NCBI GenBank assembly: GCA_000146045.2
Contig: BK006936.2
Coordinates: 224,001 to 288,000, forward strand
Direction of reading: 5' to 3'
DNA length: 64,000 nucleotides
Origin: TPA_inf: Saccharomyces
Lineage: Eukaryota
Below the pieces are notes generated by a model. It was not told the origin of the DNA and ran no database searches. It was given only the letters and a program-made list of their open reading frames with translations. Shown piece after piece: positions 1-64,000 of this stretch (position 1 is its first letter; every line of letters starts with the position of its first letter). A program made the translations under genes and the position numbers.

Positions 1-2598
1 GGCAAGGAATCCAGATTAGATCAATTCAATTACGACGCACTCACTTTCGATGAAGACTTAAACCGTTTAACTGCTTCATATCAATCGTTCATTGCGTCAA
101 ATGAGATCCAACAATCCAATGATCTTAACATAGAATCAGACCATGACTTTCAATCTGATATTGAACTATATCCTGAGCAACCGAGAAATGTCCTTTCAAA
201 AGCTGTGAGTCCAACCGATTCCACACCCCCGTCAACTCATACTGAAGATTCGAAACGTGTTTCTAAAACCAATATTCGCGCACCCAGAGAAGTTGACCCC
301 AACATATCTGAATCTAATATTCTTCCATCTAAGAAGAGATCTAGCACCCCCCAAATTTCCGATATCGAGAGTACCGATTCGGGTGGTATGCATAGATTAG
401 ATGTTCCTTTACTTGCTCCCATGTCCCAATCTAACACACATGAGTCGTCGTACGCCAGTAAATCTAAAGATTTCAGACACTCAGACTCGTACAGTGACAA
501 TGAGACTAATCATACAAACGTACCAATATCCAGTACGGGTGGTACCAATAATAAAACTGTTCCGCAGACAAGCGAACAGGAGACTGAGAAAAGGATTATA
601 CACCGTTCACCTTCGATCGATACTTCCTCATCAGAAAGTAATTCACTACACCACGTCGTTCCTATCAAAACGTCAGATACCTGTCCTAAGGAGAATACAG
701 AGGAATCTATAATTGCTGATCTTCCACTTCCCGATCTGCCTCCAGAACCTCCTACCGAATTATCAGACTCCTTTAAGGAACTTCCACCGATCAATTCTCG
801 TCAAACTAATTCCAGTTTGGGTGGTATTGGTGACTCTAATGCCTATACTACTATCAACAGTAAGAAAAGATCATTAGAAGATAATGAAACTGAAATTAAG
901 GTATCACGAGACACATGGAATACTAAGAATATGCGTAGTTTAGAACCTCCGAGATCGAAGAAACGAATTCACCTGATTGCAGCTGTAAAAGCAGTAAAAT
1001 CAATCAAACCAATACGAACAACCTTACGATACGATGAGGCAATCACCTATAATAAAGATATTAAAGAAAAAGAAAAATATATCGAGGCATACCACAAAGA
1101 AGTCAATCAACTGTTGAAGATGAAAACTTGGGACACTGACAAATATTATGACAGAAAAGAAATAGACCCTAAAAGAGTAATAAATTCAATGTTTATCTTC
1201 AACAGGAAACGTGACGGTACTCATAAAGCTAGATTTGTTGCAAGAGGTGATATTCAGCATCCTGACACTTACGACTCAGGCATGCAATCCAATACCGTAC
1301 ATCACTATGCATTAATGACATCCCTGTCACTTGCATTAGACAATAACTACCATATTACACAATTAGACATATCTTCGGCATATTTGTATGCAGACATCAA
1401 AGAAGAATTATACATAAGACCTCCACCACATTTAGGAATGAATGATAAGTTGATACGTTTGAAGAAATCACTTTATGGATTGAAACAAAGTGGAGCGAAC
1501 TGGTACGAAACTATCAAATCATACCTGATAAAACAATGTGGTATGGAAGAAGTTCGTGGATGGTCATGCGTATTTAAAAACAGTCAAGTGACAATTTGTT
1601 TATTCGTAGATGATATGGTATTGTTTAGCAAAAATCTAAATTCAAACAAAAGAATTATAGACAAGCTTAAGATGCAATACGACACCAAGATTATAAATCT
1701 AGGCGAAAGTGATGAGGAAATTCAATATGACATTCTTGGCTTGGAAATCAAATACCAAAGAGGTAAATACATGAAATTGGGTATGGAAAACTCATTAACT
1801 GAAAAAATACCCAAACTAAACGTACCTTTGAACCCAAAAGGAAGGAAACTTAGCGCTCCAGGTCAACCAGGTCTATATATAGACCAGCAAGAACTAGAGC
1901 TAGAAGAAGATGATTACAAAATGAAGGTACATGAAATGCAAAAGCTGATAGGTCTAGCATCATATGTTGGATATAAATTTAGATTTGACCTATTATACTA
2001 CATCAACACACTTGCACAACATATACTATTTCCGTCCAAGCAAGTGTTAGATATGACATATGAATTGATACAGTTCATATGGAATACGAGAGATAAGCAA
2101 TTAATATGGCACAAAAGCAAACCTGTTAAGCCAACAAATAAATTAGTTGTTATAAGCGATGCCTCGTATGGTAACCAACCGTATTATAAATCACAAATTG
2201 GCAACATATATTTACTTAATGGAAAAGTAATTGGAGGAAAGTCCACCAAGGCTTCATTAACATGTACTTCAACCACGGAAGCAGAAATACACGCAATAAG
2301 TGAATCTGTCCCATTATTAAATAATCTAAGTTACCTGATACAAGAACTCGACAAGAAACCAATTACCAAAGGATTACTAACCGACAGTAAATCTACAATC
2401 AGTATAATTATATCCAATAATGAAGAGAAATTTAGAAACAGATTTTTTGGTACTAAAGCAATGAGACTGAGAGATGAAGTATCAGGAAATCATCTGCACG
2501 TATGCTATATCGAAACCAAAAAGAATATTGCAGACGTAATGACCAAACCTCTTCCGATAAAAACATTCAAACTATTAACAAACAAATGGATTCATTAG
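1..2598 (+). CDS. TYB: Ty1 TYB (Gag-Pol) C-terminal portion: reverse transcriptase and RNase H; 5' partial
   Basis: Continuous open frame with no stop from position 1. The ORF track only begins at a GTG at 205. Ends ...LTNKWIH-stop, as in Ty1 Pol. Confidence 0.85.
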
Positions 2599-2620
2599 AT
2601 CTATTACATTATGGGTGGTA

Positions 2621-2952
2621 TGTTGGAATAAAAATCCACTATCGTCTATCAACTAATAGTTATATTATCAATATATTATCATATACGGTGTTAAGATGAT
2701 GACATAAGTTATGAGAAGCTGTCATCGAAGTTAGAGGAAGCTGAAGTGCAAGGATTGATAATGTAATAGGATAATGAAACATATAAAACGGAATGAGGAA
2801 TAATCGTAATATTAGTATGTAGAAATATAGATTCCATTTTGAGGATTCCTATATCCTTGAGGAGAACTTCTAGTATATTCTGTATACCTAATATTATAGC
2901 CTTTATCAACAATGGAATCCCAACAATTATCTCAACATTCCCCCATTTCTCA
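2621..2952 (+). repeat. Ty1 delta LTR (3' LTR of the upstream element), 332 bp, TG...CA termini
   Basis: Starts TGTTGGAATAAAAATCCACTATCG and ends CAACATTCCCCCATTTCTCA (the classical delta U5 end), followed by GGAAT. Confidence 0.85.
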
Positions 2953-3074
2953 GGAATCCCAACAGTTATGACAAAATTTATCAGAATTCCCAGTTTCATA
3001 CATGTTTGATATTTATAGATAATTCATAATGACGGTTTATTTATTCTGGTAAGTTATGATATCATGTAAAACGA

Positions 3075-3156
3075 GGCAACTTGGCCGAGTGGTTAAGGCG
3101 AAAGATTAGAAATCTTTTGGGCTTTGCCCGCGCAGGTTCGAGTCCTGCAGTTGTCG
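3075..3156 (+). tRNA. tS(AGA): tRNA-Ser (anticodon AGA), 82 nt with long variable arm
   Basis: GGCAACTTGGCCGAGTGGTTAAGGCG A-box region; anticodon stem AAAGA/TCTTT with loop TTAGAAA (AGA); B-box GGTTCGAGTCC; T-run terminator TTATTTTTT directly downstream. Confidence 0.9.
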
Positions 3157-3635
3157 TTATTTTTTGGACAGTAATAAGAGTACGTAAAGTCAATGGAATA
3201 CGTGGTAAAAGCATCACGTTTATGTTTTATTAAAAGATTGGCATAGAACTTGGCCTTCTTCGTAACGACTTATCACCCGTTAAAAGTATGCTATATGAGT
3301 TATATCGGCTGCAGTGTATTTCTTCCTGGCTCATTTAAAGCTAATGAAATGTACCTCTCGCTTCATTTTCTAAGGTAGTGTTTTGAAGGCGTATGTATGT
3401 AATGTCACCCGGACTTTTGTAAAGAAAAAATTTTGAGTTTATGTCTTTCCGAAAATTTTTACCGATGAGCATTGAAAAGTTGCATTATTAAATTTGGTAG
3501 CGTAAAAACCACCGATTAAACAGGTAGTGTAGGTTGTAAATTAAAGATCATATTCTTTCCTGTTTACATCCAGTTTTACGTTGTTGGCCGTATTGGTATA
3601 TTTCTAGTATCAGTTACACATATTTCATTGAAAGT

Positions 3636-6600
3636 ATGGCTAAACAAAGACAAACTACTAAATCGTCTAAGCGATATAGATATTCTTCCTTCAAGGCTAG
3701 GATTGACGATTTGAAGATTGAACCGGCTAGAAATTTGGAAAAAAGGGTACATGATTATGTCGAGTCGTCGCATTTTCTCGCTTCCTTTGATCAGTGGAAA
3801 GAAATTAATTTAAGTGCCAAATTTACGGAGTTTGCAGCGGAAATTGAGCATGATGTTCAAACATTACCCCAAATACTATATCATGATAAAAAGATTTTTA
3901 ATTCTTTGGTTTCATTCATTAACTTTCACGATGAGTTTTCTTTGCAACCGCTTCTGGACCTCTTGGCTCAATTTTGTCATGATTTAGGTCCAGATTTTCT
4001 TAAATTTTATGAAGAAGCTATCAAAACTTTAATAAATCTGTTAGACGCTGCTATAGAATTTGAGTCATCTAATGTTTTTGAGTGGGGTTTCAACTGTTTG
4101 GCTTATATTTTCAAGTATCTCTCGAAATTTTTGGTTAAAAAACTGGTACTCACATGTGATCTTTTAATTCCACTATTGTCTCATTCTAAGGAATATCTTT
4201 CAAGATTTTCAGCAGAAGCATTATCTTTTTTAGTAAGAAAGTGTCCTGTTTCTAACTTGCGCGAGTTTGTTAGATCAGTTTTTGAAAAGTTAGAGGGAGA
4301 TGATGAGCAAACTAACCTCTACGAAGGGCTTCTGATATTATTCACAGAATCCATGACGTCAACGCAAGAAACTCTGCATTCGAAAGCTAAAGCTATCATG
4401 AGCGTTCTTTTGCATGAAGCTTTGACCAAATCATCCCCGGAAAGATCTGTTTCATTGCTCTCAGATATTTGGATGAACATTAGTAAGTACGCCTCAATCG
4501 AAAGTTTACTTCCAGTCTATGAAGTTATGTATCAGGATTTTAACGATTCTCTCGATGCCACCAATATCGATAGAATATTAAAAGTATTGACAACAATTGT
4601 CTTCTCGGAAAGTGGTAGAAAAATTCCTGATTGGAATAAAATTACTATCCTAATTGAAAGAATAATGAGTCAAAGTGAAAATTGTGCTTCGCTTTCACAG
4701 GATAAAGTGGCTTTCCTATTTGCTTTATTTATTCGTAACAGTGACGTGAAAACTTTAACATTATTCCACCAAAAACTTTTTAACTACGCTTTAACAAATA
4801 TATCTGACTGTTTCCTTGAATTCTTTCAATTTGCTTTAAGGCTAAGCTATGAAAGAGTATTTTCATTCAATGGATTAAAATTCCTACAGTTATTTTTAAA
4901 GAAAAATTGGCAATCACAAGGAAAAAAAATTGCACTTTTTTTTCTAGAAGTAGATGATAAGCCTGAACTGCAGAAAGTACGGGAAGTAAATTTCCCAGAA
5001 GAATTTATTTTATCTATCAGAGATTTTTTTGTCACAGCAGAAATTAATGATTCGAATGACCTTTTCGAAATATATTGGCGAGCTATAATTTTTAAATATT
5101 CGAAATTACAGAATACAGAAATTATTATCCCATTGCTTGAACGTATCTTTTCAACTTTTGCATCACCAGATAATTTTACGAAAGATATGGTCGGTACACT
5201 CTTAAAAATATATCGTAAAGAAGACGACGCTTCAGGGAATAATCTATTAAAGACTATTCTGGATAATTACGAAAACTATAAAGAAAGTTTAAACTTTTTA
5301 AGAGGATGGAACAAGTTAGTGAGTAATCTTCATCCTTCAGAAAGCTTAAAAGGACTAATGTCACACTATCCAAGTCTACTCCTTAGCTTGACAGATAATT
5401 TTATGTTGCCTGATGGGAAGATTCGTTATGAAACTTTAGAATTAATGAAGACATTAATGATTTTGCAGGGTATGCAAGTACCTGACCTCCTTTCTTCATG
5501 TATGGTTATCGAGGAAATACCTCTTACACTACAAAATGCCAGAGATTTAACCATTAGAATCAAGAATGTTGGTGCCGAATTCGGAAAAACCAAAACAGAC
5601 AAGCTAGTATCCTCTTTCTTTCTCAAATACTTATTTGGCCTTCTTACCGTTAGATTCTCTCCAGTTTGGACTGGTGTTTTTGACACTCTTCCTAATGTTT
5701 ACACAAAAGATGAAGCCCTCGTTTGGAAACTTGTGCTATCATTCATTAAACTTCCTGATGAAAATCAAAATTTGGATTACTACCAGCCTCTTCTTGAAGA
5801 TGGTGCAAACAAAGTTCTGTGGGATTCGAGTGTAGTGAGGTTAAGGGACACTATTGATACGTTCTCACATATTTGGTCAAAGTATTCTACTCAAAATACG
5901 AGCATTATATCTACTACTATTGAAAGAAGGGGGAACACCACCTACCCAATTTTAATTAGAAATCAGGCTCTAAAAGTTATGCTATCGATTCCTCAAGTTG
6001 CTGAAAATCACTTCGTCGACATCGCACCTTTTGTTTATAATGACTTCAAGACTTACAAAGATGAAGAGGATATGGAAAATGAACGTGTTATTACTGGTTC
6101 ATGGACAGAAGTTGATAGAAACGTGTTTTTAAAGACTTTAAGCAAGTTCAAAAATATAAAGAATGTTTATAGTGCAACAGAATTGCACGATCATCTGATG
6201 GTACTGTTGGGTAGCCGTAATACAGACGTTCAGAAGCTTGCGTTGGACGCACTTCTTGCATACAAAAATCCAACGTTGAATAAATATAGAGATAATTTGA
6301 AAAATCTACTAGATGACACCTTATTCAAGGACGAGATTACGACTTTTTTAACCGAAAATGGGTCGCAGTCTATCAAGGCTGAGGACGAAAAGGTAGTCAT
6401 GCCTTATGTCCTTAGAATTTTCTTCGGTCGAGCACAAGTCCCCCCAACTAGTGGACAGAAAAGAAGCCGCAAAATAGCTGTCATTTCAGTTTTGCCAAAT
6501 TTTAAGAAGCCATATATTAATGATTTTTTGAGTTTGGCTAGTGAAAGGCTGGATTATAATTATTTTTTTGGGAACAGCCATCAAATAAATAGCTCAAAGG

Positions 6601-9600
6601 CTACCTTGAAAACTATCAGACGGATGACTGGTTTCGTTAACATTGTAAATTCTACTCTGTCTGTATTAAGAACAAATTTTCCTTTGCATACTAATTCAGT
6701 GCTGCAGCCGTTGATCTATTCAATTGCTATGGCATACTATGTCTTAGATACTGAGAGCACAGAGGAGGTACATTTAAGAAAGATGGCAAGTAATTTAAGG
6801 CAACAAGGTCTAAAATGTTTAAGTAGTGTCTTTGAATTTGTTGGAAATACATTTGATTGGTCTACTTCTATGGAAGATATTTACGCCGTTGTAGTTAAGC
6901 CTCGTATTTCACATTTTTCGGATGAAAACTTACAACAACCCTCCTCTTTACTAAGACTTTTCCTTTATTGGGCACACAATCCATCTCTGTACCAGTTTTT
7001 GTATTACGATGAATTTGCAACTGCCACTGCATTGATGGACACCATATCAAACCAACACGTTAAGGAAGCTGTTATTGGCCCAATAATTGAAGCGGCGGAC
7101 TCAATTATTAGAAATCCAGTAAATGATGATCACTACGTAGATTTGGTGACTCTCATCTGCACATCATGTCTGAAAATACTTCCTTCGCTATATGTCAAAC
7201 TTTCTGACTCAAACTCGATTTCCACATTTTTGAATTTGCTAGTTAGTATCACTGAGATGGGATTTATTCAAGATGATCATGTTAGAAGTCGTTTAATTAG
7301 TTCATTAATATCAATATTAAAAGGAAAGCTAAAAAAACTGCAGGAAAATGATACCCAAAAAATTTTGAAAATATTAAAGCTGATAGTTTTCAACTACAAT
7401 TGTTCTTGGAGTGATATTGAAGAACTATACACTACCATATCTTCTTTGTTCAAAACATTTGACGAGCGAAACCTCAGGGTTTCCTTGACAGAGCTCTTCA
7501 TAGAACTCGGTAGAAAAGTTCCTGAATTAGAAAGTATTTCGAAATTGGTTGCGGACTTGAATTCATACTCCTCATCACGTATGCATGAATATGATTTTCC
7601 TAGAATTTTATCAACTTTCAAGGGGTTAATTGAAGATGGTTATAAGTCCTACAGTGAGTTAGAGTGGTTACCTCTGTTGTTCACCTTTTTACATTTTATC
7701 AATAATAAGGAAGAACTTGCGTTAAGAACAAACGCATCCCACGCTATAATGAAGTTTATTGACTTCATTAACGAAAAGCCTAATCTTAATGAAGCTTCAA
7801 AATCGATTTCTATGCTGAAGGATATACTTTTACCCAATATAAGGATTGGCCTCAGAGACTCCCTAGAAGAGGTACAAAGTGAGTATGTATCAGTGCTATC
7901 ATATATGGTAAAAAACACGAAATATTTCACCGACTTCGAAGATATGGCCATTTTACTGTACAATGGTGATGAAGAAGCAGATTTTTTTACAAACGTTAAT
8001 CATATTCAGCTTCATCGTCGTCAGAGAGCCATTAAAAGACTAGGTGAACATGCTCATCAACTCAAAGATAACAGTATATCCCATTATTTAATTCCAATGA
8101 TCGAACATTATGTCTTTTCGGATGATGAAAGATACAGAAATATTGGAAATGAGACCCAAATAGCCATCGGAGGGTTGGCGCAGCACATGAGTTGGAATCA
8201 ATACAAAGCTCTTCTTAGAAGGTACATTTCTATGTTGAAAACCAAGCCTAACCAAATGAAGCAAGCCGTACAATTAATTGTTCAACTTTCTGTTCCACTT
8301 AGAGAAACTCTTCGTATCGTAAGAGATGGGGCTGAGTCGAAACTTACTTTGAGCAAATTTCCTTCCAACTTAGATGAACCCAGTAATTTTATTAAGCAAG
8401 AATTGTATCCGACTCTTTCGAAAATTCTTGGCACTAGAGATGACGAAACTATAATTGAAAGAATGCCTATTGCGGAGGCATTAGTTAATATTGTTTTAGG
8501 GCTCACAAATGATGATATTACTAATTTCCTCCCTAGTATTCTAACAAATATTTGCCAAGTTTTGAGAAGTAAATCCGAAGAATTAAGAGATGCAGTAAGA
8601 GTAACCTTGGGTAAAATCAGTATTATCTTGGGCGCTGAGTATCTTGTCTTTGTGATAAAGGAATTAATGGCTACATTAAAACGTGGTTCTCAAATTCATG
8701 TGTTAAGTTACACTGTCCACTACATATTAAAGAGTATGCACGGAGTCTTAAAACACTCCGATTTGGATACCTCGTCCAGTATGATTGTTAAGATTATAAT
8801 GGAAAATATCTTTGGGTTCGCTGGTGAAGAAAAAGACTCTGAGAATTATCATACAAAAGTGAAAGAAATTAAGAGTAATAAAAGCTATGATGCTGGTGAA
8901 ATTCTCGCCTCAAACATCAGCCTGACAGAATTTGGAACATTACTCTCTCCTGTGAAGGCTTTGTTGATGGTCAGAATTAATCTAAGAAATCAAAACAAAC
9001 TGAGTGAATTATTGAGACGATATTTGTTGGGTTTAAATCATAATAGTGACTCTGAGTCAGAAAGTATCCTCAAGTTCTGCCATCAGCTTTTCCAGGAATC
9101 AGAAATGAGTAATTCCCCTCAAATACCAAAGAAAAAAGTGAAAGACCAAGTAGATGAAAAAGAAGACTTTTTCTTGGTAAATTTGGAGTCGAAATCTTAT
9201 ACCATCAACTCAAACAGTTTGCTTTTGAACAGCACTTTACAAAAATTTGCTTTAGACTTACTTAGGAACGTAATAACGAGACACCGCTCCTTTTTAACTG
9301 TCTCGCACCTAGAGGGTTTTATTCCATTTTTGAGAGATTCGTTACTTTCGGAAAATGAAGGTGTGGTAATTAGTACTTTACGTATCCTGATTACATTAAT
9401 TAGGCTAGATTTTTCCGATGAATCTAGTGAAATCTTCAAAAACTGTGCGAGGAAGGTACTAAATATTATCAAGGTTTCTCCTTCAACTTCAAGCGAATTA
9501 TGCCAAATGGGTTTAAAGTTTCTTTCTGCCTTTATACGTCACACAGATTCAACATTAAAGGATACTGCTTTGAGTTATGTTCTAGGGAGGGTCTTACCAG

Positions 9601-11117
9601 ATTTAAATGAACCAAGCAGACAAGGCCTTGCTTTTAATTTCCTAAAAGCACTTGTTTCAAAACATATCATGCTTCCAGAACTCTATGACATTGCGGATAC
9701 TACTAGGGAAATCATGGTCACAAACCACTCAAAAGAAATTAGGGATGTATCCAGGAGCGTTTACTACCAATTTTTAATGGAATATGACCAAAGTAAGGGT
9801 CGTTTAGAAAAGCAGTTCAAATTTATGGTCGACAATTTACAGTATCCTACCGAGTCCGGCCGTCAGTCCGTAATGGAATTGATCAATTTGATTATTACAA
9901 AGGCTAATCCTGCTTTACTATCCAAATTATCATCTTCCTTCTTTCTGGCGCTAGTTAATGTTTCTTTTAATGATGATGCGCCAAGATGCCGTGAGATGGC
10001 TTCAGTATTGATTTCCACCATGCTTCCAAAGCTTGAAAATAAGGACCTTGAAATTGTTGAAAAATATATAGCCGCTTGGCTAAAACAGGTTGATAATGCA
10101 TCCTTTTTAAATCTTGGGTTGAGAACTTATAAGGTCTACTTGAAAAGTATTGGGTTTGAACATACTATTGAGCTAGACGAGCTTGCCATCAAGCGTATAA
10201 GGTACATTTTGAGCGATACGTCGGTAGGATCAGAACATCAGTGGGATTTGGTATACTCAGCTTTAAATACGTTCTCATCTTATATGGAAGCAACAGAGAG
10301 CGTTTATAAACATGGTTTCAAAGACATATGGGATGGTATTATCACATGTCTCTTGTATCCGCACTCATGGGTCCGTCAATCGGCGGCAAATCTTGTTCAT
10401 CAACTCATAGCCAATAAGGATAAGCTGGAGATATCATTAACCAATCTGGAAATTCAAACCATTGCAACAAGAATTCTTCACCAATTAGGTGCGCCTTCTA
10501 TTCCGGAGAATCTTGCGAACGTCTCAATAAAAACATTAGTTAATATCAGTATCCTATGGAAGGAGCAACGCACGCCGTTCATAATGGATGTATCAAAACA
10601 AACTGGAGAGGATCTAAAATATACTACCGCCATTGATTATATGGTAACTCGAATTGGTGGTATTATCAGGTCGGATGAACATCGTATGGATTCTTTTATG
10701 TCGAAGAAGGCGTGTATTCAGTTATTGGCCTTATTAGTTCAAGTTCTGGACGAAGACGAAGTAATTGCAGAAGGGGAAAAGATATTATTGCCGCTATATG
10801 GTTATTTAGAAACATATTACTCAAGAGCAGTTGATGAAGAACAGGAAGAACTACGCACTCTTTCAAACGAATGTTTAAAAATACTGGAAGACAAATTGCA
10901 AGTATCCGATTTTACAAAAATATACACTGCTGTCAAACAGACCGTATTAGAAAGAAGAAAGGAAAGGAGATCTAAAAGGGCAATTCTGGCTGTTAACGCT
11001 CCACAAATTTCTGCTGATAAAAAGTTGAGAAAGCATGCGAGATCGAGGGAAAAGAGAAAGCATGAAAAGGATGAAAATGGGTATTATCAAAGACGTAACA
11101 AAAGAAAGAGAGCCTAG
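3636..11117 (+). CDS. UTP20: UTP20, SSU processome component (2493 aa)
   Basis: Single uninterrupted 7.5 kb ORF. HEAT/ARM-like helical repeat protein with a basic C-terminal KR-rich tail. Length and context (between Ty1/tRNA-Ser and HTA2) match UTP20. Confidence 0.9.
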   Translation: MAKQRQTTKSSKRYRYSSFKARIDDLKIEPARNLEKRVHDYVESSHFLASFDQWKEINLSAKFTEFAAEIEHDVQTLPQILYHDKKIFNSLVSFINFHDEFSLQPLLDLLAQFCHDLGPDFLKFYEEAIKTLINLLDAAIEFESSNVFEWGFNCLAYIFKYLSKFLVKKLVLTCDLLIPLLSHSKEYLSRFSAEALSFLVRKCPVSNLREFVRSVFEKLEGDDEQTNLYEGLLILFTESMTSTQETLHSKAKAIMSVLLHEALTKSSPERSVSLLSDIWMNISKYASIESLLPVYEVMYQDFNDSLDATNIDRILKVLTTIVFSESGRKIPDWNKITILIERIMSQSENCASLSQDKVAFLFALFIRNSDVKTLTLFHQKLFNYALTNISDCFLEFFQFALRLSYERVFSFNGLKFLQLFLKKNWQSQGKKIALFFLEVDDKPELQKVREVNFPEEFILSIRDFFVTAEINDSNDLFEIYWRAIIFKYSKLQNTEIIIPLLERIFSTFASPDNFTKDMVGTLLKIYRKEDDASGNNLLKTILDNYENYKESLNFLRGWNKLVSNLHPSESLKGLMSHYPSLLLSLTDNFMLPDGKIRYETLELMKTLMILQGMQVPDLLSSCMVIEEIPLTLQNARDLTIRIKNVGAEFGKTKTDKLVSSFFLKYLFGLLTVRFSPVWTGVFDTLPNVYTKDEALVWKLVLSFIKLPDENQNLDYYQPLLEDGANKVLWDSSVVRLRDTIDTFSHIWSKYSTQNTSIISTTIERRGNTTYPILIRNQALKVMLSIPQVAENHFVDIAPFVYNDFKTYKDEEDMENERVITGSWTEVDRNVFLKTLSKFKNIKNVYSATELHDHLMVLLGSRNTDVQKLALDALLAYKNPTLNKYRDNLKNLLDDTLFKDEITTFLTENGSQSIKAEDEKVVMPYVLRIFFGRAQVPPTSGQKRSRKIAVISVLPNFKKPYINDFLSLASERLDYNYFFGNSHQINSSKATLKTIRRMTGFVNIVNSTLSVLRTNFPLHTNSVLQPLIYSIAMAYYVLDTESTEEVHLRKMASNLRQQGLKCLSSVFEFVGNTFDWSTSMEDIYAVVVKPRISHFSDENLQQPSSLLRLFLYWAHNPSLYQFLYYDEFATATALMDTISNQHVKEAVIGPIIEAADSIIRNPVNDDHYVDLVTLICTSCLKILPSLYVKLSDSNSISTFLNLLVSITEMGFIQDDHVRSRLISSLISILKGKLKKLQENDTQKILKILKLIVFNYNCSWSDIEELYTTISSLFKTFDERNLRVSLTELFIELGRKVPELESISKLVADLNSYSSSRMHEYDFPRILSTFKGLIEDGYKSYSELEWLPLLFTFLHFINNKEELALRTNASHAIMKFIDFINEKPNLNEASKSISMLKDILLPNIRIGLRDSLEEVQSEYVSVLSYMVKNTKYFTDFEDMAILLYNGDEEADFFTNVNHIQLHRRQRAIKRLGEHAHQLKDNSISHYLIPMIEHYVFSDDERYRNIGNETQIAIGGLAQHMSWNQYKALLRRYISMLKTKPNQMKQAVQLIVQLSVPLRETLRIVRDGAESKLTLSKFPSNLDEPSNFIKQELYPTLSKILGTRDDETIIERMPIAEALVNIVLGLTNDDITNFLPSILTNICQVLRSKSEELRDAVRVTLGKISIILGAEYLVFVIKELMATLKRGSQIHVLSYTVHYILKSMHGVLKHSDLDTSSSMIVKIIMENIFGFAGEEKDSENYHTKVKEIKSNKSYDAGEILASNISLTEFGTLLSPVKALLMVRINLRNQNKLSELLRRYLLGLNHNSDSESESILKFCHQLFQESEMSNSPQIPKKKVKDQVDEKEDFFLVNLESKSYTINSNSLLLNSTLQKFALDLLRNVITRHRSFLTVSHLEGFIPFLRDSLLSENEGVVISTLRILITLIRLDFSDESSEIFKNCARKVLNIIKVSPSTSSELCQMGLKFLSAFIRHTDSTLKDTALSYVLGRVLPDLNEPSRQGLAFNFLKALVSKHIMLPELYDIADTTREIMVTNHSKEIRDVSRSVYYQFLMEYDQSKGRLEKQFKFMVDNLQYPTESGRQSVMELINLIITKANPALLSKLSSSFFLALVNVSFNDDAPRCREMASVLISTMLPKLENKDLEIVEKYIAAWLKQVDNASFLNLGLRTYKVYLKSIGFEHTIELDELAIKRIRYILSDTSVGSEHQWDLVYSALNTFSSYMEATESVYKHGFKDIWDGIITCLLYPHSWVRQSAANLVHQLIANKDKLEISLTNLEIQTIATRILHQLGAPSIPENLANVSIKTLVNISILWKEQRTPFIMDVSKQTGEDLKYTTAIDYMVTRIGGIIRSDEHRMDSFMSKKACIQLLALLVQVLDEDEVIAEGEKILLPLYGYLETYYSRAVDEEQEELRTLSNECLKILEDKLQVSDFTKIYTAVKQTVLERRKERRSKRAILAVNAPQISADKKLRKHARSREKRKHEKDENGYYQRRNKRKRA

Positions 11118-11393
11118 CTGTAATATATCTTTATAACATGTATACTAATGAATAAAAAATCCAAGTTATAACGTCAAAGCTGTAGTACGTTAGCATTTCC
11201 GTAAGTAAAACCGTAAACTTGATACGTTTTTTATTTTCTTTATTAATAGTAATACTATACACTGTCTTTAATAAAACGACGCTATTTATAAAACTGTTAG
11301 ATAAAAGACATACCAGTCTTCCTCATATGACCTACTTTAAAACCCCAAATGACAAGAATGTTTGATTTGCTTTGTTTCTTTTCAACTCAGTTC

Positions 11394-11792
11394 TTACAGT
11401 TCTTGAGAAGCTTTGGCAGTCTTGGCAGACTTCTTTGGCAACAAGTTTTGGTGAATGTTTGGCAAAACACCACCTTGGGCGATGGTAACATTACCCAATA
11501 GCTTGTTCAATTCATCATCATTTCTGATGGCCAATTGTAAATGTCTTGGAATAATTCTGGTTTTTTTGTTATCTCTAGCAGCATTACCAGCCAATTCTAA
11601 AATTTCAGCAGCCAAATATTCTAAGACAGCAGTTAGATAGACTGGAGCACCAGAACCAATTCTCTGGGCGTAGTTACCTCTTCTTAGCAATCTGTGCACT
11701 CTACCAACTGGGAATGTTAAACCAGCTTTAGCAGATCTAGATTGAGAAGCTTTAGCAGCTGAACCAGCTTTACCACCTTTACCACCGGACAT
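11394..11792 (-). CDS. HTA2: Histone H2A (132 aa)
   Basis: [132 protein letters not shown]; divergently paired with H2B. Confidence 0.97.
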
Positions 11793-12083
11793 TATATATT
11801 AAATTTGCTCTTGTTCTGTACTTTCCTAATTCTTATGTAAAAAGACAAGAATTTATGATACTATTTAATAACAAAAAACTACCTAAGAAAAGCATCATGC
11901 AGTCGAAATTGAAATCGAAAAGTAAAACTTTAACGGAACATGTTTGAAATTCTAAGAAAGCATACATCTTCATCCCTTATATATAGAGTTATGTTTGATA
12001 TTAGTAGTCATGTTGTAATCTCTGGCCTAAGTATACGTAACGAAAATGGTAGCACGTCGCGTTTATGGCCCCCAGGTTAATGT

Positions 12084-12126
12084 GTTCTCTGAAATTCGCA
12101 TCACTTTGAGAAATAATGGGAACACC
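12084..12126. promoter_or_regulatory. Histone UAS-like elements (GCGAAAAANTNNGAAC family) in the HTA2-HTB2 divergent promoter
   Basis: GTTCTCTGAAATTCGC at 12084-12099 (reverse orientation, GCGAA...GAAC ends conserved) and GAGAAATAATGGGAAC at 12111-12126 (14/16). TATATAAG at 12289-12296 is a likely HTB2 TATA. Confidence 0.45.
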
Positions 12127-12491
12127 TTACGCGTGAGCTGTGCCCACCGCTTCGCCTAATAAAGCGGTGTTCTCAAAATTTCTCCCCGTTTTCAGGATCA
12201 CGAGCGCCATCTAGTTCTGGTAAAATCGCGCTTACAAGAACAAAGAAAAGAAACATCGCGTAATGCAACAGTGAGACACTTGCCGTCATATATAAGGTTT
12301 TGGATCAGTAACCGTTATTTGAGCATAACACAGGTTTTTAAATATATTATTATATATCATGGTATATGTGTAAAATTTTTTTGCTGACTGGTTTTGTTTA
12401 TTTATTTAGCTTTTTAAAAATTTTACTTTCTTCTTGTTAATTTTTTCTGATTGCTCTATACTCAAACCAACAACAACTTACTCTACAACTA

Positions 12492-12887
12492 ATGTCCTCT
12501 GCCGCCGAAAAGAAACCAGCTTCCAAAGCTCCAGCTGAAAAGAAGCCAGCTGCCAAGAAAACATCAACCTCCGTCGATGGTAAGAAGAGATCTAAGGTTA
12601 GAAAGGAGACCTATTCCTCTTATATTTACAAAGTTTTGAAGCAAACTCACCCAGACACTGGTATTTCCCAGAAGTCTATGTCTATTTTGAACTCTTTCGT
12701 TAACGATATCTTTGAAAGAATTGCTACTGAAGCTTCTAAATTGGCCGCTTATAACAAGAAATCCACTATTTCTGCTAGAGAAATCCAAACAGCCGTTAGA
12801 TTGATCTTACCTGGTGAATTGGCTAAACATGCCGTCTCCGAAGGTACTAGGGCTGTTACCAAATACTCCTCCTCTACTCAAGCCTAA
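12492..12887 (+). CDS. HTB2: Histone H2B (131 aa)
   Basis: [131 protein letters not shown]. Confidence 0.97.
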
Positions 12888-13152
12888 GTCACTCACTAGG
12901 TATTGTGATTTAGTCATGTTTTCTTTTTATTAGTGGCATTTTTTATATATTGTAACATTAGGGTTCTGTTACTTGTCCAGATATGATTGGAAGGGTCTAG
13001 TCTATCAGCCTCCGAAGGGAGTTGTATAAATGTATATATATAACTTTATAAACAAAAAAAATTGGGAAAGATATTTTGCAAACAGTTATTATTAAATTGT
13101 TTCTTAAACTCTCCTTAAAGATATACCCTATTTAGGTTCACTACACGAGCAT

Positions 13153-13467
13153 TCATTGAGAAATTTTTTTTAAAACAACATCGATCTTATCTTGAGCAGT
13201 TTGGTGCTTATCAGTTCTAGTCCCAACACGAATATCAGTGTGTACTCTAACATATCCTTTCTCATGACCGTATTCATGGATTTCGCCAATCAAACCCATC
13301 ACATCATCCCAAGGCCCTTCAATTGTTGTTCCTGCACTGTGTAAAGTGCTCTTTAATGGGCTTTCTCTGATTTTTTTTTCAATGAGTGCAACAAAATCAG
13401 AAATACTAGCAGAGTCGGTGCCAATAGGGACCATACACACGTCCGCTAAACAAAAGATCTTGGGCAT
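13153..13467 (-). CDS. ECM15: ECM15 (YBL001C), small conserved DUF77/MTH1187-family protein (104 aa)
   Basis: 104-aa [35 protein letters not shown]..., positioned between HTB2 and the centromere as on chrII. Confidence 0.85.
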
Positions 13468-14206
13468 TTTCTAAACTTGTAGTTTATGTGCTTTATAGTT
13501 AATGATCACGACGGCAATGACAAAAACTGAATATCTTGATCTCTCCTTTTGACGATGTCAGTGAATCCCGGTTAATGATATTCTGTTTTTCACGGGGTGG
13601 AAAAGAGGGGAGCTTGAATCATACTAAAAAAGGAATGTCAAAGAGCTATATAATTCGAATAAAAAGTAAAAGAAACGAAAGGTTTTATTAAAGGGTTTGG
13701 AGCTGTTTTCGGACTGAAAGCCAGTAACAAGCTTGTGTAGGAGTTTGTCTGAAAACCATCTTCATTTCAAATAAGAGAGCGAGTAATTTTTAAATAATTT
13801 CTTTTCTGAACTACTTAAATCGCTATGTACCTTGCGAAAATTATTCTTTAATAGTTTAACTAAAAGTAAAAAGTTAGAAATCATAAATAAAAAATCAAAG
13901 AGACAAATCTCGTTGCAAAAGCTTGAAAAATAGTGCTTTACCAACAGGTTGGCAAACCAGAATGCTAACAAAACTTAAAATCCCATTTCCCAAGAGGATC
14001 AATCAATCATATTTACCTTGATAGTATAGGATACAAGTGTCTGTGCAGGCCTCCGATAACATGTAAAGTAATAAAAGTAGGAGTACTTGCTTTCAGCAGA
14101 AAATGAAAAAAAGAACGTTCAAACAGACTGAAAATATAGCTATTCAACTGGCACCTACTAATATCAATAATAATAAATTAATCTTGAGCAAATTGATCCT
14201 ACATAA

Positions 14207-14324
14207 ATCATGTGACTTATTTATTTAATTATTATTAAGTAAAAAAGATTTTCTATTTAAATTTATTAATTAATTTTTTTTCTTAAATAATTATTTTATG
14301 TTTTTGTTTTCCGAAAAAGAAAAA
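14207..14324 (+). other. CEN2: Point centromere (CEN2-like): CDEI 14207-14216, CDEII 14217-14298 (82 bp, >90% A+T), CDEIII 14299-14324
   Basis: CDEI core CATGTGAC, which is GTCACATG on the other strand and matches RTCACRTG. Then 82 bp of almost pure A/T. Then TGTTTTTGTTTTCCGAAAAAGAAAAA, matching the CDEIII consensus TGTxTxTGxxTTCCGAAxxxxAAAA with the central CCG at 14311-14313. Confidence 0.85.
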
Positions 14325-14940
14325 TATTTCAACAAGAAGTATCAATATATTTCTTGCAAAAAATTGTTCACCGAGAATTGACAAAAAAACCTTACGTCGG
14401 TGACGACGATATACAGATCCTATATTCTTCATGTATGTAATAGATTCCCATACCTTCTTCGCATTTAAGACACTAATAGAAATGAAAGCTTTCTATTAGT
14501 CATTCTTCCTATGCACTAGACCACGCAAAGGTGAACCGGCTTGGTACGAGAATTCTATCACACGGTAATGATAGTGTTCCCGATGTCAAGCAGTCTTATA
14601 CAGTACTACCCAAGAGCTTAAGAATAAGCAAGAAGATCTGGCAAGCTACAAGGTACTCATAACGATCTTCAAAGCGTAAGTTATGATCTTATGAAAATCA
14701 GACTTTTTTGTCTCAACAAACTCCTAGTTTGAAGATGTTACTGAAATGCCCTTCAAACACTTTTACTTGAAAATCATCGATTACTATTCTAACCTTCACA
14801 AATGAGCCTTTACACAACTTGATTAATAATAATATTTGACCTTACTCTAAATCGTCTCAAATATTACTGAGGCACAATCTCATGGTTATTGATAGAAAGA
14901 AGAATATAACATATATCTTATTTACATATGTTCGTCAATA

Positions 14941-17283
14941 TTATAGGTAATACAATTTTTTCTCAGAGGGTTTCAAACTATTGAAAAATGGCAATGGTGG
15001 ACTACAAGCAGCGAGAGCCCTTCTTGCATGATTATTCATATATTTCAATCCGAGCAAATAACTTGTGTTCACCCAACCAAAGCCTTCTGTAGCGACGCCC
15101 TTAAAATCAGCACCTTGATTACCATATTCCGCATCAACGCGATGCGGATCAGTCCCTCTTGTCACATCATATTTTTCTACCACCATTCCGTTATAATCAA
15201 CAAATGATTTTGTAATCATGTACAGCCACCTATAAGCCAATCTTGTAGCTACTTGTTGATAACCATATGCAGATAAACCTTTCCAGGCTAATATTTGGTG
15301 CGGCGCCCAACCAAAAGGATAATCCCATTGCCTGATCGGTCTATCAATAGAAATAGGACCTCTTGATTTTTCTGTGCATGCAACTAGTCCGCCGAGCATT
15401 TCTAACTGAGGAAGAGCTTTTTCTACTGTGATTTTTGCTTGCTCTTCAGTTGCAAGACCAGCCCACAAACTCCAAAAAGTCGTTGCAGACTCATAAGACG
15501 TTCTGCATTTCAGTTTCGTGTTATAATAGAAGAAAAACCCTGAATCTTCGTCCCACATATACTTATTAATCCTTGTTTTCCTCAGTTCAGCTAGCTCCTC
15601 CCAGTGTTCAGAATCGGTTACCGTTCCATCATTCTCATCTTTATATTCATTACCAAAATACTCCTTAATGACGAAAGCAATATCTTTCTCATATTTATAG
15701 AGCAAGGAGTTTAGATCAATTGTCGCTAAATATGCACATACACCTTCAAACCTATAAGTCGTGTCATGTCCTGACTCTCTCACGGCACGATCATGTAAAA
15801 AAAATGCATCCAGTTTGGGTTCTTTAATCATGCCTTCGTTATAAAGGTACCTAAGCTTTTCCAGAGTAACATTGTACTTTTCAGCATACGGTAATAATAT
15901 AGTATCAAAATGATCTGGTTCAGTTTCCGGAGGGATACCAATACCATCAGAATGATAACAAGACAGCCCTGTCAGAGAATCTAACCTAGGGCTCGACATC
16001 CACACCTCTTTATATTCTTTAATAGCAGCTCTGAACGCGCGTTTTAACAACTGAATAGCGTTTGGATTATTCTTACCTCCTATCTTTTCAAATACGAGCA
16101 GAGCCATATCGGTTAGGAATGGTGGCTGAGATCTGCAAAGATAATAACTCCTATTAGCATTCAAAATTTTACTATAGTGATCAATTTCGAATATAAAATG
16201 CTCCACCATACCTCTTGCAACATCAACCTTATTACTTTCTATGAGTCCCAGTGCCATTAAATATGAATCCCAGCCATACAATTCATTGAATCTACCGCCA
16301 GGTACCGCATAAGGATAACCAACTAGGGACCTTTCACCAGTAGATGGATTAACGTGTTCTTCCATAGCCAGGGCTAACAAACCCGGTGTATCATTTAATG
16401 ATTTAACATACTCTGCTGTAATATCTTTTGGTAAGTACTCCACTTCAAGTTTTAAGGACGGGTTCATTTGAGATGCCTGAATGTAAAATTCGTACTGCTC
16501 TGGGCAGTTATATGGAACATAAATTCTTGGATTTTTAGCGCCTGGCGTATCTATTTTTGAGTCTCTAGCAATTTCTGCAATATTATAAAGATCAACTCTT
16601 CTCGTTAAACTCGTCCAAAATTGAGTCGTTATCAATCTTGATAATCTATCAACAGGGTTTTCATTTATACGCGCCTCATCCAAAAATATTTGGTGTCGTC
16701 CGAAACTTTTTGCAATGGTTAGTTCCTGCAACAAGTTAGAAAGCATATATGTTCCCCTAACATTTACATGTTTGAAACCGTTGGAATTGGCCGTCCCGAC
16801 TTTAATAACTTTGGGCCCAGTGTCTTCTATGGTAATTTGGTGATTCTTGTCTGTGTCCTCACTAGCGAGCAGCTCATCTAAAGCGAGATCCACATTATCA
16901 ATATAAAATCTACGGTTACCTTGGCTGCTGAGGAAGCTGTCGTCTTCAGAACCCCTCCTTTTCAGGGTATAATCCTTCATTCCGTTTTTGAAGTCAGAAA
17001 CTTTATTGAAAACACTCATAGTTCTGGTTCTATTTAGTCTATGAATTTTTGACTGTTTTCTTGGATCTGTTATTGGTCCATAATAGACCTCTGCGTTGGA
17101 AAACGGGTCAAAATACTCATGCATAGAGGACAACCGCCGGTGATGTCTTCTACCACCTTGTTGCCCCTCTTCTTTCAACGGCCGCTGCTCTGAACCACTT
17201 GAAAGTGGCTTTATGTTATCTTCACCATCATTACCTTCGGATGGAGGATTTATTTCCGTTACTTTTGGTAAAAAATCTACCAT
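14941..17283 (-). CDS. NTH2: Neutral trehalase paralog NTH2 (780 aa), GH37
   Basis: 780-aa ORF with trehalase signature regions (…PGGRFNELYGWDSY…, …QWDYPFGWAPHQ…). Position is centromere-proximal on the right arm. Confidence 0.92.
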   Translation of the reverse strand: MVDFLPKVTEINPPSEGNDGEDNIKPLSSGSEQRPLKEEGQQGGRRHHRRLSSMHEYFDPFSNAEVYYGPITDPRKQSKIHRLNRTRTMSVFNKVSDFKNGMKDYTLKRRGSEDDSFLSSQGNRRFYIDNVDLALDELLASEDTDKNHQITIEDTGPKVIKVGTANSNGFKHVNVRGTYMLSNLLQELTIAKSFGRHQIFLDEARINENPVDRLSRLITTQFWTSLTRRVDLYNIAEIARDSKIDTPGAKNPRIYVPYNCPEQYEFYIQASQMNPSLKLEVEYLPKDITAEYVKSLNDTPGLLALAMEEHVNPSTGERSLVGYPYAVPGGRFNELYGWDSYLMALGLIESNKVDVARGMVEHFIFEIDHYSKILNANRSYYLCRSQPPFLTDMALLVFEKIGGKNNPNAIQLLKRAFRAAIKEYKEVWMSSPRLDSLTGLSCYHSDGIGIPPETEPDHFDTILLPYAEKYNVTLEKLRYLYNEGMIKEPKLDAFFLHDRAVRESGHDTTYRFEGVCAYLATIDLNSLLYKYEKDIAFVIKEYFGNEYKDENDGTVTDSEHWEELAELRKTRINKYMWDEDSGFFFYYNTKLKCRTSYESATTFWSLWAGLATEEQAKITVEKALPQLEMLGGLVACTEKSRGPISIDRPIRQWDYPFGWAPHQILAWKGLSAYGYQQVATRLAYRWLYMITKSFVDYNGMVVEKYDVTRGTDPHRVDAEYGNQGADFKGVATEGFGWVNTSYLLGLKYMNNHARRALAACSPPLPFFNSLKPSEKKLYYL

Positions 17284-17707
17284 TATTTGAGTATATGCAG
17301 GTCTCCTTATATACCAAATGTCTGATCCGAACCTGCGTCAAATATATTTGCAAAGGAAAAATATAAATAAATAAATAAAATTGAGAAATAAAGAATATTA
17401 GTTTTAATGGAAAACAGTTCCTACAAGCGCTATAACATATGAAATATACATTAGTCGAATATTAACTTTGGGAGGTAATTACAATTCCTATCCGCTTTAT
17501 ATAATTTAGTGGAACTGGCACGCCGCTCGGAAAAATTGGACTTCAAATTACCCCGCGCGGAGATTTGCATTATAAACTCTATAAAGATGCGTGAATTTCT
17601 ACTCATTTATTACTAATTATTTGAATGTTCTTTTGCGAACTCATTTATCTTGCTCATTACTCTATAAATATCTATGCCATGTGGTAGGAAAAAAATGCAG
17701 ACCTTTC

Positions 17708-18568
17708 TTAATTCAACTTTTTTTCTTTCAAATCGATGGGGTCCCCATTGGTTTCCTCGTCATAATCACCTTCCTCTAATCTGTACTCTTTGTTTAAAAA
17801 GGATTTGTGAAACGAAAATTTTAATAAAATCCATGCCATCCGTATAGGTCCAAACTCTGGCCATAAACAATCCAGCAATTCGATGCGTACGCCCTTACTC
17901 GATGCCTGCCATATCAAAAAGTCACTTAATCTGGAAACGCCACTTGTCCTAATCAATAAATCTAAAGGGGGTACCCCCGCCGTGTAGAGATGCGATTCTA
18001 ACGTGCTTTCGTCTATAGCGGCGCCCTTCTTATGTTGAACAATTGTTTCTTTCATGGCATGCAAGATTTCTTCCCTGCCTGTATATGGAAAGCAGATATT
18101 TAACGTGGCCCTTTTGTTGTTCTTTGTAGTTTCCACAGCAACCCGAACATCTTCTAATAGAGACTTATCCAACAAAGAGAGATCGCCGATAATTTTAATG
18201 CGTACCCCATACTTACAGGCCAGCTCTCCACGTTCTGTGATTTGTCGTATCCTTTCGCGCGCTAAAGTCATCAGTGATTCAACTTCCCGTGAGCTCCTCT
18301 TGAAATTTTCAATTGAAAAGGCAAACACGGTAGCCGTATCGACTCCTGCTTCATAACACAGTTCTAAGATTCTACTCATACTAACAAATCCTGCCTCGTG
18401 GCCCTCCTTTACGTCCATCTCTTTCTTTCTAGCGAATCTCCTGTTCCCATCCATGATGAACCCAACATGTCTAGGTACACAGTTAGATGCACGCAATGTG
18501 CGCGAAAAGATGTTTTTTGTCCACTTTAACACAAATGAATGACCAGGTATACCACTATCCGTTTCCAT
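17708..18568 (-). CDS. RER2: cis-prenyltransferase (dehydrodolichyl diphosphate synthase) RER2 (286 aa)
   Basis: [15 protein letters not shown]… and C-terminal …[17 protein letters not shown]… UPP-synthase family motifs. Confidence 0.92.
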
Positions 18569-18808
18569 ACCGTCTTTTACCTGTGTTTACCCTATTTTTA
18601 CTGCTTAAGTTCTATTGAAACCTGTCATTATTACGAAAATTTTTTTTTTTTTCATTCTAAGCATTTTGTTGGCATCTTCGGAAAAAGCCCGAGCGAGGGT
18701 AACAGGGTTAGGGGATTAGAAGATTAAAGTAAGACACATTATAATCTATAGAGATTTTCTACAACACAAGAAGTGTGCCATTCAGTCCGAATTGAGTACA
18801 GTGGGACG

Positions 18809-20230
18809 ATGTTTCAAAGGTCTGGCGCTGCTCATCACATCAAATTGATTTCATCTCGAAGATGCCGCTTTAAATCCTCCTTTGCAGTTGCTTTAAACGC
18901 TGCCAGTAAGTTGGTAACTCCCAAGATTCTTTGGAATAATCCCATATCATTAGTCTCGAAGGAGATGAACACATTGGCCAAAAATATAGTTGCCCTCATC
19001 GGGTCTGGCCATCCGGTGCTAAACAAGGTTACTAGTTACTATTTTGAAACAGAAGGCAAAAAAGTACGTCCCTTGTTAGTGTTGTTGTTGTCAAGAGCAC
19101 TTTCTGAAATTCCCATGACAGAAAGAAATCACTTGAAAATTGACAAGTCGGATGTTCCTGAGGACCCAATTTACTCTAAACCTAGTCAAAATCAACTATT
19201 TCAACGTCCTGCAAGTAGCATATCCCCACTACATATTCTTCACGGTATTAAACCACTAAATCCCTTGACAAAAGGTCCTGAGCCTTTGCCAGAAGAAACT
19301 TTTGACAAACAAAGAGGGATTTTACCCAAACAGAGAAGATTAGCAGAGATTGTAGAGATGATACACACTGCGTCTTTACTTCATGATGACGTTATTGATC
19401 ATTCTGATACAAGAAGAGGAAGGCCAAGCGGAAATGCTGCCTTTACCAACAAGATGGCCGTTTTGGCGGGTGATTTTCTCTTAGGGAGAGCAACAGTGTC
19501 AATTTCAAGATTACACAACCCCGAAGTCGTAGAACTAATGTCTAATAGTATTGCGAATCTTGTCGAAGGTGAGTTCATGCAACTGAAAAATACTTCCATT
19601 GACGCGGATATCGATACCATCGAAAATGGCCATAAGCTACTTCCGGTTCCTTCTAAAAAGCTTGAAGTTAAAGAGCACGACTTTCGTGTTCCAAGCCGCC
19701 AACAGGGGCTGCAATTATCTCATGATCAGATTATAGAAACTGCATTTGAATACTACATACACAAGACCTATCTGAAGACTGCTGCTTTGATATCAAAATC
19801 TTGCAGATGTGCTGCTATATTATCTGGGGCATCACCTGCCGTTATCGACGAATGCTATGATTTCGGTAGAAATCTAGGTATATGTTTCCAACTCGTAGAT
19901 GATATGCTTGATTTTACTGTGTCTGGAAAAGATTTAGGGAAGCCATCCGGCGCGGATCTAAAATTAGGTATTGCTACTGCTCCAGTCTTGTTTGCATGGA
20001 AAGAAGACCCATCTTTAGGTCCACTAATTTCACGCAATTTTTCAGAGAGGGGTGATGTTGAAAAAACTATTGATTCTGTGAGACTCCATAATGGTATAGC
20101 GAAGACGAAAATACTAGCGGAGGAATATAGGGACAAGGCATTACAAAATCTACGGGATTCTCTTCCTGAATCTGATGCTCGTTCTGCCCTAGAGTTTTTA
20201 ACTAATAGTATACTAACAAGAAGAAAGTAA
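18809..20230 (+). CDS. COQ1: Hexaprenyl diphosphate synthase COQ1 (473 aa)
   Basis: Polyprenyl synthase DDxxD motifs (LLHDDVIDHSDTRRG and FQLVDDMLDF). The start is trimmed to MFQRSGAAHH…; the track start 18773 is 12 codons upstream. Confidence 0.88.
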   Translation: MFQRSGAAHHIKLISSRRCRFKSSFAVALNAASKLVTPKILWNNPISLVSKEMNTLAKNIVALIGSGHPVLNKVTSYYFETEGKKVRPLLVLLLSRALSEIPMTERNHLKIDKSDVPEDPIYSKPSQNQLFQRPASSISPLHILHGIKPLNPLTKGPEPLPEETFDKQRGILPKQRRLAEIVEMIHTASLLHDDVIDHSDTRRGRPSGNAAFTNKMAVLAGDFLLGRATVSISRLHNPEVVELMSNSIANLVEGEFMQLKNTSIDADIDTIENGHKLLPVPSKKLEVKEHDFRVPSRQQGLQLSHDQIIETAFEYYIHKTYLKTAALISKSCRCAAILSGASPAVIDECYDFGRNLGICFQLVDDMLDFTVSGKDLGKPSGADLKLGIATAPVLFAWKEDPSLGPLISRNFSERGDVEKTIDSVRLHNGIAKTKILAEEYRDKALQNLRDSLPESDARSALEFLTNSILTRRK

Positions 20231-20365
20231 ACCTTGAAATTTCAAATAAAGGGTGAAGAATAAAGAGAAAATGAAGAAGGTCATAGTGTCGCATTATTCT
20301 ATATTCTATATGTAAATAGTTTTTATATGTTTTTAGTAAAAGAAGAAATATACAAGCATTAAGGA

Positions 20366-21667
20366 TCAGGCTGGTGGTAAAAAAGCTGCAAATAGGATAG
20401 TCTGTAAAGGTATCCAGAATGCCAACCAGTATATGTAAAACTTGACTATCTTATCGTCACCTTTCGGATTTTCCATTTTTTTTGGATCAGAAGTTTTAAC
20501 CAATCTATCAGCCAAATACCAAAGGTGCAAGGGTAAAAAGGAGGCTATACGATTCAGAATTTGGACATGGGCAAAAAAGCATACTATGACGACCAGTGCT
20601 CTGGTGATCCATACGAGAGCCTTCAAGTTATAGGAGGGATAAATTTTGCTGAAATATATGGAGGAATAGATTAAAATAATAATATTTGGGACAGCAAACA
20701 AAAAGTTTGGGATGTTGTTTGGGGTCCAGTATTTCAATAACCCAACTCCCCAATAATGACTCTGAATGTAGGAATATAAAGAAGTTTTCGTGATAAAAAT
20801 GCTTGAAAACAATTGAGATTTACACCATTCACCCCTTTGAGGACAAAATGTCTTATATGGTAGGTAATATTGTTGATATAGTAGAGCAGAAAACATTAAT
20901 GATCCTGATAATAGTGGGAAACATATTGCTTTTACAAACTTCCTGTTCTTTGTTAGTTCAATAAGGTCAAAAATAAAGTAAATCCCTAACAAAACACAGT
21001 TTGAACGATTCAAGGATGCTAAGGTAAAGCAAGCCATGCTGATAAAGGAGTAAGGAAACCAATATCTCCACGAAATATCGAATTGACCCAATACGGGCAC
21101 GGAAATGGAGCATTCACGACTCCAAATACCAACAAATGCAAAAAAAAAAGATAATGGTTCAGAATATATGCTTGTTAAAAATCCAGCGGCACTCGTTAAG
21201 AAAAACAACAGAGATGTTTTTTTAGCGATAGTTCTAGCAAACTGTGATTGCCTTATATTTTGGCTGAAAATTTTTTTTGTTAGAAAATATAAAACAATAC
21301 CTGACAAGTAAAATAAAACATTTTCTATTGCAACTCCAACCCTTAAGGCATGGTAGATGCTATCGTTATTACTTTTAATAAACAGCCTAACGAAAAAAGT
21401 CCACAACTGAGAAAACGCGTATTCATGCTCAAATTGAGGTTTTCCGTTTTTGGAAGTTATGTTCTTGATAAAAAAAACACTGTCCCATGATAGTAGCTTA
21501 TTCCAAAAATACTTGTTCCAATAACTGTTGATTTCAGAGGGAGAAGAACATAATTCGTTTAATAAAAGTGATGTTGATGTATCAAACTGCCTAATTGGAG
21601 TCAAAAAAACCAGTAAATACTGTATTGAACGGAATAATACAAAATAAAGTGTCAACCCCACAATCAT
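20366..21667 (-). CDS. GPI18: GPI mannosyltransferase II, GPI18 (433 aa), multi-pass membrane protein
   Basis: 433-aa hydrophobic polytopic ORF in the expected YBR004C position. Confidence 0.85.
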   Translation of the reverse strand: MIVGLTLYFVLFRSIQYLLVFLTPIRQFDTSTSLLLNELCSSPSEINSYWNKYFWNKLLSWDSVFFIKNITSKNGKPQFEHEYAFSQLWTFFVRLFIKSNNDSIYHALRVGVAIENVLFYLSGIVLYFLTKKIFSQNIRQSQFARTIAKKTSLLFFLTSAAGFLTSIYSEPLSFFFAFVGIWSRECSISVPVLGQFDISWRYWFPYSFISMACFTLASLNRSNCVLLGIYFIFDLIELTKNRKFVKAICFPLLSGSLMFSALLYQQYYLPYKTFCPQRGEWCKSQLFSSIFITKTSLYSYIQSHYWGVGLLKYWTPNNIPNFLFAVPNIIILIYSSIYFSKIYPSYNLKALVWITRALVVIVCFFAHVQILNRIASFLPLHLWYLADRLVKTSDPKKMENPKGDDKIVKFYIYWLAFWIPLQTILFAAFLPPA

Positions 21668-21905
21668 ATTTTAATTTAGTCTTATTCCGCCTCCTCTCTC
21701 GAAGCCTCTCTTTTATGTCTTTTTTCGATGATGAGGCTTACTTTTTTTTTCAACTAAGCCTTGAAAAAAAAAGTTTGATTTAAAAGGGATTTTCTATTTT
21801 AAGTATTTAAATGACCGACAGGAAGCTCATGCAGAAAAGGCACCTGTAATAGCTTATTGATCATTCCAATAAATAGGAAAGTATAACTCGAATTAAGAAT
21901 AAGGA

Positions 21906-22547
21906 ATGGGACTTATTTCATACGAAAATGAGGCGATAAACGAGGTGAAAAAGGCAGATAACCATCACGTTAGCAAATTTGTGACTAGTTACTATGGGCC
22001 ATCATCGTCGTCATGGCAGTCAGGAATATGGATTTTGTTTGTGCTGTTTGTTGCCGCAGTAATCCTTATAATACTGTTCACTTTTGTAGCGAACAGAAGG
22101 AGACGAAGGATGGGGCGTGCTCCCATTAGAGGTACGGCATGGTTGACACCGCCTTCATACAGACAGTCTCAGCAACAATATACTGGGACCGTTCAGCAAC
22201 GGACAGATGATTATGTTCCTGAGTATACAGAAACAGCGAACGAACATGATCTTGGATACTATGACCAGCGGGGCGAGTTTCACCCCAACGATAAGGCTGC
22301 ATACGTGGCCCCCCCGCCATTGGTACAAGAATGTTCATCAGAATCTGTTAATTCTTTAGAAAGACCTCCCGCTGCTGTAGTTCACCAAGCTAACTCTTTA
22401 GATACGGATTACGGTTTAACAAGGCCTAGCAATGGGCGCGTTCCAGCTGTAAGTGATACGGTGGAGCAATTGGAAAGGCTTCCGGGCGGGACTACAACGC
22501 AGGAAATTAACCCACCGGAGAGGGCAAAGGTAAATGCAAGGTCATGA
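21906..22547 (+). CDS. RCR1: RCR1 (YBR005W), single-pass membrane protein with PY motif (213 aa)
   Basis: N-terminal TM segment (IWILFVLFVAAVILIILFTFV), then RRRRM, and a PPSY motif. Confidence 0.85.
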   Translation: MGLISYENEAINEVKKADNHHVSKFVTSYYGPSSSSWQSGIWILFVLFVAAVILIILFTFVANRRRRRMGRAPIRGTAWLTPPSYRQSQQQYTGTVQQRTDDYVPEYTETANEHDLGYYDQRGEFHPNDKAAYVAPPPLVQECSSESVNSLERPPAAVVHQANSLDTDYGLTRPSNGRVPAVSDTVEQLERLPGGTTTQEINPPERAKVNARS

Positions 22548-23009
22548 ACTGAATCTTTTTTTCCGGCTGTCCTCTTACAGTTGAGTTACAATATTTTGCC
22601 AGAAATATTTACATTTTTTTACCCAATCTCTATAATAATTATTTTAATTCCTAATCCGCTTCAGGCCCGCGGTCGTTGAAGTGCTATAGTTTATATTCAG
22701 TACATTGTCTTTAATCTCTCAGTATTATTTTATCAATAGTAAATACTTCAAGTCCATCGCACGGCGTGGTGGTGATAAAGGGAAAATGCGCGCGGGATTA
22801 GCAAAGGCGGCCAATGGATTAAGGGTGACAAGATAGCACCACATCACATCACATCACCATCAGTAATGGAGAGGAAATAGGGTATAAATACTCGTCAGAG
22901 ATCAATAGATATTATTTCGCAACGTCCTTTATTGTTCTGTTCTTATTTGATCAATTAAGCTAGAAAACCAGCTACATTAAAAGCAAATTTTACAAACTAC
23001 TATTTCAAC

Positions 23010-24503
23010 ATGACTTTGAGTAAGTATTCTAAACCAACTCTAAACGACCCTAATTTATTCAGAGAATCTGGTTATATTGACGGAAAATGGGTTAAGGGCA
23101 CTGACGAAGTTTTTGAGGTGGTAGACCCTGCTTCCGGCGAAATCATAGCAAGAGTTCCCGAACAACCAGTCTCCGTGGTTGAGGAAGCGATTGATGTTGC
23201 CTATGAAACTTTCAAGACGTACAAGAATACAACACCAAGAGAGAGGGCAAAGTGGCTCAGAAACATGTATAACTTAATGCTTGAAAATTTGGATGATCTG
23301 GCAACCATCATTACTTTAGAAAATGGTAAAGCTCTAGGGGAAGCTAAAGGAGAAATCAAATACGCGGCTTCGTATTTTGAGTGGTACGCCGAGGAAGCAC
23401 CCCGTTTATATGGTGCTACTATTCAACCCTTGAACCCTCACAACAGAGTATTCACAATTAGGCAACCTGTTGGTGTATGCGGTATAATTTGTCCATGGAA
23501 TTTTCCGAGCGCCATGATCACGAGAAAGGCCGCCGCTGCTTTAGCTGTGGGCTGCACAGTAGTCATCAAGCCAGACTCTCAAACGCCGCTATCTGCTTTA
23601 GCAATGGCATATTTGGCTGAAAAGGCAGGCTTTCCCAAGGGTTCGTTTAATGTTATTCTTTCACATGCCAACACACCAAAGCTTGGTAAAACATTATGTG
23701 AATCACCAAAAGTCAAGAAAGTTACTTTTACTGGTTCTACAAACGTCGGTAAAATCTTGATGAAACAATCTTCTTCTACTTTGAAGAAACTGTCTTTTGA
23801 GCTGGGTGGTAACGCCCCTTTCATAGTCTTTGAGGATGCCGATTTGGATCAAGCCTTGGAACAAGCCATGGCTTGTAAATTTAGGGGTTTGGGTCAAACA
23901 TGTGTGTGCGCAAATAGACTTTACGTTCACTCATCCATAATTGATAAATTTGCGAAATTACTCGCGGAGAGGGTCAAAAAATTCGTAATTGGCCATGGTT
24001 TGGACCCAAAAACTACACATGGTTGTGTCATTAACTCCAGCGCTATTGAAAAAGTTGAAAGACATAAACAGGATGCCATTGATAAGGGAGCAAAAGTTGT
24101 GCTTGAAGGTGGACGTTTAACTGAGTTAGGTCCTAACTTTTATGCTCCAGTAATTTTGTCACACGTTCCCTCAACAGCTATTGTTTCCAAGGAGGAGACT
24201 TTTGGTCCATTATGTCCAATCTTTTCTTTTGATACTATGGAAGAAGTTGTCGGATATGCTAATGATACTGAGTTTGGTTTAGCAGCATATGTCTTTTCTA
24301 AAAATGTCAACACTTTATACACTGTGTCTGAAGCTTTGGAAACTGGTATGGTTTCATGTAATACAGGTGTTTTTTCGGATTGTTCTATACCATTTGGTGG
24401 TGTTAAAGAGTCAGGATTTGGAAGAGAAGGTTCGCTATATGGTATTGAAGATTACACTGTTTTGAAGACCATCACAATTGGGAATTTGCCAAACAGCATT
24501 TAA
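23010..24503 (+). CDS. UGA2: Succinate-semialdehyde dehydrogenase UGA2 (497 aa)
   Basis: Aldehyde dehydrogenase family: …FELGGNAPFIVF… glutamate active site and …CANRLYV… catalytic Cys region. Confidence 0.92.
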   Translation: MTLSKYSKPTLNDPNLFRESGYIDGKWVKGTDEVFEVVDPASGEIIARVPEQPVSVVEEAIDVAYETFKTYKNTTPRERAKWLRNMYNLMLENLDDLATIITLENGKALGEAKGEIKYAASYFEWYAEEAPRLYGATIQPLNPHNRVFTIRQPVGVCGIICPWNFPSAMITRKAAAALAVGCTVVIKPDSQTPLSALAMAYLAEKAGFPKGSFNVILSHANTPKLGKTLCESPKVKKVTFTGSTNVGKILMKQSSSTLKKLSFELGGNAPFIVFEDADLDQALEQAMACKFRGLGQTCVCANRLYVHSSIIDKFAKLLAERVKKFVIGHGLDPKTTHGCVINSSAIEKVERHKQDAIDKGAKVVLEGGRLTELGPNFYAPVILSHVPSTAIVSKEETFGPLCPIFSFDTMEEVVGYANDTEFGLAAYVFSKNVNTLYTVSEALETGMVSCNTGVFSDCSIPFGGVKESGFGREGSLYGIEDYTVLKTITIGNLPNSI

Positions 24504-24805
24504 AGCAATAGTAATCGTGGACGATACTTAGAATTGAATATGATTCTTTGTAATGATTGTATATATCTATTGCATGTATAAATACTCTACTCCTCGTATA
24601 TAGAAAGTTAAGTAAATTTTTTGAAAGAAAAGAGTTCATATATTTACGGAGTTTTGAAGTTTTTCACAAGCGGAATAAGTGATACCATTCATAAAATATC
24701 ATATCTATCTATCTATCTATTTTTGTGAGATATATGGTACGAAAATAAATGCCTTTCCTTTTAAGCCTTTCTGTAAGCTTTTATGTATACAACGTTTCTT
24801 TATCT

Positions 24806-27016
24806 TTATTTCGGACCTTGTTTCATGTACTTTTCCTTATAAATCCAATCTGAACCTAATAGATTTGCACCTTTTTTATCGGCTATCCTAAACCATGCAG
24901 CAGCTCTGGCGAGATCCCTTTTCTTTACGTTTGAAGTTTTGGACCAAATTGTCCCGCTTAAGCACATTGAGTCTACATGGCCTAATAGAGCAGCTTTTTC
25001 CAAAAATTTCAAACCTTTTCGCTCGTCGGGATGATCCATCCCAAGACCCTTTAAATATGCCATACCACATTCGTACAAGGCAGGTGCTGTTGGTTCAGGC
25101 GCTATATCAGGGATATCGTCCATTGAAGCAAAATTTAACGGATTTATATCTAAATCAAGAACCTCAGCAGCAAAGGATTTGATATCAGTGGCAGCCATTA
25201 AATATCCTAATGATAATTTCAAGTTCTTGTCCACTCCGCAGCCATGTCGCAGGGCTAGTCCATATAACAGAAACGCAGTTTTGTTTCCGCACGCGCAGGC
25301 TTTTTTCAGTCGTTGTGCAGATTCTTCAAGTTTGCCTTGATGACGCATAGTAATTGCCTGTCCGATGTGTGAAGATTCATCATTATCATAAGGTTCTGGG
25401 TGAAATTTAAGCTTCCCGCACTTGCTTGTTGCGTTCGATCCTTCTTTTTTATGACTGAAGGAATCCATGCATTGCGTCGAATTATTGGGCAACATACCAT
25501 CTAAAGAAAGTGTTCTTCTTCTAACTTTCGGGTGGTAGGGCTTATTTGATTGTTCTGTTAGTGCACTTAGTTCACCTATTTTTGAATCTTTTTCCGTTGT
25601 ATGGAAATCCGAGAAAGTTCTCAAATGAGTCCTATTTGGACGTGCTTTACTGTTCTTTTTTTTATCCGTGGATGACTGAGGTGTTGATGCTGTTTTAAAA
25701 TGGAAAACTGGGTTTGGAGGAAAAATATACCTAGCTAAATGTGGACTGGAATTATTAATGGTACTTGAAGTAGATGGAAGTTGAATATTCTCCCCAGAGA
25801 AGTCCAATGAATTGGTGGCAGACCGGATAGGGCTTGATCCTTCAGACTCAAGGTCTTTCTTATTTTTTGCTCTTGTCCTAGGAGATTTAAAAAGTTTTTT
25901 TAGCGAATTTAGTGACGTTTTTTTTTTATGAGCTTTATATGGTGGCGTTGGAGGTAATGAAATATCATTTGTCATGGTATTTGTTTTCGTTATCGTCGAG
26001 GTAGAGGAATTAGACCGTTTAGGAGATGGTTTGATGGGTGTTGTATCACTCTTAGTTAACTTGAGTTTGGAGAATGAGGATGATTCACTTTCAAAAGAAG
26101 ACTGAGTTTTCGGCTTTGATAGTTGTCCAACTTCAGAAAAGGAGGTGTTGGTGCTTGTTGAACTTCCGTTCCGATAAAGACAATTACTCTTTTGCGTGGT
26201 TGTGAACTCATTGGGGCAACTCTGCTTCTCGGATATTCTGTCAGTTTTTGTAGATGTATTAATATTATTACTAGTAGTTCTGTTATTCTTACTATTAGCA
26301 TTATTGTCAACGCTAGTATTATTGTCTGATATCAGCGTAGGATAAAGATGGTGCAGTCTAGTATTTTCAATCCTATATTTCTCGAAGTTGAAAGGATTAG
26401 GGCTATTTGTGCTTCTATTGCCATTTTCAAGGTTTGGGTACTTATAATCTTTCTCATTTCTATTCATTTGGGGTTTCATGCCACTAAAAGTCTCAGAGTC
26501 ATAATCTTCTTCGACGATATAAGAGTATCTCGACTTCACGGGCAAATGCCTTTCCACTTTACCGGAAGAGTATTTGCCTCTCAAAGTGGAATCCTTTTCT
26601 TTTAAATTGTCTATGATAAGAGAACGATCTCTAGCTTGTATATATGTTGGAGAGGGATTAGTTCTATACCTTAATGAAGGGAATTCCGACGCAGGCATAC
26701 ATAATGTTGGACCACTTGTTTGTGACAGTTGCGAATTTCTCGACGCGTTTTCTTCTTCTAATAAAGCTTCTTGCAGAATCAGTTCATCTTCCAAGCTGAG
26801 GTCTAATTTGTCAAGAAGTCTTTCCGTGGTTTGAATAGATTCGAATGAAATGCTACTTTTATTTGAATGAGCATAGCTAAATTGTGAATCCATTGATGAC
26901 TCGAAGCTATTATTGGGTGGTGGGCTTTGTGAAACCTCTGAAGAGTTAGCTTTTCTTTCTTGATCGTCGCTTCCTATTCGATCAGCCCAAGAAGTGTTTT
27001 TTAAATTTTGATTCAT
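24806..27016 (-). CDS. DSF2: DSF2 (YBR007C), 736 aa; S/N-rich low-complexity N-terminal two-thirds plus C-terminal Sel1/TPR-like repeats
   Basis: 736-aa ORF with long Ser/Asn/Thr-rich tracts and a C-terminal …MAYLKGLGMDHPDERKGLKFLEKAALLGHVDSMCLSG… Sel1-like repeat region. Confidence 0.85.
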   Translation of the reverse strand: MNQNLKNTSWADRIGSDDQERKANSSEVSQSPPPNNSFESSMDSQFSYAHSNKSSISFESIQTTERLLDKLDLSLEDELILQEALLEEENASRNSQLSQTSGPTLCMPASEFPSLRYRTNPSPTYIQARDRSLIIDNLKEKDSTLRGKYSSGKVERHLPVKSRYSYIVEEDYDSETFSGMKPQMNRNEKDYKYPNLENGNRSTNSPNPFNFEKYRIENTRLHHLYPTLISDNNTSVDNNANSKNNRTTSNNINTSTKTDRISEKQSCPNEFTTTQKSNCLYRNGSSTSTNTSFSEVGQLSKPKTQSSFESESSSFSKLKLTKSDTTPIKPSPKRSNSSTSTITKTNTMTNDISLPPTPPYKAHKKKTSLNSLKKLFKSPRTRAKNKKDLESEGSSPIRSATNSLDFSGENIQLPSTSSTINNSSPHLARYIFPPNPVFHFKTASTPQSSTDKKKNSKARPNRTHLRTFSDFHTTEKDSKIGELSALTEQSNKPYHPKVRRRTLSLDGMLPNNSTQCMDSFSHKKEGSNATSKCGKLKFHPEPYDNDESSHIGQAITMRHQGKLEESAQRLKKACACGNKTAFLLYGLALRHGCGVDKNLKLSLGYLMAATDIKSFAAEVLDLDINPLNFASMDDIPDIAPEPTAPALYECGMAYLKGLGMDHPDERKGLKFLEKAALLGHVDSMCLSGTIWSKTSNVKKRDLARAAAWFRIADKKGANLLGSDWIYKEKYMKQGPK

Positions 27017-28562
27017 TACTTTTCGTGTGACGTAAAAGTCCGTTTGTTTTTCTAGATTTTCTGTTTTTTCTCGAGGCTCCTACAAGTTCCACCTATATTT
27101 AGCATTGAGGAACAGAATGTGCTATCGCAAAGAGCAATGGCAACAGAAAAAAAGAGTTGCTAAAGAAGAACTATTTTTGAATGTCCGTGGTAATACAATG
27201 GAAGACTACTAGAACACGATGGCAGATAAGGTGATTTGATAATCAAATTCAACGACGGTTGCACCGTTGTTCTTTCTGCCGCTCTTCGTCCGGAGCCTTC
27301 TGTGATAATTGTTTTAACGCGCAGAAACACACGCAGGCTGCGTAAAGGAATGGTGGGGCTCGAAGAAGTGACAGTGGGTGTCCACGGAATGTTCTGAGCG
27401 CAGGGATCCGGTGTTGCCATCGCACACGATATGAGACGCGTTCATTTTTTCCAGCAGTCACCTAAAAGTTCAAGAAACGCTATGTTGTAATGCAGCTGTA
27501 TTGTACACTGGCTGGTATTGCCGTTCTGATCTATGACTTACTTGTTAGAGGTAATAGCTGTCTTAGATCGGCTTGCTTCTTCTGACTTCCTTCTTTTTTT
27601 TTTTTTTTTCGAAGTGAGGCATGCTGCAGTTTTGTGCAGCTTCTCTTGCATCACTTCCTGTATTATTTACGTTGTTTACATTATCAGGTATTTTGTATTA
27701 TTTTTTGCGCAACAGCAAGCAAACGCAATAGCGATAAATGCCATAATATAATCAAAATTTAGCAAGGATACATAGCAGCAAACCCGAACCTTTAGGCCTC
27801 TCATAGATGAAGAAAATTTGTACAATTCTTTTGGTTCTTTGGCTCTTCAAATATGAATTTATTAAGAGGAAATCCTGAAGCATCAGAACATCGCAAACTT
27901 TTTATTCGCAAGAGGATTTATCCTCTGATTAGTTATATATGAATATGTGTTCCTTCTGCATGATTTTGATATCAATAGTATGCATTTTTTTTCGATTCGT
28001 CGTAGAAACATAGCTACTCTCATGACCAAATGACTCTTTTTGGCTTTGACAGTGGAACAGCCAAGTTTTTATGTAGAAATATATTATCTGTTAACTGGAA
28101 ATGATGTCTTAGGCCCATAAAATGTGCTAGAACGTATGGCTAATCCTTTTGCTCTGTATTCAATTGAGTATTTTGCTTAATTTCTATTTGATAATTGAAC
28201 TTCTTACGTGTATAAATGGTTGCATATTTCTTTAGTAAGTACTATTTTCAAATATGAGTGAAGGATATTGTGGCTCAAGTAATTCCTCTTTCTTTTTTCA
28301 TCCGTATGGTAAGCAAAGGGTCACAAAGTAACCGATAGTGTGTAGACCTTAGATCTTCCTTCAAAGATTTCAAGTCTGCGATAAATAAACATGAGAATAC
28401 TTGCAACAACAACTTTTATAAACAATGAAGTTCATTATGAACAGTATTTATTTCACTGCTAAACTTTACGTAAACTTATGTGGAACATCTTTGTCGACAG
28501 ATGGACGATAAGTAAAATTGTGTTATTATAATTCAAATTTTCATGGTAAGAACATCGGCTTT

Positions 28563-30209
28563 CTACTCCTCTGTGTACGAAGATCTTGTACGTAATGATG
28601 GCCCATACTTATAAAGTATAAACGGGATAATAGCTAGACCTAAAGTTAGGAACCCCACTAAGGACGAACCCCATGCCACAGGATAGTTCTTAGTAGCTAA
28701 ATTGTCATACATTGCTCTACCAAACAACGGAAAAGCACAGGCAAACGAAGCCCGACAAAAACCATTGCCTGCAAAAACGGATGCAACATACTTTGGGTAG
28801 CATGTAGCCAAATATGCAAAAGTTGCTTGGAAAATGTTAAAGACAGCTAAAACAAAAAAAACTTCCGAGATAACTGGCAAAATCCAATGCACTCGAGCAG
28901 TCCAACCAAATAAGAACAAAGACAGAGGCAGGCACCAGCAGACACACATTGCCACGATTAAAAAAGCTTCCGGGGTGAATGTGCCGTTTCTAAAACGTGG
29001 TACAATAATCCTCATGTTTAAAATACCGAATAAGCCATAAGCAAGTACGCACCCTACGCAAAACCCCATATAGGCCAAGCCAACTTCAACTAAGCTGAAG
29101 TGGTATATACCTACAAATACAATAGGGAATGCTTCAAAGAATAAGTAGAAACAACCATAAGCAACAGCGATATAGAGATCAAAAGCCAAAATTGCAGGCT
29201 CTTTGATAATCATTTTGAGAGGCCTATACAAAGTATTGATCAAAAAAGTTCTTGCATCAACTTCTCTATCGAGTTTATCCTGTTCAGTATAGTACCTGTC
29301 ATCACCAGTTTCTTTTCTCAATTTCAAAGCACGGCGGTACAAAATATTATGGTGTTGTGTTTCAGGGAAGAAAAATGCCAACAAGATAAAAGTGGCAGCA
29401 CTTAACCACATTAATAACCAAAATATGAATCGCCAATTTTTAGCATCGACCATAGCAGCGCCTAGTAAGGGAGCCAAGACTGGCGCAGCAACAGCACCGG
29501 CTGACCACATACCTAAAACGAGAGGAACCATTTCTGGTGAAATGATATCAGCCACTGTACCGCCACCAGTGGCCAACGATGGGCTGCACAGTATGCCACT
29601 GATGAAACGCATGACGATTAAACCGCCGATGTTATGCACAGTAGCACAACCAACTTGAAAGATCATGAAAAAAAATAAAGTCACCATGTACAGATTTAGA
29701 CGGCCATAGCGTGCAGTTTCTGATAGCGGTGAAAAAATGATGGGACCTAGACCATAACCAAGAACATATAAAGAAAGATTTAATGTTGCCACTACATGAC
29801 CAACGTGGAACTCTTCTTGAATATATTCCTGGCCAGGTGTGTAAATGGAGGATCCCATGTACGTGACGCAAGTAAGTAACATTATTTGGAATACTACCAA
29901 TGATTTTTTCAGTAGGGGCCAGTTTTGTGGGTTCTCAGGATCACTGGGGCCGTTCCAATCCACCCTGAAAGGATCATTTTTTTCGATCTGTGAACCACTA
30001 GAGTCTGAATCGGTAGAGGATTCAGAGCACGATCTATTAGGACCGCATTCTATATCATAGTCGGGTTTACATTCTTTTTTATCGGTATTCTCGGGTTTTC
30101 TTGTTTCATCTTCACGGGCACTCTGTAAAGTTTCTAAGTTGGACACTATACCCAAATATTCTAAAAGGTCAACAACGATAGTGTGTCTGTACGTTGAAGT
30201 GTATACCAT
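28563..30209 (-). CDS. FLR1: MFS multidrug (fluconazole resistance) transporter FLR1 (548 aa)
   Basis: 12-TM major facilitator (DHA1 family); Yap1 response elements lie in its promoter. Confidence 0.9.
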   Translation of the reverse strand: MVYTSTYRHTIVVDLLEYLGIVSNLETLQSAREDETRKPENTDKKECKPDYDIECGPNRSCSESSTDSDSSGSQIEKNDPFRVDWNGPSDPENPQNWPLLKKSLVVFQIMLLTCVTYMGSSIYTPGQEYIQEEFHVGHVVATLNLSLYVLGYGLGPIIFSPLSETARYGRLNLYMVTLFFFMIFQVGCATVHNIGGLIVMRFISGILCSPSLATGGGTVADIISPEMVPLVLGMWSAGAVAAPVLAPLLGAAMVDAKNWRFIFWLLMWLSAATFILLAFFFPETQHHNILYRRALKLRKETGDDRYYTEQDKLDREVDARTFLINTLYRPLKMIIKEPAILAFDLYIAVAYGCFYLFFEAFPIVFVGIYHFSLVEVGLAYMGFCVGCVLAYGLFGILNMRIIVPRFRNGTFTPEAFLIVAMCVCWCLPLSLFLFGWTARVHWILPVISEVFFVLAVFNIFQATFAYLATCYPKYVASVFAGNGFCRASFACAFPLFGRAMYDNLATKNYPVAWGSSLVGFLTLGLAIIPFILYKYGPSLRTRSSYTEE

Positions 30210-30350
30210 AGTGGAGATTGTCGTTCAACGGATACTCTTTTATAATAGCTTCACCATAATGACAAAGACGGCATAAGGATGTAGATATTTTAGCCTCGTA
30301 AAGAGCTGTTTAAATGCAATTCTCGTCTTCTTTCCTGTTCCCCTTTTACC

Positions 30351-30376
30351 TGACTAATTATCCCGCCCATTAGTCA
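30351..30376. promoter_or_regulatory. Two Yap1 (AP-1-like) response elements in the FLR1 promoter: TGACTAA 30351-30357 and TTAGTCA 30370-30376
   Basis: Perfect TGACTAA and its reverse complement, 142-167 bp upstream of the FLR1 ATG. FLR1 is a known Yap1 target. Confidence 0.7.
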
Positions 30377-31070
30377 GATGATTGATACCAATTTTACTCA
30401 AATGTGTACTATCATGTCCCTTTTCGCACTGTTATTGCTCCTTACCTAAGCAAATATCCTTTTTTTTTTCTTTGCATTTGTCTTCTTTCATTTTAAATCT
30501 TCATAATCTTCCGGAAAAACTAGTGATGCGAAATATTGTAGAGAAAAAGCGCAGGGCATTCCTATACTTAGTAATCACCATCATAACGTATTTTAAAATG
30601 AAGAAGCGAACCTCAAAGAATTTTCTATACAGAAGAGACCTTTCCGCGCATATACGCGGTAGCGTGTGTCAGCATCAGAGGTTTAGCATAATATATTGCA
30701 GAAAATGTGCTAGTAATATTGTTCTCTCTGTTGTCAATGGGCTTACAATTGCCGGCCATCAGTATATGGAGTATCAATGTTCCTTTTGATCGCCAACAAA
30801 TACTACCTTTTATCCTGCTCTTCCTGCTCTCAGATATTAATGCCGAATTGTTTCATCTTGTCTGTGTAGAAGACCACACACGAAAATCCTGTGATTTTTC
30901 ATTTTACTTATCATTAATCGAATGTATATCTATTTAATCTGCTTTTCTTGTCTAATAAATATATATGTAAAGTACGCTTTTTGTTGAAATTTTTTAAACC
31001 TTTGTTTATTTTTTTTTCTTCATTCCGTAACTCTTCTACCTTCTTTATTTACTTTCTAAAATCCAAATAC

Positions 31071-31081
31071 AAAACATAAAA
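31071..31081 (-). other. ARS consensus sequence TTTTATGTTTT (H4 ARS / ARS209-like replication origin core), in an A+T-rich region 3' of HHF1
   Basis: Perfect 11/11 match to WTTTAYRTTTW, read on the minus strand at 31081-31071. It is about 290 bp downstream of the HHF1 stop, in a broadly AT-rich region, consistent with the classical H4 ARS location. Confidence 0.65.
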
Positions 31082-31372
31082 ATAAATAAACACAGAGTAA
31101 ATTCCCAAATTATTCCATCATTAAAAAATACGAGGCGCGTGTAAGTTACAGACAAGCGATCCCTATTCCATGCAAGTTCGGTAAGTAGCAGAAATAATCA
31201 AACTGTTTAAACCCAATTAAAATTAAATTAAATACCCTTTATATGTTTATAATTGTACATATTTCTCCTAAACCCGCTATAATACACTCATATTTGTAGA
31301 AGAAAAACCGGGCAGTTGAATACGAATCCCAAATATTTGCTTGTTGTTACCGTTTTCTTAGAATTAGCTAAA

Positions 31373-31687
<315 letters not shown>

Positions 31688-31978
31688 TTACTATATTATA
31701 TTTGTTGCTTGTTTTTGTTTGTTGCTTTAGTACTATAGAGTACAATAATGCGACGGAAACCATCATATAGAAAAAATATCTCGGTATTTATAGGAAAAAG
31801 AATTAGACCTTTTCCACAACCAATTTATCCATCAAATTGGTCTTTACCCAATGAATGGGGAAGGGGGGGTGGCAATTTACCACCGTATTCGCGGGCATTT
31901 GCTAAAGTAAACAACTTCGGTTTTTACCACTAACCATTATGGGGAGAAGCGCTCGGAACAGTTTTACTATGTGAAGAT

Positions 31979-32057
31979 GCGAAGTTTTCAGAACGCGGTT
32001 TCCAAATTCGGCGGGGAGATACAAAAAAGATTTTTGCTCTCGTTCTCACATTTTCGC
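31979..32057. promoter_or_regulatory. Pair of histone UAS elements (GCGAAAAANTNNGAAC) in the HHT1-HHF1 divergent promoter
   Basis: GCGAAGTTTTCAGAAC at 31979-31994 (+) and GTTCTCACATTTTCGC at 32042-32057, whose reverse complement is GCGAAAATGTGAGAAC (15/16 to consensus). Confidence 0.6.
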
Positions 32058-32321
32058 ATTGTCCCATACATTATCGTTCTCACAATTTCTCACATTTCCT
32101 TGCTCTGCACCTTTGCGATCCTGGCCGTAATATCTCTCCTTGACTTTTAGCGTGGAAGATAACGAAATGCCCGGGCGATTTTTCTTTTTGGTACCCTCCA
32201 CGGCTCCTTGTTGAAATACATATATAAAAGACTGTGTATTCTTCGGGATACATCTCTTTCCTCAACCTTTTATATTCTTTCTTTCTAGTTAATAAGAAAA
32301 ACATCTAACATAAATATATAA

Positions 32322-32741
<420 letters not shown>

Positions 32742-33111
32742 TTTGTTGATTGTCATCAGTTTTAGTAAAAAACGAACAAAAACACAATAAAATATAAATC
32801 AATATATTTAGGTTTACTGGGTTCTTTAACAGTTGTATAATAGTTATTTTTTATTACAAAAATATAGGTTTTAATAAAAAAAAATAGGGTTCTATTTGTT
32901 TTACATTTATTGATTTGTTTTTCCTGGCGATACCCTCGAAAAAAGCCAGGCCTTGTAGGAGGCAAGATTTATGGCTTTCCATGTGGTTAAAGAAAAATTG
33001 CAGCAGGAAGATATTCATTCATGAGTCAGTTATATAATCGATATATAGCTACATATTAAACAACTTGAAGCCGCATACGTGGTAGGTGTCTCATTTTCAA
33101 TTCAAAATATT

Positions 33112-33975
33112 TTAAACAGAACCGGAGATGAAGAACCACTTGTCAATAGACTTGTCAATTGGAGCATCTGCCTTTGGAGAAGCTGGTGGGATGGCATCAG
33201 AGGCAGCCTTGGAGTAGGTTGGGGTGTCAGGCAAAGTAACATTGGTCAAATCAATACCCTTGCTGTCAGAAGACTTACCAGCAATTAATTGTTTCCAGGA
33301 GTCATGTGTTTCCTTGATGATATCCAAAGCGTACTTCTTGTTCTTAGCTTCACCGGAGAAGGCAAATTGGTTTTCTGGCTTACCATCTGGGATTTTGTAA
33401 ATTCTGAACCATTCGTTAGTAGCCCTCAACAGACCTGGGAAGTATTTCTCAACATCCTCAATGTCGTTCAATTTTGGGGCTAATGGATCGTTAATATCAA
33501 TGGCAATAACTTTCCAATCGGTCTCACCTTCATCCAATAAAGCCATGATACCTAGAGCCTTAACTTGCTTGACTTGACCAGTGTAAGCAATAGTTTCACC
33601 AATTTCCAACACATCAATTGGATCGTTGTCACCAACTGCCTTAGTTTCTGGGTGGCTTACGTTTGGGTCTTCCCAAGTTTGTGGGAAAGCACCATAGTTG
33701 TGAATGTAACCATGGTGAGGGAAACAGTTTCTAACAAATCTCAACTTGCCCTTCTTGGTGTCTTGGATGATTGGGTTCAAAGTTTCTTCCTTGGTGATTT
33801 CTAACTTGGCGTTGGTCCAACGTGGAATTTCAACAACCATGTTGAAAATGTTGTTTTCCTTGTCAGCGTACAAGGGAATGTCGTGGAAGGCAGAAACTGG
33901 CTTACCATCCTTTTCGATATAAACTTTGTATTCCAAGGTGTTCTTGGCACCAATTTGTCTGGTAGTGTAGGTCAT
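33112..33975 (-). CDS. IPP1: Cytoplasmic inorganic pyrophosphatase IPP1 (287 aa)
   Basis: [40 protein letters not shown]…; family I PPase DxDxD region (…[12 protein letters not shown]…). The track start 34026 is a 17-codon upstream extension, and ATG 33973-33975 matches the known N-terminus. Confidence 0.93.
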
Positions 33976-34669
33976 TAGTAAATTGCGCGGCGGGATATCC
34001 TGTTCTATAGACCTAAGGGACAACAAATCAAAATAGATGATTAAGAAAGTAAGTATTCAAAAACAAGTTGTAAATGAACTAACCTTCCTAACTTCGACGC
34101 GACCTTAAAACGTCGAAAAAAAACGAGAAAAAGTCATCATGAGACTATCGTATCTAATGACTGTGGCTTCTCCCAACAACCTTAGCGTCTGCGATGACGA
34201 TATTTTGAAGAACAGTCAAATCCGTTTGAATAGTGCGCCACACAGGGATAATAATAGCACATTGGCATCTCCTTCTGTGAATGAAACACTTCTACCTGGG
34301 CTTCAAAGTCCCGCAACCTTTTAGTTACATAAAATTCGGCGGCTAAATCATGATATTATATTGATGGGTAATGTAGCGTTCAGTAAAACGGTTCCTATGT
34401 ATTACTATCACGTGGGTGGGGAAGACCACATTCTTAGAGAAGAGTAATCATTTTAGCAGATTATTTTTACCTTTTTCAACTCATGAACTCATGTTCAAAG
34501 GTACAATATATTACCCTTTCTTCAAAGTATCCGAATGATTTGAACCGCACTCTGAGGGAGCCATCAAATTCTATTGAGCGACTTCGAATCGAACAATCCA
34601 ATTAAATCAGCCTTTAGCGCCATATTTCTCCTTGTATCCATTGTTTACTTCTCCCTTGTATCTTGTATA

Positions 34670-34976
34670 TGAGAATTATGGGAATAAGATAATTGTTGGG
34701 ATTCCATTGTTTTCAAAGGCTGTAATATTAGGTACACAGATTATACTAGAAGTTCTTTTCGAGGATATAGGAATCCACAAAAGGAAATCGATAGTTATAC
34801 ATAATAATATTATTGTATCTTACTTCCTTTTATATGTTGTCACTCATTATTGTGTCGTGCATTCCATTAGATTGGATGACTGTTTCTCAATCTTTATGCC
34901 ATCCTCTTACACCGCATGTGATATAATAGTAACATGAGTGCTGCGAAATAGATGATATTAAAATTTCATTCCAACA
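34670..34976 (-). repeat. Diverged solo delta LTR (Ty1/Ty2 family), reverse orientation
   Basis: Begins TGAGAATTATGGGAATAAGATAATTGTTGGGATTCCATTG…, compared with the reverse-complement delta TGAGAAATGGGTGAATGTTGAGATAATTGTTGGGATTCCATTG…. Ends …TTTCATTCCAACA. About 75-80% similar over about 307 bp by eye. Confidence 0.7.
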
Positions 34977-35146
34977 AAGTTCCATATATATCCATATATA
35001 TATATATATTTCACGAGGATAATGAGTTAAAATACTATGTAAAGGTATTGTGGTTCATTTTTCTTTTATCAATTTTTATCCAAGTTTTTCTGATCTATAA
35101 CATGTCCAATACACTTTTTCGAACTATAACCGCCAACAAATTTATC

Positions 35147-35566
35147 TTATAGACGAGAAACACTTTTATGATATCGATGTTCTACACCTACTGCCGATAA
35201 CACCGTGTTTTCACTATTATAGCATATACCATTTTTGTAACCAATGTGTTGTTGTAATTCTCCGCAAGGCATATCCCAGATATTCTTATATGGCCCATTT
35301 CCACTTCGTTGAAGCCTCACATCAAAAGAGCAATCTTGAGATAATTTCAAAACCACACACATCGCTGCAGTTTCATAATATCTGTCATCACTGATGCAAT
35401 AATTAAGTGACGAAATTATATCATTATTAACAGCTGTATTATTATTATAATCAAGACAAGCTGAATTTGATGCAAATATATATTCCCATTCAGTGCCGTT
35501 TCTTTCGAATTTATAGAAATCACTTCTTTGTAGGTAATTGTTCTGGCTTACTTTGAGCTTATTCAT
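35147..35566 (-). CDS. YBR012C: YBR012C (139 aa, dubious as annotated); by my reading this is the 3' half of an ORF bisected by the Ty1 insertion
   Basis: ATG at 35564-35566 lies 7 nt beyond the Ty1 target-site duplication. The frame runs back through the TSD into the LTR, where the track begins it at a GTG at 35596. Confidence 0.4.
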   Translation of the reverse strand: MNKLKVSQNNYLQRSDFYKFERNGTEWEYIFASNSACLDYNNNTAVNNDIISSLNYCISDDRYYETAAMCVVLKLSQDCSFDVRLQRSGNGPYKNIWDMPCGELQQHIGYKNGICYNSENTVLSAVGVEHRYHKSVSRL

Positions 35567-35577
35567 GTTAAAGTAAT

Positions 35578-35909
35578 TGTTGGAATAAAAATCCACTATC
35601 GTCTATCAACTAATAGTTATATTATCAATATATTATCATATACGGTGTTAAGATGATGACATAAGTTATGAGAAGCTGTCATCGAAGTTAGAGGAAGCTG
35701 AAGTGCAAGGATTGATAATGTAATAGGATAATGAAACATATAAAACGGAATGAGGAATAATCGCAATATTAGTATGTAGAAATATAGATTCCATTTTGAG
35801 GATTCCTATATCCTCGAGGAGAACTTCTAGTATATTCTGTATACCTAATATTATAGCCTTTATCAACAATGGAATCCCAACAATTATCTAATTACCCACA
35901 TATATCTCA
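35578..35909 (+). repeat. Ty1 5' LTR (delta), 332 bp; contains the TYA ATG at 35869
   Basis: TGTTGGAATAAAAATCC … AATTACCCACATATATCTCA immediately followed by PBS TGGTAGCGCC. Confidence 0.92.
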
Positions 35910-37191
35910 TGGTAGCGCCTGTGCTTCGGTTACTTCTAAGGAAGTCCACACAAATCAAGATCCGTTAGACGTTTCAGCTTCCAAAATTCAAGAATATGAT
36001 AAGGCTTCCACTAAGGCTAACTCTCAACAGACAACAACACCTGCTTCATCAGCTGTTCCAGAGAACCCCCATCATGCCTCTCCTCAACCTGCTTCAGTAC
36101 CACCTCCACAGAATGGGCCGTACCCACAGCAGTGCATGATGACCCAAAACCAAGCCAATCCATCTGGTTGGTCATTTTACGGACACCCATCTATGATTCC
36201 GTATACACCTTATCAAATGTCGCCTATGTACTTTCCACCTGGGCCACAATCACAGTTTCCGCAGTATCCATCATCAGTTGGAACGCCTCTGAGCACTCCA
36301 TCACCTGAGTCAGGTAATACATTTACTGATTCATCCTCAGCGGACTCTGATATGACATCCACTAAAAAATATGTCAGACCACCACCAATGTTAACCTCAC
36401 CTAATGACTTTCCAAATTGGGTTAAAACATACATCAAATTTTTACAAAACTCGAATCTCGGTGGTATTATTCCGACAGTAAACGGAAAACCCGTACGTCC
36501 GATCACTGATGATGAACTCACCTTCTTGTATAACGCTTTTCAAATATTTGCTCCCTCTCAATTCCTACCTACCTGGGTCAAAGACATCCTATCCGTTGAT
36601 TATACGGATATCATGAAAATTCTTTCCAAAAGTATTGAAAAAATGCAATCTGATACCCAAGAGGCAAACGACATTGTGACCCTGGCAAATTTGCAATATA
36701 ATGGCAGTACACCTGCAGATGCATTTGAAACAAAAGTCACAAACATTATCGACAGACTGAACAATAATGGCATTCATATCAATAACAAGGTCGCATGTCA
36801 ATTAATTATGAGAGGTCTATCTGGCGAATATAAATTTTTACGCTACACACGTCATCGACATCTAAATATGACAGTCGCTGAACTGTTCTTAGATATCCAT
36901 GCTATTTATGAAGAACAACAGGGATCGAGAAACAGCAAACCTAATTACAGGAGAAATCCGAGTGATGAGAAGAATGATTCTCGCAGCTATACGAATACAA
37001 CCAAACCCAAAGTTATAGCTCGGAATCCTCAAAAAACAAATAATTCGAAATCGAAAACAGCCAGGGCTCACAATGTATCCACATCTAATAACTCTCCCAG
37101 CACGGACAACGATTCCATCAGTAAATCAACTACTGAACCGATTCAATTGAACAATAAGCACGACCTTCATCTTAGGCCAGAAACTTACTGA
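35869..37191 (+). CDS. TYA: Ty1 TYA (Gag, capsid protein), 440 aa
   Basis: [39 protein letters not shown]… ends …[10 protein letters not shown]-stop, as in Ty1 Gag. Confidence 0.93.
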
Positions 37192-40100
37192 ATCTACAGT
37201 AAATCATACTAATCATTCTGATGATGAACTCCCTGGACACCTCCTTCTCGATTCAGGAGCATCACGAACCCTTATAAGATCTGCTCATCACATACACTCA
37301 GCATCATCTAATCCTGACATAAACGTAGTTGATGCTCAAAAAAGAAATATACCAATTAACGCTATTGGTGACCTACAATTTCACTTCCAGGACAACACCA
37401 AAACATCATTAAAGGTATTGCACACTCCTAACATAGCCTATGACTTACTCAGTTTGAATGAATTGGCTGCAGTAGATATCACAGCATGCTTTACCAAAAA
37501 CGTCTTAGAACGATCTGACGGCACTGTACTTGCACCTATCGTAAAATATGGAGACTTTTACTGGGTATCTAAAAAGTACTTGCTTCCATCAAATATCTCC
37601 GTACCCACCATCAATAATGTCCATACAAGTGAAAGTACACGCAAATATCCTTATCCTTTCATTCATCGAATGCTTGCGCATGCCAATGCACAGACAATTC
37701 GATACTCACTTAAAAATAACACCATCACGTATTTTAACGAATCAGATGTCGACTGGTCTAGTGCTATTGACTATCAATGTCCTGATTGTTTAATCGGCAA
37801 AAGCACCAAACACAGACATATCAAAGGTTCACGACTAAAATACCAAAATTCATACGAACCCTTTCAATACCTACATACTGACATATTTGGTCCAGTTCAC
37901 AACCTACCAAAAAGTGCACCATCCTATTTCATCTCATTTACTGATGAGACAACAAAATTCCGTTGGGTTTATCCATTACACGACCGTCGCGAGGACTCTA
38001 TCCTCGATGTTTTTACTACGATACTAGCTTTTATTAAAAACCAGTTTCAGGCCAGTGTCTTGGTTATACAAATGGACCGTGGTTCTGAGTATACTAACAG
38101 AACTCTCCATAAATTCCTTGAAAAAAATGGTATAACTCCATGCTATACAACCACAGCGGATTCCCGAGCACATGGAGTCGCTGAACGGCTGAACCGTACC
38201 TTATTAGATGACTGCCGTACTCAACTGCAATGTAGTGGTTTACCGAACCATTTATGGTTCTCTGCAATCGAATTTTCTACTATTGTGAGAAATTCACTAG
38301 CTTCACCTAAAAGCAAAAAATCTGCAAGACAACATGCTGGCTTGGCAGGACTTGATATCAGTACTTTGTTACCTTTCGGTCAACCTGTTATCGTCAATGA
38401 TCACAACCCTAACTCCAAAATACATCCTCGTGGCATCCCAGGCTACGCTCTACATCCGTCTCGAAACTCTTATGGATATATCATCTATCTTCCATCCTTA
38501 AAGAAGACAGTAGATACAACTAACTATGTTATTCTTCAGGGCAAGGACTCCAGATTAGATCAATTCAATTACGACGCACTCACTTTCGATGAAGACTTAA
38601 ACCGTTTAACTGCTTCATATCAATCGTTCATTGCGTCAAATGAGATCCAACAATCCAATGATCTTAACATAGAATCAGACCATGACTTTCAATCTGATAT
38701 TGAACTATATCCTGAGCAACCGAGAAATGTCCTTTCAAAAGCTGTGAGTCCAACCGATTCCACACCCCCGTCAACTCATACTGAAGATTCGAAACGTGTT
38801 TCTAAAACCAATATTCGCGCACCCAGAGAAGTTGACCCCAACATATCTGAATCTAATATTCTTCCATCTAAGAAGAGATCTAGCACCCCCCAAATTTCCG
38901 ATATCGAGAGTACCGATTCGGGTGGTATGCATAGATTAGATGTTCCTTTACTTGCTCCCATGTCCCAATCTAACACACATGAGTCGTCGTACGCCAGTAA
39001 ATCTAAAGATTTCAGACACTCAGACTCGTACAGTGACAATGAGACTAATCATACAAACGTACCAATATCCAGTACGGGTGGTACCAATAATAAAACTGTT
39101 CCGCAGACAAGCGAACAGGAGACTGAGAAAAGGATTATACACCGCTTCACCTCCGATCGGATACTTCCGTCATCAGAAAGTAATTCACTACACCATGTCG
39201 TTCCTATCAAAACGTCAGATACTTGTTTTAAGGAAAATACAGAGGAATCTATTATCGCTGATCTTCCACTCCCCGATCTGCCTCCAGAACCTCCTACCGA
39301 ATTATCAGACTCTTTTAAAGAACTTCCACCGATCAATTCTCGTCAAACTAATTCCAGTTTGGGTGGTATTGGTGACTCTAATGCCTATACTACTATCAAC
39401 AGTAAGAAAAGATCATTAGAAGATAATGAAACTGAAATTAAGGTATCACGAGACACATGGAATACTAAGAATATGCGTAGTTTAGAACCTCCGAGATCGA
39501 AGAAACGAATTCACCTGATTGCAGCTGTAAAAGCAGTAAAATCAATCAAACCAATACGAACAACCTTACGATACGATGAGGCAATCACCTATAATAAAGA
39601 TATTAAAGAAAAAGAAAAATATATCGAGGCATACCACAAAGAAGTCAATCAACTGTTGAAGATGAAAACTTGGGACACTGACAAATATTATGACAGAAAA
39701 GAAATAGACCCTAAAAGAGTAATAAATTCAATGTTTATCTTCAACAGGAAACGTGACGGTACTCATAAAGCTAGATTTGTTGCAAGAGGTGATATTCAGC
39801 ATCCTGACACTTACGACTCAGGCATGCAATCCAATACCGTACATCACTATGCATTAATGACATCCCTGTCACTTGCATTAGACAATAACTACTATATTAC
39901 ACAATTAGACATATCTTCGGCATATTTGTATGCAGACATCAAAGAAGAATTATACATAAGACCTCCACCACATTTAGGAATGAATGATAAGTTGATACGT
40001 TTGAAGAAATCACTTTATGGATTGAAACAAAGTGGAGCGAACTGGTACGAAACTATCAAATCATACCTGATAAAACAGTGTGGTATGGAAGAAGTTCGTG

Positions 40101-41140
40101 GATGGTCATGCGTATTTAAGAATAGTCAAGTAACAATTTGCTTATTCGTTGATGATATGATATTGTTCAGCAAGGACTTAAATTCGAATAAAAGAATTAT
40201 AGCAAAACTCAAGATGCAATACGATACCAAGATTATAAATCTAGGTGAAAGCGATGATGAAATTCAACACGACATCCTTGGCTTAGAAATCAAATATCAA
40301 AGAGGTAAATACATGAAATTAGGTATGGAAAACTCATTAACTGAGAAAATACCCAAATTAAACGTACCTTTGAATCCAAACGGAAGAAAACTTGGTGCCC
40401 CAGGCCAACCAGGTCTCTATATAAACCAGCAAGAACTAGAGCTAGAAGAAGATGATTACAAAATGAAGGTACATGAAATGCAAAAGCTGATAGGTCTAGC
40501 ATCATATGTTGGATATAAATTTAGATTTGACCTATTATACTACATCAACACACTTGCACAACATATACTATTTCCGTCCAAGCAAGTGTTAGATATGACA
40601 TATGAATTGATACAGTTCATATGGAATACGAGAGATAAGCAATTAATATGGCACAAAAGCAAACCTGTTAAGCCAACAAATAAATTAGTTGTTATAAGCG
40701 ATGCCTCGTATGGTAACCAACCGTATTATAAATCACAAATTGGCAACATATATTTACTTAATGGAAAAGTAATTGGAGGAAAGTCCACCAAGGCTTCATT
40801 AACATGTACTTCAACTACGGAAGCAGAAATACACGCAATAAGTGAATCTGTCCCATTATTAAATAATCTAAGTTACCTGATACAAGAACTCGACAAGAAA
40901 CCAATTACCAAAGGATTACTAACCGACAGTAAATCTACAATCAGTATAATTATATCCAATAATGAAGAGAAATTTAGAAACAGATTTTTTGGTACTAAAG
41001 CAATGAGACTGAGAGATGAAGTATCAGGAAATCATCTGCACGTATGCTATATCGAAACCAAAAAGAATATTGCAGACGTAATGACCAAACCTCTTCCGAT
41101 AAAAACATTCAAACTATTAACAAACAAATGGATTCATTAG
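35869..41140 (+). CDS. TYB: Ty1 TYA-TYB Gag-Pol fusion (protease, integrase, RT, RNase H) produced by +1 ribosomal frameshift at CTTAGGC (37171-37177)
   Basis: Frame 2 is open from the heptamer to 41140; integrase HHCC/DD35E-like residues, [10 protein letters not shown], RNase H present. Frameshift heptamer CUU-AGG-C intact. Confidence 0.9.
37171..37177 (+). promoter_or_regulatory. Ty1 +1 programmed ribosomal frameshift heptamer CTTAGGC
   Basis: Exact CTTAGGC 14 nt upstream of the TYA stop (TGA 37189-37191); the downstream frame continues as TYB. Confidence 0.9.
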
Positions 41141-41162
41141 ATCTATTACATTATGGGTGGTA

Positions 41163-41494
41163 TGTTGGAATAAAAATCCACTATCGTCTATCAACTAATA
41201 GTTATATTATCAATATATTATCATATACGGTGTTAAGATGATGACATAAGTTATGAGAAGCTGTCATCGAAGTTAGAGGAAGCTGAAGTGCAAGGATTGA
41301 TAATGTAATAGGATAATGAAACATATAAAACGGAATGAGGAATAATCGTAATATTAGTATGTAGAAATATAGATTCCATTTGGAGGATTCCTATATCCTC
41401 GAGGAGAACTTCTAGTATATTCTGTATACCTAATATTATAGCCTTTATCAACAATGGAATCCCAACAATTATCTAATTACCCACATATATCTCA
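41163..41494 (+). repeat. Ty1 3' LTR (delta), 332 bp
   Basis: Identical to the 5' LTR except C/T at about 41348 and T/G at about 41383; ends …ATATCTCA then GTAAT. Confidence 0.92.
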
Positions 41495-41881
41495 GTAATT
41501 CACAGTTAACAACAGTTGATAAAAAATATTCTGTATACACGTCCCCACTCTGTGATAAAGCTTCCTGTTTGCTTGTAAATTAAGTGAATTTTCAAGGGCA
41601 TTATCAAAGGCCTTAGTAATAATGGTAATAATATATGGATACGAAGAATTTTTCGTATAATCGCATGCATTATTACTTAACATATTTTCAGTTGAATAAT
41701 TCATTGAAAGAGCGTCTGACTCACAAAATGGCGCAGATTTTGCCAAAGTATTATTAATTTGTACACTATTATGAGAGAGAGTTACCCCTTCAATACCCTT
41801 TTGCGTACTATTTTCAAGACATGCATAGCTACCCAACAGAAATGCACCTAGGATACATATCCTGAATAAGGGATATATCAT
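41492..41881 (-). CDS. YBR013C: YBR013C (129 aa), signal-peptide-bearing small protein; by my reading this is the 5' half of an ORF bisected by the Ty1 insertion
   Basis: MIYPLFRICILGAFLLGSYACLENSTQ… hydrophobic N-terminus. The stop codon TGA is the reverse complement of the terminal TCA (41492-41494) of the Ty1 3' LTR. Confidence 0.75.
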   Translation of the reverse strand: MIYPLFRICILGAFLLGSYACLENSTQKGIEGVTLSHNSVQINNTLAKSAPFCESDALSMNYSTENMLSNNACDYTKNSSYPYIITIITKAFDNALENSLNLQANRKLYHRVGTCIQNIFYQLLLTVNY

Positions 41882-42150
41882 TATGAGGTTAAGTGGCCTA
41901 AAAACGCAATTAATACGGATCCTTGTACTATTAAGTCTTTTCTATCTCTGAAAATTAACTTAAGAAGCGAGGCTATCTAGATTAGTGTTGATGTATATGT
42001 GTATGCTGTCCTGGTGTAGCTGTGGTTTTTATAGATTATCTCAGATTTGTGATACTCTGTAAGTGGCGGCCTCATTTTGTCTCTCCTTGAATACGAAAAT
42101 TTGTGGGCTAAAGATTTATTCTCATCAACAAATCAAGTAACAATCATTCG

Positions 42151-42256
42151 TGTTGGAATAAAAATCAAATACCGTCTATCATCTAACACCGTATATGATA
42201 ATATATTGATAGTATAACTATTGGTTGATAGACGATAGTTGATTTTTATACCAACA
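42151..42256. repeat. Two truncated delta LTR 5'-end fragments arranged head-to-head (imperfect inverted repeat / quasi-palindrome)
   Basis: TGTTGGAATAAAAATCAAATACCGTCTATCATCTAAC (42151-42187), directly followed by the reverse complement of a delta start …ACCGTATATGATAATATATTGATAGTATAACTATTGGTTGATAGACGATAGTTGATTTTTATACCAACA (42188-42256). Confidence 0.8.
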
Positions 42257-42377
42257 CTAGGAAACCACAATCCAAGATGAGATAAATATAGAGGAAAATA
42301 CAAGTTTGAGTTTAGATCTGAAGTTACCTTAACATTTGTATAAGCAAATTCGCTACGCGACTCTCACATCAAAAACT

Positions 42378-42450
42378 GCTTCTATGGCCAAGTTGGTAAG
42401 GCGCCACACTAGTAATGTGGAGATCATCGGTTCAAATCCGATTGGAAGCA
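42378..42450 (+). tRNA. tT(AGU): tRNA-Thr (anticodon AGU), 73 nt
   Basis: GCTTCTATGGCCAAGTTGGTAAGGCGCCACACTAGTAATGTGGAGATCATCGGTTCAAATCCGATTGGAAGCA; anticodon loop CT-AGT-AA; B-box GGTTCAAATCC; followed by a TTTTTTT terminator. Confidence 0.92.
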
Positions 42451-42724
42451 TTTTTTTGAATACTGAAAAATTAAGCTGATCACCAAACTCATGTAATATA
42501 TATGCTTGACTATACAAATTACAGGCTTCTTCTCATATTTTTCTGCTCTACGTTAACCTACTTTAAACAGTCCAAAAGGCTTATGTTGTCCACATGAAAT
42601 GCCTAAAACAGATGGCCAATATTTAATTTTTTTCCTTACTACATTTAAATCTGTATACTACCTAAATATCCTCTTTCGCTACTGTGGGAGAAGAAGAAGA
42701 ATAACTCTCAGTTTATAATCTGAT

Positions 42725-43336
42725 CTAGGCACTCTCAGATTGCGAATTAGCTTTTACAGTAAACGCCCCATCGCTCCATTTTTTGAAAGAGTCTAGAAGT
42801 TCATCATTTTTATGTAACTCTGCTATCTCAGTATAACCACCTCTGGAAGTACCACCGATGATAACGTTTGGGACTGTTCTCCTACCAGTGACTTTTTCAA
42901 TCTGGTCTTGTAGTTCTTTTGTGTGTTCGTGCCTATCCAATTCTACAACGTAGTAAGATGGAGAAAACGTGTACGAATTAGTCAACAAAGCTTTCAGTTT
43001 TTTGCTATATGGGCAGCCAGTCTTGCTAAATACAATCATGGGTGACTGTTCCATTATTTTGTTGTATTCTGCAGCGGCATCAAATTCAGCGTCCCCACTA
43101 TTTTTATCAACTTCTTCGGCTTCCTTATCTTGTGTATTTACTGTATCATGGACAGATTGGTGAGTGCCAGGTGCATTTCCTGAATTGTCAAACGTCACCA
43201 ATGAATCAGGATGGTGAGTAGTAATACTTTCGTTGACGCTAGCATTCGAATTCCTTAACACAAAAAACACAACAATGAGCAGTAAATTAGTTATTACCAA
43301 GACTCTCACGTTTCTTTTGTTTATAACAATAGCCAT
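42725..43336 (-). CDS. GRX7: Monothiol glutaredoxin of the secretory pathway, GRX7 (203 aa)
   Basis: N-terminal TM/signal anchor, then a glutaredoxin fold with the CPYS active-site motif (…FSKTGCPYSKKLKALL…). Confidence 0.88.
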   Translation of the reverse strand: MAIVINKRNVRVLVITNLLLIVVFFVLRNSNASVNESITTHHPDSLVTFDNSGNAPGTHQSVHDTVNTQDKEAEEVDKNSGDAEFDAAAEYNKIMEQSPMIVFSKTGCPYSKKLKALLTNSYTFSPSYYVVELDRHEHTKELQDQIEKVTGRRTVPNVIIGGTSRGGYTEIAELHKNDELLDSFKKWSDGAFTVKANSQSESA

Positions 43337-43709
43337 CTCTAATTTTCTTCAGTTGTTTTGCGTTTAATTTGAAAATTTTGCTTCTTTCCAATATATAGGT
43401 TTTTTCTTTTATTTGATTCGAGCTTTTTCACTGAGGGGATATGTACACATTGGCAAATATCCTGCCGAAAGTACTTCTTTATTTTTTTTCAAAACGCAGT
43501 CCCACTTACCGGTATGACGTAGTCTCGATTCTCAAATACACCCGGGACTGCATATTTATACATCTGTAGTAAAGTCATTTTATATGGATTGTGAAGGAAA
43601 AAATTTACATAACTGGAAGATAAATAAACATAACTATGTAAGGAATAGTAATAAGAATGTAGAAAACGCCAATGGAAGTTGTCCAAACTATAGTCCGACC
43701 CGTTGCATA

Positions 43710-45503
43710 TTATTTACCGGCAATCGCCTTATCATGAGTAGATTCTAAAAATGCTAATCTATCGGTGATGTAACCACACACTCTTTTCCATTCCGTTTTA
43801 TCCTGCCCTAAAAGGTCATCGAGATATTTGAAAGGATTCTTATTAACACAAACATATTCGTTTAAAACCTTGAAATTCTCTAGTTCAATATCGTAATTTT
43901 TTACCTTTTTTAAGGCCGTATATGAACGAGCAGGTTTACCATTCGTAGTCAAAAAATTGCTTTTAGATAAATCGTATGGGTCAAACTTTGGGAAGTTTGA
44001 ATGGATGAACATAACATCTACATGATTCTTGGCATTTAAGTCCTCGTTGTCGAAAAATTCTTCGGTGTATTTTTCGAGGGAATAGTTTTTGTCAAACTTG
44101 ATTGCATCAGCTGATTTAGTGCCACCGTATTTGTTGCCAATGCTCTCCATAGCATTTAAGTAACGGCCATAATCCTGCACAAAGTCGTGTTGTAACATTG
44201 CTACACCATGAAACCCGTCTTCATCATGGTAGCCTTCAACGCCTGTCCTTGTTCTAACTTGGTAAAATGATAGACCATAAAAGTTTGCAGCGGCAATGAA
44301 AGTTTCCTTATCACCTTCACCAGCAGCTTTTTGAGAAAATATTGGGTAGTACCACGTTGGTCCATTGACGTTGTAGAATAAAGATAGAAGAGCCGTAGCC
44401 AAATGCTTCGTTTTGTTTATCATCAGTTGGCCGGATTCCGTAGACACGTCGGGTATTGTTCCGTCTAGGTCACTTAGCGGGACGTCACTCAAATCCTTCA
44501 AATCCTTTGTGTAAACAGCAGGTGGGGTGATATCGTCTCGAGAATTGCGAACTCTCTTTTTCTTGTCCACAGCAATACCTGCAATGTCGTAATACAATGG
44601 GTGAGTTGTACGCCTCCAGAAATCGGGCCACATGACCAAGCCCGTAGACACATATGGTTCTTCATTGAATATGTTGTCTAGGGGTTTGATGGGGAAGTTG
44701 TCAGCATCCAGTAAGAGCAGGTTTTCAAAACTAGAAGCGATAAGGGCCAATGATTTAAACTGGTATCCTTTGAAAACAAATTTTTCAATCGTCTCTCGTG
44801 GTAGAATATCTGAAACGTAAATACACTTGGAGTTATACTTAGGCAGAATCTTGTTACAAAACTCAGTTTCACCTTCATCACCAGGAGGGATCAGGACTTC
44901 CACAGGTAACGTGGTCCCCATATTCCTTAAAGTCTTAATGATCAAAAATGCCATAAGGGAGAACTTCCCGCCACCCACTGTGGCTATACCGGACCCTTTG
45001 TACGTACCCTTTGGCGAGACGAGAGTCGCTATATGCTCTACGTAGTCCTTATGGCTTTTGGTCAGACTTGCTACTTCATCCGGAGATAGTTCCAAACACT
45101 TGGACAGCTCCTTAGCAGACAACTTGTAAAGATCTTTGTAGTGGTCGGGACGGTCTCCAATGTCACCCTTTAATAAGCATGCCTCGTTATACTGCTTTGC
45201 AGTACTCCCCTTGGGCGAATCAACCATTAGAAAGTTGAAAACGTTGTTGTAGAAGCTTTTCAACTTTTCATTGCCTGCCTCATCATTGTCCCTCAATGGG
45301 GTTGAATCGTCAGCGCTGGCGGCGTCTGAGGAAGATGAATACTTATTGGAGTAACTCTGGACATATCTGTCTAAGTACTCCTTGTACTCCTTGACCGACG
45401 TGTTCTCATCCATGTATTTGTTTGTAATGACGAACAGCCCGCACAATATCAAAACTATGAACGTCAGCTTGAACAGCTTTGAAAACCTTTTGGTAAGCAG
45501 CAT
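43710..45503 (-). CDS. MNN2: Golgi alpha-1,2-mannosyltransferase MNN2 (597 aa), type II membrane protein
   Basis: N-terminal signal anchor (LTFIVLILCGLFVI) and the conserved MNN2/MNN5 family catalytic region. Confidence 0.88.
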   Translation of the reverse strand: MLLTKRFSKLFKLTFIVLILCGLFVITNKYMDENTSVKEYKEYLDRYVQSYSNKYSSSSDAASADDSTPLRDNDEAGNEKLKSFYNNVFNFLMVDSPKGSTAKQYNEACLLKGDIGDRPDHYKDLYKLSAKELSKCLELSPDEVASLTKSHKDYVEHIATLVSPKGTYKGSGIATVGGGKFSLMAFLIIKTLRNMGTTLPVEVLIPPGDEGETEFCNKILPKYNSKCIYVSDILPRETIEKFVFKGYQFKSLALIASSFENLLLLDADNFPIKPLDNIFNEEPYVSTGLVMWPDFWRRTTHPLYYDIAGIAVDKKKRVRNSRDDITPPAVYTKDLKDLSDVPLSDLDGTIPDVSTESGQLMINKTKHLATALLSLFYNVNGPTWYYPIFSQKAAGEGDKETFIAAANFYGLSFYQVRTRTGVEGYHDEDGFHGVAMLQHDFVQDYGRYLNAMESIGNKYGGTKSADAIKFDKNYSLEKYTEEFFDNEDLNAKNHVDVMFIHSNFPKFDPYDLSKSNFLTTNGKPARSYTALKKVKNYDIELENFKVLNEYVCVNKNPFKYLDDLLGQDKTEWKRVCGYITDRLAFLESTHDKAIAGK

Positions 45504-46246
45504 ACTGAAAATATAATTTTACTGACCTACCTACACTGATTTGTCTCGAAGTAGATATGATACCTTGAGCAGCACGAGGATATTAAAAAGTAGGGCAATT
45601 CTGCTTTTAACGTATAAGCAACACCAAGTACACGTAATTTATTTTGATGATTCTTCTATATTTTTTTTTTCTTCATTGTTATTTTTTCACTATCTTTTTC
45701 ATCCCTCCGCAAAAGGACGCGATCCTTTTTTAGCACGTGAACGGTAATAACGGGTCCTGGACGATGTATTAGAGTCACCTAATCACCAAGCGAGCCAATG
45801 GCGACTCACTTGACTTGCATGTTTGCATAACCTATTTAGCGAACCCTCCAACTTCTGAGCGCACCAGCTTAACTTGTGCGCTAAGCTGCCTTGCCCGACA
45901 TAGTGCCATCGCTCATTCCACCTCACACCTGATTAACTAAAAGTTTTAAAACTACGGGACTGCGAAAAAGTAGAGCTACGTTACTGCAGACCTACAATAA
46001 TTGCACACATCGGCCTGATAACGAATGCTTCTAAAATTCTACTGTGCTACTATCGGCTGGTCGCGCCCGACGGGTTCGCTCAGCCGCTCTGCGCCCTCTT
46101 ACTCTTCAGCCATTCTGCTGCGGCCGAAGCTATAAAAGTATGTCAATTTGGCTTTTTCCAAAATCCCCCTCTGGCTCTTTCTCTTCTCAAGACAAGCATT
46201 GAAGAGACTCACTAGTAAGCTTAAGATAGTCCTACACACAACCACC

Positions 46247-46633
46247 ATGTCTGCTAACGATTACTACGGCGGAACCGCCGGCGAGAAGAGCCAATATTCC
46301 CGTCCCTCCAACCCGCCACCTTCATCCGCTCATCAGAACAAAACTCAGGAGCGTGGATACCCACCCCAACAACAGCAGCAGTACTACCAGCAGCAGCAGC
46401 AGCATCCCGGATACTATAACCAACAAGGATACAATCAGCAAGGGTACAATCAGCAAGGGTACAATCAGCAGGGCTACAATCAGCAGGGATATAACCAGCA
46501 GGGATATAACCAACAAGGCCATCAACAACCAGTCTACGTCCAACAACAACCACCCCAGAGGGGTAACGAAGGTTGTCTGGCTGCATGTCTGGCTGCATTA
46601 TGTATATGCTGCACCATGGATATGCTATTCTAA
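46247..46633 (+). CDS. YBR016W: YBR016W (128 aa): Q/N/Y-rich protein with six tandem QQGYN repeats and a Cys-rich C-terminal tail
   Basis: [27 protein letters not shown]…(QQGYN)x6…[20 protein letters not shown]. Track start 46148 is an upstream extension, and ATG 46247 matches the known protein. Confidence 0.85.
46421..46525 (+). repeat. 15-bp coding tandem repeat (CAGCARGGNTAYAAY = QQGYN) x about 7 within YBR016W
   Basis: Consecutive units caacaaggatacaat / cagcaagggtacaat / cagcaagggtacaat / cagcagggctacaat / cagcagggatataac / cagcagggatataac / caacaaggccatcaa. Confidence 0.85.
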
Positions 46634-46946
46634 GAGAACCCGCAAAAGTATTCAAGAATGAAAAAAAAAAAAAGAATAATCTCCCCTTCTGTTCTTTGCA
46701 GTTGCCTTTCTTCCCCTCAGTGTTATTTTTTTTCACAAGGAGATAAAAAAAAAAACTTTAACATGTCACTTTAAGCATGTATGTAATACGTCTATTAATT
46801 ATATGTAACTTTTATAACTATTTTCATTTCTATGTGATCCATTTGCAGTTATGCACCTTTTTTTTTTTTCCGAATTGTGCTATGTATATATCACTAGTAA
46901 TAATGTACCAAACTATACAAACACGTAGGATACAGTAAAAAAAATT

Positions 46947-49703
46947 TTAGCTGGTGAACTGTTGTAAGAAGGAGATTTCATCGGGCGTGAAATTTATTGC
47001 AGAAATTTGGGCAGAATGGTTCATCAAAAAGGTGTAGATCTCTTGCGCAAAAACATTCGCCTCTACATTGCTTGAAAGGCCCGTAACAATTTTATGAATG
47101 GTATCATTACTCATTGTGACCTCCGTGCTGGTCAAATTGATAATTTTCAGGAAACCCATGTACGCGCTACTCTTTTCCTCTACATCGTCCAATGCGTTAA
47201 CGGACAAACACCATTTATTCCAGTTGGAATCATTGGCAAATGCGCCAGAACTGAAAACTTCAGGGTGTGTTAGCCCCATTTTTCCGATGGTCACAGACAA
47301 GTTCTCCATCACAGAGCTGTCTACGATTTGTGTGTTGGTGGTAAATAAATCTAGAATGATTCTAGACATATCAATGATATAAGTATTCAAATCGATACGT
47401 TCGCTTATCAAACCAAGCGCCCATATCGCATTTATCACAGCAGGAGTACCATCACTATCGTCGTTATGCATTATTTCCGTACCAATCAACTTCAAGAAAT
47501 CCTCCAAATTACCAATTACCAGTTCCGAATTGAAAAAATATACAATATCTCCCAACAGGGCAAAGCAGCTTTGTCTTACTTCATGGACAGGGTCCTGCAA
47601 ACATTCTAGCATGATTTTCAATATCGTTAAATCCTTCGTCCCTTGAGGGAACAATAGATCCTGCGAGTGAGCGCCAAGACCTTGTACCAATCCATCAATC
47701 AAATCTAATGAGGTGATGATGAAGTCCTTCTCAGGCACTACTATTGTCGGGTCTTGATGTGATTTGGCTTCCAATTCGACACAATGACATAGAATTCTAA
47801 AGGCTCTGTTGTACACTTCTGGTGCCATAGGCATGAATCTTTCCCCCAGTGATGATGCCACGCAGGAAAGACATTCTAAAAGTGGCCACAGCTCCTTGTC
47901 ACTGTCTGACAGCAAAGCCCATTTTTCAATTAAGGGCGGCAAAATTATTTGCATCGCTGTCTCGTCTAATGCACATTTTTCAGCAAACCTGCCGATGGCA
48001 TCATATAATATAATTAAATTCTTTTTCTTGTAATATTTCAAACATTTATCAAAACTCGTCAATAATTGACTATAAAATAAAGTTTCAACCAATTCGGAGT
48101 CGGCGTTTTCAATAAATACTGCTACACTACTAATAGCCGCCTCTTGAACATCCTTTTTCTTGTCCATTAATGTGTTTATTATAGGTTCTAAGACTGGAAT
48201 TAAAAACTCAGTATGGTCTTGTAATATCCATGGTGAAAACCTACTTAATGTCCAACATGTCATTTTCCTCACTGGTGCCCACTTATCGTTCAATTGTTCC
48301 ACTAAAAATGGTATTAGTGCTGGTAAGCCATCATTAAAATACTTCATTCCACCTTCTGCCATGGCCCCCAGTGCTAATATAGTAGCTTCTCTAATAAACC
48401 ACCTATCAGAACCCAAATGTTCTCTTAAAAATGGGAACGCTATATCCATCACTTGATGAGGTAAAATATTCGTCATTACATCTAGCGTTGCCGCGGAACA
48501 TTTTCTCAAATTCCATTGCGTATCAACATCGCCATCTTCATCATCATCATCATCATCATCATCTTCGTTGTCATCTGCATCCTCTCCATTTCCTGCCTCT
48601 TTCTTTTTCACAATACGGGGTGCAATGGGCTTGATGTCCTCATCTTTATCCTCCAAGAATGCATCATCATCATTAGAAGCTTCCAGGAGAACGATGGATT
48701 CTTCGTTATAGACCATTTTCGATAATAATATTGGCACGATATCCTTAACATATGGTTGTAAGATATGTTCAGGAATATTTGGGCTCGTTGCAAAGGCGTG
48801 CAAAAACTCGCAGGCTTCAATAGCCACTTTTTCCTCATTTACAGTGGTGATCAAATGCAACATGAATTGTACAATACCATCTAAATGGGAAACCAGCTTA
48901 TCTGGTCTGAATTCCAATAAGAAACTAAAACTAATGCAAATCTGTGCCCTAACTAGGTCGTTTTCGTCGTTTTGTGCCAACTGAAAAATAATTTCTAAGA
49001 ATTTATCTAATCTCACAATAAAACTTTGTGTTTGTAGCGGGATCACTGTATTTATACATTTCACCGATTCTGAGCGAATCACAGGTGAGAAATTTGGATT
49101 CGAAATAAACCTAAAAAAACTATCCAATAAGGCTTCCATAGGCTTCGTATTTCCCGACCATTCCAATTGGAAAAATTGAGCGCTGTCTTCCATGATCTTA
49201 GATAAAGCCTTAATACTTGGCTCATTTCCATTTGAGGTTAGCTCTAGCAACTGGTAAAGCATTTGAAGACCAGTTGGATCATCTCTATGCTGCCTATAGT
49301 AAGTGGAAAATAAAGTAGTAATAACGATACCTGTCACGTTCGAAACGAGATTATTGTTCGAATTATAAAGGCCATGTATAATGTTTGATTTGACGTATCC
49401 TAAGTCGTGGCTATTGCTCTTAATTAAATTGTTTCCCCCTAGCATTGAATTTTTCAACAGCATACCGGCGGTAGCTCTATTGTTCTGAAGATCCTGTAGG
49501 GAGTAGTGTTGCTTCAATACATCATCAGATTCGCCTTCAATTAAAATATAACACAAATAATTGAGAAATTCAGGTTGCAGCTGGAAGTTCTCCATAGCTT
49601 CCATTGCGTTATTACGAATCTCTGGATTTGGTGACATACAGTTCTGTAAAAGAGTTGCTAGTTGCAACACATAGTCTTCGGCGGGCTTCCATGTCGATGC
49701 CAT
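46947..49703 (-). CDS. KAP104: Karyopherin beta-2 / transportin KAP104 (918 aa)
   Basis: 918-aa HEAT-repeat importin-beta family protein with the internal acidic loop (DDNEDDDDDDDEDGD). Confidence 0.9.
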   Translation of the reverse strand: MASTWKPAEDYVLQLATLLQNCMSPNPEIRNNAMEAMENFQLQPEFLNYLCYILIEGESDDVLKQHYSLQDLQNNRATAGMLLKNSMLGGNNLIKSNSHDLGYVKSNIIHGLYNSNNNLVSNVTGIVITTLFSTYYRQHRDDPTGLQMLYQLLELTSNGNEPSIKALSKIMEDSAQFFQLEWSGNTKPMEALLDSFFRFISNPNFSPVIRSESVKCINTVIPLQTQSFIVRLDKFLEIIFQLAQNDENDLVRAQICISFSFLLEFRPDKLVSHLDGIVQFMLHLITTVNEEKVAIEACEFLHAFATSPNIPEHILQPYVKDIVPILLSKMVYNEESIVLLEASNDDDAFLEDKDEDIKPIAPRIVKKKEAGNGEDADDNEDDDDDDDDEDGDVDTQWNLRKCSAATLDVMTNILPHQVMDIAFPFLREHLGSDRWFIREATILALGAMAEGGMKYFNDGLPALIPFLVEQLNDKWAPVRKMTCWTLSRFSPWILQDHTEFLIPVLEPIINTLMDKKKDVQEAAISSVAVFIENADSELVETLFYSQLLTSFDKCLKYYKKKNLIILYDAIGRFAEKCALDETAMQIILPPLIEKWALLSDSDKELWPLLECLSCVASSLGERFMPMAPEVYNRAFRILCHCVELEAKSHQDPTIVVPEKDFIITSLDLIDGLVQGLGAHSQDLLFPQGTKDLTILKIMLECLQDPVHEVRQSCFALLGDIVYFFNSELVIGNLEDFLKLIGTEIMHNDDSDGTPAVINAIWALGLISERIDLNTYIIDMSRIILDLFTTNTQIVDSSVMENLSVTIGKMGLTHPEVFSSGAFANDSNWNKWCLSVNALDDVEEKSSAYMGFLKIINLTSTEVTMSNDTIHKIVTGLSSNVEANVFAQEIYTFLMNHSAQISAINFTPDEISFLQQFTS

Positions 49704-50426
49704 CTTTATTCACTTAACTACTGCTAACAATTCTGAAAACCAAAGACTGCGGAATATTCTGATATGTATTATTACTATTCACTGCTCTTCTGCATAATTA
49801 ATACTGAAAAGTTTTTCATACTTTTAAACATAACCTTTTTTTAAGCAAAACTCTATAACCCGGATCAGAAAACTACGAAAAGAGGGTAATAACATAGGTG
49901 CAGGATTTCCATCGATAACGACACCGACAATGAGCCTTGCTGCAACATCCAATTAGGACTAATAACTATCGTAGGAATTTCTACGTAATAAACTTCAACA
50001 GAGCCTAAAATTTGAAAATAAATAATCTAGAGGGGAAACTTAAAGAAATTCTATTCTTGTCAATAAAGTGGAAATGTGTCAGATGTCACAGTTTCTTTAT
50101 TTGTGACACATATTTTCAACATAAATTCAGGCATTAGTGCTTTTATAAGCATAAGAAGTTGTGGCGATATGAATATTCCAGATTTTACTTACAAGCTGCA
50201 TTGTATTCCTAAAATTCTTTTTTCTTTTTTTTTTTTTTTATGGAAAGGACCACTCTTACATAACTAGAATAGCATTAAGAATCAGATTTACAGATAATGA
50301 TGTCATTATTAAATATATATATATATATATTGTCACTCCGTTCAAGTCGACAACCAATAAAAAATTTAAAAGAAACCAGGCAGTTAATAGAAAAAATATG
50401 ATATGAATGAATATTCCACTTTCTTT

Positions 50427-51527
50427 TTACAGTCTTTGTAGATAATGAATCTGACCATCTAAATTTCTTAGTTTTTCAGCAGCTTGTTCCGAAGTTAAAT
50501 CTCTTTGAGGCTCACCTAACAATTCAAAACCAACCAAGAATTTCCGAACAGTAGCTGATCTCAGTAAAGGTGGGTAGAAATGCATGTGAAACCAACTATT
50601 ACTCAATTCATCACCAGTCGCATTCAAAGGAGCCTGATGGATACCCATTGAGTATGGGAAACTCGTTTCAAATAAATTATCATACTTAATAGTTAGTTGC
50701 TTTAAAATCGAGGCGAGGTCCTCCTTCACCATTTGGTTAAATTGGCTAATTGAGGCAAGCTTCTTCTTTGAAATGACCAAGGTCTCAAATGGCCAGATGG
50801 CCCAGTATGGAACAACAACAATAAAGGATTCATTCTCCACTACGACTCTTGACTTCTCTCTTGATTCTAATTTGACGTAATCGGCAAACAAATCAGTATT
50901 GTGTTCACGTTTATATTTATCAAAAGATTTCAATTCTTGCGAAACTTCACTAGGGATGGATTCTAAGCACCAAGCTTGGCCATGTGGATGTAAGTTGGAA
51001 CAACCCATGGCTGTACCTTTGTTTTCAAATATTTGGACATATTTGAAAGGCTTATGATTTTCTCTTGCTTCTCTGGAGAGATCGTCAGTCAATGCTTGCC
51101 AAGAATTAACAATATGAACCAGATCTGATTGTTTCATTTGTGGAATGGTTAGATTATGATTGGGGCTAAAACATATGACGAAACAATTGCCTCTCACAGA
51201 TTGCACTTTAAGCAGCCTATTTTTAAGATTATCCTCATTGGAATCATTCTGTGGTAAAATAGGTTGATCGAGCCTAACGGCAGCATAATCATTGGGGAAA
51301 ATATACGTTGATTCATATCTTGGGTTTAGGTTACCAGTAGCTCTTTTGTTACCAGGACATAGATAGCATTTTGGATCATACAATGGAGCTGTGGGCTTGT
51401 AAGCAGCCTCCTGTTGACCTAACCAAGGTCTTTTAGCTCTGTGTGGAGAAACTAAGATCCATGAATCGGTTAGTGGATTGTAACGTCTATGGGAATGGCT
51501 AGAAAAATCAAATTCTTCAGCAGTCAT
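50427..51527 (-). CDS. GAL7: Galactose-1-phosphate uridylyltransferase GAL7 (366 aa)
   Basis: MTAEEFDFSSHSHRRYNPLTDSWILVSPHRAKRPW…; HPH active-site motif (…CSNLHPHGQAW…). Track start 51545 is 6 codons upstream of the real ATG. Confidence 0.95.
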   Translation of the reverse strand: MTAEEFDFSSHSHRRYNPLTDSWILVSPHRAKRPWLGQQEAAYKPTAPLYDPKCYLCPGNKRATGNLNPRYESTYIFPNDYAAVRLDQPILPQNDSNEDNLKNRLLKVQSVRGNCFVICFSPNHNLTIPQMKQSDLVHIVNSWQALTDDLSREARENHKPFKYVQIFENKGTAMGCSNLHPHGQAWCLESIPSEVSQELKSFDKYKREHNTDLFADYVKLESREKSRVVVENESFIVVVPYWAIWPFETLVISKKKLASISQFNQMVKEDLASILKQLTIKYDNLFETSFPYSMGIHQAPLNATGDELSNSWFHMHFYPPLLRSATVRKFLVGFELLGEPQRDLTSEQAAEKLRNLDGQIHYLQRL

Positions 51528-51702
51528 TTTTGAGGGAATATTCAACTGTTTTTTTTTATCATGTTGATGCTCTGCATAATAATGCCCATAAATATTTCCG
51601 ACCTGCTTTTATATCTTTGCTAGCCAAACTAACTGAACATAGCTACACATTATTTTCAGCTTGGCTATTTTGTGAACACTGTATAGCCAGTCCTTCGGAT
51701 CA

Positions 51703-51806
51703 CGGTCAACAGTTGTCCGAGCGCTTTTTGGACCCTTTCCCTTATTTTTGGGTTAAGGAAAATGACAGAAAATATATCTAATGAGCCTTCGCTCAACAGT
51801 GCTCCG
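51703..51806. promoter_or_regulatory. GAL7 UAS: two Gal4 sites, CGGTCAACAGTTGTCCG (51703-51719) and CGCTCAACAGTGCTCCG (51790-51806, CGG-N11-GCG on the other strand)
   Basis: CGG-N11-CCG spacing, 160-280 bp upstream of the GAL7 ATG. Confidence 0.75.
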
Positions 51807-52252
51807 AAGTATAGCTTTCCAAAAGGAGAGGCAAAGCAATTTAAGAATGTATGAACAAAATAAAGGGGAAAAATTACCCCCTCTACTTTACCAAACGAAT
51901 ACTACCAATAATATTTACAACTTTTCCTTATGATTTTTTCACTGAAGCGCTTCGCAATAGTTGTGAGTGATATCAAAAGTAACGAAATGAACTCCGCGGC
52001 TCGTGCTATATTCTTGTTGCTACCGTCCATATCTTTCCATAGATTTTCAATTTTTGATGTCTCCATGGTGGTACAGAGAACTTGTAAACAATTCGGTCCC
52101 TACATGTGAGGAAATTCGCTGTGACACTTTTATCACTGAACTCCAAATTTAAAAAATAGCATAAAATTCGTTATACAGCAAATCTATGTGTTGCAATTAA
52201 GAACTAAAAGATATAGAGTGCATATTTTCAAGAAGGATAGTAAGCTGGCAAA

Positions 52253-54352
<2,100 letters not shown>

Positions 54353-54567
54353 TTATATTGAATTTTCAAAAATTCTTACTTTTTTTTTGGATGGACGCAA
54401 AGAAGTTTAATAATCATATTACATGGCATTACCACCATATACATATCCATATCTAATCTTACTTATATGTTGTGGAAATGTAAAGAGCCCCATTATCTTA
54501 GCCTAAAAAAACCTTCTCTTTGGAACTTTCAGTAATACGCTTAACTGCTCATTGCTATATTGAAGTA

Positions 54568-54685
54568 CGGATTAGAAGCCGCCGAGCGGGCGACAGCCCT
54601 CCGACGGAAGACTCTCCTCCGTGCGTCCTCGTCTTCACCGGTCGCGTTCCTGAAACGCAGATGTGCCTCGCGCCGCACTGCTCCG
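54568..54685. promoter_or_regulatory. UAS-GAL: four Gal4 binding sites (CGG-N11-CCG) in the GAL1-GAL10 divergent promoter
   Basis: CGGATTAGAAGCCGCCG 54568-54584; CGGGCGACAGCCCTCCG 54587-54603; CGGAAGACTCTCCTCCG 54605-54621; CGCGCCGCACTGCTCCG 54669-54685. Confidence 0.9.
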
Positions 54686-54826
54686 AACAATAAAGATTCT
54701 ACAATACTAGCTTTTATGGTTATGAAGAGGAAAAATTGGCAGTAACCTGGCCCCACAAACCTTCAAATTAACGAATCAAATTAACAACCATAGGATGATA
54801 ATGCGATTAGTTTTTTAGCCTTATTT

Positions 54827-54882
54827 CTGGGGTAATTAATCAGCGAAGCGATGATTTTTGATCTATTAACAGATATATAAAT
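54827..54882 (+). promoter_or_regulatory. GAL1 proximal promoter: Mig1-type GC box CTGGGG (54827-54832) and TATA box TATATAAA (54875-54882)
   Basis: TTTCTGGGGTAATTAAT matches the glucose-repression Mig1 site described for GAL1; TATATAAATGG is about 140 bp upstream of the GAL1 ATG. Confidence 0.6.
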
Positions 54883-55020
54883 GGAAAAGCTGCATAACCA
54901 CTTTAACTAATACTTTCAACATTTTCAGTTTGTATTACTTCTTATTCAAATGTCATAAAAGTATCAACAAAAAATTGTTAATATACCTCTATACTTTAAC
55001 GTCAAGGAGAAAAAACTATA

Positions 55021-56607
55021 ATGACTAAATCTCATTCAGAAGAAGTGATTGTACCTGAGTTCAATTCTAGCGCAAAGGAATTACCAAGACCATTGGCCGA
55101 AAAGTGCCCGAGCATAATTAAGAAATTTATAAGCGCTTATGATGCTAAACCGGATTTTGTTGCTAGATCGCCTGGTAGAGTCAATCTAATTGGTGAACAT
55201 ATTGATTATTGTGACTTCTCGGTTTTACCTTTAGCTATTGATTTTGATATGCTTTGCGCCGTCAAAGTTTTGAACGAGAAAAATCCATCCATTACCTTAA
55301 TAAATGCTGATCCCAAATTTGCTCAAAGGAAGTTCGATTTGCCGTTGGACGGTTCTTATGTCACAATTGATCCTTCTGTGTCGGACTGGTCTAATTACTT
55401 TAAATGTGGTCTCCATGTTGCTCACTCTTTTCTAAAGAAACTTGCACCGGAAAGGTTTGCCAGTGCTCCTCTGGCCGGGCTGCAAGTCTTCTGTGAGGGT
55501 GATGTACCAACTGGCAGTGGATTGTCTTCTTCGGCCGCATTCATTTGTGCCGTTGCTTTAGCTGTTGTTAAAGCGAATATGGGCCCTGGTTATCATATGT
55601 CCAAGCAAAATTTAATGCGTATTACGGTCGTTGCAGAACATTATGTTGGTGTTAACAATGGCGGTATGGATCAGGCTGCCTCTGTTTGCGGTGAGGAAGA
55701 TCATGCTCTATACGTTGAGTTCAAACCGCAGTTGAAGGCTACTCCGTTTAAATTTCCGCAATTAAAAAACCATGAAATTAGCTTTGTTATTGCGAACACC
55801 CTTGTTGTATCTAACAAGTTTGAAACCGCCCCAACCAACTATAATTTAAGAGTGGTAGAAGTCACTACAGCTGCAAATGTTTTAGCTGCCACGTACGGTG
55901 TTGTTTTACTTTCTGGAAAAGAAGGATCGAGCACGAATAAAGGTAATCTAAGAGATTTCATGAACGTTTATTATGCCAGATATCACAACATTTCCACACC
56001 CTGGAACGGCGATATTGAATCCGGCATCGAACGGTTAACAAAGATGCTAGTACTAGTTGAAGAGTCTCTCGCCAATAAGAAACAGGGCTTTAGTGTTGAC
56101 GATGTCGCACAATCCTTGAATTGTTCTCGCGAAGAATTCACAAGAGACTACTTAACAACATCTCCAGTGAGATTTCAAGTCTTAAAGCTATATCAGAGGG
56201 CTAAGCATGTGTATTCTGAATCTTTAAGAGTCTTGAAGGCTGTGAAATTAATGACTACAGCGAGCTTTACTGCCGACGAAGACTTTTTCAAGCAATTTGG
56301 TGCCTTGATGAACGAGTCTCAAGCTTCTTGCGATAAACTTTACGAATGTTCTTGTCCAGAGATTGACAAAATTTGTTCCATTGCTTTGTCAAATGGATCA
56401 TATGGTTCCCGTTTGACCGGAGCTGGCTGGGGTGGTTGTACTGTTCACTTGGTTCCAGGGGGCCCAAATGGCAACATAGAAAAGGTAAAAGAAGCCCTTG
56501 CCAATGAGTTCTACAAGGTCAAGTACCCTAAGATCACTGATGCTGAGCTAGAAAATGCTATCATCGTCTCTAAACCAGCATTGGGCAGCTGTCTATATGA
56601 ATTATAA
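55021..56607 (+). CDS. GAL1: Galactokinase GAL1 (528 aa)
   Basis: [36 protein letters not shown]…; GHMP kinase motifs ([11 protein letters not shown]). Confidence 0.96.
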
Positions 56608-57442
56608 GTATACTTCTTTTTTTTACTTTGTTCAGAACAACTTCTCATTTTTTTCTACTCATAACTTTAGCATCACAAAATACGCAATAATAACGAGTAG
56701 TAACACTTTTATAGTTCATACATGCTTCAACTACTTAATAAATGATTGTATGATAATGTTTTCAATGTAAGAGATTTCGATTATCCACAAACTTTAAAAC
56801 ACAGGGACAAAATTCTTGATATGCTTTCAACCGCTGCGTTTTGGATACCTATTCTTGACATGATATGACTACCATTTTGTTATTGTACGTGGGGCAGTTG
56901 ACGTCTTATCATATGTCAAAGTCATTTGCGAAGTTCTTGGCAAGTTGCCAACTGACGAGATGCAGTAAAAAGAGATTGCCGTCTTGAAACTTTTTGTCCT
57001 TTTTTTTTTCCGGGGACTCTACGAGAACCCTTTGTCCTACTGATTAATTTTGTACTGAATTTGGACAATTCAGATTTTAGTAGACAAGCGCGAGGAGGAA
57101 AAGAAATGACAGAAAAATTCCGATGGACAAGAAGATAGGAAAAAAAAAAAGCTTTCACCGATTTCCTAGACCGGAAAAAAGTCGTATGACATCAGAATGA
57201 AAAATTTTCAAGTTAGACAAGGACAAAATCAGGACAAATTGTAAAGATATAATAAACTATTTGATTCAGCGCCAATTTGCCCTTTTCCATTTTCCATTAA
57301 ATCTCTGTTCTCTCTTACTTATATGATGATTAGGTATCATCTGTATAAAACTCCTTTCTTAATTTCACTCTAAAGCATACCCCATAGAGAAGATCTTTCG
57401 GTTCGAAGACATTCCTACGCATAATAAGAATAGGAGGGAATA

Positions 57443-59344
57443 ATGCCAGACAATCTATCATTACATTTAAGCGGCTCTTCAAAAAGATTGAACTCTCGCC
57501 AACTTATGGAATCTTCCAATGAGACCTTTGCGCCAAATAATGTGGATTTGGAAAAAGAGTATAAGTCATCTCAGAGTAATATAACTACCGAAGTTTATGA
57601 GGCATCGAGCTTTGAAGAAAAAGTAAGCTCAGAAAAACCTCAATACAGCTCATTCTGGAAGAAAATCTATTATGAATATGTGGTCGTTGACAAATCAATC
57701 TTGGGTGTTTCTATTCTGGATTCATTTATGTACAACCAGGACTTGAAGCCCGTCGAAAAAGAAAGGCGGGTTTGGTCCTGGTACAATTATTGTTACTTCT
57801 GGCTTGCTGAATGTTTCAATATCAACACTTGGCAAATTGCAGCTACAGGTCTACAACTGGGTCTAAATTGGTGGCAGTGTTGGATAACAATTTGGATTGG
57901 GTACGGTTTCGTTGGTGCTTTTGTTGTTTTGGCCTCTAGAGTTGGATCTGCTTATCATTTGTCATTCCCTATATCATCTAGAGCATCATTCGGTATTTTC
58001 TTCTCTTTATGGCCCGTTATTAACAGAGTCGTCATGGCCATCGTTTGGTATAGTGTCCAAGCTTATATTGCGGCAACTCCCGTATCATTAATGCTGAAAT
58101 CTATCTTTGGAAAAGATTTACAAGACAAAATCCCAGATCACTTTGGATCACCGAATGCTACTACTTACGAGTTCATGTGTTTTTTTATCTTTTGGGCTGC
58201 CAGTCTTCCATTTTTACTGGTTCCACCTCACAAAATTAGACACCTGTTTACTGTTAAAGCCGTCTTGGTTCCGTTTGCTTCTTTTGGTTTCTTAATTTGG
58301 GCTATCAGAAGAGCTCACGGGCGTATTGCCTTAGGATCTTTAACCGATGTACAACCTCATGGCTCTGCCTTTTCGTGGGCTTTTCTAAGATCACTAATGG
58401 GTTGTATGGCTAATTTCTCCACAATGGTAATCAACGCTCCAGATTTCTCTAGATTTTCAAAAAACCCTAACTCCGCTTTATGGTCCCAATTAGTGTGCAT
58501 TCCATTTTTGTTTTCCATCACTTGTTTAATTGGAATTCTAGTCACCGCAGCTGGTTATGAAATATACGGTATTAATTACTGGTCGCCACTCGATGTGCTA
58601 GAAAAATTTTTACAGACTACTTATAATAAGGGCACAAGAGCTGGTGTTTTCTTAATCTCTTTTGTTTTCGCCGTAGCTCAGTTAGGTACTAATATTTCTG
58701 CAAACTCATTATCGTGTGGAACTGATATGTCCGCTATTTTCCCCAAGTTTATCAATATCAAGCGTGGTTCATTATTTTGTGCAGCCATGGCGCTGTGTAT
58801 TTGTCCATGGAATTTAATGGCAACATCAAGTAAATTTACAATGGCTTTGTCCGCATATGCTATCTTTTTGTCCAGTATTGCCGGTGTTGTCTGCTCAGAT
58901 TACTTTGTTGTTAGAAGAGGATATATCAAGCTAACACACATATATTCCCATCAAAAGGGCTCTTTTTATATGTACGGAAACAGGTTTGGTATCAATTGGA
59001 GAGCTTTGGCTGCATATCTATGTGGGGTGGCTCCTTGCTTGCCCGGTTTCATCGCGGAGGTGGGCGCTCCCGCTATAAAGGTTTCTGATGGAGCTATGAA
59101 ACTATATTACCTAAGTTACTGGGTAGGATATGGCTTGAGTTTTTCTTCTTATACTGCTCTGTGTTACTTCTTCCCTGTACCTGGGTGCCCTGTTAACAAC
59201 ATTATAAAGGACAAGGGCTGGTTCCAAAGATGGGCCAATGTCGATGATTTTGAAGAAGAGTGGAAAGACACAATTGAGAGGGATGACCTGGTAGATGACA
59301 ATATTAGTGTCTACGAACACGAACACGAAAAGACTTTCATTTAA
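57443..59344 (+). CDS. FUR4: Uracil permease FUR4 (633 aa), NCS1 family
   Basis: 633-aa 12-TM ORF; MPDNLSLHLSGSSKRLNSRQLMESSNETFAP… N-terminal hydrophilic region. Confidence 0.92.
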   Translation: MPDNLSLHLSGSSKRLNSRQLMESSNETFAPNNVDLEKEYKSSQSNITTEVYEASSFEEKVSSEKPQYSSFWKKIYYEYVVVDKSILGVSILDSFMYNQDLKPVEKERRVWSWYNYCYFWLAECFNINTWQIAATGLQLGLNWWQCWITIWIGYGFVGAFVVLASRVGSAYHLSFPISSRASFGIFFSLWPVINRVVMAIVWYSVQAYIAATPVSLMLKSIFGKDLQDKIPDHFGSPNATTYEFMCFFIFWAASLPFLLVPPHKIRHLFTVKAVLVPFASFGFLIWAIRRAHGRIALGSLTDVQPHGSAFSWAFLRSLMGCMANFSTMVINAPDFSRFSKNPNSALWSQLVCIPFLFSITCLIGILVTAAGYEIYGINYWSPLDVLEKFLQTTYNKGTRAGVFLISFVFAVAQLGTNISANSLSCGTDMSAIFPKFINIKRGSLFCAAMALCICPWNLMATSSKFTMALSAYAIFLSSIAGVVCSDYFVVRRGYIKLTHIYSHQKGSFYMYGNRFGINWRALAAYLCGVAPCLPGFIAEVGAPAIKVSDGAMKLYYLSYWVGYGLSFSSYTALCYFFPVPGCPVNNIIKDKGWFQRWANVDDFEEEWKDTIERDDLVDDNISVYEHEHEKTFI

Positions 59345-59737
59345 GCTCTCCATATCTACATCACTTTCTGCATTAATCTGAAATATTTTTCAAATTTTCA
59401 TGTGTAATGATATTAATCCTTATCTATACTACTTACTTCTATTTACGTTCTCTTTAGCATTTACTTTGTGCATTTGGCCTTCAATGAGCATTAATTTCAC
59501 TGGTTTTAATATATTCACTCACTTTCATTCGATTTTTTGTTTGCTTTATGGCTTAGCGTTCTTTCCTCTCTCCTTTCTCTTTTTACACACGAGAAAAAAT
59601 GGATAATTGTTGTATTATGCCATATGCATAACTTTACGATTCGTTATGCTATGCGAACTTGAAGCCCAGATTTCTACACGAAAAGTTTGAGTTTATTAGT
59701 ATCTTCTCCAAGATAAATATAGCATCAAGTTACAGGT

Positions 59738-60271
59738 ATGTCGAACATCACTTATGTCAAAGGTAACATCTTAAAACCAAAGTCATATGCTAGGATCCTC
59801 ATCCATTCTTGCAACTGCAATGGCTCGTGGGGTGGTGGGATCGCTTATCAACTTGCTTTGCGCTACCCAAAAGCAGAGAAAGATTACGTTGAAGTATGCG
59901 AAAAGTATGGTTCTAATTTACTAGGCAAATGCATATTACTTCCCAGTTACGAAAACTCAGATCTGCTGATTTGTTGCTTGTTTACATCATCATTTGGAGG
60001 TTCAAGTCATGGAGAAAAGCAAAGTATTTTGAATTATACAAAACTTGCTTTAGATAAATTGAAGACCTTTAGAGAAGCAAAAGACAAAACTCGAACAAGT
60101 GAAGATTCAATCGGTGACTATTTAAACGGCCACATCAAATACCCAATAGGGGAATATAAATTGGAAATGCCACAGATAAATAGTGGCATATTCGGAGTCC
60201 CTTGGAAAGAGACAGAACGCGTGTTAGAAGAATTTAGTGGCGACATGAGTTTTACAGTATATCAGCTGTAA
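59738..60271 (+). CDS. POA1: Macro-domain ADP-ribose 1''-phosphate phosphatase POA1 (177 aa)
   Basis: Macro domain signature …[21 protein letters not shown]…. Confidence 0.85.
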
Positions 60272-60427
60272 TTGCCTTAGCCACGTAATATGTGCCTTTA
60301 AAGATAGAGAAATATTTATTTATTAAGTTTTAGTTCTAAGGTGTGTTAAAATACCTCTCAAATAAATAAGTTACACACAACCATATATCAACTTGTAAGT
60401 ATCACAGTAAAAATATTTTCATACTGT

Positions 60428-63400
60428 CTATGCAACGAAGGAGTCACTTTCCTCCTTCCGATTGAGAATATCTTCCCTTTCAAATTCCCTCCATGTCCTC
60501 ATTTTAATCTTTGAGTGATCAAATTCACCTTCATTCTCGTCTTGTGCCTTTTTATTACCTCCCGCAATAGTTCTCGTATCACCCCATGAGAAGTCATCAA
60601 ATTTCCAGTACGCATATGAAGGTAGTACGAAATTCCAAATAGGCAAAGCACAAATATATACGCACATCCACCATAGGTACGACCATCTCGTAGCAGTTAT
60701 AACAACAATTAAGCCGGGCAGACCAAGAATAATTGCCAGTAAAACTAAAGTGATTACGGGTGTAGGTTTTGATACAATGGCAAAAATAATGACATAAATA
60801 GTAAAGCAAATGGCTAACGGCAGTACCATAGTACCAATCAATTCAATACCAATCACAAATTGCATGGAAAAACAGAAAGTGCCACATAAGTCTCTGATTA
60901 GAACTAATTCAAAAAGGTTATGTACCGTAGAATTAATCCATCTTCGACGCTGGGAAAGTAAGACTTTGAATTTATCAGGGGCAATAGTTTTACAAGCAGC
61001 TTTTGGAACAAATACTTGCTTTCTCTTAGGGAAAGTCTTTAACATTAATGAAGATAAAAATCTATCTTCACCAAGTAATAATAAGTTCTTCTTATGCAAA
61101 GTGTTTGTAACATTATCCGAATATCTTTCAACAATATCTGGATTTGCCAATACAGGTACCCAATAACCATCTGAACCTTTAGGAGATTTTATACGATACA
61201 TTGAGAAACATCCCGGCAAACAAGTTACCGAACCGAAGACAGATTCAAAAGCTTTAGCCTGATGATGCGAAATATAGTACTCAAACACTTGAATTGCAGT
61301 TACCCAAGATTGTGCCTTATTAGCGATCTTGGTCTCACCACAAAGACCCATAATCAAAGGATCTTTAACCATTTCAGCGACCATATGAGTTAAAGCATCG
61401 GGAAAGACTTTAGTATCAGCATCAACCATAAGTACCGTTTCGTAGAAGTCTGCCATTAGCCCCGTAATCTGCCAAATATTTTTTAAAAGCTGAAATTCCA
61501 ATTGAGTCATTCTTTCATCAAATGTTATTTTTTCTAAAAAGGACATCAGAATAATTTGAGAATCACGCTTACCTCTGTTACCGGGTTTGGCGGCCCCCTG
61601 CTCTGCAGGAGTACCGCACTTCACAATTGTAATGATTGGGACACGTTGTTGATTTTCTGGTGGAATTGTAGAATCGTCATATTTGTAAAAACCCGCATAT
61701 ATCTTGGCCATATTGTGTCTTTTAGAGCCTGATGCCACTGCCACATAGGAGTAAGGTTTAACTTCATCAGGTGGGGTGACAAAGTCGTCCATCATTCCTA
61801 ACGCTATCTCTGGAGTAGTCTTATCGTTGCCCGAGCCCTTAATTAAACCATCACAAACAACCATCAGTAGTTTATGGGAATTTGGATAATCTGTGGTAGA
61901 AAGAGAGTCTAAAGTGGTTCTTAAACCCTCTTCATCCTCAGAATAACAAGTAACAAAACAGATAGTATGAATCAATGGGAACCCGTATGGCATAAAATCC
62001 AGTGGTGGTTGTTGAACGATATCGGGATGTATAATCGTCGAATCAAGACTCTGAATCAGCGATGATCCTGGTACAGGAGAGGAAGTCGCTTTATTCCAAA
62101 ACATCGAGGATGTAGGCAACAAAGTAGATGGATTACGGGAATGTACAGCTTTGTTTTCATTCGAGAGTTTCCAAGCATTTTGAGTGGTCATTGTTGTCAT
62201 TCCTCTGTATGAACCAGAAGATTGTAGTGAACTGCTCATGGAGGTGTCTAGATCTATCACAGATTCGTTAAATTGAAACATTTTGGAGCTGTGTTTTTTC
62301 AGCAAGTCAAAGGTTGAAGCACGCTTGTGTCCCAACGACTTTTTTGAGTATTTCTTTGGCCTCAAATGAGGATCTACTTCCTTTAGAGGAGCTTTTGTTT
62401 GAATATTATTAGACCAATCCTCGATATCGTTTGTGTGTTTATCCATTGTTTTATTGTCCACGATATATGCACCTTGTTTCCTAGCTACAGTCCAACGGAA
62501 GTAGCAGGCAATTATGAATTTAATTATCACCACTGAAAGAATAAATACCAGAGAAACATACAAAACGACATCAGAGGCAATACAACCGACGGTTTTGGAG
62601 TCTACTTCACCAACTTTAATAATTTCGCTCAAACATCTCGCAATTTTTCTTTCATGCCCATTTGACAAAACCAACGAAAGATCATAACCTTGTAAATTTG
62701 AAGTCTTCAAGTCATCGAATACAACGGGATAGTCAACGTCATCCTTTTCCAACCAATCAAGAAGATCTAAATCCAAAACGTCGCCATTATAAACAATCAA
62801 GTTTCTAGAAGAGTTCTTTATACCATCCCAAGTGAAGTAAACATCAGCTTTCGACTTTAAACCGTAAAATGCGTCCCTATCTTCTTTAGACGTATGACAG
62901 TTCCATCCTGCGTAATTTTCAACTGTGAAGTTTGGCTTCGAAGAGCCATCTTGATTCTTTAACTTACAAGGAAAATACCATGCTAAATTATTATCATCGT
63001 CATGGGGAATGGAAGAATTACTCTTTGGAGTTATAAGGTTATGACAGTTACCATTCACATTTTGAAACAAGAACGAAGCATCTTTACCAGCATCTGACCA
63101 GGGCCCATAAAGGGTGTCTGAATCTACTTCAACGTCTTGTATACCGGAACGCGAGGAAGTATCCAATTCATAAGCCTTACCGTTAATTACGACAAATTCT
63201 GTTGATACTTCGTTGTTTTTCAAACGTAGTTTCGAACTACTACAAACGGTTTTAGTGAAACCAAAAGTCAGGAAAGCCACAATCGCACCAATGTACAAGA
63301 TGACAGAAATTAAAGCAACCTTTTCTCTCCACGCCATTTGTCTTTCCTTCTTTGGCATCCCGCAGAAAGCAAGAATTGGAGCAGGTGCCCAAAACGTAAT

Positions 63401-63925
63401 GAAATAACAGTACATCTGCCAAAATGACAATGTATCATTCGTTTCCTTTCTTAATGGTTTGATAGACTTATTTATGGGCTGCGTGGAGCTTTCTTCGAAA
63501 TTGTCCACATCACCATCTTTATCAAATTCGTCTTCCGCAACACCTTCATCACTTATTTTAACGGAAGCCTTCTTGTCAGTAGTATTCATATCTTGTAAAA
63601 GATAGCTATCCGTTTCGCGGCCACTAAATTTGCTTCTCACTGAGCCTTTGGAGCGCAGGGAGCCACTCCGACGAGTTGCATTTGGGTTTACACCGGTACT
63701 TGATGGTAAAACATCCAGGTGATTCATCTGCTCCTGCGTTTTCTGCGCATAATAAAAATGTGGATTATCAGGATTGTTCAGTCGGCTTCTTTCGGGCCGC
63801 ACTAAAGAGCCTTGTCTATGAGGTGCTCCTGAGCCGACACTGTGTCTTGACCTAAGTAGAGACTCTTCATCTTGATTAAGGTTCAGATAGTAGTCATCAG
63901 GATCATCTCCATTCAAGCCGGTCAT
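60428..63925 (-). CDS. CHS3: Chitin synthase III catalytic subunit CHS3 (1165 aa)
   Basis: GT2 chitin synthase motifs: QRRRW (…LLSQRRRWINST…), EDR (…LGEDRFLSS…), multi-TM C-terminal region. Confidence 0.95.
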   Translation of the reverse strand: MTGLNGDDPDDYYLNLNQDEESLLRSRHSVGSGAPHRQGSLVRPERSRLNNPDNPHFYYAQKTQEQMNHLDVLPSSTGVNPNATRRSGSLRSKGSVRSKFSGRETDSYLLQDMNTTDKKASVKISDEGVAEDEFDKDGDVDNFEESSTQPINKSIKPLRKETNDTLSFWQMYCYFITFWAPAPILAFCGMPKKERQMAWREKVALISVILYIGAIVAFLTFGFTKTVCSSSKLRLKNNEVSTEFVVINGKAYELDTSSRSGIQDVEVDSDTLYGPWSDAGKDASFLFQNVNGNCHNLITPKSNSSIPHDDDNNLAWYFPCKLKNQDGSSKPNFTVENYAGWNCHTSKEDRDAFYGLKSKADVYFTWDGIKNSSRNLIVYNGDVLDLDLLDWLEKDDVDYPVVFDDLKTSNLQGYDLSLVLSNGHERKIARCLSEIIKVGEVDSKTVGCIASDVVLYVSLVFILSVVIIKFIIACYFRWTVARKQGAYIVDNKTMDKHTNDIEDWSNNIQTKAPLKEVDPHLRPKKYSKKSLGHKRASTFDLLKKHSSKMFQFNESVIDLDTSMSSSLQSSGSYRGMTTMTTQNAWKLSNENKAVHSRNPSTLLPTSSMFWNKATSSPVPGSSLIQSLDSTIIHPDIVQQPPLDFMPYGFPLIHTICFVTCYSEDEEGLRTTLDSLSTTDYPNSHKLLMVVCDGLIKGSGNDKTTPEIALGMMDDFVTPPDEVKPYSYVAVASGSKRHNMAKIYAGFYKYDDSTIPPENQQRVPIITIVKCGTPAEQGAAKPGNRGKRDSQIILMSFLEKITFDERMTQLEFQLLKNIWQITGLMADFYETVLMVDADTKVFPDALTHMVAEMVKDPLIMGLCGETKIANKAQSWVTAIQVFEYYISHHQAKAFESVFGSVTCLPGCFSMYRIKSPKGSDGYWVPVLANPDIVERYSDNVTNTLHKKNLLLLGEDRFLSSLMLKTFPKRKQVFVPKAACKTIAPDKFKVLLSQRRRWINSTVHNLFELVLIRDLCGTFCFSMQFVIGIELIGTMVLPLAICFTIYVIIFAIVSKPTPVITLVLLAIILGLPGLIVVITATRWSYLWWMCVYICALPIWNFVLPSYAYWKFDDFSWGDTRTIAGGNKKAQDENEGEFDHSKIKMRTWREFEREDILNRKEESDSFVA

Positions 63926-64000
63926 TCTAATTTCTTTCCTGCGGATAGTCTAAACAGGACCTTTGAAGAAAATGGGACCTACACCAAAAATACTCGAGAA

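Follow-up and report, generated by a model that had tools for sequence, protein, structure and literature searches.

A predicted point centromere between ECM15 and NTH2 is almost certainly CEN2 of Saccharomyces cerevisiae and carries a flipped CDEI core

The 118-bp element at positions 14207–14324 of the analyzed DNA (a 64-kb stretch, hereafter the window) is almost certainly CEN2, the point centromere that has been defined genetically on chromosome II of Saccharomyces cerevisiae, as judged from its sequence and its neighboring genes. The element consists of ATCATGTGAC, an 82-bp tract of 95% A+T, and TGTTTTTGTTTTCCGAAAAAGAAAAA. A function as CEN2 is supported here by the literature and by conservation, and none of the results spoke against this identification. 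A point centromere composed of CDEI, an A+T-rich CDEII, and CDEIII had been proposed in a first-pass annotation of the sequence, and all three elements are present where it had placed them, in the correct order and spacing. The features of the locus are listed below; ECM15 and NTH2 are given as context and lie outside the centromere.

11394–11792, minus strand: histone H2A
12492–12887, plus strand: histone H2B
13153–13467, minus strand: ECM15 (YBL001C), left flank, 104-aa Thiamine_BP-family protein; exact match to NP_009554.1
14207–14214, plus strand: CDEI (predicted Cbf1 binding site), ATCATGTG in the CDEI-to-CDEIII direction; standard 8-bp register
14215–14298, plus strand: CDEII, 84 bp, 94.0% A+T; site of the window's most A+T-rich 84-mer
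14299–14324, plus strand: CDEIII (predicted CBF3 binding site), TGTTTTTGTTTTCCGAAAAAGAAAAA; unique zero-mismatch consensus match
14941–17283, minus strand: NTH2 (YBR001C), right flank, 780-aa neutral trehalase; exact match to NP_009555.1
17708–18568, minus strand: cis-prenyltransferase

The two flanking proteins, of 104 and 780 residues, are identical to Ecm15p and Nth2p of strain S288C. The entire ECM15–NTH2 spacer is 100% identical to one S. cerevisiae assembly at NCBI (L014) and 96.9–99.1% identical to nine others, and the 118-bp element is the same in L012 and L014. The exact protein matches together with the spacer identity point to S. cerevisiae CEN2, which sits between YBL001C/ECM15 and YBR001C/NTH2 at about 238.2 kb on S288C chromosome II. 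In the systematic nomenclature, the number 001 is given to the gene closest to the centromere on its arm, which fits YBL001C and YBR001C flanking CEN2. A true centromere is recoverable from raw sequence, and the window represents pericentromeric DNA of S. cerevisiae chromosome II.

Several other features of this region were recorded. The divergent H2A/H2B gene pair (11394–12887) lies 1.3 kb to the left of the centromere, just past ECM15. Two Ty1-like retrotransposon copies are present, at 1–2920 and 35578–41462. The left copy runs off the window edge and has an LTR copy at 2621–2920, and the second is full length, bounded by 99–100% identical LTR copies at 35578–35877 and 41163–41462. The Ty1-like copies are adjoined by tRNA genes, tRNA-Ser(AGA) at 3075–3156 and tRNA-Thr(AGT) at 42377–42451.

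The internal boundaries of the element vary with the register adopted for CDEI. In the standard 8-bp register, the element comprises 8 bp of CDEI, 84 bp of CDEII, and 25–26 bp of CDEIII, the usual definition of CDEIII being 25 bp, ending at 14323, and the longer one 26 bp, ending at 14324. The resulting total of 117–118 bp, like the order of the parts, is that of a Saccharomyces point centromere (~111–120 bp), and 14 of the 16 S. cerevisiae centromeres measure 117–119 bp (PMC10381965). The length and composition of CDEII (84 bp, 94.0% A+T) are within those expected (~78–86 bp, more than ~86–90% A+T). CDEIII agrees without a mismatch with the 25–26-bp CBF3 site TGTTTWTGNTTTCCGAAANNNAAAA, whose invariant and essential CCG is found at 14311–14313. 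When CDEI is counted as 10 bp, CDEII shrinks to 14217–14298, with 82 bp and 95.1% A+T. The first-pass annotation had described an 82-bp CDEII of about 93% A+T. The length holds in the 10-bp register but not in the standard one, and the composition is higher in both. The figure of 82 bp is explained by the reference annotation of CEN2, which is 117 bp long and partitioned as 10 + 82 + 25. Its 118-bp span likewise stands, but the parts that it assigned (8 + 82 + 26) add up to 116 bp; the 2 bp missing from the sum are the AT at 14207–14208, with which the canonical 8-bp CDEI ATCATGTG begins. The spacings of 740 to the ECM15 ATG (13467) and 617 to the NTH2 stop (14941) are right as coordinate differences, and the sequence in between measures 739 and 616 bp, respectively.

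The window was searched on both strands with the CDEIII consensus TGTTTWTGNTTTCCGAAANNNAAAA, and up to three mismatches were allowed. The only match was the one described above, with no mismatch, whereas 0.03 matches were expected from dinucleotide shuffles. The most A+T-rich 84-mer of the window, 14222–14305, has 5 G/C bases versus 12 in the runner-up. The E-box RTCAYRTG is not enriched, with 16 sites in the window versus 15.8 expected. The significance of the element resides only in the combination of its parts and their exact spacing. Runs of at least four A/T bases in CDEII were not above those of composition-matched shuffles (0.26 versus 0.27, P = 0.55), so this published general property of CDEII is not demonstrable for the CEN2 copy alone.

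With E-boxes occurring at the chance frequency and yeast intergenic DNA being generally A+T-rich, the element might be read as a chance Cbf1 promoter E-box next to an A+T-rich intergenic tract, or as a nonfunctional centromere-like region of the type reported by Lefrancois et al. (2013). The likelihood of this reading is negligible. No second 25-bp CDEIII with zero mismatches occurs in the window, the parts are exactly spaced, their A+T content is extreme, the tripartite layout is maintained in seven species despite complete turnover of CDEII, and the locus and CEN2 of S288C are identical. On the strength of the unique CDEIII, the conservation pattern, and the identity with the reference CEN2, it was excluded for practical purposes.

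To analyze the conservation pattern, members of the Ecm15p cluster were used as anchors, and the orthologous loci were retrieved from six sister species, namely S. paradoxus, S. mikatae, S. kudriavzevii (two strains), S. uvarum, S. eubayanus, and S. arboricola. A strict regular expression derived from the CDEI and CDEIII consensus of S. cerevisiae gave no match in these loci because the CDEIII flanks of the orthologues drift, and the orthologous elements were located by the TCCGAA anchor and the upstream A+T content. In all six sister species, the ECM15–NTH2 spacer contains an element oriented as in the window, with an E-box (GTCACATG, ATCACATG, or CTCACGTG), a CDEII of 84–87 bp and 87–91% A+T, and TCCGAA as the core of CDEIII. 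The element is thus found between ECM15 and NTH2 in seven Saccharomyces species. In the alignment of eight sequences from the seven species, TCA..TG and G..TTT....TCCGAA are invariant, and hardly any column of CDEII is conserved. In the comparison of S. cerevisiae with S. paradoxus, identity is 80% for CDEIII, 58–69% for the flanking spacer, and 51% for CDEII, the last to be compared with 41 ± 5% for shuffles of the same composition.

A similar contrast between the parts is seen within S. cerevisiae. Among 11 sequences (the window and ten strains), nearly all of the variation falls in CDEII. Of the 82 CDEII sites, 13 are variable (16%; overall range for CDEII, 12–16%), and 4.5–6.6% of the sites (about 4–7%) are variable in the flanking spacer. 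Ten of the 11 sequences share the same CDEI and CDEIII, and one divergent strain differs. For yeast centromeres in general, the end-boxes and the length and composition of CDEII are constrained, whereas the turnover of the CDEII sequence is very fast (Bensasson 2011; PMC3155921), and the variation at CEN2 agrees with this pattern.

Two anomalies were noticed among the sequences retrieved. A 1739-bp contig from a "synthetic metagenome" (L004; ENA ERZ922845 contig k127_83965) contains a 434-bp segment that is 100% identical to S. mikatae ECM15, located between two ~87% matches to the prenyltransferase gene region (window 17548–18807). NTH2 and the centromere are absent from this contig, and on this ground it is probably an assembly chimera. 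The search for NTH2 homologues gave no orthologues from Saccharomyces sensu stricto among its matches, and the 90%-identity cluster containing Nth2p is represented by the unrelated Sla1p (1244 aa). This representative is apparently an artifact of database clustering, and it is probably the reason why the sensu stricto orthologues are absent.

The sister species also bear on whether the element might be a replication origin (ARS) instead of, or besides, a centromere. An exact match to the 11-bp ARS consensus sequence (ACS; WTTTAYRTTTW), TTTTATGTTTT, lies at 14294–14304 on the plus strand, across the CDEII/CDEIII junction, in a region that is very A+T-rich. The match occurs in all examined S. 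cerevisiae sequences, and the window has eight ACS matches, compared with 3.6 expected. Every origin needs an 11-bp ACS match, but such a match by itself is far from enough; B elements, conservation, and binding of ORC also characterize an ARS. The match at 14294–14304 is composed of the end of CDEII (TTTTA) and the start of CDEIII (TGTTTT), and CBF3 bound to CDEIII would overlap it. At the aligned position, it is missing in S. paradoxus, S. mikatae, S. kudriavzevii, and S. arboricola, in which the centromere elements are conserved. An ARS as the primary explanation was rejected because the match is not conserved in these four species, and an origin in either form appears very unlikely here. 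The ACS match is better regarded as a probable by-product of the centromere sequence. As a separate observation, the runner-up among the A+T-rich 84-mers (32833–32916, 12 G/C bases) is flanked by exact ACS matches at 32789–32799 (minus strand) and 32899–32909 (plus strand), and 32789–32916 may be a replication origin.

A feature that distinguishes CEN2 of S. cerevisiae from its orthologues is the orientation of the CDEI core. In all 11 sequences of S. cerevisiae, the core reads TCATGTGA toward CDEII, versus TCACRTGA in all six sister species. The central CA of CDEI has become TG in S. cerevisiae, and the sister species read xTCACRTG toward CDEII. Even the most divergent strain, L019, carries GTCATGTGAT, flip included, and the presence of the flip in all 11 sequences indicates that it is derived in S. 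cerevisiae. In the window, the core TCATGTGA occupies 14208–14215 and is flanked by a palindrome. The plus-strand ATCATGTG (14207–14214) departs from RTCACRTG at one position, position 5, and 14209–14216 on this strand reads CATGTGAC. The first-pass annotation had remarked that RTCACRTG is matched on the reverse strand only, and this was confirmed: GTCACATG is found on the minus strand at 14209–14216. As the flanking T...A palindrome is retained, a homodimeric reader still finds a perfect GTCACATG on the minus strand. Cbf1 reads the near-palindromic CDEI as a homodimer (PMC10381965). The site is accordingly valid on both strands, and the 8-bp Cbf1 E-box RTCACRTG characteristic of CDEI is present.

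The flip could record a micro-inversion because exact reverse complementation of the S. paradoxus 10-mer GTCACATGAT yields the common S. cerevisiae 10-mer ATCATGTGAC. Two transitions via the CACGTG palindrome would also lead from one core to the other and would keep a Cbf1 site at each step. The Cbf1 dimer is placed asymmetrically against CCAN in the structure determined by cryo-EM (PMC10381965), so a swap of the CAC and CAT half-sites relative to CDEII could alter the engagement of Cbf1 or CCAN. That the flip is not neutral, through altered Cbf1/CCAN engagement at CEN2 alone, is unlikely. The CDEI variant of CEN2 presumably appears already in the classical centromere compilations, and Cbf1 binding constants were reportedly measured for all 16 CENs by Wieland et al. 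in 2001. A full-text literature search for the string ATCATGTG returned only unrelated primer matches. An oligonucleotide with the same 14-mer, ATCATGTGACTTAT, served as a Cbf1p site (Roy et al. 2016; PMC5052057). Only a functional consequence of the flip would be new, and the flip offers a possible natural test of the orientation of the Cbf1 half-sites in kinetochore geometry.

Here, we outline how the CEN2 copy would function, on the basis of published work on S. cerevisiae centromeres. A Cbf1 bHLH-zipper homodimer would bind the near-palindromic E-box of CDEI. In the known structure, the dimer reads CDEI via His227, Glu231, and Arg235 of both basic helices, like Myc-Max on CACGTG (PMC10381965). 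The CBF3 complex (Ndc10, Cep3, Ctf13, and Skp1) would occupy CDEIII, where the Gal4-type zinc cluster of Cep3 would read the CCG; this essential triplet is known to be read by one of the Cep3 subunits of CBF3 through its Gal4-type domain (PMC10381965). On CDEII, with its 84 bp and 94% A+T, CBF3 together with the chaperone Scm3 would direct the deposition of a single Cse4 (CENP-A) nucleosome. Wrapping of a single Cse4 nucleosome by CDEII, with two CCAN protomers around the particle, has been described (PMC10381965). Finally, two CCAN modules and the outer kinetochore would assemble on the Cse4 particle, and one microtubule would be captured.

Published measurements cover this very centromere. 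ChIP-seq signals of Cse4, Mif2, Ndc10, and Ndc80 are very strong at centromeres and were plotted specifically for CEN2 (PMC3547844), so the ChIP check that the first-pass annotation had called for is already in print. A centromere-specific pattern was found at all 16 centromeres by H4S47C cleavage mapping (PMC3983907). Saccharomyces point centromeres characteristically stabilize ARS plasmids through mitosis and meiosis and lose their function when the CCG is mutated. The design of an ARS-plasmid stability assay has been described for CEN3 (PMC10381965). Annotation, ChIP mapping, and comparative studies of CEN2 go back decades, and its identification here adds nothing to centromere biology.

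Beyond Saccharomyces, the vicinity of the ECM15 orthologue was inspected for CDE-like elements, defined as CCGAA preceded first by an E-box-like motif and then by a long tract with an A+T content of at least 85%; the parses of the distant elements are rough. Such elements adjoin the ECM15 orthologue in Lachancea thermotolerans, Tetrapisispora phaffii, and Zygosaccharomyces parabailii, and no CDE-like element was found beside it in Kluyveromyces lactis. The ancestral centromere Anc_CEN3 gave rise to S. cerevisiae CEN2 and CEN4, L. thermotolerans CEN7, and Z. rouxii CEN1 and was lost in K. lactis (Gordon, Byrne, and Wolfe 2011, Table 1; PMC3141009). The distribution of the ECM15-adjacent elements, as parsed from sequence, appears to agree with that of Anc_CEN3 (PMC3141009). 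Every Saccharomyces locus that was fetched retains the gene order H2A–H2B–ECM15, as do those of Lachancea, Zygosaccharomyces, and Kluyveromyces.

Compared with known systems, the element in the window occupies the same locus as S. cerevisiae CEN2, and no difference was found. The structurally characterized CEN3 of S. cerevisiae, with CDEI GTCACATG, has the same tripartite layout, length of ~117–118 bp, CCG read by Cep3, and E-box for the Cbf1 dimer (PMC10381965). CEN2 differs from CEN3 in the flipped central dinucleotide of the E-box, which reads TCATGTGA rather than TCACATGA toward CDEII, with the CAC and CAT half-sites swapped. The orthologous CEN2 of the six sister species shares with S. 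cerevisiae the syntenic spacer, the orientation, the length and composition of CDEII, TCA..TG, and TCCGAA, whereas its CDEII is unalignable with that of S. cerevisiae, the CDEIII flanks drift (e.g., GCTCCGAA in S. mikatae), and CDEI has the canonical orientation in every sister species. The centromeres derived from Anc_CEN3 (L. thermotolerans CEN7 and those of Zygosaccharomyces and Tetrapisispora) resemble CEN2 in having CCGAA, an A+T tract, and an E-box-like motif by ECM15, but their CDEII is longer (about 105–150 bp by a rough parse) and their CDEI variants differ. Unlike S. cerevisiae, K. lactis has no centromere at the ECM15 site. In T. phaffii, the local gene order is rearranged relative to the S. 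cerevisiae CEN2 locus, and the CDE-like element still adjoins ECM15.
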